DNA of 64,000 bases from Basidiobolus meristosporus CBS 931.73. Its lineage: Eukaryota; Fungi; Basidiobolomycota. The translations under genes were made by a program, and so were the position numbers. Position 1 is the stretch's first letter. Each line of letters begins with the position of its first letter. The stretch is from contig MCFE01000213.1 in assembly GCA_002104905.1 (NCBI GenBank), positions 1-64,000 on the forward strand. Reading direction: 5' to 3'. The notes under the pieces are model-generated. The model ran no database searches. It saw nothing but the letters and a program-made list of their open reading frames with translations, and had not been told where the DNA came from. Of the stretch, positions 1-64,000 are shown piece by piece.

Positions 1-900
1 TAAGTGACATAGATACTAACCCCTGTGCAATTTCAAGTAGAGTGACAGTAGACCTATCACTTGAAAAACCTGTTTCAAAAATTACTTAAAAAATGGTATG
101 TATTGAAATAAAGATTTTACCAGTTGACAATTGTTACCCTAACCCTTTACTAGCCCTTACTACAACACCTACACCCTAAGCCTCCACCACATTACCTTTT
201 GGCTTGTACAATATCTTTTACCATTTGCACTAGGATAAGAGTTGTTGCTTGTAGTTACGGATGATATACTCAAGACTTTGTCATAATTCAAGACTGCATT
301 TCATATTCAGATTTCCGAATACAGCACTAAAGCCCTAATATCAATGGTCACCATTATTGTGATCAATTTACGGTATTTACAAACACGCGGTTGTAAGATG
401 TGAGGAGTTTAATTTACTAGGCGTAGGGAGGGCCATAAGATACAAATGCGTTTGCGGTATTTGCATATTTTAGGGTGATGATCCTTATACTGCATAGAAG
501 TAATATTGGTGATTCAAATTGCTTTGCATGAAGCAAGATTGCGGGTCGTCAGAAAGATGCAATCTCATAGCACGGGATTAAGCAGTGCATGAGTTACTGT
601 GGCAATCAGAACTGTTCAACACACTGATAATTCATCATTATCGCTGTGCGATTTATTAAATTTCGTAATGCTTGTATCTTTGGTATGCGGTAGTAATGAA
701 TTTGTATTGTAAGTCAGCTTCATCTGGGTTGTTGTTATGCTGGAAGTGCCCATCGAGTACTTGTCTCTCCTGCATTTATTTATTTGCTCTTCGATAATCT
801 GCATCGCATCTACCGAACGCCTGTTTCAGTCTTGCTACTTTCAAAGAACGGTGTATCTAGGGTATGTCTGCAAATGTGAAAAAAAGGTATATATACGCAG

Positions 901-3233
901 ATGAAGCAGAGCTACTCACTATCACTCACAACATTCCATCGATTAGCAATGATACAAGCGTTGAAGAAAAAGCTGACTAAATCTTCTGCCCCTACTACCA
1001 GCCCGAAAACTCAATGTTATCGTCCACATCCATTTGATCAGCTCTCTGTTGACGAGATTAACCAAGCCTGTCAAATTGTTCGCAATGCAAAGAAGGATAT
1101 GCACTTTATTTTCAAAATTGTCACTCTTCGAGAGCCATGCAAGAAGCGCATGATGAACTATCTTGGCTGGTCAACCACCAGTGACCCAATCCCTACCCAT
1201 ATTGAGCGTGAGGCGCTCATTATTCTTCTTGAAAGAAAGAAGATGAAGTGCTATGAATGTATTGTTTCACTCGACAGCAAATCGATTACCAAGTTTGAGC
1301 ATGTTCCTCAAGTGCAGCCACCCATCCCGCCTGACGAGCAAGCGTTGCTAGAAAAGATTATCTTAAGGGACGAGAGAGTTATTGAAGAATGTAGTAAGGC
1401 AGGATTCTCAGACATGTCGCTTGTGATTGTGGATACTTGGTCTATCGGCAGAAATACCCAAAGGCCTGGCAAGCGAATATTGCAGGGTATTATGTATGGA
1501 AAAGCAAGTAAGCTTGACAATCCTTATGCTCATCCATTGAGTTTTCTCCCAGTTGTTGGTAAGGTTACCGGTCTTGTTGTACAGTATGACTTCATTTGAT
1601 CATGCGTCTAAGCTATAATTGACTTGCATCGTAGACATGGATGAGGAGAAAGTCATCAATATTGACTATATAAGGCCTAAGGACAGTAAATTTGAGCGTG
1701 CCACTGTTCCACTTGAAAGTCACAACTTTCTTCCGGAACTTGTCGGCCAAAGCAATCTCCGAAAGGACATCAAACCGATAATCATTCAACAACCGCAGGG
1801 GGTTTCGTTCACAGTGAAGAATGGTTCCCAAATTGATTGGCAAAAATGGAGCATGCACGTATCTATGTCGTATCGAGAAGGCCTTGTTATTCGTAACGTG
1901 AGCTACCAAGACGGAAAAGAAAAAAGACCGCTGTTCTATCGCCTGGGCATTTCTGAAATGGTGGTTCCCTATGCTGACCCTGAAAGCCCCCATAATCGTA
2001 AACAAGCCTTCGATGTCGGAGAATACGGGTTGGGACTTTCCACCAATTCTCTGAGTAAGTGTCTATGAAAAGCAAATATGCGCCTTTGGGGTAAAAAAAA
2101 GAACATCTAATATCATTCTATTCAACTAGGCTTGGGGTGTGACTGTCTAGGAAGCATTTGTTATCTCGACGCAGTTTTCAGCGATGACAAGGGAAAAGCC
2201 TACACTGTTTCCAATGCCATATGTATTCATGAGGAGGATTATGGGCTATTATGGAAGCACTCGGACAGGAGAACCAGTCGTTCGGACTCTGCTCGCTCGC
2301 GTCGTTTGGTTGTTTCCCACTTTGCTACAGGTACAAGTCATAGCAGCGTATGTACCATGCTAACACATTTGTATTAACTTGTTGCCGCTATACATAGTCT
2401 CGAATTATGACTATGGTATCTACTACTACTTTTACCAAGATGGTACATTTGAATGCGAAGTCAAGGCCACGGGCATCATTAGCACCACTCTTCTTGCAAC
2501 AGACGAAACCCCACAGAATTTTGGGCAAACGGTTGCTCCCCAAATCAACGGTCAACACCACCAACACTTTTTTACTGCGCGTATCGACCCAATGATTGAC
2601 GGCCCATTGAACTCCGTCAGCAAGGTAGAGGTCAACACGTACCCACACCCTACTGGTCATCCTCAAAATCCATGGGGAAATGCCTTCACGGCAGACGAAA
2701 CTATCCTGAAAACCACTCACGAAGGGCAACAAAACCCCAACTACAGCACAGGAAAGTACTGGAAGATCGTCAACCAGAGCCGTCAGCATCCGTACACGAA
2801 GTGTCCTGTAGGGTGGAAGATAAACAATAGTAGTTTGCTACCGATGCTTGCACAACCAGGTTCGGTAGTAGGGCAACGTGCCCCGTACGCATTCAAATCT
2901 TTGTGGGTCACGCCCTTCAAGGAAGATCAGCTGTATCCAGCTGGATTTTATGTCAATCAGTCAAGTGGAGAAAACACGTTGGCCACTTGGGCAATGGAAG
3001 AAAAGAATATAGAGCAGGAGGATATTGTGCTATGGTATAACTTTGGCTTGACACATGTCGTCAGAGTCGAAGATTTTCCAATAATGCCTGTAGAATATTG
3101 TGGGTTTACTATAAAGCCATGTAATTTCTTTATGGAAAATCCGGCAGTGGATGTACCTCCATCGAGTAAGCTGATGATCAAAGAATCAGCTAAAGTTAAA
3201 GGAGATTCAGGCAATGTTGGATGCTGTAGTTAG
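901..3233 (+). CDS. Copper amine oxidase (primary amine oxidase, TPQ-dependent), 4 exons
   Basis: GT-AG introns at 1559-1634, 2055-2129 and 2331-2397 join four ORF-track fragments into one frame. Splicing restores the TPQ motif T-V-S-N-Y-D-Y. Active-site AFDVGEYG, Cu ligands HQH and THVVRVEDFPIMP, and LGCDCLG are present. A later Met near 949 is an alternative start. Confidence 0.95.
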
Positions 3234-3335
3234 ATCAGCATTTAGATAACATTTGTCCACTATACCGTATTCCAATAAATAACAATTCTTGTGATTGCAA
3301 CATACCAAAAAGGCTTATCACATCACTTTTGCATA

Positions 3336-6300
3336 CCCTAAGGCCATTTACCTACAAAAACCACTTCTTGCGTAATGTTCCTCAAATTAACATCTTACAC
3401 GTTTGTGTTGAATTTCTTTTCAGCCCATTTGTTCTGAGCCTTTTATGCGTTGTAGAAAATTTGTAATTCCACCTATGTACTCACCTATCTTAGTCACTTA
3501 GATCATTACCTACATATCTCAGAGATTACTGACCAAATTCCTTGTTGGGACTTACTCAGAATATTTACCAAAATATCTTGTACACAGAACATGCAAATTA
3601 GATAAGTTGTCTAAACAGCCCCAAACTTTGCATACATGTTTTTAGGACCTTTTTTAACCTACTCTATGTGCTTGTTATGCCAAGACCATGTAAAAGCACA
3701 AGTACTACTTTTACAAACAGTAAATCTTAAGTGAGAACTAAACACTCCACTTGCTCTCCCAAGTGCCTCCAATATCCCCAAGACTCTTGCAACATTATGT
3801 TCCCCTTGGTGAACTTTAATAGAGCAGCTGTTAGATAATGTAGTCACTTCTGGCATTAGTCTAGTGTATGGAGACTTGCATATGTCAGTACCAGTTTGCA
3901 TAGAGTTAAATCTGAAGCTGTTATGGGAATAAAGTAATTAACTTTCATCAAAAGCAAGAGCACTACCAGAGTTGGTAGGTTAGGAATGTGCAAAATTGAT
4001 AATAGCTGATCAATGTACAAGAGCATAGAGGCAGATTAAGTGTTCAACATTGGGAAGTTGGGACAATGGGCTGCCCAACTGAAATACTTTGACAAAGTTT
4101 TTTGGAGATTGAAGCAGCAGTATTTTTTTAATGAAAGGTAGCTTTTATGTAGCATTAGCAATTTACCTTGCAAGATGAGTCTCAATAGAATAATAGTGTT
4201 TTAAGTGCATCATCAGAGCTGCTTCTAACAAGGCTCAATATCTTGACCTTTACTTTTGAGTACAAGCCCTATACCTTGGTATCATTTACAATTGACCTCT
4301 TTTTAATATCATTGTCTCTTTGCAGAGTTGTACTACACAACTCTTCTTCTATCTGTTATTTAGTCAACTTTGCTTATGTTTGAGTACACTTCTCTGGGTG
4401 TTACTACTAAAAAAGGTAACTGCATCTTTGATTATATCTATGTACTAAATTCTGGTTGTCTGTGGCAACTCTAATAAAGCAGTATACAAGTAAAGGTACA
4501 TTTCTTGTAAAGGTTTAGGTGGCCTACTACACAATTATTACTACTTCCTGATGTGTTATGCACTTCCTCAATTAGGCTTGATTCTCAAAATTGATCCTAC
4601 AATGTAATCTTACTATGGTAGTCTATGAGGTTATTTACAGTGGTTTGATTGACAAGAAGATTGTGTCATTCTCACATCATGATCTGTACTATGGATAAGT
4701 AGTATCAATACTTTTGTATAGTCTTAATAAGATATACATTAAGTGTGGGTGCTAGAACAACCTGGAAAGTTCAGCTTCATTGAGTGCCTAAGTTTTTAAC
4801 AATAATATTTTAGATAAAGCCAGATAAAGGGCTGTGCAATAGCTATTAGTGCCCACAAGTAATTATTTAAGCAATAAAGGTATGACATGCCAGGTGGGAT
4901 GGGATATGCTTTCTAAATTCAGTATCATCATGTACTACTGATACCATTTTATTGCCACCAGTGTAGAATTGCTCCAGAGAATCTGGGTTAAGTGAAGCTG
5001 AAGCTCTAGGCTACATCTGCAACTGATTATCTGGTTGCATTACTGTTATACCCCAGTTATATACTATATGTTTGGCATTCAAGCAGCAATACAAAATGGC
5101 TACCTGTGTCATTGCTTACAATGTGCAATACTTCCCACCAAGACTCTGCAATAGATCACCCTAAATTTTGAGTCAAATGTTTAAGAGCACCAATAATGTT
5201 ATTGTACTCAGTAGATTATAATGAAAGACTTGTACTCTATTTTGCTTGTTCACTTCAGTAACCTTCATGATTCTCACAGCACTACCAATGCGGATACAGT
5301 TACATGAGTAATTATGTGCTGCCATGTATTAAAGGCAGTGTCAATCTCCTATAAAAGCTTTCTATATATTTGATGAAAAGATCAATGATTTGAAAAGCAA
5401 AAGCTTCTAGGAAAGTATAAGCAACCACTCATCTTCATGATGCCCAATTGATGCTAGCATATTATGTGCACTACTTGAAAACCTTGATGGCAACTAACCT
5501 TGTTCAGTTTGCATACTGCACTCCTAGTATACTTGAATAGAGGGGTGATGTAGGACCTGCAGGTGTCTGGCCTTATTGAGCTACTCTAATTGATTATGCA
5601 TCTTCATCCATTACTAGTTAATTTTGGAAGCAGCTCAGTGAGATACTATTGGGTAGCCCTTAAGTCAGAGGGCATGACTTAATTACAATCTGATGCACAC
5701 TTGTTATTGGAAAGAGTACATGCCTCTGTGAGCATAGTGATCTCCAAATAATATATCAAGTTTAGACTGTGTGCAATGTGCAGCTTTTATATTGATAAAA
5801 CTCTTTAGATTGCTGTTGATGCACTAACAAAACTGTGCACTCACATCTTTAGTTGCAAGATCTCTACACTTGGTGATATGAACATTTCTATACTTGGTAT
5901 GGGGCTTAATCATCTGCAACAGTCTATTTGATGATAGTTTACTTATGTTGAGGATGGCCAAAGCATCTAATGTCAATGCTTGTGCTTTTTAAAACAGATC
6001 AGCTCTTGTAATATGCAGGCATTCTGCCAGACTTTGGTATATCCCTTGAAGGGCATTTTAGGCCAGCACTTATACTTTAATTGTGTATTTACATATTAGC
6101 ATCCTATATATTAGCTTCTGGTATTAATGGAGAAATAGGTAAAAGCAGCTATCCAGGTTGGATAGTATTTTGGAGCTATATATCACTAATGTTAGTACTG
6201 GATTGACAGCAGATTTGGATATTGAGGATTGGTGGACAAGCATTGGTGCAGTGCTCCAATCTGTCATATACCTTAAAGCTCCCAGGAATGTATAGATGAG

Positions 6301-7297
6301 CCAATGGCCGCAAGTGGTTTTATATAGTAAATTTTGCATTGTTTCCTCAACCACTAGATGTTTCCATTATTCTTACAGATTATAGACCCTCAGAGTGCCT
6401 TGGCATACCAGATTGTGCCAGATCAAGCTATAGAATACCACATTAGTATCAAAAATGATCTTAAAATGGATCTAGTTTGTCCAACCAATATGAAAACATG
6501 AAGCACTATGAAGTAGGCTTAACGTACAATAGTGGGCCTTGCTCTTCTGCACTATCACCATCTGAGCAATAATTGGGAGGTTAATGTTGGCCAGGAGGTG
6601 TCTCAAAATCAGCTCTGTTTGGGAAGGCTGAAGAGTGTAGCTGAATGCTATAATATGATTCTAAAATACTTGGCTTAAGCTTGTAGGTACTCTAGTGACT
6701 GATATTAGGTCAAGTAGGATTTGTGTGGCAAACACCGCTATAGTCTTTGAAGTGCTTACTCTACCTTCATGCCTATGATGGTATCTAAGCTTATTGCAGT
6801 AACTGCGTGGTATTTCTGTTTCCTTGCGCAGCATTTCAGTAATGCAGTCTTGTCTGTGGGAAGAATACCTTAATATGCATCAGTTTAGCAATAGAAGGCT
6901 TATGACTACTTTGCACAAATTATTTTGTGGAATAATTAAGTCATCATACTAAATGTATCAGCTATTGCAGGTGTGTCATATGTCAAGTAAACTTCACCAC
7001 TCCTGCTACCCTTAAGAAAAAAAATTAAGAAAAGGCCAGCCATATATTATTATAATATCAACTGAATTCCAACTTTGTCAAAAGTAACAACACTCAGTAT
7101 CTCATGTGCCAGCTTCACAGCAGACAAGCAGACATCCTTTACAGGGGGAGACTAGGTCAACTGCATTCATATCAGATTTGGCAATCAGCTGCCCATTACT
7201 TCCACCAAAGATTGCAACTGAAAAATTGAAGCAAAAACACAAGTTGAATACCAGCAAAAAAATCCAATGAATTCCAACATTGAGAATTTTCATAGGG
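3336..7297 (-). mobile_element. Decayed, CpG-depleted DNA-transposon-like element; class unresolved (weak KDZ/Zisupton-like hints)
   Basis: Only one CpG (5291) between 3450 and 6308, with stop-riddled frames. The ends read CCCTAAG (3336) and CATAGGG (7297), short inverted termini. The last ~300 bp recur at 16350-16667. A minus-strand G-E-Q-V-E-C near 3740-3765 becomes GERVER if CpG decay is reversed, which is weak class evidence only. Confidence 0.6.
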
Positions 7298-7683
7298 TGC
7301 AGGCACAGGGTAGGATAGAGTAAATTGGTGCTTGAGCTTTTGTGGATGCTTATTATGACCCTACTGTTACCAAAAAGAGAGAGCAAGGCTTGATTATGCA
7401 ATTGGATAAAATACGCTTGAGGAAAGCCATATGGTACAAGCATTGTTGAAACATGAAAACCTTTCAAATTGAGCTCTAATCGCACCCGATTTTATGATTC
7501 TAATTTACCAACCTGTGGTAGAATTTAAATAGCTGATACAGTAATAACTGAGCCAAAATATTAGATTAAAGCTGCATTTGCTACAAAAGTGCAACACAGT
7601 TGACAGCAATCGTGATCCGCCTTAAAGGCCGATGTTGGACTGCCCAAAGTATATAGTAGGGTGCATAATATATAATACCTAAA

Positions 7684-8421
7684 TCATAATTTACGCCTTT
7701 TGCACGCCTGTCCCTGCTGGTCAATCTGCAAATTATTTGGTAGCCGCTTGAGTGGACAAGGCGATGCAGTAGTTGTAAACCAACCTCTTATTCTTTGTAT
7801 CAAAGAATAGCAATTTCTATGGTTGCCATCTCCTTTGCGAGCTCCGGATGTAAAGATGAAGCTACAAAATCGCAGGCGTTTCTTCCTCTTGCTATTTAGC
7901 TCTTGCGATTGCGTAGAACTTTGATAATCCAGGGTGTCATCCATTTGCTTCTCATTCTTGGATTTTGCATTGAGCATGGGGATTTTTCGCGTGAGTAACT
8001 CTCTCGAAGAGCTATCAAGCATCGCTTTGGAAAGGTCGAATTCTTTTGCACAGGCTATCAGCGTTCGATTAACCTCATAAGTGTTGGGCAGAAATACGGA
8101 ATTATTGTGGTAGGGAAAACATCTAGGTGGTGGTGGAACTTCGCAAAACCAAACATATTCATTCTCGGGAGTTATTGGATGATTTTCATTTAGATCTAAA
8201 ATTGGCTCCTCCACATCAAAGCGGCTTTCCAATATTGGCCTAAACATGGATGTTGAGGGAGGCAAGATAGTCCCACTTTCGTCAAGCGTGCTTGCCAGAG
8301 AGCTTTCCGCGATAGTGAAGCTGTGGGCTACCGTGCAACATTTTGAAGGAGAACCTTTTCCAATCACCTGAAGTGGAATTGATGAGTGCACCAGGTTTGA
8401 TGGGGTAATCCTCTCGCTCAT
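7684..8421 (-). CDS. Hypothetical protein (245 aa ORF), basic C-terminal region
   Basis: Long ATG-initiated ORF with no recognisable domain, containing KRKKR and terminal KRRKL. Possible extra 5' exons back to an ATG at 8857 (plausible splice sites, unverified). Confidence 0.55.
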   Translation of the reverse strand: MSERITPSNLVHSSIPLQVIGKGSPSKCCTVAHSFTIAESSLASTLDESGTILPPSTSMFRPILESRFDVEEPILDLNENHPITPENEYVWFCEVPPPPRCFPYHNNSVFLPNTYEVNRTLIACAKEFDLSKAMLDSSSRELLTRKIPMLNAKSKNEKQMDDTLDYQSSTQSQELNSKRKKRLRFCSFIFTSGARKGDGNHRNCYSLIQRIRGWFTTTASPCPLKRLPNNLQIDQQGQACKRRKL

Positions 8422-9495
8422 ATCAAGCCTCGGCTACCAATGTACAGTAGATATGCGTAGGCAAGCAATCCGAAAGATATTTATGATAAGTGGTTGCAAT
8501 TACTCCACTAAGATTCGGACTGGCGAATTTAAAGTAATTCGAATGCTCAAATGTGTACTTGGTTCAAGCCATGCGTTGGATGGGACACTGAAGGATTTGG
8601 GTTGGGGGCGTCTTGCTTGGAAGTCTTTGTCTGAATGCCAGTCAATTCTAATCCCTTGGACTTTCCAGCTTGAACTGTCTTCGCAACGTTGATGTCTCAA
8701 AATATGAAAAAAATAGCAATTAGTGATAAGCTAAGCAATTCAAAGCAGAGTAAAGCGTCAGAGAAGTAGCTTGCAATACAATACAATTCTTAAGAGAACA
8801 AGCTATGCAATGGCCCACTGTGACATGAACTTCTGAATGGGGTGCTATCTTTTTCATATAACTCAAGCTGATATGCATAGATTAAACTAAATTAGATGCG
8901 AGTAATAATTTTGGCTGAGTATAAATGAGGCAATTTTACTAAATGATACAGCATTTGCATCCCGGCGATATTTGCGGAGTGACTAGCGCCATTCTTAATA
9001 AGAATACGTCCACTACTCTTTCTAAACGATTACAATAGAAGGAGCCGGTATACATGCAGCGAAGCCGTTAGACTGGAGTTAGTAGCTGATTCTGTGCTGT
9101 ACTATACCACAACTGCTCATGTGGATCATGTGCACGTTACTACTTTATGTACTTGTCAGGGGATATTAGGCAAATATCGGTGTGCTTTACAGTAAACTAT
9201 CCAAAATATTAATGTTGTAAGAGAATGTTCGCTCATTATACATGGCTCTGTAGCTGCAATTCAGCTGCGGTGTGACATTTTGCCTCGGATGGGCACTCAA
9301 TATGAGTGGAATATATCCGTTGGAAGCTTCTGCAGTATACATAGATACAGTTAAGGCTGTCTGATCGATTGAGTGTAGCGCCTTAAGCTCAAAGCCCATG
9401 CGAGTCTAAAGAGGTCGGCTCAATAAACCTAATCTCTATCATTCCGCCATTTACTTCATTCAACCGATGACAGACACAAACGCGCAATCAATCGC

Positions 9496-9753
9496 TCATG
9501 TGCTGTAATTGTATGCAACGTCCGGTTTAATATTTACTAGGACGTTTAGCCGGAGAATATGTTCTGCGGGAGTGCTCGCCTGGAGAATTTCTGATTTGAA
9601 GCGCTGCAATGTGTTTATGGCTGAGGTATGGAAATTGGGATACCTTTTCGACCATCGTGAAAACCAGTGAACTGAGGATAACATCGCATTTTCAGTGGCC
9701 TCAAAGCATTTAGGCACATTTCCTTGTGCACTATATGACAACTTGATTAGCAA
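9496..9753 (-). mobile_element. Possible hAT-transposase C-terminal dimerisation-domain relic
   Basis: WFSRWSKRYPNFHTSAINTLQ...QASTPAEH resembles the hAT WW-x6-YP-L-x3-A...ASS-x2-ER pattern, but is degenerate and has no catalytic core nearby. Confidence 0.3.
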
Positions 9754-10189
9754 AGCATACCCTGTTTAATCGCATTTCTGAATGTACTTACCACTCTATA
9801 CTGGTACGACTAGGTGTTACCCAAGAGTGGTAACAACCATGATTGATATGTATTGAATCATCCCCTCCTTGATTCAAATCTACGTTTCTCATATTTCTAT
9901 GAGGATTGGAGTCTCCTTCAGTTTTCTGAGCAAACCTTATACCTTCCCTGTATTAATACAATACTAACCAGTATAGAGGTTCCCACTTTACCACGTGAAT
10001 TAGTAGTACACGTTAGTATAAGCCATCCACAGGAATAGCAAGGAAAATATTTTGCGTTGAATCAGATTATTCTCCACACGCCTAAGTTTACTCTACCCTA
10101 CGTATGGTTATTTAAACCTTTCAAACTGAGTCTACGAAAGATTTCAAAGCTTTTCTGCCAACAGCATACATCATCTCCTTGGACTAGAG

Positions 10190-11014
10190 ATGGAACAGGA
10201 AATTGAGATTAACACCAATAGAGGATATTACCTGAGTGGGACCCTGCGACTTCAACCCTCAAACGACATCCAAGCTCAGAATGGCGAAAATCCTGAGAAA
10301 CGGGGTGTATTTTTGGTATGCCATGGAATGCTCAAGAACAGGGAAAGTGAAATCATCAAGTCTATAACCCTTGGTTTACCTTACTCTACGTTTGCGTTGG
10401 ATTTTCGTGGCAACGGGAAAAGTGGCGGGGAGACCCATTACGGAAACTATCATGAAGAAGTGGAAGACCTGCGTGAAGCTGTTGTGCATTTACGTGACAA
10501 ATACGGATTGTTTATCTACGGGATGGTAGGATATGCAAAAGGAGGCTCAGTAGTGCTTTTATACGCGGCCCAATACAACGACATCTCCTACGTTATCAAC
10601 ATTGGCGCACGCTACGACCTTTCTCGAGCTCCACTACACTTATTCACCGATCAGCAATTGAGAGACCTCAAAGACAACGGCTGGTTCATTTGGAAGAAGT
10701 TCGGTACCAATTGTGAAAAGGATTATATTATTCGAGAGGAAGACTTGATTCGACGAACAGAAACTGATATGTCGGTTGCTAGTAGAATAGATAAGGCGCT
10801 TGTCAGAGTCCTAACTATCCACGGATTACACGACCAAGTGGTCCCTTTAGAAGATGCACTTGCCTATGATCATCTTTTAGGGCCATCACCTTATCATGAG
10901 CTGATTACGCTTGATTCAACGCATTTCTTCGAGACTTCAGAGGAAAGAAATCGGTTGATTGAAAGTATAAAGGACTGGCTACAAAGGCAATTTGGAGAAT
11001 CTAACACGTTGTAA
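10190..11014 (+). CDS. Alpha/beta-hydrolase-fold protein lacking the nucleophile serine
   Basis: Single-exon 274 aa ORF with CHG, FALDFRGNGKSGG, HGLHDQVVP and a C-terminal His. The nucleophile elbow reads G-Y-A-K-G instead of G-H-S-x-G. Confidence 0.85.
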   Translation: MEQEIEINTNRGYYLSGTLRLQPSNDIQAQNGENPEKRGVFLVCHGMLKNRESEIIKSITLGLPYSTFALDFRGNGKSGGETHYGNYHEEVEDLREAVVHLRDKYGLFIYGMVGYAKGGSVVLLYAAQYNDISYVINIGARYDLSRAPLHLFTDQQLRDLKDNGWFIWKKFGTNCEKDYIIREEDLIRRTETDMSVASRIDKALVRVLTIHGLHDQVVPLEDALAYDHLLGPSPYHELITLDSTHFFETSEERNRLIESIKDWLQRQFGESNTL

Positions 11015-12116
11015 CTTCAGCCACATCTTCCATATTATTTATCCATAGTTTTAGTAAATTTACCTACAATTGTTTACACCTGTTATGCTATACCTCTTAT
11101 TACTCTGGCAATCACTGAAATATCGTAACATGGATAGTACTTATCTTAATCAGAATATCTATCTCCAGCAGGGCTTAATATATTTGTTCTTTTTACATCA
11201 AGTCCCCGCGTATGATTCCCCTGCATGTGCAATAACATAATACCATTCATTGACCAAAGTCTATCTGCAACCAATCTGTAAACAAACATCCACAGCACTT
11301 GCTTACTTTTCTAGGTTAGCAGTACTAGTATGAGCACAGTGTATGATTATATCTTGGAGTAGGAGCAATCGCAGAAATCAAAAAATCATGATCAGCCTCG
11401 TCAACGATTCCCCATCCCTCAGTTACTAGAGCGGTTCTGTATTCCCAATAATACGAACACTATAGCCATGTCCCTTCAAACGATGCAGGCGCTAGAAGTG
11501 TGGATATGGGAGATAACAAAGCATGCTCCACAAAATCAGGTATATAGCTCGAGCTTCCAACGATGTATTTCAGACATGTGAAATTCCGACACTCATGCAA
11601 ATTCATTCTGCAATGCCTACCCCAATGTAGATATAATTTCTGGGCACCTCATAAAGTCGTGAGCGCAGCTGTGTGGGATTTACTTCACAATAGTGGGGTG
11701 GAAACAGAAAACAATGTATATCTTATTTTGGTTGCTTTATACGCATACGATATTTAAGGCATCGCCAAGATCAATATTTAAAAGAAATTCGCAATTCATG
11801 AGTTCCCAGGTCAAGGCAAACGTTGATAATAAGAACCATGGTCCGGCGAGAAGCGAAAGTCGTTCATAAAATCAAAAAAGGTGCTGTACAAATCAGAAAT
11901 AACGAGATAAATATTTATACCTGCCCCGGATATGGTCAACATGATAAAGGCCGGAGGGTATGACACTGAAGCACTAAAGAAGAAACCGTTTCATATGGAT
12001 TTCGTGCTTTATCTAGGACACGTAGCGAACGCCAGGTTCTACCACACTTGCAGAACAGAGAACTGATTCTCTAAAATATGTAGTGTATAACACATTTGTA
12101 GCGGCTGATACAGTGG

Positions 12117-13208
12117 TTAGTTACAGGTGGTTAGCCCAGCCTTCGGCAAATCCTCAACTAGCGAGTTTAAACCTCCTGACTGAGCCAATATCGTCGAGGG
12201 TGAAGAAGAGCCTTGCATCATCTTCGAAAGGTCGAATTCCAAATCATCGATCATATCGTTGTCTTCCTCCTCACTAGCATAGTCGTAGAGGTCATATATC
12301 GACATGCGGTACATATCTTCTTGTGTCTTACTTGTGAGGAATTGGAGAAGAGACTCGGCATCGTGGGATAAGGCCAGATCACAGGGAGTGGTGGGGAGGT
12401 TTGATGCAAGTTCACATTCCGGTGCAGCGCTGAGATTTCCAATAGTATCAATATCTGGGCGCTGTTGGTTCGAGTACTCATTAAGAGTTGCCAGTGTCAG
12501 AGCCCGGACTTGATCTTTGGCAGACCCAGTTCTAATCGGTGGAGTGTTCAGAATCTCGCGAGCCAGTTGGGTACCAGCAGATGGCTTTAGAGAGAACGAA
12601 TCATTTGATCGGGTTTTGGAGGATTTATGACTTGCGCTGGTATCCTTCAGTCTCTGTGTGTATGATAACTCTTTCGCGGGGTTCTCAATTGCAAACGCCT
12701 TGACATTGGAACTCGCCATGATAAGGGTAGGTGCGGAGATCTTATCTTTGCTGACTTTCCTGCCAAGTAATTTCAATTGGAACTTATCGGACATCTTCCG
12801 CATCTTTGAGTTTTTACGGGTAGGATTCCCTGGAGAAACTAGTGGTGACCTCTCTAGTGGTGAGGCTGTGGGGAGCTCAGGGCCTTTGGTGTCTGATACG
12901 AGTTCCGATTTAGGGGTCTTAACTTCCTTAAGAGAGACTTTTATACCCTCTTTGTTTTTGACCAATGTTTCATCATATGAAACTGAGCGTATACTTTTTG
13001 AAATTTCAGATTTCCCTCCTGAGCTTAATACTTTCTCATCTCCATCGGTTTCACTTGGGACGGAATTAGGGCGGCGCCTTCTTGATAAGCGAGTTCGAAA
13101 CTTTGTCGGAATATAAAAGGAGGACAATGACAACGCGGCGCAAGATGCCTCAACATCGTCCGTTTTAGGAGCGAGCGAAAGAGTCTGCACGGTATCTTTG
13201 GCCATCAT
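12117..13208 (-). CDS. Hypothetical Ser/Lys-rich, probably disordered protein (~363 aa)
   Basis: Long open frame whose first ATG is at 13208 (the track's GTG extension is not adopted). Low complexity with an acidic YDYASEEEDND patch; no domain recognised. Confidence 0.7.
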   Translation of the reverse strand: MMAKDTVQTLSLAPKTDDVEASCAALSLSSFYIPTKFRTRLSRRRRPNSVPSETDGDEKVLSSGGKSEISKSIRSVSYDETLVKNKEGIKVSLKEVKTPKSELVSDTKGPELPTASPLERSPLVSPGNPTRKNSKMRKMSDKFQLKLLGRKVSKDKISAPTLIMASSNVKAFAIENPAKELSYTQRLKDTSASHKSSKTRSNDSFSLKPSAGTQLAREILNTPPIRTGSAKDQVRALTLATLNEYSNQQRPDIDTIGNLSAAPECELASNLPTTPCDLALSHDAESLLQFLTSKTQEDMYRMSIYDLYDYASEEEDNDMIDDLEFDLSKMMQGSSSPSTILAQSGGLNSLVEDLPKAGLTTCN

Positions 13209-16200
13209 AAGATCAAAAGAGAGTTGGAAAATACTATAGACAACGAAAGAGCGCGATGCAATATTTAGAGGAGATGGCCATGAAACGTGGAATCCTTTGA
13301 ATGCAGAGTATTTGGCAAGAAACTTTACATTTATATGGGTAACCGAAACCTGTATTGCAAACTTCACCAAATGTCGTGCAACCGTTCTGTTCCTCACCAC
13401 ATCAAGCTACCATCTCGGGTGTACAAAACTGTGTCGAGCCAAAAGAGTAATCCGAGAATAAGATCAATTTATGAATACCTCATGTACTCCTGTATATATC
13501 AAATTCAGCAATGAGCACCACTGAACAGGTCAAATGTGGGGGGAATCTTCGGAATATTAACTCAGCCATTGGCAATGAATGAGTAATTATCGAAAACGTG
13601 GCGAATCCGATGAAAAACATGGGAAAAGCCCATTTGCTCGGGGGCAGCTGCCACCATGATCTAGAAAATCTCGGGGGAGCAGGCAAGTAGCATGGCCTAC
13701 CTTATTAGGATCGCTCGGAAGTCAAGTCCAGGTCTTGGAGGGACTGATCCAATTTCATTAGTACTCGCTCGTATTTAGCATTGACCGATAAACTCATCAG
13801 AGAATACCGGAAATCAGTTGGCGATTGGAAATTGCATCACCCAGGCTGTGTCACCACTGTGGAATATGGTGAAGGAAAAGAGCAACTTAATCAATACATA
13901 CCTCTCTTTCTTCGACTCCATTGGCCAAGCTGGAAATTGTGGTCAGAGATTAAGTGCAGGGCCACTTAATCACTATTGTCGTGGCCGAAATAGGATACTA
14001 ATCGCTGGTCCTGTTTCCAATTAATTAATGCTAAAAGGGGTTTCAGCTTGGTGTTTCAATATGAACCCATTTGGAAGTGTGTGATTCTGGATTCCGACAA
14101 TTTCAGTGCTTTCTGGAATTCCTCATATGTATACCCACAGCTTCCCGTCCTCGTACCCATGATGCTGACACACGGCTCCAATTTTCACATTCCTGGTGAA
14201 CCTCAGATTTTTCGCAATAAGCGGCAAGCATATTGCTGATCCCTACCTTCCTCATGGCAGTGAGCGGTAACAGCACTTGGTACTACATACGAGCCCACTG
14301 TTTGATCTTGAGCATATAATTACAGCAATAGTTTGGGCCTTCTTGATGTGGTTTCCCCTGGTAAAGACATACTTTCCTTGATCTATTGGATGGATGCTCT
14401 GGTGCAGTATAAGCGAGCCTAAATATGAGTGGCTTTTCTTATTTGTAGTGGAAAACTCCTTTGGGTGCATAATATCACGTATGAGGATGGACTATTCGGG
14501 ATCAAAGGACTAAACCCAGATCGCCTTAACCACGCGCAGATCAGAGCGATGGTCAGTTGCATTCATTGTCCCAGCATTGCTGAACTCTAGAAGGCTGCTA
14601 CATCAAAACGGGCACCCGAAGCCGGTATGATAGGTAAAACAGATTCATAGTGGTGGATATCTTAGTATCACTAAACCTAGCAAGTTTGAAGGAGGTTTTA
14701 GTGCACCGGTCTTATATTGGATATAATTATTTCATAAACGCATCATTGGCTGCGATATTGCAATTAATGATGTGCAGCAGTACCATCGCATTATGATAGA
14801 TGCTGCTCCTGTATCTGCTGGAGAAGTGATGGGTAAATACTGGTGTATTCCGTATGTTGAATCCTACCTGTGCTATCCTTTCATAGGCAAAATCTTGAAT
14901 GTATAGCCCAAAATAGACAATCGAATCAATATTACAAGTGGCCAGACCCAGCGGGTTTCTTTCGAGGCGTCTTGTTTCATTGGCAAATCTTACTCCGTTT
15001 ATCAATATTAATATTTGAGAATGGAAATTTGGCTCACGGCGACACTGTTCCGGATATGAGATAGGTCTTCTGCCAAACTCCTGATGTTGGGAATTTACCT
15101 CTTTGGTGATATGCACAAAACGAGCTTCAAAAGCTTGATCTAATCTCAGCGATGGTGGGAGAGAGGTGAAACTTAGAACGCAAGCAGACCCTATACGGGA
15201 AGGCCGAATGCCTATGGATCTGTCTACATCAATGCCTAAAGCACACCAAATGTATTACTATGGTATGAAATTGGATTTGAAGTATGGAAACTCTTGCAAA
15301 AAAATACAAATAACCCGGCTTCATAACAAAGCCGTTTGTTGTGGATTTCAATTTAGCTCTAATAATTGATGTGGATGTAGTGTGATGAGTGATAATGCTC
15401 TTCCCTCACCCTTGACAACCCCTTGATAAAAGTGCGTAAATGTATCCCATGCCTGCGAGGCGTATTCAACAATTGTTGGCAAGTACCGGTGCGAGCATAG
15501 CATCAGCTTGCCAGTGTGTTCATCACCCTACTATTGTGATGTAATTATCACACTTTGAATGCACAGAAACCGGCTCGATCGACTAAGAATTGGTGGTGTG
15601 GCGGTGATACCCTTTATTCTAATTTAGCTATATAGACTCCAGCGGCATATGCAGTTCAGTTTTTTCTGTGGGTGATGGGTTTAGGATAGCACTAAGTTGA
15701 GGGTAGCCTTCTTGAATAAAAATCTAACCAGTGCCTTCACACTGCTTGTGCCGTATATTGTCAGCATTGCGCCTTATCACTCATGAATGTAATTTCTTTG
15801 TGAAGTTAGTGGAAGTATAGTATGAGCATTGTGGAATCTACTCGTTTCATAGGAATTAATTTCAGGATTTGATACTAATTTCTAGGGATTGCAAAAATGC
15901 TGTAGAGCCAGATACTCTGTAAAGATTTGTCTGAAAGTCCTGAATAGTTGTCCACCCTTTCCATCACCCTGTGTAGATCGCTATGCCTTTCAGGCAAAGC
16001 CTCACTGTATTGCAAATGGCTTATTTTTACCTTGTTTTCTGGAAAGTGATACATTCTAGATGCTCATTCAAGTAAAGTCACTTCCAGATGGTTCTTTGGG
16101 GATCAAGTAAATTTGGAAGCAGAGTGTTTATCATCATCAAGGACTTTACTAGCATGGTTATTCAATGTTGATGCCAAATACACACAACCACAATCAAGTG

Positions 16201-16349
16201 ATTATACAGTGTTTTCTGTATCAAGGTATTTTAAAGTGGCACTCTGGTTCTGAAAAGCGGCTTAAGCCTTTGGTTTGTAGAGACACATGTAGAGATGGGC
16301 ACCAAGTGTAGTTTTTTTTGGCTTCAAAATCTCACTTGAATGATATATT

Positions 16350-16667
16350 GTAAGAAAAAAATCAACTAAAGGCCGGCGGAACACCATCATAATATCAGCT
16401 GAATTTCTAGTTTCTGTAAACTTGCAACTCTCAATATCTCAAGTAATTGCTATTTGGCAGACAAGCAGACATATTTTCTAATAGGAGACAAGGCTAAATC
16501 ACATTCATACCAAATTGGGTAATAAGCTGATCACTACTTCCACAAAGAATTACAACTAAAAATATGACGGAAAAACACCAGCTCAATGCCAGTAAAATAC
16601 CATTAGAATACCAGCAGAATACCGGCAGATTATCAGATGAATTCCAAGTATGAGATTTCTCATAGGG
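16350..16667. repeat. Second, diverged copy of the terminal ~300 bp of the 3336-7297 element
   Basis: Collinear shared blocks: GCAGACAAGCAGACAT (7120/16457), TACTTCCAC (7197/16535), ATGAATTCCAA (7267/16637) and CATAGGG (7291/16661). Confidence 0.85.
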
Positions 16668-18447
16668 TATTTGCGGATCAGCTTAAATTCATTTTTGGTT
16701 TAATTTCGCAGCTTAAATCTGATTAGGACTCTGCTCAGGATTATAATTTGCAAATTAGTTGGCTTCCTTTCTTACGTTGTAAGTTATATGTGTATATATA
16801 CATATATGTCCTTGTAGTTTTCTGACAAATAATTGACCATATATTATGATGACTAACTTGGTCGATTTGCTAGAAATTGATTTGTACATGGGGTTTAATT
16901 CATACCTTACTGCTTACACTTCAGAACTACCTGTGTCATTGTATGATGCGGCATCTCACAACAATTTGGAAAGTGTGAAATGATGATATATGAATATTAA
17001 GACCCAATACTAACAGATGTAGTCGCGGCAAGTGTGTTACTCCAGAATCATACTCTTGACTCACCCCCTTCAAGATGCTTTCGTCGTGCTTTTCAAGAAC
17101 ATAACGTACACACTAGAGAACTGATTGAACGGAGACGATAGCCGGACTCTGCTAATTCCATGTTTGAAATAATGATGTATGTATTGAAATAGGTTGCAAA
17201 TCTTTTTGTGCAGGCATAATGTGGAATATGGATAAGCTCTACATATTGGACAGGCTGGTAGAAGGGTAAAGGTGTGGCTTGGTTAGGGTTAAGGTTAGGA
17301 TCACTACTTGTTTGCTGAACCTTTGGTAATAAGGGTTTGTTTAGCATATTGAGCCAATCGCATGGCTGACTTGGATGAGAACGTGCCCGTTTCCCGAATC
17401 ATCCAGAGAGTGAAATGGAGTATCATCGACGTTTTCAACCACAAAAGGTATGATTCGAGGATAAACCTGAACATAGTAGCTAATATATTTGAGCACACAC
17501 TAAATGCAAGTGTAGTCACCACAATAGCATGTTTGCTACGACGTCGGACAAGAGAGGCAAACATTCAAGGCCTGAAACATACCAGAGTACAATAAGCAAA
17601 GCTAATTAACTATTTGCCCAAGAGGATCCGAGTAGTGCGAAATCAAAGACATTTGACTCGACTCTTGTATGCTAATGTAGCAGAAGCATAACAGGTTTCC
17701 CAAATGTTGTAACCATGACAACAGTGTATCAGGAGCCTACAAAATACCACCAGCTAAGATTCCGATGGAGTAGTGGACGAGGATATTCTGCTGCTCATAC
17801 TCTGATGTTTGTCCAACGTTGATAATATCCATCACCATGGTATGCATACTGTTGTGCGGCATTTAGGTTTCAGAGGTCGGTAAGAGAATGGTCTAGTGTG
17901 GCTACTGAAACCGGAAGCAACCTCAAATCAACAAAAAGAACACTTGCATTGTCCTCCACACCGAATGGCTACTGCGCCTAATAACAAATATCTACTGGGC
18001 ATATTTGGACTGTTTTGATTATTAACCTGCTCCGTCTGTAAGATGGCTATTTCCAAAAACGTGGATCGAGTTCCAGTTGAGTCGTGGCGAAGGTTATTTA
18101 TGGAAAAATGGGCATTTTCAAAGTTTGTATGCTATATGGTTAGACCGCAAACGACAGGAGGATACACCACAATTTGAAGGATATTATGACGCAACACTTC
18201 TGAACAAGAATACCATATACTGACTTGGGTGCATGTGAAAACCCCGCTTTCGAATCTTCCAATTGTACACTGCATGACAAGACGGGCCTTGAGTCATGGC
18301 CAGCAACAACAGTTGAAAATGTCCCTTGTAATGGCGCATTACTTGGCACTAGGCTGGAGCTCACAATCCAGTATTGGACATTAGGTGGGTGTGATTAACA
18401 TTTAATGCTATACAAATGGGTAGAGTATGGCCTCCCTTAAGCAAAAA

Positions 18448-19608
18448 TTAGATACATTTATATTCACTATCAGCAATCCAATCTCGTGTAAACTCTTTCG
18501 TTAGCAAGCGTCCGTGTGGCCTTGGAGACTGCTCAAGATCTAGTGGTCGTAATGGAACCTCCGGTGGAGGCGTATTTGGCGGGCCGATGTCCGACCGCAA
18601 GGGCACACTTGCACCAAAGTCATCAAAGGAATAGAATTTCGAGTCGAAGTAATGGTCCCCACGACGTGTAAGAAAGAATCTCTTGACCATCCAGTTCATG
18701 ATGCGATCGAAAGTGCGGTTGTAGTTTTCCGAGTTGTACCGAAAATGATACTGGTCAATCAGATCTTTTCGGATTTTCTTCCACGACGCCTGTATCGATG
18801 GGTCAAAAAGAAACACCGCCAGGTTCATAAAGCCTTGAGTCGAATTGAGAATCATGGCAATGTAGAGCGCCAGCTCAAGGTCCTCCTTCGGTACGAATCC
18901 AACCAGAATAAACGCCGTTTGACTGATCACCGGGACGGTGGGGTAGAGAATGATCCGGGCCACTCCGTGATGCAAGAATCGCTTTGCGCGCCGAAGCTTA
19001 ATGGTGTCCCCAGAGGCATCTGCTGGATGGTTCTTCAGCAGCTCGTTTTTATGCTTCAGAAGCTTGACACACACAGCGGTGATCGAGAGAGAGCAAACCA
19101 CCTCACCCAAAATAATCCATAGATTGTGAGTCATCAGCTCCCATGCCGTGATGTCTGCTTTATCGTACCAGCAGCTGTTTATATTCGGGTCGAGGGTGAA
19201 TTTGTCGAAGATCACAGGAATAATACTGATCCCTAGCGCCAGAAGTATGCTGGCCGCAAAATAGCATTTCTCAAGAAAATGCGGGTCTCGCATGCCAAAT
19301 ATGAACACCATTAGTAGATTGATGCCGATGCAGACCGTAAGAAAAATGAACAGCAGGTTGGAGAAAACAATCAGCCATACAGTGAATCGACAGTAAGCCC
19401 CAGGACTTGTGACCTTTGGCTTCTCCATGGACGCCGTATGAAACAGTATGTCAGCTACGGCAATACCGCATGTCAAGTGCAGTGATACTCTTTGAGTGAG
19501 GTCACGCCTATAAATCCGCATCAATAGAATGGCTAGTAGGATCAAGCATGCGCTGGCGAGTGAGAACGCGTTCAGCACTGTTGAAACGAGAGCGTAACCT
19601 TCAAGCAT
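18448..19608 (-). CDS. Seven-transmembrane receptor, cAMP-receptor-like/Git3-like fungal GPCR
   Basis: Intronless ~386 aa ORF with seven hydrophobic segments, extracellular cysteines (YCRF, NSCWY) and RIILYP at TM6. First ATG is at 19608. Confidence 0.8.
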   Translation of the reverse strand: MLEGYALVSTVLNAFSLASACLILLAILLMRIYRRDLTQRVSLHLTCGIAVADILFHTASMEKPKVTSPGAYCRFTVWLIVFSNLLFIFLTVCIGINLLMVFIFGMRDPHFLEKCYFAASILLALGISIIPVIFDKFTLDPNINSCWYDKADITAWELMTHNLWIILGEVVCSLSITAVCVKLLKHKNELLKNHPADASGDTIKLRRAKRFLHHGVARIILYPTVPVISQTAFILVGFVPKEDLELALYIAMILNSTQGFMNLAVFLFDPSIQASWKKIRKDLIDQYHFRYNSENYNRTFDRIMNWMVKRFFLTRRGDHYFDSKFYSFDDFGASVPLRSDIGPPNTPPPEVPLRPLDLEQSPRPHGRLLTKEFTRDWIADSEYKCI

Positions 19609-20099
19609 TGTCAATCAGTACTTGTACAGGTACTTGATGTACAGCAAAACTGGGCGATGAAACAGCTGGTCGCCTCCTAGGAGAGAATTCGAACCTACCA
19701 AACAGAATAAACTCTTAAGAGACAAATGCGAAACCCGGCTAGATATACTGGTCATCAGCGTGAGAAACATAGATGATCAAAATCTATGCAATCGCAATTA
19801 ACGAGAGAAACTCCAGGTGTATTCGGTGGTGACTTGGCAAATAGAATAGATGTGCACACATATATACACGGATGTATGTTGCAATGTACGAACCGTATGT
19901 GCTACACATCTCCCTGGATTGCCACAAGAAGCAGCGCAACTGGTATGGATTTACATGCAACGCTAGACACCCAATAATACCATTTCTTCGAATTGATATT
20001 AGATCAAGATGTTGTTTGTGATTAAAATATCACAGCAATGGCGAACTTGGTATACTTGGTAAACAGGATACGCTTACTTTAATATCACTCTCCAGCCAG

Positions 20100-21450
20100 T
20101 CAACAACTTCCAGGAGCTTCCAAAATCAAGTTTTTTCCGGACTCCGGCTCTGGCTACCTCAAGCCGCCAATACCTGAATGGGTCCTTCAATTTAGGTGAC
20201 GGTGAAATACTTGAACAGAAGAGAGAATAAGGGTCCAATGTGGCTGTATAAATCAGCCTGATTATCATACTAAAGGTTGGTGATTCATCAGCTGGGCGGG
20301 CATTCTACAAATCATCGTCTGTTTGTTCCAAATTGCTCCTCAACAAGGGGATTCATTTTTAGTTTGAGGGTTTCATCCAACTAAGATCATCCCGACTTTG
20401 CGGGCGATTTTTCTCGCTCCTCAGTATCGGACCTCGTCCGAGAGTCGTGGGGATAGGGGTGATCGGGCAGCCCCAAACGTGTAGCTATTATCGGGATATT
20501 GTCATCAGAATAGCTCCACAACCCAACTGCAGACACTGCCAATCGAGAGGTCGATGGAAGCTTATGTACACCTCGAGGTGTAAATCAAACTGTCTGGAGT
20601 GGTACCATGTATTGGATTGCCATACAAGTTGGGCACGAGTAGCTCATATTCTCCCTTACTTCGCTTGTCAATCCACACATCGTACAAGTAGAGCGGGCGT
20701 GAGTCACAATATCATGCCACAGTTGATACGGACAACTATATTATCGTGCGTCAATCCCCCTTTGGGTTACGGTAAGCTTTGATGCTACTTATGGGTCAGC
20801 TCGCATCACATACCCTTCATGAGAAGGAACCCTGCTCAACCGTTTGCCAGTCGAAGATGCACAAAGCCCCACTTGGATACCACAATTTTCCGAGCCCAGG
20901 TATAATTTGTAGAATCCAGATTTCTCAATAACATATAACGACTTTCAATAGTTCGGCAAGTCAGGAAGCTATTTGATTCTCAAGGATTGTTTTGGTACGA
21001 CCCATATATATTATACATGGTCACGTACAGAGTCGTATCAGCTTGTTCGCCCCGTTAGGGCCAGAGGTAGCACAGCCCAAGTATTTACCCTGTTAAGGGT
21101 GGTGCAAGATGATTCATGCCTCTATTGTCGTGATCCGAAATCATTGGTGCTGCCTCTTAGTTGAAACAATCATACGTTTAGTTTCCAACAGATCTTCGTT
21201 GTTAGATTCTTGCCAGAATGATATTCAGATATCGCTTTCGCACCTTAGGCTCATTCCTGATACTCTCTTGATACTCTATTCTCCCTGTGCTCTTGTCAAC
21301 GTGTGGACCGTAATTCAACGCATGTCAAATTTGGTTCAATTACACAACAAACACGGTTATTCGGATGTAACAAACGCAGCCTGTACCTGGTTAAACAGGG
21401 TGTCTAGACTTCACGAGCGGGTACTTATATGAGGGCAAAGAGGTGAGTTT
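20100..21450 (+). mobile_element. Decayed L1/Tx1-like non-LTR retroelement relic (RT thumb to C-terminal Zn-finger region)
   Basis: Motifs occur in the expected order across frameshifts: AGRAFYKSSSVCSKLL (cf. GR...SKL), PRPRVVGIGVIG (cf. P..GGLGVID), RGRWKL (cf. AL..RW), DDSCLYC (cf. C-x2-C), then VNVWTV. Confidence 0.5.
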
Positions 21451-21692
21451 TTGGCCTCCGCTTCCGAAACCAAAAAACCTCGGTGGTATGTTTCAGACGA
21501 GCCTTTTCCAATGCCATCCATAGACTCCTGACATAATCATCCCCTATGTTTGCCATTGAGGAGAAATTTTGGCCAACGTCCATACTTTCCTCATTGATCT
21601 AATTTATTTGGATTTCAGCATTTCCAAATATAACGCCGGGGCTCTGACATGTCACCTCGCCTAGCATGTATTATTCTAACTTCGTATATTGT

Positions 21693-22881
21693 CTAAGCTC
21701 TGTTGCCGCGAACTAGAGTCACCATAAGTGTGATATCATCGATTTTTCTAAAAACACTCCTCAGTTAGTCGAATTGCACAGATTGCACACCACCTTTACC
21801 TACCCTCCAGTTTGGTTGCGAGCTCCTGCTGCACGTGCCCCTCTGGCCCAGGGTGAGATTCTTCTTCTATCCATAGCGAACTTCTTCGCAGCGAAGGTTA
21901 ATGTCTCAGATAATTTCTTCACCCCTGCTAGTACCACCTGATCTGTAGCATCTTTCTCCAACTGCTTCATTTCAGTGTTGATCAACTTGGTGAGAGAAAG
22001 AGTGTCTTTATCGAAGACGTTGTCGAAATATCCATCAGTGCCTAAGATTACAAGGTCATTTTCCTCCAGTTGATGCGAACCGCGAAAAGCTTGTGATGGC
22101 TCATCTAGGCAGTAACTATCCCGGTCAGGGTCGTCTCTCGGTAGTACAGTGAGCTGATAAGGGCAATTAAAGTAATGCTGCTGTTCCTTCGAGCGAAACA
22201 GGACTTTGTTATCTCGGATGATTAGATATGAAGAATCCCCAAGGTTGGCTGATTCCATAGCTCCGGTAGCTTTAGAGAGTGCTAGTAAGCAGGCAGTACT
22301 GCTACCTAAGTGCAGGTCATGCGGGTTTAGCTCTGAATATTGCAACATTAAGGAATTATGGAATTACCTGCTTCGACCTTTCCTTCCTCTACCAACTTGT
22401 CGTATCCCTGAGATAAAATCTCACCAGGGTGAAGAGAGGCGTTTTTCTCAAGGGAAGAGATTTCGTTACAGTTATTCATAAGGGCCCAGGAAAATTCGGC
22501 CGGGTCTACACCTGACTTGATAAACCAAGGTAAATTGGGAATCCAGCCAGAGCTGTCAACAGAAAACTAACCTCGGTCCAACCTCCAACCCCATCGGCAA
22601 CACCTTTTCCAAAGAAAAAATAGGCATTACTAAAGCACTTTGGTGTGGTGGAAAGGCGTATGGCCAAAAGATTCTATCAAAGTACCTAGCACCACCCGCT
22701 TTGGTGTGAAGCATTCAAAGAAAGCATCCTCTCCTGCATCCACTTTACCAGGAAGCTGAGGCTTTCCAGTCAAATTCACGTTAGCTCTGGGCAAGCGCTG
22801 TACCTGCAAATTTTTGACACTTCTCGGTATTTTTGGCAACCAACTACTTCCCACAAAATATCGAAAGCTAGGTGCTCTCAT
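21693..22881 (-). CDS. PTC7: PP2C-family phosphatase, PTC7 type
   Basis: Spliced model contains DAGEDAFF, GVADGVGGW, GSSTAC, ANLGDS, GTDGYFDN and a final exon GGKIDDITL with its stop at 21693. Confidence 0.88.
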
Positions 22882-23395
22882 GTTCTCTACTACACTGCAC
22901 TGTCAACCCATCAGGATTTTCATCGATTTAAATCGAGGCAAACTTTTCTGCCCGATGGTGACTCCCCCCTGTGAATCAGTCATTATGATATATAAATAAA
23001 CCATATCAAACCTCGTTCAGTCGTCAATTTACAGTGAATAGGAAATGCGATGTTTAGTAATTGGAACGGATTCCAAAAGCATGATCAGTTATTTGATGCT
23101 TCCATTCATGATTCCAAGCATCTTTTCATTTAGAGCATCCCCAATGTAATACGTTCAAGCACTTATGAGCAACCTAGTTACACCTGCTTACATAAATAGC
23201 ATATGGCGGATGTATCGACATAAATCACATGATACGTGGTGATGTTCCAATAGGATGGCAAGATTTGAGGTATTGATGACGGTAGTGTACGTATTTTCTC
23301 ATACTGATATATACTATTCACTCTGCACAATAGTTGAGTGTTTCTTTCCACCCTTTACAACCTAGAACCGCCTACTTTTCATATTTCTAAACAAC

Positions 23396-23993
23396 ATGGT
23401 CATCTTAAAGAGCTCAGATGAGGAAACCTTCCAGGTAGATAAGGAGACTGCCGAGCGTTCTATGTTGATCAAAAACATGCTTGAAGATGTTGGTGAAAGC
23501 GATATGCCCATTCCTTTACCAAACGTCACTGGCAACGTTCTTCGTAAGGTAGTAGCATTGAGTCCAACTTAACCATCTGCTAGTTACTTAGAGAATTCTA
23601 CTTTAGGTCATTGAATACTGTGAATATCATCGTAATGATCCTATCGTGGTAAAGGAAGACACAGATGAGCCAAAGCGTAGTGATGACATCGACGAGTGGG
23701 ACCGTAAATATATCGACGTAGATCAAGAGATGTTATTTGCCATTATATTGGCTGCAAATTATCTTGACATTAAGCCTCTGCTGTAAGTATATGGTTTCAG
23801 CAGCTTTGTCTTTGTTTTCAGCTAATCAGTATACACTAAATTTTGTAGTGACGTTGGATGCAAAACTGTAGCCAATATCATCAAGGGTAAATCTCCCGAG
23901 GAGATCCGTAAAACCTTCAATATTGTCAACGATTTCACTCCTGAGGAAGAGGCACAGATCCGCAAGGAGAATGAATGGGCTGAGGAACGTTAA
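23396..23993 (+). CDS. SKP1: SCF subunit Skp1, 3 exons (absent from the ORF track)
   Basis: [15 protein letters not shown]...IPLPNV...[13 protein letters not shown]|[47 protein letters not shown]. Introns at 23549-23606 and 23783-23848. Confidence 0.97.
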
Positions 23994-24531
23994 TGTCTGG
24001 AAAATGTGAATCTTCTCCGATTGTAAACTTTATTATGATTCCCCGGCTCTAGCGTAGTAGTTTATTTTTTCTTAAATAAAAGCACCCCATGTACATGGAA
24101 TTGCTGTACATCTATATAAGAAGGCGTAGTTGCAACTGTCGTGGATGGTTCACTGAGCCAGGCAGAGCAGTGTTATAAACACAGGTCAAGGGGGAGATGG
24201 GTGGTGTGACAACTGACGCCATTTTCTCATCGTAGCCTCCATAATCGGCTAGGTTTGTCGTACGGTCAAGCAGAATAACGGACTGTCCAGCAACATCCTT
24301 TATGTTGAAATATTGGCCATTATCTCCTGGGCATATTCTTGGCCGATGCATCCTCATTATGTTTCATATTCACGAGAGCCATTTTGATAAATCGAGGAGG
24401 AAACGCGAACGATATATCCGATGCATCCAAATAGTAACAATAAGGTGCTGGTGGATGTTAAATACTCACCAGGTCCACGTTGATGTTCCTAAATCTACCC
24501 AATTCAGCGGCTCTTTTGGCAATCTCAGGAT

Positions 24532-25245
24532 ATGGCTCGACTACGATTTTGGGAGCGGAAGAAAACTGCGGAGGAGGTGGAGATGAAGTTGACCGCAAAG
24601 CTCACCAATCTATTGATGGGGACCGAGCAGCCAACGAAGCCCCCAAGCCCACGCCGTGTACGCAAGCTAACCCGTCGTCTGTATGATCCGGCCACATTCA
24701 AAAAAGTGCTGGAAAACCTGAAAAAGCTCTCGTCGCCTGTGTTGCATGATCATGGCCCCACGGTTGTCGAACATCAAATCGATGACGATCCTGAGAGAAT
24801 GGTGAGAGTGACACTGTATTGGTGGGGGTACGAGATCCTGCTGCCCACTGAGTTTATCAAATGCTTGGAAAAGGAGTGGAATCGTAGTTTTATAGTCTTT
24901 TCGGCACTGGTTGCGATAGCTACTGTGGTCCCTCCTATCCAGCCGCTTGTTGGGATTATATCTGCCTACGTTAATCTATCATTTGCCTTTATTTATCGTG
25001 AAGACCACGGATTTGGGGTTATCCTAAGCGCGACATGGTAAGTATGTTGCAATGGCTCTGAATCACCACCAGGATGCTAATATGATTGCCTCAGGGCCCT
25101 TCCGTTATTGATGGTTCCGGTCGGCCTGTTGAGCGATGGGTCTGACACAGTAGAGCTCGAACGACACGACTCCGTAATTGAGATGAAAGAGATTGATCGT
25201 CTTGCCGACTCATTGATCCTCAGTAACTCAACAGAGTCACAGTGA
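24532..25245 (+). CDS. Uncharacterised YWWG-motif protein, paralogue A
   Basis: Exon 1 contains VTLYWWGYEILL...GFGVILSATW. Intron 25038-25094; exon 2 continues ALPLLMVP to the stop at 25245. Confidence 0.85.
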
Positions 25246-25449
25246 GTGCACCAACCGGTTTTGGTTTTGCTCTACACCTTTAGAATGTCCAATTTTGATG
25301 GTTTATTTACGGTATCTGAGAAATAAAACATTACAGTGAGCAGAAGAAATAGATACAATGCGTCATCCTAAGGGGCTGGTACACAGGGTTGGGCCGAACC
25401 TCCAGTGTTCTCGAGTTGTGATACGTGCAGATTTACAGGTGAATTTTGG

Positions 25450-26132
25450 TCATTGCGGCTTGGCTAGGTTGCTGGTATTTAATTCTTGACCCAACAGAGT
25501 GTTGGGGCTGGCATTGGGTTCCTCCAGAGCCTTTTGAATGGCGATAGGCACCAGAAGAAACGGAAGCGCCCTGTCGACGAGGGGAATGTTAATATAGCTT
25601 CACTCAATGGTGTGCCTATCACGTACCATGTGGCTGTTAGGATCACTCCGAATCCCTGATCCTCTCGTTGTATTAAGGCAAACTGAAGCCCTACAAATGC
25701 TGATATAACCCGGATGAATGGCTGTATAGGAGGTAGCAGCATAGCAACTGTGGACAAGACGCCGAAGAACAGTATAGCTCGATTTGCCTCCTTATTTAAA
25801 CATTCCATCAACTTCGGCCTCAGCTCCACTTCGAAGCCCCACCAATACGTCGTGACCTGTATGAGAAAGTCACTATCATGAACGGGCTTACCATCCAACT
25901 GGCTGTCATGCTCGTGTGCTAAAGGGTTAACCAAAGTTTTAAGCTTTTCGATCACTTTTACGAATGTGTCTCGGTTGGAGAGCATGTTTAATGATTTCCT
26001 CTGGTATTTTGTCGGTATGCCCTGAGTGATGACGGAATGAACATCTTGGGTAATCCTGTCGACCACCTCTTCCCTGCTCTTCGAGGAAACGGTTTGATGT
26101 CGTTTCCGAAACCAATGGAAGATATTGAACAT
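25450..26132 (-). CDS. Uncharacterised YWWG-motif protein, paralogue B
   Basis: Contains VTTYWWGFEVEL...GFGVILTATW. Intron 25571-25626 is at the same codon and phase as in paralogue A, then ALPFLLVP to the stop at 25450. Confidence 0.85.
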
Positions 26133-26748
26133 AAGGAAAAGAGAGGAGGGATCCAAAGCCAAAGCCTCTCTTCACCACGCAGTTTTATGAAATTCGTGCT
26201 CCTCTGCGGGCGAATCAGAATCCCCGCCCACACCTAATGTGACTTGGTAGAAATTTAATTTACACCTTCCTGACAAATTCCGTAGGTTTAATGTAGCACA
26301 TAATTGAAACTAGTTTTCACTATAAATCCTGGTAACCACGCATGTTGATGGGAGTTTGGATAAACATATTAATGGATTATTTAGATGTATGCAGTCCAAG
26401 AATGCTTTGTGAAAGCAGCTTCAATACTAGCCCATTGGAGCTGGACCCAGACTTGGCAACTGGCTGATGTATTTGATGTTCGCTCCACATGTGCATCCGC
26501 TACAATCTTGATCACAGTTTGCTTCAGAGCTCCACATGGGGGCAATGTGCCGTATGCATCAAGAGTTCAGGAATACTATGAACTCCAAGTTTGTGTGACT
26601 CGTTTCTCTTAGATGCCGATTGCTTGGTTGCTAGCGAAGTCATCGTGAAAGTGTGCCAGCGGGGTGTGAGCAGTAACGTTGAATATGCCACTTTATTGAA
26701 AACATCTTACATATATTTCTAAACATTATTCACAGGTAACTTATCATA

Positions 26749-28844
26749 TTAAATGCAAAGTTGGGCTAGGGAATCCATAATATCTGTTGTAAACTCCATA
26801 ATACAACTATTGAACCTGTTGGGATGAATATTAGCCCAAGCAAACACTAGAATCCAGTGCAGATTTTGAACATTACCCGAAGATTACATCATCCACCACG
26901 CCGACATACAGTGAATCTGATTCATTTTCTGGAAAGCTGACCCCAGCTATCTCCCCGAAGAAGTCTATCACTTGAGAGCGATCTAGCGAGTGCGCATCCA
27001 GTATATGAATAAAGTCGGCTGGTTCTGGATCCCAATGAAGTTAGCGTCTATTCCACCCTTGATGAACATGGCTTAGTTACCAGCAATCACCAAAAACCGG
27101 CCATCTGGCGAGAATCGCAATGATCTGACTGCAGCCATCTGTGTTTCCAATACTGCAAACGACTTCGAAAAGTATCTCGTATCGTACAACCTAGTCGCAT
27201 CTATTAGCAACCATGAAATTCACTTGATCCTAACAACTGACTCTACCTGGCAGTCATGTCTGTGAACAAGCAATGGTTAGCTGGGCTCTACAATCAGGTA
27301 TTAAAAGAGCTAGCAAACCTTGATTTCCTGTAGCCAAAACCCGGCTATCAGGGCTCCATGCAGTGGCAAATGAATAGTCAACATGGCCTGATAGTGTGTG
27401 AATCACTTCAAACACAATAGTGCATTAGTATACTCATCATATTTCAGACCTGAACCGTGCACTGTTTACCATCCCCGGTTTCGGCATTCACTACCGAGCA
27501 ATCTGTGTGATCACCAACGACTGAAAGCAATCTCCCATCAGGACTCGCTGCTGTACACTATAAAGAAACACTATCAGACTATGTCAAGTATCGTGCTAAC
27601 TGGCATTACGTCTTCGTACATTGATAGGCCATTCAAACTCGAAAGTGTTTGTTATCTGAGAAGTTTCTAGATCCATGATACGAACGCATCGATCATTGCT
27701 CGAAATGATGGTTTGAAGCGCTACAGAAGATACGGTTAGCTACACCAAATATGGATCAGTTGTGAAGTGGCGACCGAGACTAACCACCACTACGCGATTG
27801 AGAGATATCAAGATGGTTTGTGATGCCGTTTGGATTTTTGGTCACTACTCCAGAATGAAAAGCCCCACTGCTTATATTTTTACAAAGAATTTCCCCATTG
27901 AAGCCTACGTTGACGGACAGTAACATAAATACCGGGTTTGCCAACAAAACACATCTAATACTGTACCTCCTACAAGTATTATATCTTCTCTACAAATCAA
28001 GCTACTTGCTCTAAAATGAGTTGCGCATGAATGCTCTTTGAAGTCAAGTACTGATTGCGAGGTTCTGCATATTGGTGACCAATGCTCTATTCCAGAATGG
28101 GCTTTGATTGCAAAATAAGCTGACATTAGCAAAGGTCCATTGTGCACGAATAAAGTACTCCAATCCATTACAGGTATAATAGACGTCATTTTTGCTGGTC
28201 GCCCATAATAAATTTCTCAATTGAAAATGTGTGATAGAGCATGTATCTCTTAGAGAAGCATAGTTGAACTTGAAGAAATTGCCATCAGATATTACGGGAG
28301 AGATTTCCTAGCATTCTAGAATATAAGCACAACCAGGCAAAGAGTGTTGTATCAATGCAAAAAAACCTTTAGGATCGATTCTCTGGTGGTGGAAAGGCTA
28401 CGGTAGTTGAAGTATTCCTCAAACCTGTCTCGTAACGATAAGTTTGGGTATGAAAAGGGAGCGAGCAGAAAACATACCTCTGGGAGCGAAGCTTCTCTCG
28501 GTCAGACTGAACAAAGTCCCATGATATCCCTTGCTAGAATGGGTTGATGTCAGCCCAAATGCTGAAGGGGCGCGTTTCCTTTCACTTACCATATCGATTC
28601 CGTCGTTATGATCGTCCGCAGTCACTTCCATCTTGGAAATAGTTAACACATGAGGCTTTTCCGAGAAAATCTTTTTTTACTCACTTTCGAGAACACATGT
28701 TCAGGTGGGGTTCTCCCTTCTGTTTAAGAGAATGCTTTAGTAGGATTTCAGAGCAGACCAGAACTTTCTCGGCGAACCTTTGAGGTAATGTTCGTTCATA
28801 AACTCAAGCACAGTTGAGGTTTGGTAAAAATGAGCAAGATTCAT
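26749..28844 (-). CDS. WD40-repeat protein (S. pombe C2A9.03-like family), ~15 exons
   Basis: Hand-spliced model gives QGISWD, HFQLRNLLWATSKNDVYY, LVGGFNGE, SSNDRCVR, GHVDYSFATAWSPD, ATGNQDMTARLYD, RSLRFSPDG, AEPADFIH and IDFFGEIAGVSF. It uses 14 GT-AG introns; the first exons are the least certain. Confidence 0.85.
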
Positions 28845-30164
28845 GTATAGAGGCTTGTTGGCGTGTGATGCTAACTTGGATATGGGCCTAAATGTGAATG
28901 ATTTATTTGACTGCTAATAGTAGAACTGACAAAAGGTTAGGAATACCAGCCAATTTATGGTGCAAATATTGATATCTTGACGTTCAATGTCCGCGTGAGT
29001 TGGGTTGATGGAACTTCGTGATCCAGAAACATTGTTAGATTTGACTGCTAAATTGGCGAATATATTGAGTTCTTACATAAATTGCACAATTAGTTCTTGA
29101 CACAATCGGCAGAGCGCTCAATGCAATTTGAGTTTCATTCATGTTAAGCCTTTTACCCAATGGATCACCAGGCGATTTGGAAATATGGCAATTTTGGAAA
29201 CCTGCGCCGCATTTCTTACTTTAAACATATGAATAATCCGTACGATTTGAAACCATGGCTTACGACAAAATGCTGAGGTTTGTGATTGTAGTGTCATTCC
29301 TAGTTTCTCGAACCCATGACTCGTGTGATCCAGTTCCGGTTAATGGCTATTTGTGCAATCCTATGTCACATATTAGTCTTTGGTTTAGTTTCCCGTCTTA
29401 CGAATAAATGTAGAATATTCGACCAGGCAGATCATTGCTCCGGGGCTGCCATCATTAACAAGGGCATTAACCAGAGAAACCCGGATGACTGAGGTCCAGG
29501 TTCTTCTGTGCAGAACTTACTGATGTGTGAGGCGGCATATATATATATCATTTCACGCTTGTACGTCATCCTCGTCCAGTTAACGACACACCAATTCAAA
29601 GCTGGTTCAATGCCAAGAGCCACAAATCGTCCTATGTACCCCTCACTAACAGTGGCTGCGATCTATCGGAATATTTCATTCAGGAACAAAATGTGCTGGA
29701 CTAGAAAAGAGAAAGCAGTACTGCTGACGAATCACCGCCCTGACGCAGGAACATTGGACCGTTGGTGTTGAATTATAGAATATATATTAAAATCGTATTT
29801 TAACGGATGCTATAGTGTCTGCATATTTGTCCCCATTCCGTCATAACGTAGATCCCACAGCAGAGTGGCGCAAATGAATTGCCTCCAGATTGTTTCCGAC
29901 CTTTATTATTTACGATGTATGACCAGAAGCAACCTCATGAACGTTCCCATAGCCATGCCTTCGATGTAAACCGATGAATATTACTTCCTGGCTGCCAGCA
30001 GATGTTACTGCATATCTGCTACTTCATATAATTAGCGCCTTTCCAAACAAATACGATACCGAGGTCAAAACGACCATGAAATCCTTCTAATAGAGTGAAA
30101 TTAGATGAGTTTATTTAAATGCAAGTGTGTGTGTAGATTCATGATGGAATAGAAATTACCAGCA

Positions 30165-31013
30165 CTAAGAGTAGTGTGGATCACTTTTGAAAAAATCTGG
30201 AATCTTCTCGATAGCCTCTTGTCCCAAATTCCAGGCAGTAGCAAGAGCGGCACAAATACCTCCAGAAATACCAGCAGCACGGAAGCCGGCTAGATATCAT
30301 ACTCATATGTTAGAAAAATGTAAAATGGGGGGGGGGGTTCAAATGGTGGATAAGCTAACCTGTAGACTTGAAAACGGCACCGGAGATGGCAGCAGCACCA
30401 ATACTATTGAACATATCGTGCTTACCGCGAGCAGCGCCAATTGAACTATTGAAGGCATTGTACATCATAGCTAGAACGGAGTCATTAGAGGCTGCCAACA
30501 CATTACCTATTTCGAAAGACTTACCAATTACACCCAGTGAGTTGCCCACGAAGGGACCACGTCGGGTGCACGAATTCAATACTGAATTCACACGCAGTTT
30601 GAAGCTATTACCATCAGGCTTTCTGAGACCTTCATAGAGTCCCCAAGCACCTCCGGTGGTCAAGCCTGCGATGAAACATCCACATTAGATGAGGGGAATA
30701 GAAAAGCGTGTGGGCAACGAAACATACCTAACAAATAACTTGTGCCAGTGCCATAGCACAAGTCGTCACCCCAACTTCTGCTAGGAAGAGCACCGGCGAC
30801 AGGTCTCTGTCCAACATTCCCATTTGAGCCGATTTGGTCATCGAGTAACAAGTATTCAACTCCCCCGAAAGCAGAAATTGGATGCAACTTGTTAGAATTG
30901 ACATCCATGCTCCCAAGGAAATCACTGACGTTCACTGCCTCATGCTGAAACTCGTTGGTGGCATAGTTTTGTTGAGGGAAGGCTTCTCCGTTCTCTTCAG
31001 AGGTGAAAGACAT
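30165..31013 (-). CDS. TIM23: Mitochondrial inner-membrane translocase subunit Tim23, 4 exons
   Basis: RSWGDDLCYGTGTSYLLG|LTTGGAWG...RVNSVLNSCTRRGPFVGNSLGVI|AMMYN...RGKHD..NSIGAAAISGAVFKST. Confidence 0.93.
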
Positions 31014-31949
31014 GATAAATGGTTGAGTACGTACAGGGAACGATATGTAACGTGAAGGGAGAGCAGTACACAAGCAGTATATGAATCAAATTGTAGAAAG
31101 AGATTATAATGCTTAGATTAATTATGAAAATTTTTCTCTTGGAGAATCCAGAGTCAGTGATTGGGCTTATCCCATACAATATCCTCGTAGTCGGTGTGGA
31201 TAATCTACACTAATTGTTCACGAATCTGTTTCTACTGGTCATCTAGCTGAGCAATACTGATGTAATTGGCCTTCTCCGGTCGAGTGAACCTTAATCAATG
31301 ACTGTTCATTCTATCTTGCGGTAACCTCAATTCAGCAATGTCCTCTACTGATTCTGATATTCATTTATTTCAGAGCAAGATGGATCCTGCTGTGGGACAA
31401 ATCAGGCAGCTCCATTCTGGCCATTGGTTGATCATGACTTCTCCATCCGAAATGGCGCACTGCATCTGTTGACCGAGGCTCATTTCTGCTTCGCATCAAG
31501 AGTGTCATTGAATTCTAAAAGTGTAGACCGCTTCCTCTAGAGTCAGGGGCAAAGTAGAATAGTAATCCCTCAGGGTAGCTAGGCTTACTAGACCATCGTC
31601 GCAAAGTGAAACCCCAATGTCTTGCATGACTCAAAAACGAGTTCTGTCCGATTTACGTCAAGGCGAAGTCACCCTCGCCGAAATCGTGGGGTTTCCGGAT
31701 ATGGAATAACCGTACTTCGTACTCGAGCTTTAACAACGCTGTGCATCGGTAGTGGGAACCCGTGATAATTCGGCAACCCTATGGCTCAGTACTGTCCCAA
31801 TCATGTCTATCTTTAGTTAGGACCAGAATCAAATCTGTAGTACCCAAGATATGAATGTTGAGATTCTCGAATGTCAATTGGCAAGTCAGTGGCTACTTCT
31901 AGCTAAATAGAGCCTAATGAATAGTGATGCGCTTGTTATAATGGCAAGT

Positions 31950-32400
31950 CTGATGTGCCACGTCTATTTAGTATATTAGCAGTGTTGATCTGTATGCCTC
32001 AAGGGTTCCTTCCGGTGTACTGCAGGCCACTTCTCATCATGCAACGCACCTGTTATGCGATAGACGTTGGTTGGCAGCTCCAACATATGGCCACGGATTA
32101 CTATGCGGCTGTGTAGAATCCAATTATTCATAACATAAGTGTTCTGGCATATTCGTACTCCTTGGACTTGACATGTAGTCTGTGACGTGCCCCATATTTT
32201 GCGCCATCAACCTAGGGTTCTATTGGCAATCAGAGCGGAAGTACGTTTTCAAGGCTTTTTCGAAATTGGCTGTTTAAATTCAGTTAGGATGATGTATTCA
32301 TTTACCTAAGCCTCACGGTCCAAGACTACTACGCTGCGCAATAGGTGACTACCTGAACGCCAAACTATAGGGTCTTACACAGGATAGATCTTCCGTGGTA
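31950..32400 (-). mobile_element. Decayed L1-like reverse-transcriptase relic
   Basis: Ordered degenerate motifs RPYSL (32361-75; cf. RPISL), NFEKA (~32253-67; cf. DFEKA), SRIVIRG (cf. S.V.ING) and KEPL (cf. IEPL), with stops and deletions. Confidence 0.4.
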
Positions 32401-34067
32401 GCCAGGAACTTGTTTCAAAGGATGCAGCTGTGAACGCCCTTTGGAGCGCGCCACTACTCTCCCTATTGTTTACGACCGGCCCTTATATTTAGTTGGCATT
32501 TTTTGCATCCGCATGGACTACTTACTACTCGTAGTATCCGTCCTCATGTAATGTGGTCTTGCAAATAATGTGCTTTTTATTAGAACCATCCGGAACTTAG
32601 CCTTTTATATGAACGGCCAACTGTTGTATTTGAGATCCAAAGCTGAGTCAACAATAGTATTAGGTAATTGTCTGGTTGTATATGGCTAGTCCAGGTTTTC
32701 CACAAGTGTGTCCATCAAATACAAGGCAGAATCCTTTCACGTATAGACCAGGCTTTAGTATATACTATAATGCATGACTACTGTATACGTGTCCCAATTT
32801 GATGGTGAATTGACCCATCATGGCTAGCAATCTTACTGATACAGTAGCGTTCCGATACCTATGCAAATGGTACAGCATTGAGTAAAGCAGAATATTCATT
32901 GGCTAAACCATGCAAATATCGTTTGCAGCAGAGCGATTGCTTCGGATCTTGTTAGGGAGTGTTACTCAACGATTTGCTTGTATCCAGGTGTGCTGAGATC
33001 GGCCGTTAATCCTGGGCTTCATAAACAATCTAGAAGAGGGGCTTTATATTGCGCATACAATGGCGCAGTTTCTGAAGTAAATTAAGGGTCATATAGAGTG
33101 AAGCTTCATCGAGATGGACAAGCACTTAGCATCAGCAGCAGGATTACTAGGCCTGTGTTGATACAGTTCTCTAAATATATTACAGTGCTTTGTTACACTT
33201 GGGCAGGTACAAAAGGGAGTGGATTGATCACAGCTGATAATGAGGCTGAACATAGAAGGCCGTATGGTGTTTAGAAGTGCTCGATCCGTGTCTGGCTACT
33301 AGATAAGGGGTTATCTTCGTGAAAGACCGTGAAGGGGTGCTTATTCGTAGATGGATATCGAGGAGACTAGTGCTTGGAAATTGCAAAGCAGGTTTATATC
33401 AAAGCTCACCCCTCCGGTGTCTGACGAGCACATTCTCGATTGGCTACCCCGTATACGTTTTGTCAACGAGCAAGTGTGGGGAATATCGAAAATGCGATCA
33501 ACCTTCAATTAATAAATAGGGTTCTAACTCAAGCCTGTTGGCACTGCTAAATGGGGAGGCGCAGATGATAGTCCTTTGGAGAAAATACCCCCATTTTTAT
33601 GTGCATGCTGATGCTCCAATATTACCAGTATCAAGATCACATATCGGAGAACAGTATGTGCAACGAAATTTGACTCACTGTGCAATTCTCGTTAATTTAT
33701 AATATTGACGATCTTTCAATTTATCACCATAGAATTGAATGAGGATTACTCACTCAACGGTGGATATGGTATAATTGAAGTCGACCATGATCAAAGAAAT
33801 CTTGGGAGTAAGTCGAAATAAACCGACATTGATCAGTAAAGTATACATCAAACTGCCTTGATCCATCACCAATTTGGCCTACTTCTCTGTGGCATGTGGC
33901 CAAGGGGAAACGGTTTGATACAGAGCATAGGGGCCACGAAGCTGGAGAAAATATATTACCTGTTTCGATATCCCTATATAATGCAACGCTTTGGCACCTT
34001 CACTATTTACAAGACCCACTTTATTAGTCCTTTTATATTTTACCATTTATCTTATACATCGATTCTG

Positions 34068-34889
34068 ATGAGCTTTTTCAGAGGAGAACAAATCTTAGAG
34101 GGGAAGCTCGAGTCCCCAACTCTGCCCAGCCCACGCGCGCTATTTCCTGAGTTGTTCGGGAGGAACACCCGCTCCATGAAGATCCAGTTACCTTACCAGC
34201 CCCAGCCCTTAAGTATGTTGCTGTGTGATAGTCCAAACAAATCCATGGGCCATGAGTATGAGCAAAGACATGATACCTCAAGCATGTTTGCTTGCTCTGA
34301 GGTTGATTGTAACTGTAGCAACAACATATTAGGTGGTGCTATCAGCTCCCATTCATCAGAGGCATGTTCCTGGCCATCTTCCTGCGACTCTTCGCCTACA
34401 TTGTCCTCTCCAGAGGGATTTGACTATTTACGCCATGCTCATGGACGAAAAAGGAGCTTAGATGACTGTAAATCTGACCAGTGCCATGGCAAGTTTCAAG
34501 AAAAGCAACACATGGCTTCTAGCGACTTTTGCTTCAGTGAATCACAAGATCATGAATCCCGGAGATTGTCAAGTTGCTCGATCACGCCTGTCACATTAGA
34601 CAACAACCTCACAGACTTCAAGAGAGTTTTTCCAATTTCGCCAGGTTCCTTGAGACCAATGCCAACAACAATTCGAAAGCCATATCAATGCAGTTACTGT
34701 GGGAAACGCTTTGCCCGTCCTAGCTCACTGAAGACACATACATATTCTCACACAGGCGAGAAGCCGTATGTATGTCAAGAGGAGGGGTGCCATAGCCAAT
34801 TCTCGGTCCTCTCGAATCTTCGTCGCCATGCCAAGCTTCATGCTAGTATGAGAGAAGGGGGACGGGAGGCAATGCGTAACTACTCGTAG
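34068..34889 (+). CDS. C2H2 zinc-finger transcription factor (two C-terminal fingers)
   Basis: YQCSYCGKRFARPSSLKTHTYSH-TGEKP-YVCQEEGCHSQFSVLSNLRRHAKLH. The likely start is the ATG at 34068; the track's TTG extension is not adopted. Confidence 0.9.
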   Translation: MSFFRGEQILEGKLESPTLPSPRALFPELFGRNTRSMKIQLPYQPQPLSMLLCDSPNKSMGHEYEQRHDTSSMFACSEVDCNCSNNILGGAISSHSSEACSWPSSCDSSPTLSSPEGFDYLRHAHGRKRSLDDCKSDQCHGKFQEKQHMASSDFCFSESQDHESRRLSSCSITPVTLDNNLTDFKRVFPISPGSLRPMPTTIRKPYQCSYCGKRFARPSSLKTHTYSHTGEKPYVCQEEGCHSQFSVLSNLRRHAKLHASMREGGREAMRNYS

Positions 34890-35649
34890 TCTGGTCAGTG
34901 ATCGTCTACATATTGATGTAATATACCTGTATTTTTATGGAACACATTTCCTAAATTTTCACCATGTAAACAAGCCAACTCAATCCAATCTTTAATTTCA
35001 TCATTTCAATATCTGTTGACATCTGATTAACAAAGCTCATACTTGTCCAAACACTTATGGTATACATATATCACGAGTATGTATGGCAGCAACTACAATT
35101 CACGGAATGATTGAGCCCATTTGGCGTGGTATATTGAGGAAATCAATATTGAGTAGTCAATCAGTAAATATAAATGAGATTTTTTGTGACGATCACAATG
35201 TATTCAGTCATTTTCAGTGTAGATTTTACGTTTCAATCAGCCTGCGATACCAACCCCCTAATTAGCTCGTCTAAAAAGAGAATTCCTAGATACAAATTGA
35301 TATTCCCAAGGTACCATATATCTGATGATGCATACTTCAAACATCTATTGAGAAGTCTATAGCCAACGAATCTAGCTTACCCTCCTTAAACACATAGATA
35401 TGGGCGGATCACAAAAACACGCCATTCGTTGTTAAGACACTGTAAACCCCGAAAAAAGCCTTCCAAATTTAGCTGAAAATCGGCAACTCTCCATTCATTT
35501 ATCCATGAACTCGGGGCAACGGAGCTGTCTGATACATACGGAAGTGAACTACAATGATACAACGATACTTTGTTATCTTCTTACTCCTGGAGTCACTCCA
35601 CGTATACGATATAGCCGTTGGAACCTCACTGGTTGGTTTACTTTAGATG

Positions 35650-36400
35650 CCTTAGGTGAGCATGTTGGCTTGTACCTGGCTGGCAACACCTTGGTATGTT
35701 GGGGTATGTTGAATGCACATATTATTGGGCTGCTGCCCCAAGAGTAAGCCATACATGACAAAATTCATGGCTAATCAAGATCGTCATGTCACACTTGGTC
35801 TGAACATCGTATCACGTGTAATGCAACGGCACAGAAAGTGCTGGTATTGGGCTATATTCCGCACAGAACATGCCATAACGGTCAACCGGTTTGATAAGCA
35901 CACCACGCAGCTCCAGTCGAACTCAAATCACACAGACAGGGGCCTGAGAAGAACCATTTGTTTCATATCCCAGCAATATTGGGCCTTGTTGATCCTAGAC
36001 GCTCATTCAGTCCATTCTAACCACCTTTTGGAAGGCTCGATATATCAATGTTGCAGGTGATCTATGGCTAAGTTATCACAACGCAAATACTTTCCTGTCT
36101 GGTAGCAACGGATGTGCAGCAGGATGGGACTTTGAGAAGACCAACGTAACACTCTCTGGCCCATCATTTCTCGAATCGTAACGTGAATATCCAAGATTAT
36201 GGTGGTGAATCTAAATGATCAGACAAATGTGCAATATTGCCGTCTCATATGCACTTTGCCCTGATATCGAGACAGCCCCACATGAAATAGTAAACATTAC
36301 ATCAATGTCCTGAACCAGCCCTATGACCAGATCGAAAATCTCAACTCTGGAAATGCTTCATCCAGCATTGCTCTCCCTCCAGTCTATCTAGATCTAACAG
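35650..36400 (+). mobile_element. Decayed L1-like retroelement 3' relic
   Basis: LVCWGML, NSWLIK, TFWKARY...LWLSYHN and LCPDIETAPH occur in the order expected for the RT thumb followed by zf-RVT; heavily frameshifted. Confidence 0.35.
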
Positions 36401-38005
36401 GGATTGATACCGATGCATCACATCCCAAGTTGAAGTGTGGAGAAACCTGAACCATCATCCTTGGCTGACTGAAAGTATATTAAGATCTTATATTCAGAAA
36501 TTGAATATCATTATTGAGAAACCAGATATCTTGTCTACATCCAAACCAGGTAACTCACACAACGGTTGGCTTGCATTGCACACTTGTGATATGAAATACG
36601 GCAGTTCTGATGGTAATCAGATTGGTCTATATGGCGCCCCCTTTCTGAGCAAATATATATACCATGCATACGAAATGAATGTACGCCTGGTGTAAATGTT
36701 TAAGATTACTAATACTCCCATTACCTGATCACGTAATCCGGCCACGTAAGCTCACCAGAACGATTTGTACAAGATTTATCACCTGTGGACCTAAGCAATC
36801 ACAAAATCAGTCCATGTTGATGTTCCCCATGGTTGAAAAGCAGCATTAGCGTAGTTAATTTTACACTGGGATCCTCCCAGAATTCAGTGCGAAATCCGTG
36901 CTACCTCAAACTTGACTGCGTCGGTTCAGTCACGATGCATATTCAGTGTTACTGGCGTACTCACAAATTATCTGCCATGCATACTCCAAAGTGACGGTAC
37001 AGATTTATCATCAAACATTTGAATTGCCAGCCTGTATTAGTCCATGATCCTCAATTCTTTCAGCTATATCAGAGTTTAGATTTCGCTATTGATATTTCAT
37101 AAACAGTGTACTTTGACATATTCCTAATGGATGCCGTGTAACACCTGGCTAAATGGGATGTAGAAAGGGAGGTGGAAAAACGGAACATTGGATGGGTTGG
37201 TTTGTACAGACAAATGCAATCATCCTCTCTTCGAACGGACCTGCAACCTCAAACCATTATCGCCAATGAAAGAGCAGGCTTGACACAATTAGTGGAAAAA
37301 GACTTTTAACACCATAACCATGCTCTCTACTACAGCATGTGCCTCTGGTCATTGTGAGAAATGATCAACTGAGTATGATATAGTCGAATACATCAACTAA
37401 CTATACAGCTTACTTTTAACCATCGGAAGGTATCCTATGAACTTCTGAGGCACGCCCGGCCTCAACATATTTCTTGGAGATATGGTAACAAATAGGGGGT
37501 TTCTACATTATCTCCTGTGCATTTCTTGAAAAGTTTAGAACTTTCAGCTTCAGCCACTTTGCAATATATATGTATTGGAAGGCCTTTACCAGTTGCCCTA
37601 CTAACAGCACAACATGTATGATAATTGTGTAGTAGGCAGAGATCACAAGCATCCGGATGGCTTGATTTAAATACTCTTTACAATGCACTGTGTCAGGGGT
37701 GAATCAAATTTCTCGAGAATACTGAAGCGCCCAAGCAATAATAGCATAGCACCAAGAAGATTGGTTGGTTTGTAGGACACGAATTCAACAATGGCTATTT
37801 GGCACCCATATTCAACATACAAACTTGATCCAGTAGCTGCTGGGTATTCATGGTGTGTATTTATTTCGTTAGAATAATTTTCGAGCATTTACCACATATA
37901 TATCAAAAAATGGACTGATAACGAATGTACAACCTAAATGATCACCATCACAACTTGATGGAATACAGAGTAGAAAAGGCTTGGATTCAACTTAGATGGG
38001 AGGCT

Positions 38006-38893
38006 TCAACGCTGTAACGAATTACAGAAGCTAATCATCTTTCTGGCTACTTCTTCTGTGGATAACATTTCATCGTGCTTCCCGCTGATGTCTGTATCCA
38101 GGCGAACATCTAAAGATTCGAACTTCTCAAGTTTCTCTTTAAAAGAAATCGCCTGCTTCTCATTAATAAGCTCGTCGTCTGGACTGTGAATTAACAAGAA
38201 TCCCAATGGCTGTAGGTTGGATGGCGCTTGGTATTGTGGAGAATAACACTTCCACTTCTCTTTATCTTCTGTACAAGCCGCTTCAACAAACCAATCTTGA
38301 TAGTTTGGATAATCTTCGACCAATTTGGGGATATCGTAAATTCCTTCAATACCAATGACACCAATGATATTGGTGATCGGGTTTTCGTCATAGGTAATAC
38401 CATCTATTGCTAACGAGAGGAATTTTGGCTCAAGAAATAGCATAGATACAAGCTGAGCCCCAACAGAATGTCCAAGAAGGAACATGCGCTTTTGGTTATA
38501 CCCATATACGTCCCCATGGTTGGCTAGAAAAGCGATAGCTTTGGCACAATCCTCCAATGTTTTTGACATGTATACTTTGGATTCATACTGAGGGACGATA
38601 CAACCAGCGGAGGCGGGATCGCTAAGGTTTTCAACTGTTGTGGTTAATGGGTAATTCACAACGGCTACAGCATACTTCCCCTCGCCAGCTTTTACAAGAT
38701 TCCGAGCGAAGTTGCTGAATTCAAGTTTGTCGTTTGACCGCCAGGCTCCCCCGGGAAAGAATACCAACAAATCGGGAGAAGTTGCGCTTTGGGGCACATA
38801 AAGGTCCAGGCGATGTTTTGGATGAACAGGGCGGCCAGGAGAGGAGCTAACTCTGGTAATATAGGGTATGTTAAGGTTCGAAACAAGACTCAT
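38006..38893 (-). CDS. Alpha/beta hydrolase, kynurenine formamidase (Bna7/AFMID)-like
   Basis: LDLYVP, FFPGGAWRSNDK, VVNYPL, LLGHSVGA (Ser retained), EGIYD, HSPDDELI and GKHDE; single exon, 295 aa. Confidence 0.75.
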   Translation of the reverse strand: MSLVSNLNIPYITRVSSSPGRPVHPKHRLDLYVPQSATSPDLLVFFPGGAWRSNDKLEFSNFARNLVKAGEGKYAVAVVNYPLTTTVENLSDPASAGCIVPQYESKVYMSKTLEDCAKAIAFLANHGDVYGYNQKRMFLLGHSVGAQLVSMLFLEPKFLSLAIDGITYDENPITNIIGVIGIEGIYDIPKLVEDYPNYQDWFVEAACTEDKEKWKCYSPQYQAPSNLQPLGFLLIHSPDDELINEKQAISFKEKLEKFESLDVRLDTDISGKHDEMLSTEEVARKMISFCNSLQR

Positions 38894-39658
38894 TATTCGT
38901 AGATACTGCTTCTAACGGCGTCAACACGCATATATACGGAAATTGGGTCTATCTGTAACCTCACAGATCAGAGAATAAATTTACTATCAATATGCGTGGG
39001 AGTATCTCTGTGTAAGAGAACACGTATGATCAGGTGACGAAATCACCGAAAAGCAAAATACAACAATGGGCGTGTGGATGTAAATGGCTTGGCTACTCAC
39101 ATACAAAGGCATCCCACTTTGAGATAGCCTACAAAATCACCATTCTAGATCGAGCGACAATGGTGAGGTTTGAAACGAAACTCAGAATAAACCGTGTAAC
39201 ACACTGACCATAGCATCTTGACGCACATGATTTGAAAATACTCTCATGTGGCCCGTACTCGGAGGTCGAGTGACCAGTTGATGGAAATTCTTCATCTCTT
39301 GTTGAAGGCTCCTCGGGAGCTTTGAGCAGATCTAGATTATACAGGGTGATTATGCTGTATATATTGACATGGGGGATTCATCAAGCACTGTGTTTCAATG
39401 GCAACTGTAATACAGTCCCATACAAGACATTTCTATCCTTTCTAAATCAAGCCAAGTAAATGTTCAACAAGGTGACAAACGCTGATAGGAATCACTGACA
39501 TTTCAGCGTAGCCCCACTGAGCTAGGCAATCTAGCAGATTCCACCGTGTGTCACCATAGTCAATAAACAATCGAATGCATTGGTGATATTTATTAACGCT
39601 CTCTATGTGTTTATCAACAGCTGACGGGTCATCGGATTATGTACAAAATACACCAAAC

Positions 39659-40273
39659 TTAGTTTTTGCCAGTGGAGCCAAAACCACCAGCACCACGTAC
39701 TGTCTCCGCTAAATCATCCACCACCTCAATATCAGGCGTAGCTATCTTCTCCAAGACCAGTTGGGCGATACGATCACCAACTTCGATTTTGAAAGGCTCG
39801 TCCTTATTGAAGTTGAACATTACGACACCAAGGTTACCCTAAAGGAGAGGCGTTAACCACTGTTGTGGGTAGTAAGCGTGTGAACATTACTTACTCTATA
39901 GTCCTCATCAACGACACCAGCACCGAGGTCGATGAAGTTTTTAACAGCCAAGCCACTTCTAGGTGCAACTCTACCGTACGTTCCGTGAGGGACATGGATA
40001 CTTATATCGGTTTTAACAACGGCGCGAGACCAAGGTTGAAGGACTACGTCTTCAGCACTAATATAGACGTAAGTACTACTTCGCTGCAAAGTAACCGCTC
40101 AGCTTGTACCTGAAGAGATCATAACCAGCAGCACCAGCGCTACTTCTTACAGGGATTCTGGCCTTGTCGCTTAACTTCTTTACCAGAAGGCGGTTAACCC
40201 GGGTGGGTGCCTGGTTCTCAAGAGTTTCGGTTTGCGAAACGACAGGGTTGGGATGAATGTCAGTGAGGCTCAT
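39659..40273 (-). CDS. DUT1: dUTP pyrophosphatase, 3 exons
   Basis: All five dUTPase motifs are present after splicing: [32 protein letters not shown] and [10 protein letters not shown]. Confidence 0.96.
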
Positions 40274-41174
40274 TCTGTTGCTGTACTAAGGGTTTCTACT
40301 GTTGGCAACTCGAGACTCAAAACTTGAGGTTATTTATTGATTCGCTAGAGTAAGTGTTGGCGGAATGTGCAAATGCAAAACAATTATTTGTTTTTCTTTA
40401 CGAACGAATCATGACGGCTCATCACTAGTATTTGGATTTTTACAAACGATTATTGGGCCACTGTGCTTACTCTGCGGCAAGCCGCTTGCAATCATTTCAA
40501 ATGCGTGGTAAAGATAGCGGATGGTGATAACAAATTGAATTACAACTTCAAATTGATATTTGGCTCCTTGGTAAGTGGACTTGATGTTCCACCATGCAGA
40601 GAAACAATACCGCTGCGGACAAGGTAAAGCTCAGCTATTGCTTCCGTGCCACATGCTTCAACCTCACTTGCAATGGATTTCAAGAAGGGGCATCACCTTT
40701 CTGGAGTGGATTGGAGTGTTCTCAGCACAATTCTCTAGACAGTTGCCAGCCCCTTAGACCAGCTCTTTGCTGAAACCTGGTCTTCGGAATCCACGTTGTA
40801 CGTTGGTAATGACTTTGGGCGCATCATTCGGAAACATGACACTTCAGGCAGATTCCTAATCAACCCTGAACTCAAGAGAATCCTGATTGGTCAGCTTTGG
40901 TCAATTAAGATAGTCGACATGTCTGACTACCCTCCATAAATGGCAAGAAATTGGCGCGTCTCAGAGCTACAAACTAAAATTCCAAATTTCTGCTGGAAGA
41001 TCTACTGGTACGAGGAAATAAATCAAGGCACGCCATTGCAAAGTAAAAAAAAGTAGGCTTTGCTAAAGGAAATTTGTTTTTTGAGTAAGGCGCGGGTGAG
41101 ATTGGTTATTCATCCACGAGCCTCATTCCTTACTCATTTTCATATACATTATAAGCTGCCCAATAAGCTTGCCC

Positions 41175-42294
41175 ATGAACCCTTCGACTCCAAATTCGAT
41201 GTCTCTACCTTCTTCCTCTGCCACCCAGTTGCCTTTTCCAACCATGACTCCTGTTGCAAATACGGGGCTAGAGCAGGTCTCTGCTACAGGCTACCCTCAG
41301 GTTCAATCCCAAAACCCGCAGACAGTGGTTGGTCACGCTCAACCTCAGCCGCAAGCCGCAGGCCAACAGATTTCTCAACAAGATCAGTTTCTTCAGAACT
41401 TCTGGGCCAGCCAAGTATCTATCGCTGAGACCTACGACTCTGACTTCAAGCTGCATCCACTCCCTCTAGCCAGAATAAAAAAGGTCATGAAAACTGACGA
41501 AGATGTGAAGGTAGGACAACCTTTCAATGCTCGCCTAGCTCAACCAACCCCTAACCTTCAAATGGTATATTCGTGCAGATGATTAGTGCCGAAGTAGGTG
41601 TTTGCTTATTACCTGCTTGTACATATTCCAGTGCTAGACATATTTCCATTTAGGCACCCATACTTTTCTCCAAGGCTTGTGAGATCTTTATCACTGAAAT
41701 CACAATGCGTGCCTGGATGCACGCTGAGGAGAACAAGCGGCGTACCCTACAGCGAAGTGATGTTGCGAGTGCAGCAACCAAATCAGATCAATTCGACTTT
41801 CTTATAGACATAGTTCCTCGCGAGGATATGTCGAAGGCCAAGAGGCCCAAGGAAGAGGTGACAAAATGTCTCATAACCGTGTTGTCGCTTGGTTGCCATT
41901 AACAGTCTACGATCGATAGTCCGAAATTTATGATCCGAACGCCTACGCCGCTTATTATCAAGCTGCTGGGCTCTCTCAGTACCCAGGGGTAATTCCGATT
42001 CCATTGCCATTGCTCTGTGTTCGGTGCTAATCTTTTGTCATTAGAATCTTGGTGTAGATCAACGCGTGATTGATCCAGCATATTATCAACAGGTCAGTGC
42101 CAATTCCCATCCTGGTGGTTGAGTGTCTTGAACTAACACGTGGTGCACAGTTTACGCAAGAACAACTTCAGCAGTACCAGTTGCAACTTCAGCAGCAAAT
42201 GCAACAATCTCAACACTACCAGATGCGCGCACCTGCTGGCCCCAATTACGCAGCCGCAGGACAAGGCCAACCACAGTCATCTACGCAAGAATAG
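41175..42294 (+). CDS. HAP5: CCAAT-binding factor subunit C (NF-YC/Hap5), 6 exons
   Basis: [17 protein letters not shown]|MISAE|[35 protein letters not shown]...[10 protein letters not shown], followed by a Q-rich tail. Includes a 15-nt exon at 41579-41593. Confidence 0.94.
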
Positions 42295-42399
42295 CATGTT
42301 TATTATCAACCAATTCTCCTCTATCGTACTCTACTTGTTCGAACTTAATTCGTGCCTCTTCAGTTTATCTTTCTAAACACGCCTACTCTCAAGAAATGC

Positions 42400-42950
42400 A
42401 CAGCGAGCTCAGTCGTATTTGTTCCAGTACTCATTGGATCAGGCTTCACATACCTGGATGCCAAGTCCACAAAGTGCTTAGTGAGCGTCTATTCCCTCTT
42501 GAGCATTGCCTTTCCAAATAGGTTTCAAGATATTTTAATGCATGTTTGGGCTATCGCACAATATGGTGATCACTTTCTTTTGCCGCTCATTAAGTATGGG
42601 TTCTGTAATTGCTACATTGTCGAAGGGAATGTTGTTGATAAAGTGAACAGTGCACCATGTATGTTTTATGAGTGGCTCCGTGGTGGAGCGGTCTGGGTTT
42701 CAGGATCAGCACTCTTACAGTTGATTCCTCGAAGCCTGTTGAAAGCCGACCAGCAGCCAAATTGAACTACAAGATATATGTGTCTCATATCGTCTACAGC
42801 AAGCCATAATGTTCTACCTCATCGTTGCCTGGGGAGCAAACGTTTACATATTATCTGCATATTTCAATACAGTTCCACTTCAACCGAGCCTCATCTGCTG
42901 AGACATGCAGATCATCGGAATCCAGTCACTAGCCACATGACAAATTCCTT
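42400..42950 (-). mobile_element. Decayed L1-like reverse-transcriptase relic
   Basis: VLKYADNM (cf. LxYADD), followed by IWKG and CGLGI (cf. FIW...GGLGI); stop-riddled. Confidence 0.4.
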
Positions 42951-43640
42951 TTTTGTCCATCTACTCATGTCCAGTTCACCAACAAACTCGTTCATTGCTG
43001 GCACGAGCTATTTGCGGTTAGGATTCTAAATATATCCTGTGCCTTGGTGCTCAAATCCATGACCCCAGACAGTGCACTTGCCTGTATTACACTGCACGCA
43101 AACTTGCGCGCACCATTACTACATCAACTCCTCAATGAATACGTGTGTACATACGTTTCATAGTGGTGTTGAGTGGTGGTAAAGGGAGCTCCCTCTGACA
43201 GGCTTCATCGCCATTGGAAACATCATTCTCCACTATGCCGCTTATAATAGCCATTTATGTTCCAAATGAATGTACTTGAGGCACTCGCTTAAAACTCATG
43301 AACAAAACGTTTTCACACTGCCTCAATTTGTTCGTAAACAGACGATGAATCAATGCAAGAGGATGTGCAGTTCGACTGTAGTTAAATTGGCATCATACCC
43401 TATTAGTGATGGACGACGTCCAATGCTTCCATTTTAGTTTATGCCACTCGTTCAAATATATGCCACCCATTTCTTCGAGGTACTGCTATTTTGGAAGTCA
43501 CATTCTTTTCTCGTGGTCGCCTGGATATTAACTCCCCCACCCATTATTTTATAGATTTGACAAACCGTTCTGCTGACATTCTTTAATTTGCTGTAGAGAC
43601 TTGCACTTTTGTATCCTTACTGAAATCGAGTCCGGCTAGT

Positions 43641-46438
43641 ATGGTGCGTCCAGTAACCCATCTAGTTTTCACTAAACACGCGAAATTGATTGAAAACTGT
43701 TACCCTCGTCAAGCCTCTCAAAAAACCCCCAAACCTAGTGAAACCTCGTACCTCATCTTCTACGCCAACTCCAGGCCAGCTAAATTACTCAAGGTTGCTC
43801 AATATCTAGAGAGGAGAATTGCTCAGGATACAAACAGAAAAAAACTGAACGACGTTGAGGTCACCCTGGCCATATGGAACGAACTGTTAAAGGGCTGCTC
43901 CAGGGATGTGAATTTGTTCGCTAAAGGGGTTTTGAATTCGATCCACTTTGTTCTCAAAGCAGGCTTTTTTGAGTCGACAATGGCAGCTGTTCAAACTGTA
44001 TGATTCAAGCGTTCTGGCAATAGGGCCCACACTTGTGCTAACCAACAATCTTTAGTTCTCTATATTCTGCTCTACTTATGATGGGTCCTCCCTTGGTATG
44101 GATAATGAGCTATCCGGCTTGTTGGAAGGACTGCTGATGAAGTATAGTGACTGGTGCCAAAGCCCTGATACTTCCACGAAGCCCAATCAAAGGTACTGAG
44201 CTAACTCGCGATAAGCACCACAAAGCTGTTAGTAACCACGATCAATATCCAGTATGCGAATACTGGGTCTGACGGCGCTATTCAACTTCATTTCCTCACC
44301 CTCTGGAAAATCATCTTTCGTCAAGAAACACCTAAGCATTATTCTCCCGGCATTTCTCTATAACATTGACAATGTCCGAGTTGGCGCCGATTGCTTGAAT
44401 ATCGAGTAGGTTCCCTCAGCTTCCAGATACTCTCATAAAAAATCCTGACCTCTTGTTGACAGAAATCCAGCCAAGAGCCTGGATTTCAAACCGCTAGACA
44501 TCCTTAGTATAGCCTCCGACGAGACCGGAGACAAGGATGTCAACGAGTTGGCGCTATCCTGTCTCAGAAATCTGATGAACCATACAAATGCTGCCAGCAT
44601 CAGTGCCATCAGCAAGCATTTTTTCAGGTGCGTTTCAATTGGGTTGTTTGTTTGAGGGAAGGCGCCTCACGAGTTCGCATTAGATATCTGGACGAAACCA
44701 ATTTCTGGAATCACCAGGAGTGCGCCATCGAGATCATTCATTTTATCCTTGACAATATGGAGGTGGGTGGTGGGTGATTTGTTCGTGCAATGAAACGGGG
44801 TTCATCTGGTGATTGCTTCAAGACTAGGTATCGCTTCATGGTGGTCAACGAAGTCATCAAGCGGATCGATACCGAGTTCCTCACGCCCAAGAAATATATT
44901 CTAACCAAGCTACTTACATCCCTTCTGTTAAACTGTATGGTCACACCGGGGATATCCGTACTGGAGCTCCTTGCTGTACTAATTGACTATTACGCCGATT
45001 CGTTGAAGGTCACCAATGCGAGTTCAGCCCTGGCGGCGAATTTCATTAGTCTCGAGAGTGACCTGATCAGGGCCATTGGGTCACTAACCACTAACATCTA
45101 CTACGTTGGCCAAGTTGCAGATATCGTGAATTTCATCCTCGGCAAGATGAAGATCGGTGAGAAGCATGCCAAAATCGACGGAATCCCGGCCTCGCTGTTT
45201 CGGGTCAAGATGCTGCAATGCTTGACTGCAGTTGTCGCAAACAAGGTAGCCTGTACAAATAGCTCGATCACCCCCCGAACCACATTTAGGGTCGTTGCGT
45301 CTGCGCTTCCTCTGCTCAAGAATGAGTCATTTGGTAAGGGCCTCAAGGAAACATTCGGTACTCAGCTACACACATTGAGCATGTATTCTTACAACCCGTA
45401 GAAATTAGAAGGGAAACTGGGGTGTTCTTGACGGCATGCCTTGGGAACGAGAACATCGGCGCCAACCATCTACCTAACCGCAAGCTCACCATCAACAGTC
45501 GGCTGGTGCGGCGCAACTCGAATCCAGATGCAAAGTTCCGAAATTCCGTCTACAAAATGCTCGTCGAGTGTGTCACGCGTAAGGGCGCACTGCCCTTCGA
45601 TTTTGCAATTGCGTTGTCGATATGCAAGCAGATGCTGGAAAGGTACGGATTTGAAGATTTGGTATTGTCGCTTCCGATGATGTTCAGGCTCCAGAGGCAC
45701 AATGAATCCAATATTCATGGCAGTTTTGCCACCAAAGTCCTATTCGATCAGTTGATCGATCTGTACATACTTCATCTAAGTGTACATTTGGGTGTTCCTG
45801 ACGTTACTAGCCAAGTCAAGTGCGTCATCGAGCAGCGAAAGAATGCCAATCAATGGTGTCCGTTGTTTGGGGAGAATGACCGGGATAACTTCGCTCAACT
45901 GGATGGACAGTCCATAAGCGACATTAACCGGAACAATCGCAATCCTGAGGACTACCAACCAATCTCTTTGTGTTTCCAGGAGATTTTACGGGCGCTTAAT
46001 CACCGCATAGAGCTGAAGAGGCGGTTTGCGGAGTTGGAAAAGCGCTTAACCGTGGAAAACTCGATCTTTACTACCGAAGATCCCAAGAAACTGATTAGTA
46101 GAACTATCACTTCAACTTCCAGAGTGATGCAAGGCCTAATCCCGAAATTCACCTTTCCTACACTACATAAATCAGAACCTAAGGCAAGTGGAACCAGGAA
46201 ACCAGTGAAATTTGAAACTCTCAAGGAAGCCCTCAGGCTATCGTGGGACTCTACTAGTGAGCATGACGCTGACTCATCTGACCGACATACTCTCTCGCAG
46301 ACGACGCACTCCAAGAAGTCTCAGAAGAGCTCGCGTTCAGACATGTCGCAGTTGTTGAGGACCATATCAAGCAGGTCCTCCTCAGGAGCCCCTTCGCTAG
46401 TGAACACTCCATATCTGTCCCCTACCTCTCATTGTTAA
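43641..46438 (+). CDS. EFR3: Efr3-family plasma-membrane PI4K scaffold protein, multi-exon
   Basis: The N-terminus KHAKLIENCYP...KPSETSYLIFYANSRPAKLLKVAQYLE is typical of Efr3. Six in-frame GT-AG introns link the ORF-track fragments. The 3' end is uncertain. Confidence 0.85.
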
Positions 46439-47277
46439 AATCGCGCCATCTCATCCCTTGGTTGATCCAAGATATTGAAATGACAATGTTCATATTTGTA
46501 AACACGAAAACACCGAACGGAATTTTGTTCATCCTCAGTTGGCTGTTCATTGCCTGAAAGGTACCTGGATTAACATTGGCTCTCGTTATACCACCAGGTC
46601 AACATGAGTTATTTAAGTAATTATACAAGCTACATTCACGTACAAGTTCCAAAATAAACCTGTTACTCCATGGTTGGCTTACTGAGGGCAACGAAAGCGA
46701 CCCAATCTGTAAACACTAGCCGATCCCATCGCCGCTCATACCCGACAAGAGTGCTACAAGGGTAACACAGAGATCACTAGGAAGCGAGCTGCTTGCAACC
46801 TCGTTCGGCTGCAATACCATTCCTCAGGTACAGATGTGCGCACAACTTTGATGATCCTCAGCTGACGGTAACAAGGGTTACCCCATTTCATACAGATCTA
46901 AATCAATGTGGGCACCAGATATCTAGTGAATAGCAAATATATTTGGCTCATAAAGCCTCTTGCCAATCACATTGGTCCCTTCCTTCATTGCCATAGCGAT
47001 ACCCTGCCATAAAAGGCGAGTGCCTGAATTGGTTGACAGCAGGAAGGAATAAAATTGGCAGTGGATTACACTGGGCACGGAAAAAAGCCACAGTATTAAT
47101 GACTGAGCAAGAAATGGATTTATTGATTAGAATTCACTGACATGCGTTGCCTAAATTACTGGACGTAATCAAGAGCACTTGAGAGAGGAATACAGGGAGG
47201 GATAACCGAGCTGATCGCAGTATTCAGGAGTGCGGTATACGAGGGAGGATGTTTTCCCAGTGTGATGGAGGGAATGA

Positions 47278-47967
47278 TTAGTCATTTGTGGGTCGTTTCC
47301 AGTCACAATGCTCCACCCCCAAGTCGAAAAACTCCTCCGCGTCCAAAAGTTTGTACATATACAAATTTGGAATGTCACCGGGTGAGTCTACAGATTCAAA
47401 CAAACTTCTCAGGCAGTCGTTGCACAGAAGCCTCTTATATTCGGCCGAGGAGGCCTCTTTACGCGACGAGAATTTCAGGTTCATCACCGCAACAGAGGTT
47501 GTCAGCAGTTTGCTCAAACAACGAACCCCATTGGCGTCTAGTTTGCAGGCGCTTTTGGCTGCCTCTTCATTGCCCCAAGTATGGATTACACTTTCTTCAT
47601 CGTTGGCAAGCTCTTCCTCGCATGATTCTCCTATTAGCTGAGATCCTAGAACCGTCCCGGAGAAGCATTTTGGCGAGCAAACGGTGTCGAGAGTAGAAAA
47701 GATCAAGGGAAGCTGATAGCATTCGCGAAGGCTTGCGTATTTGGCTAAGGCCTGGAGAATCCCATTTTGACACTTTTTGGTCGGGTTGATGATATCGCTT
47801 GCAAAGGAACTCTGTCCAAAAACATTCCCCAACAGGCTACCGTCTTGCTTGCCAATGATGCTGTCCAGTGTATTTTCAATATTACCAACTGAAAACCGAT
47901 TCGCGGTGCATTGTACTTGGAGAAAACTCAAGTACAGAACAACAAGCGTGGTGAGAAATCGTTTCAT
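47278..47967 (-). CDS. Secreted cysteine-rich protein of unknown function (229 aa)
   Basis: Signal-peptide-like MKRFLTTLVVLYLSFLQVQC, then 10 further Cys; no TM or GPI tail; single exon. Confidence 0.8.
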   Translation of the reverse strand: MKRFLTTLVVLYLSFLQVQCTANRFSVGNIENTLDSIIGKQDGSLLGNVFGQSSFASDIINPTKKCQNGILQALAKYASLRECYQLPLIFSTLDTVCSPKCFSGTVLGSQLIGESCEEELANDEESVIHTWGNEEAAKSACKLDANGVRCLSKLLTTSVAVMNLKFSSRKEASSAEYKRLLCNDCLRSLFESVDSPGDIPNLYMYKLLDAEEFFDLGVEHCDWKRPTND

Positions 47968-48825
47968 TGCTGTCTGGATAGTCTGAAATCCTGGGGAGTT
48001 CGAGAATCAAGTGTGTAAATCTTGTGCGTATTGCTATGGATAGTCTTTAGCAGGTATGTACAGTGAGGCGATTGATAGTTGTAGATGCGTTTATTGAGAC
48101 GGGCTTGAGTAGTTATATGATTTATTGGTGGCAGAATGCAACCAGGGAGAATGGTTATCAGGGGTTATTGAAGAATGATAACTCGAGTAAATTTAAGAAC
48201 ACCCATCTCTTTAATAAGGGAGTCATTTGAGAGGGGTGCCTCCAAGCTGTGGATGAGGTCGAACCTATCCAACTGCCAATCAAACGGTACTAAGCCCACC
48301 TCCCAGATCATAGCTATTGATATGCCTTTAAGTCTGCACCTGCAAGCGACATTTCTATCTGTACATTAATTAGCCCATTCAATTCAGTTGCACAATTGGA
48401 TTGTGTAAACTGGCATTGTGGTCGGGATCTATATTCAAAATATTGGATGCATCAGTGCTATCCGAACAATGTAGCTGTGAGTGAAAATGGCATTCTGTAA
48501 GTGCACTTTCCCCTGAAATCATCCATTATGTTGGAATAAATCCTATTAGCTCCAGCTCTGCGATATACATGCCATCAGTTTCAGACGCTATTGACAGCAA
48601 CCCGGGTTCCAGCGATGTTATCATATCAAGAGACGCCTGGATTTATGTGCCAATCTTTTATTAAATGAATAGATGAAACAGTCGCTCACTTCAATGGCCC
48701 CATCAGATTCGGGAAAGATGGTTGCCCATTCCTCATTTAAGAGGAAGGCGGGCATCAGTGCGACGTAGCCCAGTAGTTGGATTCATTACAGCGTATGGAT
48801 ACAACGGCCAAGTCGAAGCACAAGT

Positions 48826-50343
48826 CTATATTTTGGATTTTCTAGGATTCGCACCAGCCCTGATAAGTCCTTCCTGCGCAATTGACATCACCAACTTCCC
48901 ATCGGCAGTGTAAACCCTTCCGAATACAAGGCCACGTCCACCTCCTGTTTGTGGGCACTTGAACCAACAATATTTAGTAACCCAGAGTATCGGACGATGG
49001 CATTAGAATAGCTATGATATTTACCTCCATCTCATAGAGCAACCATTCGTCCGCACGGAATGGTGCATGAAACCAAATAGTATGGTCTAATGAGACAAGC
49101 ATTTCAAGCCGAGGATCGCTGAATTCATTCACCCCGTGACAAAGCAATGTGGTTTGCACAAAGTGGTGATCAGAGCAGTACGCAGCAACACACTAGATTA
49201 AAGAGAATCTCAGGAACCTTGTTATACATCAGAGCGATGAATGAAGCTCACCTGATGGAAAGCATGATCATCGCCTAACTTTCCTTTGGCTTTCATCCAT
49301 ATCAGCTAGGAATGCCAGAAAATATATGAGTGTTCCTCAATCAGAAGTGTCCAGAATGAAGCTAAGAACAGTACCTGGTACGGGTCCGATTTTTCTGGAT
49401 ATAGAATATCTTCTGGGTTTAACCCCTGAGTCCGCCGAATGTCAACAGGAATAGGCTAAGGAACATGCTGAGGTTAGGTCCGATGCATTGCTGCTTAAGA
49501 TCAATGGCCAGAATAGTGACCTCTTCCAGCACTTCACGAATGTATCTTTTGTAGCCCTTAGGGATATCAGTTCGCTTGAGCCAAGTAGAGAACCTCTCAT
49601 CATTACTAGTACCGGTGAGCGTTTGTGAATGAATGTTCCAAAATGACGGGAATTTTCGAAGGATACTACCTTGGTAACGTCTCGGGGTCAGGTGCAATGG
49701 GCATCTCGTATTGATGGTTCAATAGGGATGTCTCTGGTCTTTGGAAGCTGCAGGTACAAGTGAAAATGCAGCGGCCTTTTTGTTTCGCAAATACAGTGCG
49801 TGTCACATAGCTTTTTCCTTGAATCCAGTCATGAACATCGAATATCTAGGCCTTGTTCATAACAAGACAGTACTTACCATCGCGAACTCGCTCGACCTCG
49901 TATAATATAGGAATTGCATTGGTCGCTGCTAGCAAAAAGTATGAATGCAGTGACTTGAAACAAAGTTAGCGAGGTGAAAGTGGAAAGATCTCGGTAGATC
50001 TTACGTGCACGTGGTATTCTTTAGACACAGTTTTCATAGCTGCAGCTAGAGCTTGGCCCACCACTTGACCACCTAAGGTCATCCCGGGATTAATTGAAGG
50101 CCCATAAGAACTTAAGTAATCCACAAAGCGACTGTATACCAAATACGCCGCGGGCTCCAACGGGAATCCATAGATTCTTACTCCTATATAAATTCGTATC
50201 GATCTCTATGATAAAGGGGAAAATGAATTGTGTTCTTTGTAGAATCGTTGCCGCTTAAGTATGCTGATACCTTCCAGCTCTAACGTGGATTCGATAAGAG
50301 CTTTCAACTGCGGAGCCTGCGAGTCTAGTGAAGATCCAGACAT
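48826..50343 (-). CDS. TES1: Acyl-CoA thioesterase II (TesB/ACOT8), multi-exon
   Basis: LWIPVGARGVFGGQVVGQAL, SLHSYF, AYCSDH, SLDHTIWFH and GRGLVFGRVY...SIAQEGLIR; ends in -SKI. Confidence 0.92.
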
Positions 50344-51368
50344 AGTATCTTTTTCCCCGGGTTCAAGTGTCGTTCATCCCGTTGTTTCCTTGGATATGAT
50401 ATATATGGTACAACACTCCATACGCATATGCATCCACCAAGTTTCTATTTACGTAATTTGAATTGATTATCTAGATGAATTCGGACCGATTTGAGGCTAT
50501 TTAACCATGATTGCTAACAACTCACATATTCTAATTGACCTTCTATTTATCCCATCAAGTCACAGACTAAATCTGCTTAGTCATGATGATGATACAAAAC
50601 TGATCTGAAATAACACCACCAACACGATATCCACACCAATGGAGGGTTTCTTTAGACAGGAACTAATTGATATTTTTAAGCAAAGTGGTTAATTCCTGAT
50701 CCAAGAATGCTAATCAGCTTCATAGAATTGTTTGTGCGAATAGGTTACTAGTGCATTCTTCATAGTTTGTACCAAATGTTAAGTACATTGGTTACAGCAC
50801 ATTCATTATTGAGGACCACAAAAAGTAACATCTATCTACTTGTGCTGTGTTGATTGATTCAAAATGCCCCAACATCTAGACGAGCTTGAGAGGCCATTCG
50901 CGCAATTCCTGGCCATGCTAGGAGAGATTGTGCTCCGACACAGGATGGTGGAATCTTCCGTTGCTTGTAGCTACAGGATTTTGCGGTTACCAGGTGGAAG
51001 GGCCGAGAGGCTGTGTTTTGATCGCTGCACCTGAATATATAACTACAACTACAGCTACGTTTTCATGCCATAGTAAATTCGGCGAACATGCACACCTACC
51101 AATCTTCGGCTTTGGCAATGAACCATCCCGGTGGGTGTGAGCCAAAACTGCCAAAAACCCAACTCCAATCTACTGGTGATACAAAGAGATTTGTTTTCAT
51201 CTGTTAATTTGTTTTGTACGTCGCTCCCTTAATATTTTTGAGCAGCAAGTTATAGTCATCTATGGTAATACCGTAGTGTAACTGAAAATAATCTACCAGG
51301 TGCTCAAAGTAGCGTATCTGGATTGGCCAGATACTGTACATCTTGTATATATGCCAATCTCAGACACG

Positions 51369-51800
51369 TTACGTATGACTGGTGACCAAGTTTAGATTGC
51401 TACAACCCCTGTGCGCCGAAGGTTGGGAGACTCTGCTATGTTCATTCCAAAACGGAATGCGACATGGAAAACGATCTTGCAATAACTGGACACCTCTGAC
51501 AATGGTGCATCCTAGCCAATAGCTGAGGTGGCTAGGAGCGTGTGTCATCCTAGCTCTGTTCGACAAGTAGGGGTATCGGGGTGGTTAAAATATTCGGCCT
51601 AGCAAAATACCGAAGTGCACCGCTTCAAGGATAAAATCACATTTCGAGGCTGCGGGGCTCCTTGGTACCGAATGAATGGTATTGCTTCGCATTTCCAGAC
51701 GACTGGACAAGGTGCTCTCGTGACAATACTATCATCCTGCAACTCAACAACCCTGGGAAAGTCATGCCAACAAATCCCAGAAATCATCTGTCCCAAAATA
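51369..51800 (-). mobile_element. Decayed L1-like retroelement relic
   Basis: LQDDSIV, IRYQGAP (cf. IRYLG.P), LSYW and PFWNEHSRVS...HRG occur in RT-to-thumb order; degenerate. Confidence 0.3.
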
Positions 51801-52140
51801 TGCTCGAGGTCATTACTATTGGATACACTAATGAAGTTATTGGTTAGCTTGAAAAACAAGGATGAAATAGCCTCGGTCCGACCTCGGAAAGCGGTGTAGT
51901 GTGGTAAAGGCGAGTGGTGAGCATACTCAGCATGAGCTGCGGGGAATCTCAAGCTTGCCTTCCGAGCTTACCATGTCATACAGATGGGCTCATACATAAT
52001 TTTGGTAAAGATTTTCAGGTGTGACGTTACCATTTTCTAACCAGGTTCAGTACAAATCAATCATTTCAGTTTCTGGATTGGAGATTTTGATATATATAGG
52101 CAACAGAGCAGTGTATTTATTACCATTTTCATAGCGTCAA

Positions 52141-53814
52141 ATGATTTTCTCATCTCGTTATCCTTCGTTGACAATTCCAGATGTGGACTTCTACACATTC
52201 GTTATGTCAGGAACTTACGATGAATCTAGACCTATCCTTCTAGATCATCTAACCAAAGACAGCAAATGCCTGCGTGAGGTGAAAGAGGAGTCCAAGCGCA
52301 TTGCCAGAGGCCTACGGGAGAAGCTGAATTTCGGTAAAGGCAAGGTGCTGGCTATAGCTGCTAATAATCGTGTGGACTATATATCTGTGCTTCTTGGCAC
52401 TGTTGCCTCTGGTAAGCATAGTTCGCGCTTCTCCGATTGAAAAATATTGACGTCTTATTCCATAGGTGGTGCTTGCATGACCGTTAATTCTCAATACAAC
52501 GCTGAGGAGATGGCTCATCAGCTTTCCAATTCAAGAGCAGAGGTGATGGTCACTACTGAGGATCTCGCCGAAACTGTGAAAGAAGCCGCAAAAATCGCCG
52601 GCTCCTCGATCGAGTATATCTATGTCTTGGATAACAAAGACTCGCCGAAGTACTTATGGACAGCTCTGGCTTCAGATAATGCAGAAATGGATTGGTCTTT
52701 GGATCCTGAAGAATTCATGGACAGCCCTGCCATCCTTATTTATTCCTCTGGAACTACGGGCAAGCCAAAGGGCGTGGAGCTCACCCACAGGAACTTGGTA
52801 TCCACCTTGGTCCAGCTCGGATCGGCCGTCAAAAGCCATATCGCTGCAGTCATTCAGGACACGACTTTGAATGTATCGCCTATGTGCTATATTTCCGGGG
52901 TCTTCATGAATCTCGTTTCAGTCATGTCTGGGAACATGTTGGTCGTATTGCCTGATAGATATACCTTTAGGTTCCTATTGGGAGTTGTTGAGCAGTACCG
53001 CATCAAAAACCTGCTAGTCCCTCCCAACATCATCAATCTTTTATCGAAAAGCCCTGAGGTGGATGAGTTCGACCTCTCGAATTTAAAGCAAGCAGTCTAT
53101 TTCGGCGGGCCTATGTCACGTCTTGTGTGTGATATCGCCGAAAAGAGGCTGGGGATCTCTGTCAGCTCTGGCTATGGAATGACTGAGTGTTGCGGTGGAT
53201 TTGCAATCAGAGATGGATCTGAAATGCCACCTGAATCCGTGGGCGTGATCATGCCGAACTGCAGACTTAAAATTGTTGATGAAGAAGGCAAGCAATTATC
53301 TTATGGAGAAAAAGGCGAAATTTGTGTCAGTGGCCCAGGCGTAATGAGGGGATACTTCAACAATCCTGATGCCACTAGACAAGCCTTTGATGAGGATGGG
53401 TTCTACCACACTGGAGATGTTGGCTATATCGATGAAAACAACAACATCTACGTGGTCGATCGCATCAAGGAAATCATCAAATATGATAATAACCAGGTTG
53501 CACCAGCCGAACTCGAGGAGCTTCTTCTCATCCATCCAGCTGTTTCGGAGGCAGCTGTGATTGGCTACCCTTCAGAAAAGCAGCAAACTGAGTTACCATG
53601 TGGGTGCGTGGTGTTGAAGCAAACATCCGACAACCACCAGGAGTTGGCCGATCAAATTACCAAGCACGTCAACTCGAGAGTTGCTGATTACAAGCAGCTT
53701 CGAGCGGGCGTGGTTTTTGTTAATGATATACCTAGAAATAGTCACGGCAAGATTCTTCGACGTATCCTGCGCACCGAAGTTCAGCGAACCCATCCCCAGG
53801 CTGCAGTATTATAG
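52141..53814 (+). CDS. 4-coumarate:CoA-ligase-like acyl-CoA synthetase (ANL superfamily), 2 exons
   Basis: Intron at 52412-52465. Motifs YSSGTTGKPKG, GYGMTE, HTGD, DRIKEIIK and GKILRR are present. Confidence 0.92.
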
Positions 53815-54634
53815 TCACATCCTCCATTACATATTAGTATCATCCAGAGCTCAGTTTGAATCACATCCCTCTTCACCGTTAATGTCACTCCGCTTGATTG
53901 GATTCTGAGGTCTCAAGTATTAGGCTGTATGACGAGCGAGATGCTCTGAGTTCTGGAATCAATAATAAAATACCGATTCAGCGTAGACACACGGCCATCT
54001 GGATTGTTCATTTGACATGACTGCATAAGCAACCTTCGTTGATGGTTCTAACCATCATCCATATTCATGGGTACTATCACACCTTACAAATGAATTTGTT
54101 TCTGACTCGGCGTTCTAGATACAGATCAACTTGATTGCTTGGATCTGTTTCGAATTGCAACTTCAGGTAAAGCAGCTGCTAAGGATCTAACGATGCCCAT
54201 GAGGTTTCCAAGTTTCATGTTATACAGTGGGATAGAGTATTAGTTTCAGTAAGCTTGTGACTAGGCAAATGTAGATTCAAAATCCCGATTTGGATCCCGA
54301 TTCACCATCATAACTGAACCGACCTCCTTTACCAAGCTGAGACGGATCCATCCTGCTGATACAGAACAGCAAATCAAAACTTGTTGAAACGATCCATATC
54401 ACGATTACCAGATGGGATCTGAGGTTTGTTATAGATGAACATCATCACAGTGAACTTATGCCCATCATTACGCTACTGCTAATACTCATTGGTTGCGTAG
54501 CATCCAGAGCAAGTACTTAAAGACTATGCCTCGTGTTTGCTCCAAAGATTTCATCCCAATTCAGAGTGTTTACCTATCCGAGATTTATTCGTTTCCTCTT
54601 CACAATACTCCAGAGGTAACTCTGTTCCAAGTAT

Positions 54635-55585
54635 ATGTCGAAATTCACATTTATATCGATCTCAAAATGCTCCAATACCGAAATGATCTACTTATCGCAA
54701 GGCTTTGAAGAGGTGTTGGGGTTTTCCGGGGCCAATTGGGTTGGCAAAGCTAAGATGGACTTATTTCACCCAGAGGATCGCGGAAGAATTTCAATTATTA
54801 TTGAGGCCTGCATCAAACTTCAGAAATTAGCGACTTTGCTCTATACTCGGATATTATCGGTTAGTGGGTATCAGATATTCGAAGTTTGCATCAATCATTG
54901 CTACGATATCCTTGTTTGCTCAAATAGATTGTTGCGCGAGGAAGATCTGCCAGGGATATTTGGTACGTGTAGCAAGTGCTCTATTACTATTTCTCTTTGA
55001 GTAATAGTATGAATTGTATGGAACGAAGAGCGGACATCGTTAACTGACAACATCATTACCATTACGGATGACCACAATATCAACGTGTTGGTAATTATGT
55101 CTTAACTTGTAGCTTTTGAGAAAGTGTTATAATTGTTGTTTAAAAAGGGTAGCACCGGAGTATTTGATACTGCTCTTAAATTAGAAAAGGCTTTATCCAG
55201 AAATGACATAAACCCGATAAGCTTAGAACCTGAGGAGCGGATATGCATGATATTGGATCATCTAGAAGCCTTTCGTATCAAGTATTGTTCAAGTGTTACA
55301 ACTACAGTTTTTGGACTCTATACCAAGGAATTAGTGGGCACCTCTGTACTAGACTTCATCGACACTGAGGATATATATGATGTTCAGGAAGAACTACGAG
55401 AGATTGTCAGAGACGAAGCAGTCAGCAATCGTATAAATTTCGCCTTCGTCTCACACTCTGGTCTGAAAACGGAGTTCCAAGCAAGTGTTAGCTACACCGA
55501 TGATGGAATTATATTAATTGCGCAAGTTAATCCGGAAGAAATGCTACAATCGATAGGTGAAATTGATTTAACCTGGCCCAAATGA
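54635..55585 (+). CDS. Stand-alone tandem PAS-domain protein, 3 exons
   Basis: PAS-A reads IYLSQGFEEVLGF...DLFHPED and PAS-B reads ELVGTSVLDFIDTED...SYTDDGIILI. No LOV NCRFLQ motif, kinase or DNA-binding output. The middle-exon boundaries are uncertain. Confidence 0.8.
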
Positions 55586-56413
55586 TCCCATAGTCAAACT
55601 CGACAGTCCCTCATAGAAGATAGTAAACCAATACGCTGATCCCACAAAGCTAGGCAAATCTGATGCAGGCAATATCATACAATAAAGCAACCTATCCTTT
55701 CTCTCAGGAGACCAGGCCATAGGCCTGGTACATACTCAAATTACCTGAACCTGTTTAATCATGCGGTGCCCACCATGCTCATTTTTATTACGGTTATAAT
55801 TCCAAAGGCTAGACTTCATTAAGAAAGGCTATCCGATGCACATGTGTAGTAAATCTATTGATGTTTGTTATCATTTAGGTTTGTCATATTATGGGCATTA
55901 TCGTAGCTAATCAAGAGCTCTCATGGAAAAATTCTAGCATGCACCAGTGTGTTACACGGGCTTACTGGGCTCACCATTCTGTCCGTCAGAAGTAATGGAG
56001 CTGGAATAACTTGAAATCAATCAAATTCAGACTAACAGGCCGCCTTGCAATATTCCCTCGACCTGAGACCTTCCTTCATACTGATTGTGACCTGTATTAA
56101 GAACTTTTTGGCAAATGAATCCGAGACAGGGCACTCTACAATTCAGACCTTTAGCTTAATCCGGAAATCATCTGACCGGGTTTATTCCCAAATAATGTTC
56201 GGAATTTCCAAAGTCGACACCTAATAGTCCTGACAGGATCGAAACTAGTCAGTAGGCTAGTATTGCATATTGCGCTCCACCCATTGTTAATGCTAATAAC
56301 CGTAGCACTTTTTAGGACTAGATCTACAATTCTATGCGCGGAAAAGGATATAAAAGGCTCACTGTGCGGGAAAGGCTCAGCAACAACGTTTGATACGTTC
56401 TCCCTCATCAGTA

Positions 56414-56727
56414 ATGAAATTCGCGCCAGTCGTGTTCATCTTATTTGTCATGTTGCTTAACTTAACTGTGACCGAGGCAGTCGCAAGACGTAGACCCAGA
56501 CGTGGAATTAAGGATATTCACGGAAACACTTTAAGCTATGTCATCGTCACTCTCGCACCAAGTAAGGCCCACCTTTTACGCAAAACAATCCAGCAAAACA
56601 AAGCAGTACTAACAGCGTATTTTTAGCTCCAACTCCAAAAAAGACCAAAAAAAGACATAGCGCTACCCAGACCACCTACACTGCTACCCCAGTTTTGCCT
56701 ACTCCCACCGTTACTTCAACCTATTGA
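56414..56727 (+). CDS. Small secreted cationic, Thr/Pro-rich protein (82 aa), 2 exons
   Basis: Intron at 56562-56626 (GTAAGG, CTAAC branch, TTTTAG). The spliced product is MKFAPVVFILFVMLLNLTVTEAVARRRPRRGIKDIHGNTLSYVIVTLAPTPTPKKTKKRHSATQTTYTATPVLPTPTVTSTY. Confidence 0.65.
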
Positions 56728-57370
56728 TCCGTGAAAACCCCAGCCCGGTTCTCGCCAAGATCATCCACCAACATCAGCAATACATTGCATGACTAAATTT
56801 TGCTACCCGCGAAGAGAAGTGCTTCATGTACTTGGCGATTCCTAACGTGAGTTAGACATGCCATTCTTTATTGTCGTGATATTCCCTAGAACCTAGCTCT
56901 TGTGGCTGCACTTTGTCAAAAATGATATTTCGTAGTTGAAGGCTGACATCAGCATATAAAGGATTGAGGTTCAGGAATATTTGATGTTAATCTTGAATGT
57001 TCAGTGTCCCACATCGAAGTAGCTATGTATATGCCACGATTACTAAATCATTTCCTGCTGAATTCTAATGAAACCGGTATGAGGCAATGTCTAAATATTA
57101 TTGGTGCAGGGTCAGTACCATAATAGCCTCTTACCCGGATCAATTTGAATTAAATCAAGAGTGCGTGTGCTATTACACAAGTGCAACAATCAATTGTGGG
57201 AGACGTCGAATTCGTGGATATGGATGGCAGCTTCAATTAATATGCAATTTTCAATCGATTCTCAAGTACCGTTAATAAGGTGGTTTGCAGGTCCGAACCT
57301 AGTCAAAAAACTCCTTTTATGGCAGGAAAATCGAGGAGCTTGGTATCCTGAAGTGAAGAGCAATAGTGCT

Positions 57371-57795
57371 TTATTCGTCATCTTTTTCGGTTTCCGATGT
57401 CATATTCTTCGAACCAGGGACAACAATATTGATACTAATTTGCACAGGCACAACCTCTTCACAATTACACTTGACTTTTGCCTTTCCAGTGGTTGACCAG
57501 CCGTAGCTTCCGGTGGACATTTTTGTTGGCTTTGCAGTCAAAGAGATGATTGCCTCGTCGTTCTCTTTGGTATCCTCATCATCGTGGGAGATTTGTACTT
57601 TGAGTGGTTTGGCCATTTTCAAGAATGCCTCCAGCTGTGGTAGAGTCTATGATAGAAAGGATAAGTCTTATACACATCTCAAGCGTCCATCAGGTAACAT
57701 ACTTCAGTTCTACTCTTCTTTGGTGAGTGTTCTGAATCTACTTCAGTAGGTTCACTGAGCTCCTTCCTCTTGGATGGGGATTTCTTATCAGGCAT
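57371..57795 (-). CDS. Small (122 aa) protein with an STGSxGW...VQIxxNxxVxGSK domain and bipartite-NLS-like N-terminus
   Basis: Exon 1 (57795-57703) encodes MPDKKSPSKRKELSEPTEVDSEHSPKKSRTE. Intron 57647-57702 (GTATGT...CATAG). Exon 2 encodes TLPQLEAFLKMAKPLKVQI...KMSTGSYGWSTTGK...VQISINIVVPGSK. Confidence 0.8.
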
Positions 57796-58899
57796 GATTG
57801 GTTATTATTACTTGTAAAGGTTTAAGTGTTAAATTAATTGGTCTTGGCCAAAGCTTGAATATGATGGCATCTTTTATATCCAAGGAACTACATATGTGAG
57901 GTACCCATCGATCATCGAACAAAGGGCTTGCATGCCTCTGGTCTTTAGAGGCCCAATATATGACTGCATGATAGTTTATATTAGCGTATGCTTAGGATCT
58001 GCTCACTGCCAGCCCCTACTGAACTACATACATCCCATATAGATTTGCGAACAATAAGGATCATGTTGTACGAATGTCAGATAGTACAAGACGGTTTAGA
58101 ATCGCATCGCCTCATACGTTTGAATAAATTTAATATTGGTGTACAGAGCCAAGGACTCCATAAGGAGAATTTTCCTTTGCGTATTGGTGATCGAGGTATT
58201 GCCTTTTGATAAATTCTTGAGCGTGGATTCTTGACAATTCGTACTATTGTGTAAAGTTTAGGCCACTTACCAGGCGTGTTACACTGGAATGTCAACCTCG
58301 CGGTGTTACAATTGGTATATGGATAATTTTCTCCATGTATGTGTATACAAAGCAGCATCAAATCATTTTTTGAAGCATGAATACAGAGCACTTGAGCGTC
58401 CCCTTGTGTATTTACATTTCTCTGATTAAAGGACTGGTATCTACCTTTATGCACCAAGATTTACATCGTTGAAACAGATAGGAGTACACAAATGATATGT
58501 CTGTGGGATATCTTCCCAAAGTATGCTGATTGAGATCAGTATTGTTAATCATGCTTACCCCGATATTTAACTTATTTTGCATAACATCGTTTACCATAGT
58601 ATCCTGGCAGAGGGGTAAAGAGCAATAGAATTGGTATTATACACCAAATGTGGGACAGCTTTCCCACATTCCTCTTAAGAATACTCGATGGTTTTGTTAT
58701 CCATAAACCTGTGATAGGTTCGTTACTTATAGTGGCGTAAACCTGCACAACCAGGGCCTCTTTTGGAGGAAACAACCATAAATGAAAGTACTACGTGTAC
58801 AACCGAGATTCTGCAAGCGATTCCGGATATATATATGAAACTCTCACTAGATATTTTATTCGATGTAGACGTATACAGTCCTTCAAACTTCCCTAAAGA

Positions 58900-59850
58900 C
58901 CAAGCCAATTACAAGTAGGGAACCGGCCCCATCGCTGATATCTCAAGTGGGGCTCATTGAGTAGCCAGATTGTAGAATCTAATTGATAAAGAATTGATCA
59001 TCTAACTCCAAACCTCCATTGGGTTAGCCAATCAGTGGCTCAGTCGTTTGGTAATGAAAAACTTGAACCAAGTCGCTGAAAACTATCCCTTAAACAAACT
59101 CGTATCTTTTGCTGATTTCATGTGAATAATAGCCTCTCAGATGCAAGTATATTGGTTCTTTGCAATGTAACACTAAATATATCCTCAGGTGGCTTTGACG
59201 GTTTATCATAACATCAATGAACGTTTGTCATCCACTCTACGTAGTTTCATGCTTATCATCCCGGGCTTATTCGGTAAAACTGCACTCCAATCACAGTCTT
59301 GAAGATACCGGATGAATACGATATTTGATCAAGATGTAGTGAGTCAAATGTAATATTGATGAATCTTAATATGTTAACAAACTGTAGTCAATTTGAGTCA
59401 TCTGCTTCAGAATCCATCAAATTCGGACAAAATGGATATCTATTATCGTACACGTGTGCACCTCTTCACTTCCAAATAAGGAGCCGTGGCATCGATTTGA
59501 AGCATCATGTGGGTTGCTCTTCTGAACTAGTCGATATATTTGGTGTTTCCAGGTTCCTTGACTGATACTACTTCAGAGTTAATTATCTTATTGATGGGAA
59601 AATCATACATCTGTCACGGCCAATCTTTGGTTATCGTGAGTTTGCCGCAAACTTTCCTGTGAAGTTGCCACTTGGGTTACAAATATATTTCCTTGCTATA
59701 CTGACTGAGGTTATATCATAGTACATGAAATCGATACGGATTGGAAACGACTGGTTTAGATACTTCGAATAGTATACAATCGATATAATAGGTGAATAAA
59801 TCCACAGATTACGGATGCCATATTCCTCATCCAACTTGGGGTGCACGCAT
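58900..59850 (-). mobile_element. Possible decayed L1-like retroelement relic upstream of CPA1
   Basis: Degenerate ordered motifs RIDFMY, TRVR..ISILS, EADDS, IRYL and NGGLEL; many stops and frameshifts. Confidence 0.3.
59340..59400. promoter_or_regulatory. Two Gcn4/CpcA (AP-1-type) consensus sites
   Basis: TGAGTCA at 59340-59346 and 59394-59400 (the second is TTGAGTCAT), ~630-690 bp upstream of the CPA1 uORF. Confidence 0.45.
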
Positions 59851-60024
59851 TTACTTCATAATTGGTCATAGTAACTCGGGAACATCTCCAGCACTGAATA
59901 AATAGCCTTGCTATCCGCCGTTGAGCTCAATTGCCTTTATTCAAAGCTTCTGACTTTCTCACTGAACTTCCTTAGTCGCAGTCCGCGACTTCTACCAACA
60001 AGCTACTAACCTTTCAGGTTTTAC

Positions 60025-60181
60025 ATGTACTTCCACACCCAAGAAAAGAACTCATCTGACTACATCTCTGACCAAAGTAACCCTCTTTCCTTTACTTCTA
60101 TGCATCCTGTGGGTCCGCTCGCAACCGATTCTAACTGTTTTCTCTATTCTAGTTTGGAAAGCTCTCAATCAAACCAACTAA
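60025..60181 (+). promoter_or_regulatory. Spliced upstream ORF encoding an arginine attenuator peptide (26 aa)
   Basis: Exon 60025-60076, intron 60077-60152 (GTAACC, CTAAC at 60131, TTCTAG), exon 60153-60181 give MYFHTQEKNSSDYISDQIWKALNQTN. D12, Y13, D16 and W19 are in register with the N. crassa AAP. Confidence 0.93.
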
Positions 60182-60289
60182 ATCTAACCAGTTATCTCAA
60201 GCTATTACTCCACAAGTTTATCTCTCCGTCCAGCAACTATTCAACGCTCAACACACAATTACTAGAATACTTTAAATTTCATCAAGAAA

Positions 60290-61612
60290 ATGTCTTTCCT
60301 TACTTTCTCCAAGACTACTCGCTCCCTCCTCAGCGGTCACAAGATCGCTCGTAACTTGTTAGCAGTTCGCAACCTTGCTACAGTCTCTGACTCTCCAGTC
60401 CATTCGTCTCCATTTGTCACTCCTGCTGGTGCCTCTACATCATCTCTTGCTGCTTTGAAACTCAAATCCGGCCAAGTTTTCAAGGGCACCTCGTTCGGTG
60501 GCTCCAAATCCGCCTCTGGTGAAGCAGTTTTCACCACCTCATTGGTTGGTTATCCAGAGTCAATGACCGATCCTTCGTACCGTGGTCAAATCCTTGTGTT
60601 CACCCAACCGCTTATCGGAAACTACGGCGTTCCAGGTATGGCCAAGGATGAACACGGCCTCCTCAAATACTTCGAGTCGGAGGCTATCCACTGCCGTGGT
60701 ATCGTGGTCAGCGACTACGCCACCAAGTATTCTCATTGGAATGCCGTCGAATCGCTTGGTGAATGGTGTGCTCGCTACAATATCCCCGCCATCAGTGGTG
60801 TTGATACTAGAGCGATTGTTCACATCCTTCGTGATCAAGGTTCCACTTTGGGTCAACTTGCTGTTGGTAAAGAGGATATCGAGTCCGACATCACTCAATT
60901 TGAGGATCCCAACCAGAAGAATCTTGTGGCCGAGGTCTCAACCAAAGTCCCTATTGAATTCAATCCCAAGGGTGACGTGAAGATTGCAGTTGTTGATTGT
61001 GGAATCAAGCAGAACATCATCCGTTGCTTGGTTTCCCGTGGTGCGCACGTCACTTTGCTACCATGGGACTACGATTACAACAAAGAAGCCAACAAATATG
61101 ATGGTTTGTTCATTTCCAACGGACCTGGTTCTCCCAAGGTACTTGGTCCCACCGTTCACAACCTTCAGAAGGCCATCTCCAACTTCAACAAACCGATCTT
61201 TGGTATTTGCATGGGAAATTTGGTGTTGGGACTTGCTGCTGGCTTGGACTCCTACAAACTACGTTTTGGCAATCGTGGCCATAACCAGCCGGCTGTGAAC
61301 GTAACCAACGGCCAATGCGTTATCACTTCACAGAACCACGGTTATGCCCTCAAGGATGATGAACTACCCTCTGGATGGGCAAAATACTTCATCAATGCTA
61401 ACGATGGTTCCAACGAAGGCATCCGCCACTTGACCAAGCCAATTCGCTCAGTCCAATTCCATCCCGAGGCTAAAGGTGGACCACAAGACACCGAGTATCT
61501 TTTCAATGAGTTCATTCAGGAAGTTCGCGCTGAGAAAGCCAAGAGATATCAAAGCAACGTTTTCGTCGAGGAGACCATCCCTGTTCAGAAAGAGACCTTG
61601 GCCGTTGCTTAA
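60290..61612 (+). CDS. CPA1: Carbamoyl-phosphate synthase small (glutaminase) subunit, arginine-specific
   Basis: Intronless 440 aa ORF with GEAVFTTSLVGYPESMTDPSYRGQILVFTQPLIGNYG, SNGPG, GICMG (catalytic Cys), SQNHGYA and VQFHPE. The N-terminus is Arg/Ser-rich and acid-free, like a mitochondrial presequence. Confidence 0.98.
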   Translation: MSFLTFSKTTRSLLSGHKIARNLLAVRNLATVSDSPVHSSPFVTPAGASTSSLAALKLKSGQVFKGTSFGGSKSASGEAVFTTSLVGYPESMTDPSYRGQILVFTQPLIGNYGVPGMAKDEHGLLKYFESEAIHCRGIVVSDYATKYSHWNAVESLGEWCARYNIPAISGVDTRAIVHILRDQGSTLGQLAVGKEDIESDITQFEDPNQKNLVAEVSTKVPIEFNPKGDVKIAVVDCGIKQNIIRCLVSRGAHVTLLPWDYDYNKEANKYDGLFISNGPGSPKVLGPTVHNLQKAISNFNKPIFGICMGNLVLGLAAGLDSYKLRFGNRGHNQPAVNVTNGQCVITSQNHGYALKDDELPSGWAKYFINANDGSNEGIRHLTKPIRSVQFHPEAKGGPQDTEYLFNEFIQEVRAEKAKRYQSNVFVEETIPVQKETLAVA

Positions 61613-61978
61613 CTGTTTGCGACAAGTCATTTGCGACTCTGTGAGTGTGTGAGTATGGAATTTCTCTAGTCCGTTTCATTCGAATTATCATTATTATTAT
61701 CCTTTGCGTATTCTTCTATCAATCTCTATTGTATATTCTGTGACGGAGGATGATATCGTTTAAAAACAAAAAAAAATCAATAAAAATGACGTTGAAAGTT
61801 GATTCTGATGTATTGAGTAAATTCAATACTACTTCATTGTCCGGGAAAATCTATAAACCACGATTTTGTTTCAAAACCATCCCGATTCTGTATAAACAAT
61901 GTTTAATCGTGGTACGTCAAGTTACATATATTGGAGATATAGACCGTTACTGTCAGATGATATCAGTCATTTAAAAAA

Positions 61979-63684
61979 TCAAATGGGGTTTGGTGGCTTC
62001 TCAACATGAATTCTTGGTACATCCAAGCTGAGTTTTTCTATTGAAAGTGAAGCAGCCGGATCATCAAACGATGGCAAATCGGCAGACTTCGAATTTTCCT
62101 CGGCAATCCGAGGAATGCCTGGGGACAATGAAGTCCGAGGGCTGGGACTAGGGCTGCGACTTTGACTCGATATGTCTCGACTCTCTACGCTCATAGAATC
62201 TGAAGAACGGCTCCATCGTCTGCTCATACGGTTGACGATAGTAATTACCTCTACAGCTTTGCGAAGTGTACGACGAGGATTGAAATTTTCGCGTACGTTA
62301 CTAAGGAGATCGACTTCATGCGCAGTTTGACCCGCCAACCATCGATGGTGTAACGCTTGTGCGGCAGTAAAGCGCGTGTCTGGATTAGGATCTAAGAGAT
62401 GACTAATAAAATCCTTCGCTGGATGAAAAGCAGAGGCTCAGCTAAGCTGTGGACGAAGAGTCTAAATACAAAAAAGTACCATCTTCAGATACATTGCACC
62501 AATATTTCTCATCGAACCTATATTTGGCTCTGCGCAGAGCATTTAGATACTCAGGGTGACCTTCCCATCGTTGGAATGGTAGATATCCACAGAGTCTGGT
62601 GTTGGTATTCATCTAACTTAGTCCGAGTACGATGAGGGTCAATGTTCATAATGTGAACTTACAGGATGTATGTAATGACTCTACAGAAAAAAGACAAGCT
62701 ATGAGCTGATGATTTCCTTAGGAAATTGAATGTAAATGAAATACCAACCCAATGCTCCACATATCAACTGGCTTTCCGTATCCTCTTTTCCAGAGAATTT
62801 CTGGCGCTATGTTGGTAGGAACGTGGATGTTAATTGCACAGCCCGTTGCAAAGCATGGAATACATCTTGTCACCTGTGTATCCTCGCGACCCGCAAACAG
62901 TTCTTAATATATCTTCATCGTCGGTTACGGATTTCGCAACTCTGAACATCAGTTAGAAAAGGAAGATCTCTAATAGTAAGTATGCATGGTCTCACCCGAA
63001 GTCTACGACCATCAGAGGAGCGTCAGGACTAGGATCCTTGAATAGGAGGTTCTCTGGTTTTAAGTCTACATCAAGGATTGTAGTTTCTCAGTATGCTGAG
63101 TAGTGCTGAAGTATGACCTGCGTAGAAATTACCTCTATGTACAACATTCTCTCGATGTAGATATGCGACGGTATCAATCAAAGTATGCACAACCTTGACG
63201 GCATCTTTCTCCGTGAATTTGCCTTGCTCGATGATTCGATCAAAAAGCTCACCTCCACGAACACTGTAAATTGGGAGTTACTCACCATATCTGACGAAAG
63301 GATCGCAGGAAAGGCCAGGGCAAAGATACTTACAGCTCGAATACCAAATAGAATTTTGTTTTTGATTCGAACCAGTCAATCAAGCCTACCACATTGGGAT
63401 GTTGGAGTTTTTTGACCGTCGCAAGCTCTCTATAAACCATATCCAGGCGATCACCTAAGCGTTCCTTCAGTATAACCTTGATCGCCACCAGTTGTCCTGT
63501 TTTAGTAACTTGAGCCTCCTTCACTTCTCCATAACTGCCAGAACCTAAGAAGAATGTATTTTGTGGGTAGGTTGATTTTACGGCCCTTGGTCTATTTCCA
63601 GATACCTAGTACTTTCCCGATCTTGTACTGCCTTTTTTTTTCGTGGCTAGCTGGTTGTCCTAGAAGTTTATCAACCAAGTTCAT
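61979..63684 (-). CDS. CMK1: Ca2+/calmodulin-dependent protein kinase (CaMK I/Cmk1-2-like), multi-exon
   Basis: Hand-spliced: MNLVDKLLGQPASHEKKRQYKIGKVL|GSGSYG, VAIK, FEL|VRGGELFDRI, HR|DLKPENLL, DFG, and a CaM-binding-like NFNPRRTLRKAVEVI. Confidence 0.9.
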
Positions 63685-64000
63685 ACTCGCTTATACTGGC
63701 TGGATATTTGTAGACAAATGACTAGCAAAGGGTGGAAGTAATAGCGTTATAATGGTATTGGCTATTCTAGTCATGTGGATACCCTATCACCTAACCCTCG
63801 GCGACCAAATCAAGCCAGTTTCAACTCAATGTTCATCAATGAGCTTAGCCAATGGACAGCAGGCTCGCACACAAGTATAATCAGGATATAGAGAGCATAT
63901 GTAAAACGATTGGTTTTGGCTAGGATTATAGAGACATCAATATCCAAGCCCATGTGCCTCTATACCCGGGTTTCATGGCCAGCATATGTATAGATAATCT

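Follow-up and report, generated by a model that had tools for sequence, protein, structure and literature searches.

In Neurospora crassa and Saccharomyces cerevisiae, the leader of the arg-2 and CPA1 mRNA, respectively, carries a short upstream open reading frame (uORF) encoding the arginine attenuator peptide (AAP), which has 24 residues in the former fungus and 25 in the latter. [quoted passage not shown] The substitution D12N abolishes the arginine response, and Asp12 contacts uL4 at the constriction of the exit tunnel (PMC7038982). At position 17, the characterised peptides have His, whereas the peptide described here has Gln.

The AAP family is well known, and attenuator peptides of non-Dikarya fungi and their intron have probably already been published. 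The surveys of fungal attenuator peptides by Hood et al. (2007) and Spevak et al. (2010) reportedly included zygomycete and chytrid sequences. In the open full-text literature, no paper linking the attenuator peptide to zygomycetes, chytrids, or Basidiobolus was found. The description of the system as one known in Dikarya, which came with the original prediction for this locus, probably understates the literature.

Here we describe the CPA1 leader in a 64,000-nt stretch of Basidiobolus DNA (the window). The element in this leader is very probably the Basidiobolus orthologue of the fungal AAP uORF of CPA1/arg-2, which arrests ribosomes at high arginine, and it is a textbook member of the non-Dikarya form of the family.

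Results

Structure of the uORF in the CPA1 leader

The uORF lies on the plus strand in two exons and starts with the ATG at 60025. Exon 1 (60025..60076) is 52 nt long, corresponding to 17 codons plus 1 nt, and encodes MYFHTQEKNSSDYISDQ. Exon 2 (60153..60181, plus strand) completes the codon of Ile18 and continues with WKALNQTN and a TAA stop. The exons are separated by a phase-1 spliceosomal intron of 76 nt (60077..60152, plus strand). The intron begins with GTAACC and ends with TAG, and its branch site, CTAAC, is situated 22 nt before the 3′ end. The spliced uORF consists of 26 codons and is translated to MYFHTQEKNSSDYISDQIWKALNQTN, followed by the stop codon. A spacer of 108 nt without AUG (60182..60289, plus strand) lies between the uORF stop and the CPA1 AUG. 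The 76-nt intron, the peptide, and the 108-nt gap given in the original prediction were all reproduced at the same coordinates.

The intron is located between Gln17 and Ile18, inside the conserved core of the peptide, which in the window consists of D12, Y13, I14, S15, D16, Q17, I18, W19, and K20. Since the intron divides the uORF in this manner, ORF finders miss it, as had been pointed out.

The 5′ leader preceding the uORF (59942..60024, plus strand) is also free of AUG. The RNA contigs of two runs described below (X1 and X22) start matching the window at 59942; a loose end of the X22 contig extends upstream of this position, and the true 5′ end of the leader may be slightly upstream of it. 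With the start of the contigs taken as its boundary, the spliced leader contains no AUG other than that of the uORF. The context of this AUG is weak, with T at both -3 and +4, and that of the CPA1 AUG is strong, with A at -3. A TATA-like AATAAATA is found on the plus strand at 59897..59904, approximately 40 nt 5′ of the first transcribed base in the RNA contigs (59942), and could serve as a promoter element. A scan of 59700-60400 against Rfam gave no match at E ≤ 1; a known structured RNA is therefore not a rival for the uORF in this region.

Splicing of the leader intron

The region 59850-61700 was compared with four public runs (X1, X8, X22, and X23), the labels of which read only "RNA?" or "?". 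The contigs of these runs were 90-99% identical to the window, indicating that they were derived from close relatives, other than the source strain. From X1, which is labelled RNA? and has a depth of 46, a single contig of mRNA size (1739 nt) was obtained. This contig matches 59942-60076, jumps to 60153, and is then collinear with the window through the whole coding sequence (CDS) past 61700. The same joint from 60076 to 60153, skipping 76 nt with GT..AG borders, was present in the X8 contig. In X22, the equivalent joint was observed with a TT to TC change, which is synonymous and keeps Ile18. In X23, the loose end before 60153 corresponds to the tail of exon 1 with two synonymous changes in Ser codons. 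Thus, the claimed splicing of the 76-nt intron was substantiated by the exact junction in RNA contigs of relatives in two runs and by its equivalents in the other two. All words of the unspliced form were contained in DNA runs of the probable source. Among the contigs of the four runs, which drop rare isoforms, no RNA contig with the intron was found.

A metagenome contig from a relative of Mortierella (L099) contains the uORF without interruption. When this contig was aligned to the genomic locus of Linnemannia, it skipped precisely the intron predicted there, which independently supports splicing at the codon-17 site.

Membership in the AAP family

The spliced peptide was matched by the Pfam family PF08252 (Leader_CPA1, the arg-2/CPA1 leader peptide) with a score of 25.6 bits (E = 8.1e-6), the curated cut-off being 18.5. 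Residues 10-23 of the peptide were aligned in register to positions 10-23 of the 23-position model. This alignment and the spliced translation confirmed that D12, Y13, D16, and W19 are in register with the known peptides, with Gln replacing the usual His. The 26-codon uORF has the core D-Y-[IL]-S-D-[HQ]-[ILV]-W-[KR] with Asp at residue 12, and its placement in the CPA1 leader was evident from X1, one RNA contig of which extends from the leader across the spliced uORF and the complete CDS. With regard to the relatives described below, the Rhizopus peptide scored 13.9 bits, which is below the cut-off, and the chytrid peptide gave no match. The PF08252 model appears to have been built mainly on peptides of the His type.

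Compared with the N. crassa arg-2 uORF, the Basidiobolus uORF is in the leader of the same gene, is of similar length, and has Asp12, Tyr13, Ser15, Asp16, and Trp19 at equal distances from Met1. Both peptides share the tail W-[KR]-A-L-N, and the stop codon follows a few codons past the core in each. However, Gln17 takes the place of His17, Ile that of Leu at positions 14 and 18, and the N-terminal halves are unrelated (MYFHTQEKNS in Basidiobolus and MNGRPSVFTS in N. crassa). The S. cerevisiae CPA1 uORF, which has the same gene context, shares the core DYISD-x-IWK with Basidiobolus in every residue except x. It is intronless, has His at x, and has the Asp as residue 13, whereas the Basidiobolus uORF has an intron, Gln17, and Asp12.

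Selection on the peptide within Basidiobolus

Conservation of the leader was compared pairwise among three Basidiobolus species. The uORF exons were 69-85% identical, whereas identity was only 30-56% in the intron, in the spacer, and in 100 nt of upstream sequence; the exons accordingly form an island of conservation between diverged flanks. Codon differences in the uORF were synonymous in 7-12 cases and non-synonymous in 4-5, and synonymous changes outnumbered non-synonymous ones in every pair. The non-synonymous changes fell outside the core, except for Ser11/Ala11. The uORF is hence under purifying selection at the level of the peptide, beyond the mere maintenance of an open reading frame.

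AAP uORFs of other non-Dikarya fungi

For eleven fungi outside Dikarya, the CPA1 locus was retrieved, and the 1.5 kb upstream was scanned with a splice-aware script. The versions of Geosiphon and Synchytrium gave no match in the motif scan and were found by a position-weighted scan. An orthologous uORF was present in ten other lineages: B. ranarum, B. meristosporus, Calcarisporiella, Phycomyces, Rhizopus, Linnemannia, Dimargaris, Coemansia, Geosiphon, and Phlyctochytrium. Besides Basidiobolus, the phyla and subphyla with the uORF are Mucoromycota, Mortierellomycota, Glomeromycotina, Kickxellomycotina, and Chytridiomycota. This recurrence upstream of CPA1, together with the PF08252 score, places the element far beyond chance.

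In the first seven of these lineages, exon 1 has 52 nt and codon 17 is followed by a phase-1 intron. Exon 1 was 52 nt in all of the eight intron-bearing lineages tabulated, and the length of the intron in the intron-bearing relatives outside Dikarya was 54-195 nt. The Geosiphon uORF, MQPYSDTTAADYIAHQ/VWKTSTVGF (the slash marking the intron), is more divergent but has the same intron site and phase. In the chytrid Phlyctochytrium (L010:1183-1340), the uORF reads MFSYRHSYEKVSLDYISDQ/VFKSLSA, with the intron 1 nt earlier and Phe for Trp19. The Coemansia uORF, MYTHSFERNSSDYIADQVWKALDI, is intronless. The comparison of intron positions proposed with the original prediction therefore yielded an intron at the same site in nine of the ten other lineages, counting that of Phlyctochytrium with its shift of 1 nt. 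In Synchytrium (L011:1295-1465), a remnant …SNDYIADQ/VYKSFIAA was found with Tyr for Trp19; an in-frame stop is located upstream, after which there is no in-frame AUG. Judging from this sequence, the attenuator uORF of Synchytrium may be decaying.

The consensus of the non-Dikarya peptides is MYxHxQE[KR]NSxDYIxDQ[IV]WK. Gln17 was found in every non-Dikarya lineage examined (11/11), and hence it is the rule outside Dikarya. Accordingly, the view of the Basidiobolus uORF as a divergent instance did not hold, because the standard non-Dikarya form likewise has Gln17, the N-terminus MYxHxQEK, and an intron at this site. The other non-Dikarya AAP uORFs differ from that of Basidiobolus in the variable positions and in the lengths of intron and spacer, and those of the chytrids differ also at Trp19.

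The context of both start codons was tabulated for nine lineages. In every one of them, the uORF AUG was preceded by a pyrimidine at -3 and followed by T at +4. At the main CPA1 AUG, position -3 was occupied by A in eight lineages and by G in the other. This combination of a weak uORF AUG and a strong main AUG is the arrangement expected for leaky scanning.

Two minor observations were made on the annotation of these loci. In Calcarisporiella (L003:863-1469), the public annotation places a gene of 73 aa, which belongs to no Pfam family, immediately before CPA1. This gene model covers the spliced attenuator uORF (ATG at 1271, stop ending at 1419), and it was probably called in error from leader sequence. 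In Linnemannia (L007:745-1500), the uORF stop is 756 nt before the called CPA1 AUG, versus 28-169 nt in the other lineages. The distance is approximately 500 nt in the related transcript-like contig L099, which suggests either that the leader contains a further intron or that the CPA1 start was called wrongly.

Dikarya-type uORFs and a second intron site

Metagenome contigs were scanned for the contiguous core from D12 to K20, and at least 120 matches were obtained. Just upstream of a CPA1 homologue lay 27 of the 120 core matches listed. One of the contigs (L125) has the exact peptide of the S. cerevisiae CPA1 uORF in this position, and another (L045) has a Neurospora-like peptide. Many of the matches listed were Pezizomycotina-like peptides reading M…FTSQDYISDHLWKA…, and each of these had His17.

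In several long genomic contigs of the Pezizomycotina-like type, the uORF is interrupted by an intron between Gln11 and Asp12. Examples are found at L097:6477-6640 (86 nt, GTATGT…CTATAG), L076:2055-2240, and L013:~890-1060, the last being placed one base inside the Asp codon. These introns are either in phase 0 or displaced by one base into the codon of Asp12, approximately 17-19 nt upstream of the Basidiobolus site. When the metagenome was searched for His-type uORFs interrupted at the Basidiobolus site, 0 matches were obtained with a strict pattern that also demanded Gln11 and a GTNNGT donor. Thus, as read from the genomic sequences, attenuator uORFs carry introns at two sites, of which the one at codon 17/18 is that of early-diverging fungi and the one at codon 11/12 that of the Pezizomycotina-like contigs.

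Discussion

Proposed mechanism and alternative explanations

The original prediction of an AAP uORF controlling CPA1 is supported by the Pfam match, the position of the sole AUG in the CPA1 leader, the splicing in RNA of relatives, the selection on the peptide, and the orthologues outside Dikarya. By analogy with N. crassa and yeast, the following mechanism can be proposed for Basidiobolus. Transcription of the CPA1 mRNA would start near 59940, and removal of the 76-nt leader intron would join the two exons into the 26-codon uORF. Some scanning ribosomes are expected to bypass the uORF AUG, because its context is weak, and to translate CPA1. Ribosomes reading the uORF would hold the nascent peptide with its core D12-Y-I-S-D-Q-I-W19-K in the exit tunnel. 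At low arginine, ribosomes would either bypass the uORF AUG or terminate normally, and CPA1 would be made. [quoted passage not shown] The arrest would probably also expose the mRNA to nonsense-mediated decay.

The substitution at position 17 invites a different reading, in which peptides of the Gln17 type are no arginine sensors and the conserved uORF acts as an arginine-insensitive brake, lowering CPA1 constitutively or in response to another signal. Besides the replacement of His17 in all eleven non-Dikarya lineages, the Phe or Tyr in place of Trp19 in the chytrid versions and the scores of the Rhizopus and chytrid peptides under the PF08252 cut-off are in line with such a loss of sensing. 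However, a uORF acting independently of its sequence has no need of the strong conservation of the peptide that was observed together with synonymous drift. The core D-Y-I-S-D-x-[IV]-W-K, the register of Asp12, and the link to a gene of the arginine pathway are moreover all retained, and the window peptide itself scores above the cut-off. We therefore regard an insensitive brake as quite improbable. An even smaller probability is given to regulated intron retention as the main control, with the attenuator peptide being secondary. When the intron is retained, the ORF opened by the uORF AUG extends over 109 codons (60025..60354, plus strand) and runs past the CPA1 AUG at 60290 out of frame with it, so that translation of this ORF would shut off CPA1; the same overlap, with 90 codons, is present in B. 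meristosporus. However, the retained-intron frame ends short of the main AUG in six other lineages (B. ranarum, Calcarisporiella, Phycomyces, Rhizopus, Linnemannia, and Dimargaris). The stop is inside the intron in most of these six, including B. ranarum, where it comes after 34 codons. The lack of intron-containing RNA contigs mentioned above also speaks against this reading, within the limit that contigs drop rare forms. A conserved overlap was rejected, as it varies even within the genus Basidiobolus, and the overlap in the window is thus judged to be incidental. Finally, a functionless chance ORF across a fortuitous GT..AG pair, for which the small size of the element alone could be cited, was refuted by the junction in RNA, the PF08252 match above the cut-off, and the recurrence upstream of CPA1 across several fungal phyla, and its probability is close to nil.

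An AAP uORF in which splicing assembles an arginine-sensing peptide thus remains the preferred reading, and a further layer could be imagined on top of it. The codon-17 intron might be ancient, reaching from chytrids to Basidiobolus, and selectively kept because it splits the core so that only spliced mRNA senses arginine; regulated retention might then be a second layer of CPA1 control, and in Pezizomycotina the codon-17 intron might have been replaced by a different one at codon 11/12. We consider this extension unlikely.

Significance of the non-Dikarya form

The findings leave the known attenuator mechanism unchanged. They add a correctly delimited regulatory uORF, which is absent from the public records compared, several of which name the gene "CAD". 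In addition, the uORFs provide a set of naturally occurring mutations in an arginine sensor of the nascent-peptide kind, with His17 in the Dikarya type versus Gln17 in the non-Dikarya type, and with Trp19 changed to Phe or Tyr in two chytrids. These natural substitutions could guide mutagenesis and structural work on the recognition of arginine by the peptide and the ribosome tunnel. Furthermore, the presence of two intron positions in a uORF of approximately 25 codons bears on the gain, loss, or sliding of introns in very short coding regions.

The CPA1 gene and its neighbourhood

The main ORF at 60290..61612 on the plus strand encodes CPA1/arg-2, the small subunit of arginine-specific carbamoyl-phosphate synthetase (CPSase), with 440 aa. 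It consists of the domains CPSase_sm_chain (PF00988) and class-I glutamine amidotransferase (GATase, PF00117), and approximately 55 aa stand before the first of them. The CDS had been described as intronless; indeed, the ORF is uninterrupted, and the X1 RNA contig is collinear with the window from 60153 to 61700.

Among the matches listed, the protein was 86% identical to that of Basidiobolus ranarum and 83% identical to a B. meristosporus record. These identities assign the window to a species of Basidiobolus and bear out the guess of an early-diverging lineage, and the phylum of the genus Basidiobolus at NCBI is Basidiobolomycota. The next matches listed were from Mucoromycota, Glomeromycotina, Mortierellomycota, Kickxellomycotina, and chytrids, with 60-73% identity; this comparison covers the best 120 matches, all of which are non-Dikarya.

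In many NCBI records (e.g. P0002, P0019, and P0061), the CPA1 homologue of approximately 440 aa is called "Multifunctional pyrimidine synthesis protein CAD". The name is misleading for a two-domain small chain of the arginine-specific CPSase.

On the 3′ side of CPA1, the region 61979-63700 on the minus strand looks like an intron-split Ser/Thr protein kinase, and an ORF at 63330-63524 reads like the N-lobe of a kinase. The corresponding neighbour of CPA1 in B. ranarum and B. meristosporus is a homologue of HSP70/HYOU1. The local gene order therefore differs, with the HSP70/HYOU1 homologue adjoining CPA1 in those two and the kinase-like sequence in the window.
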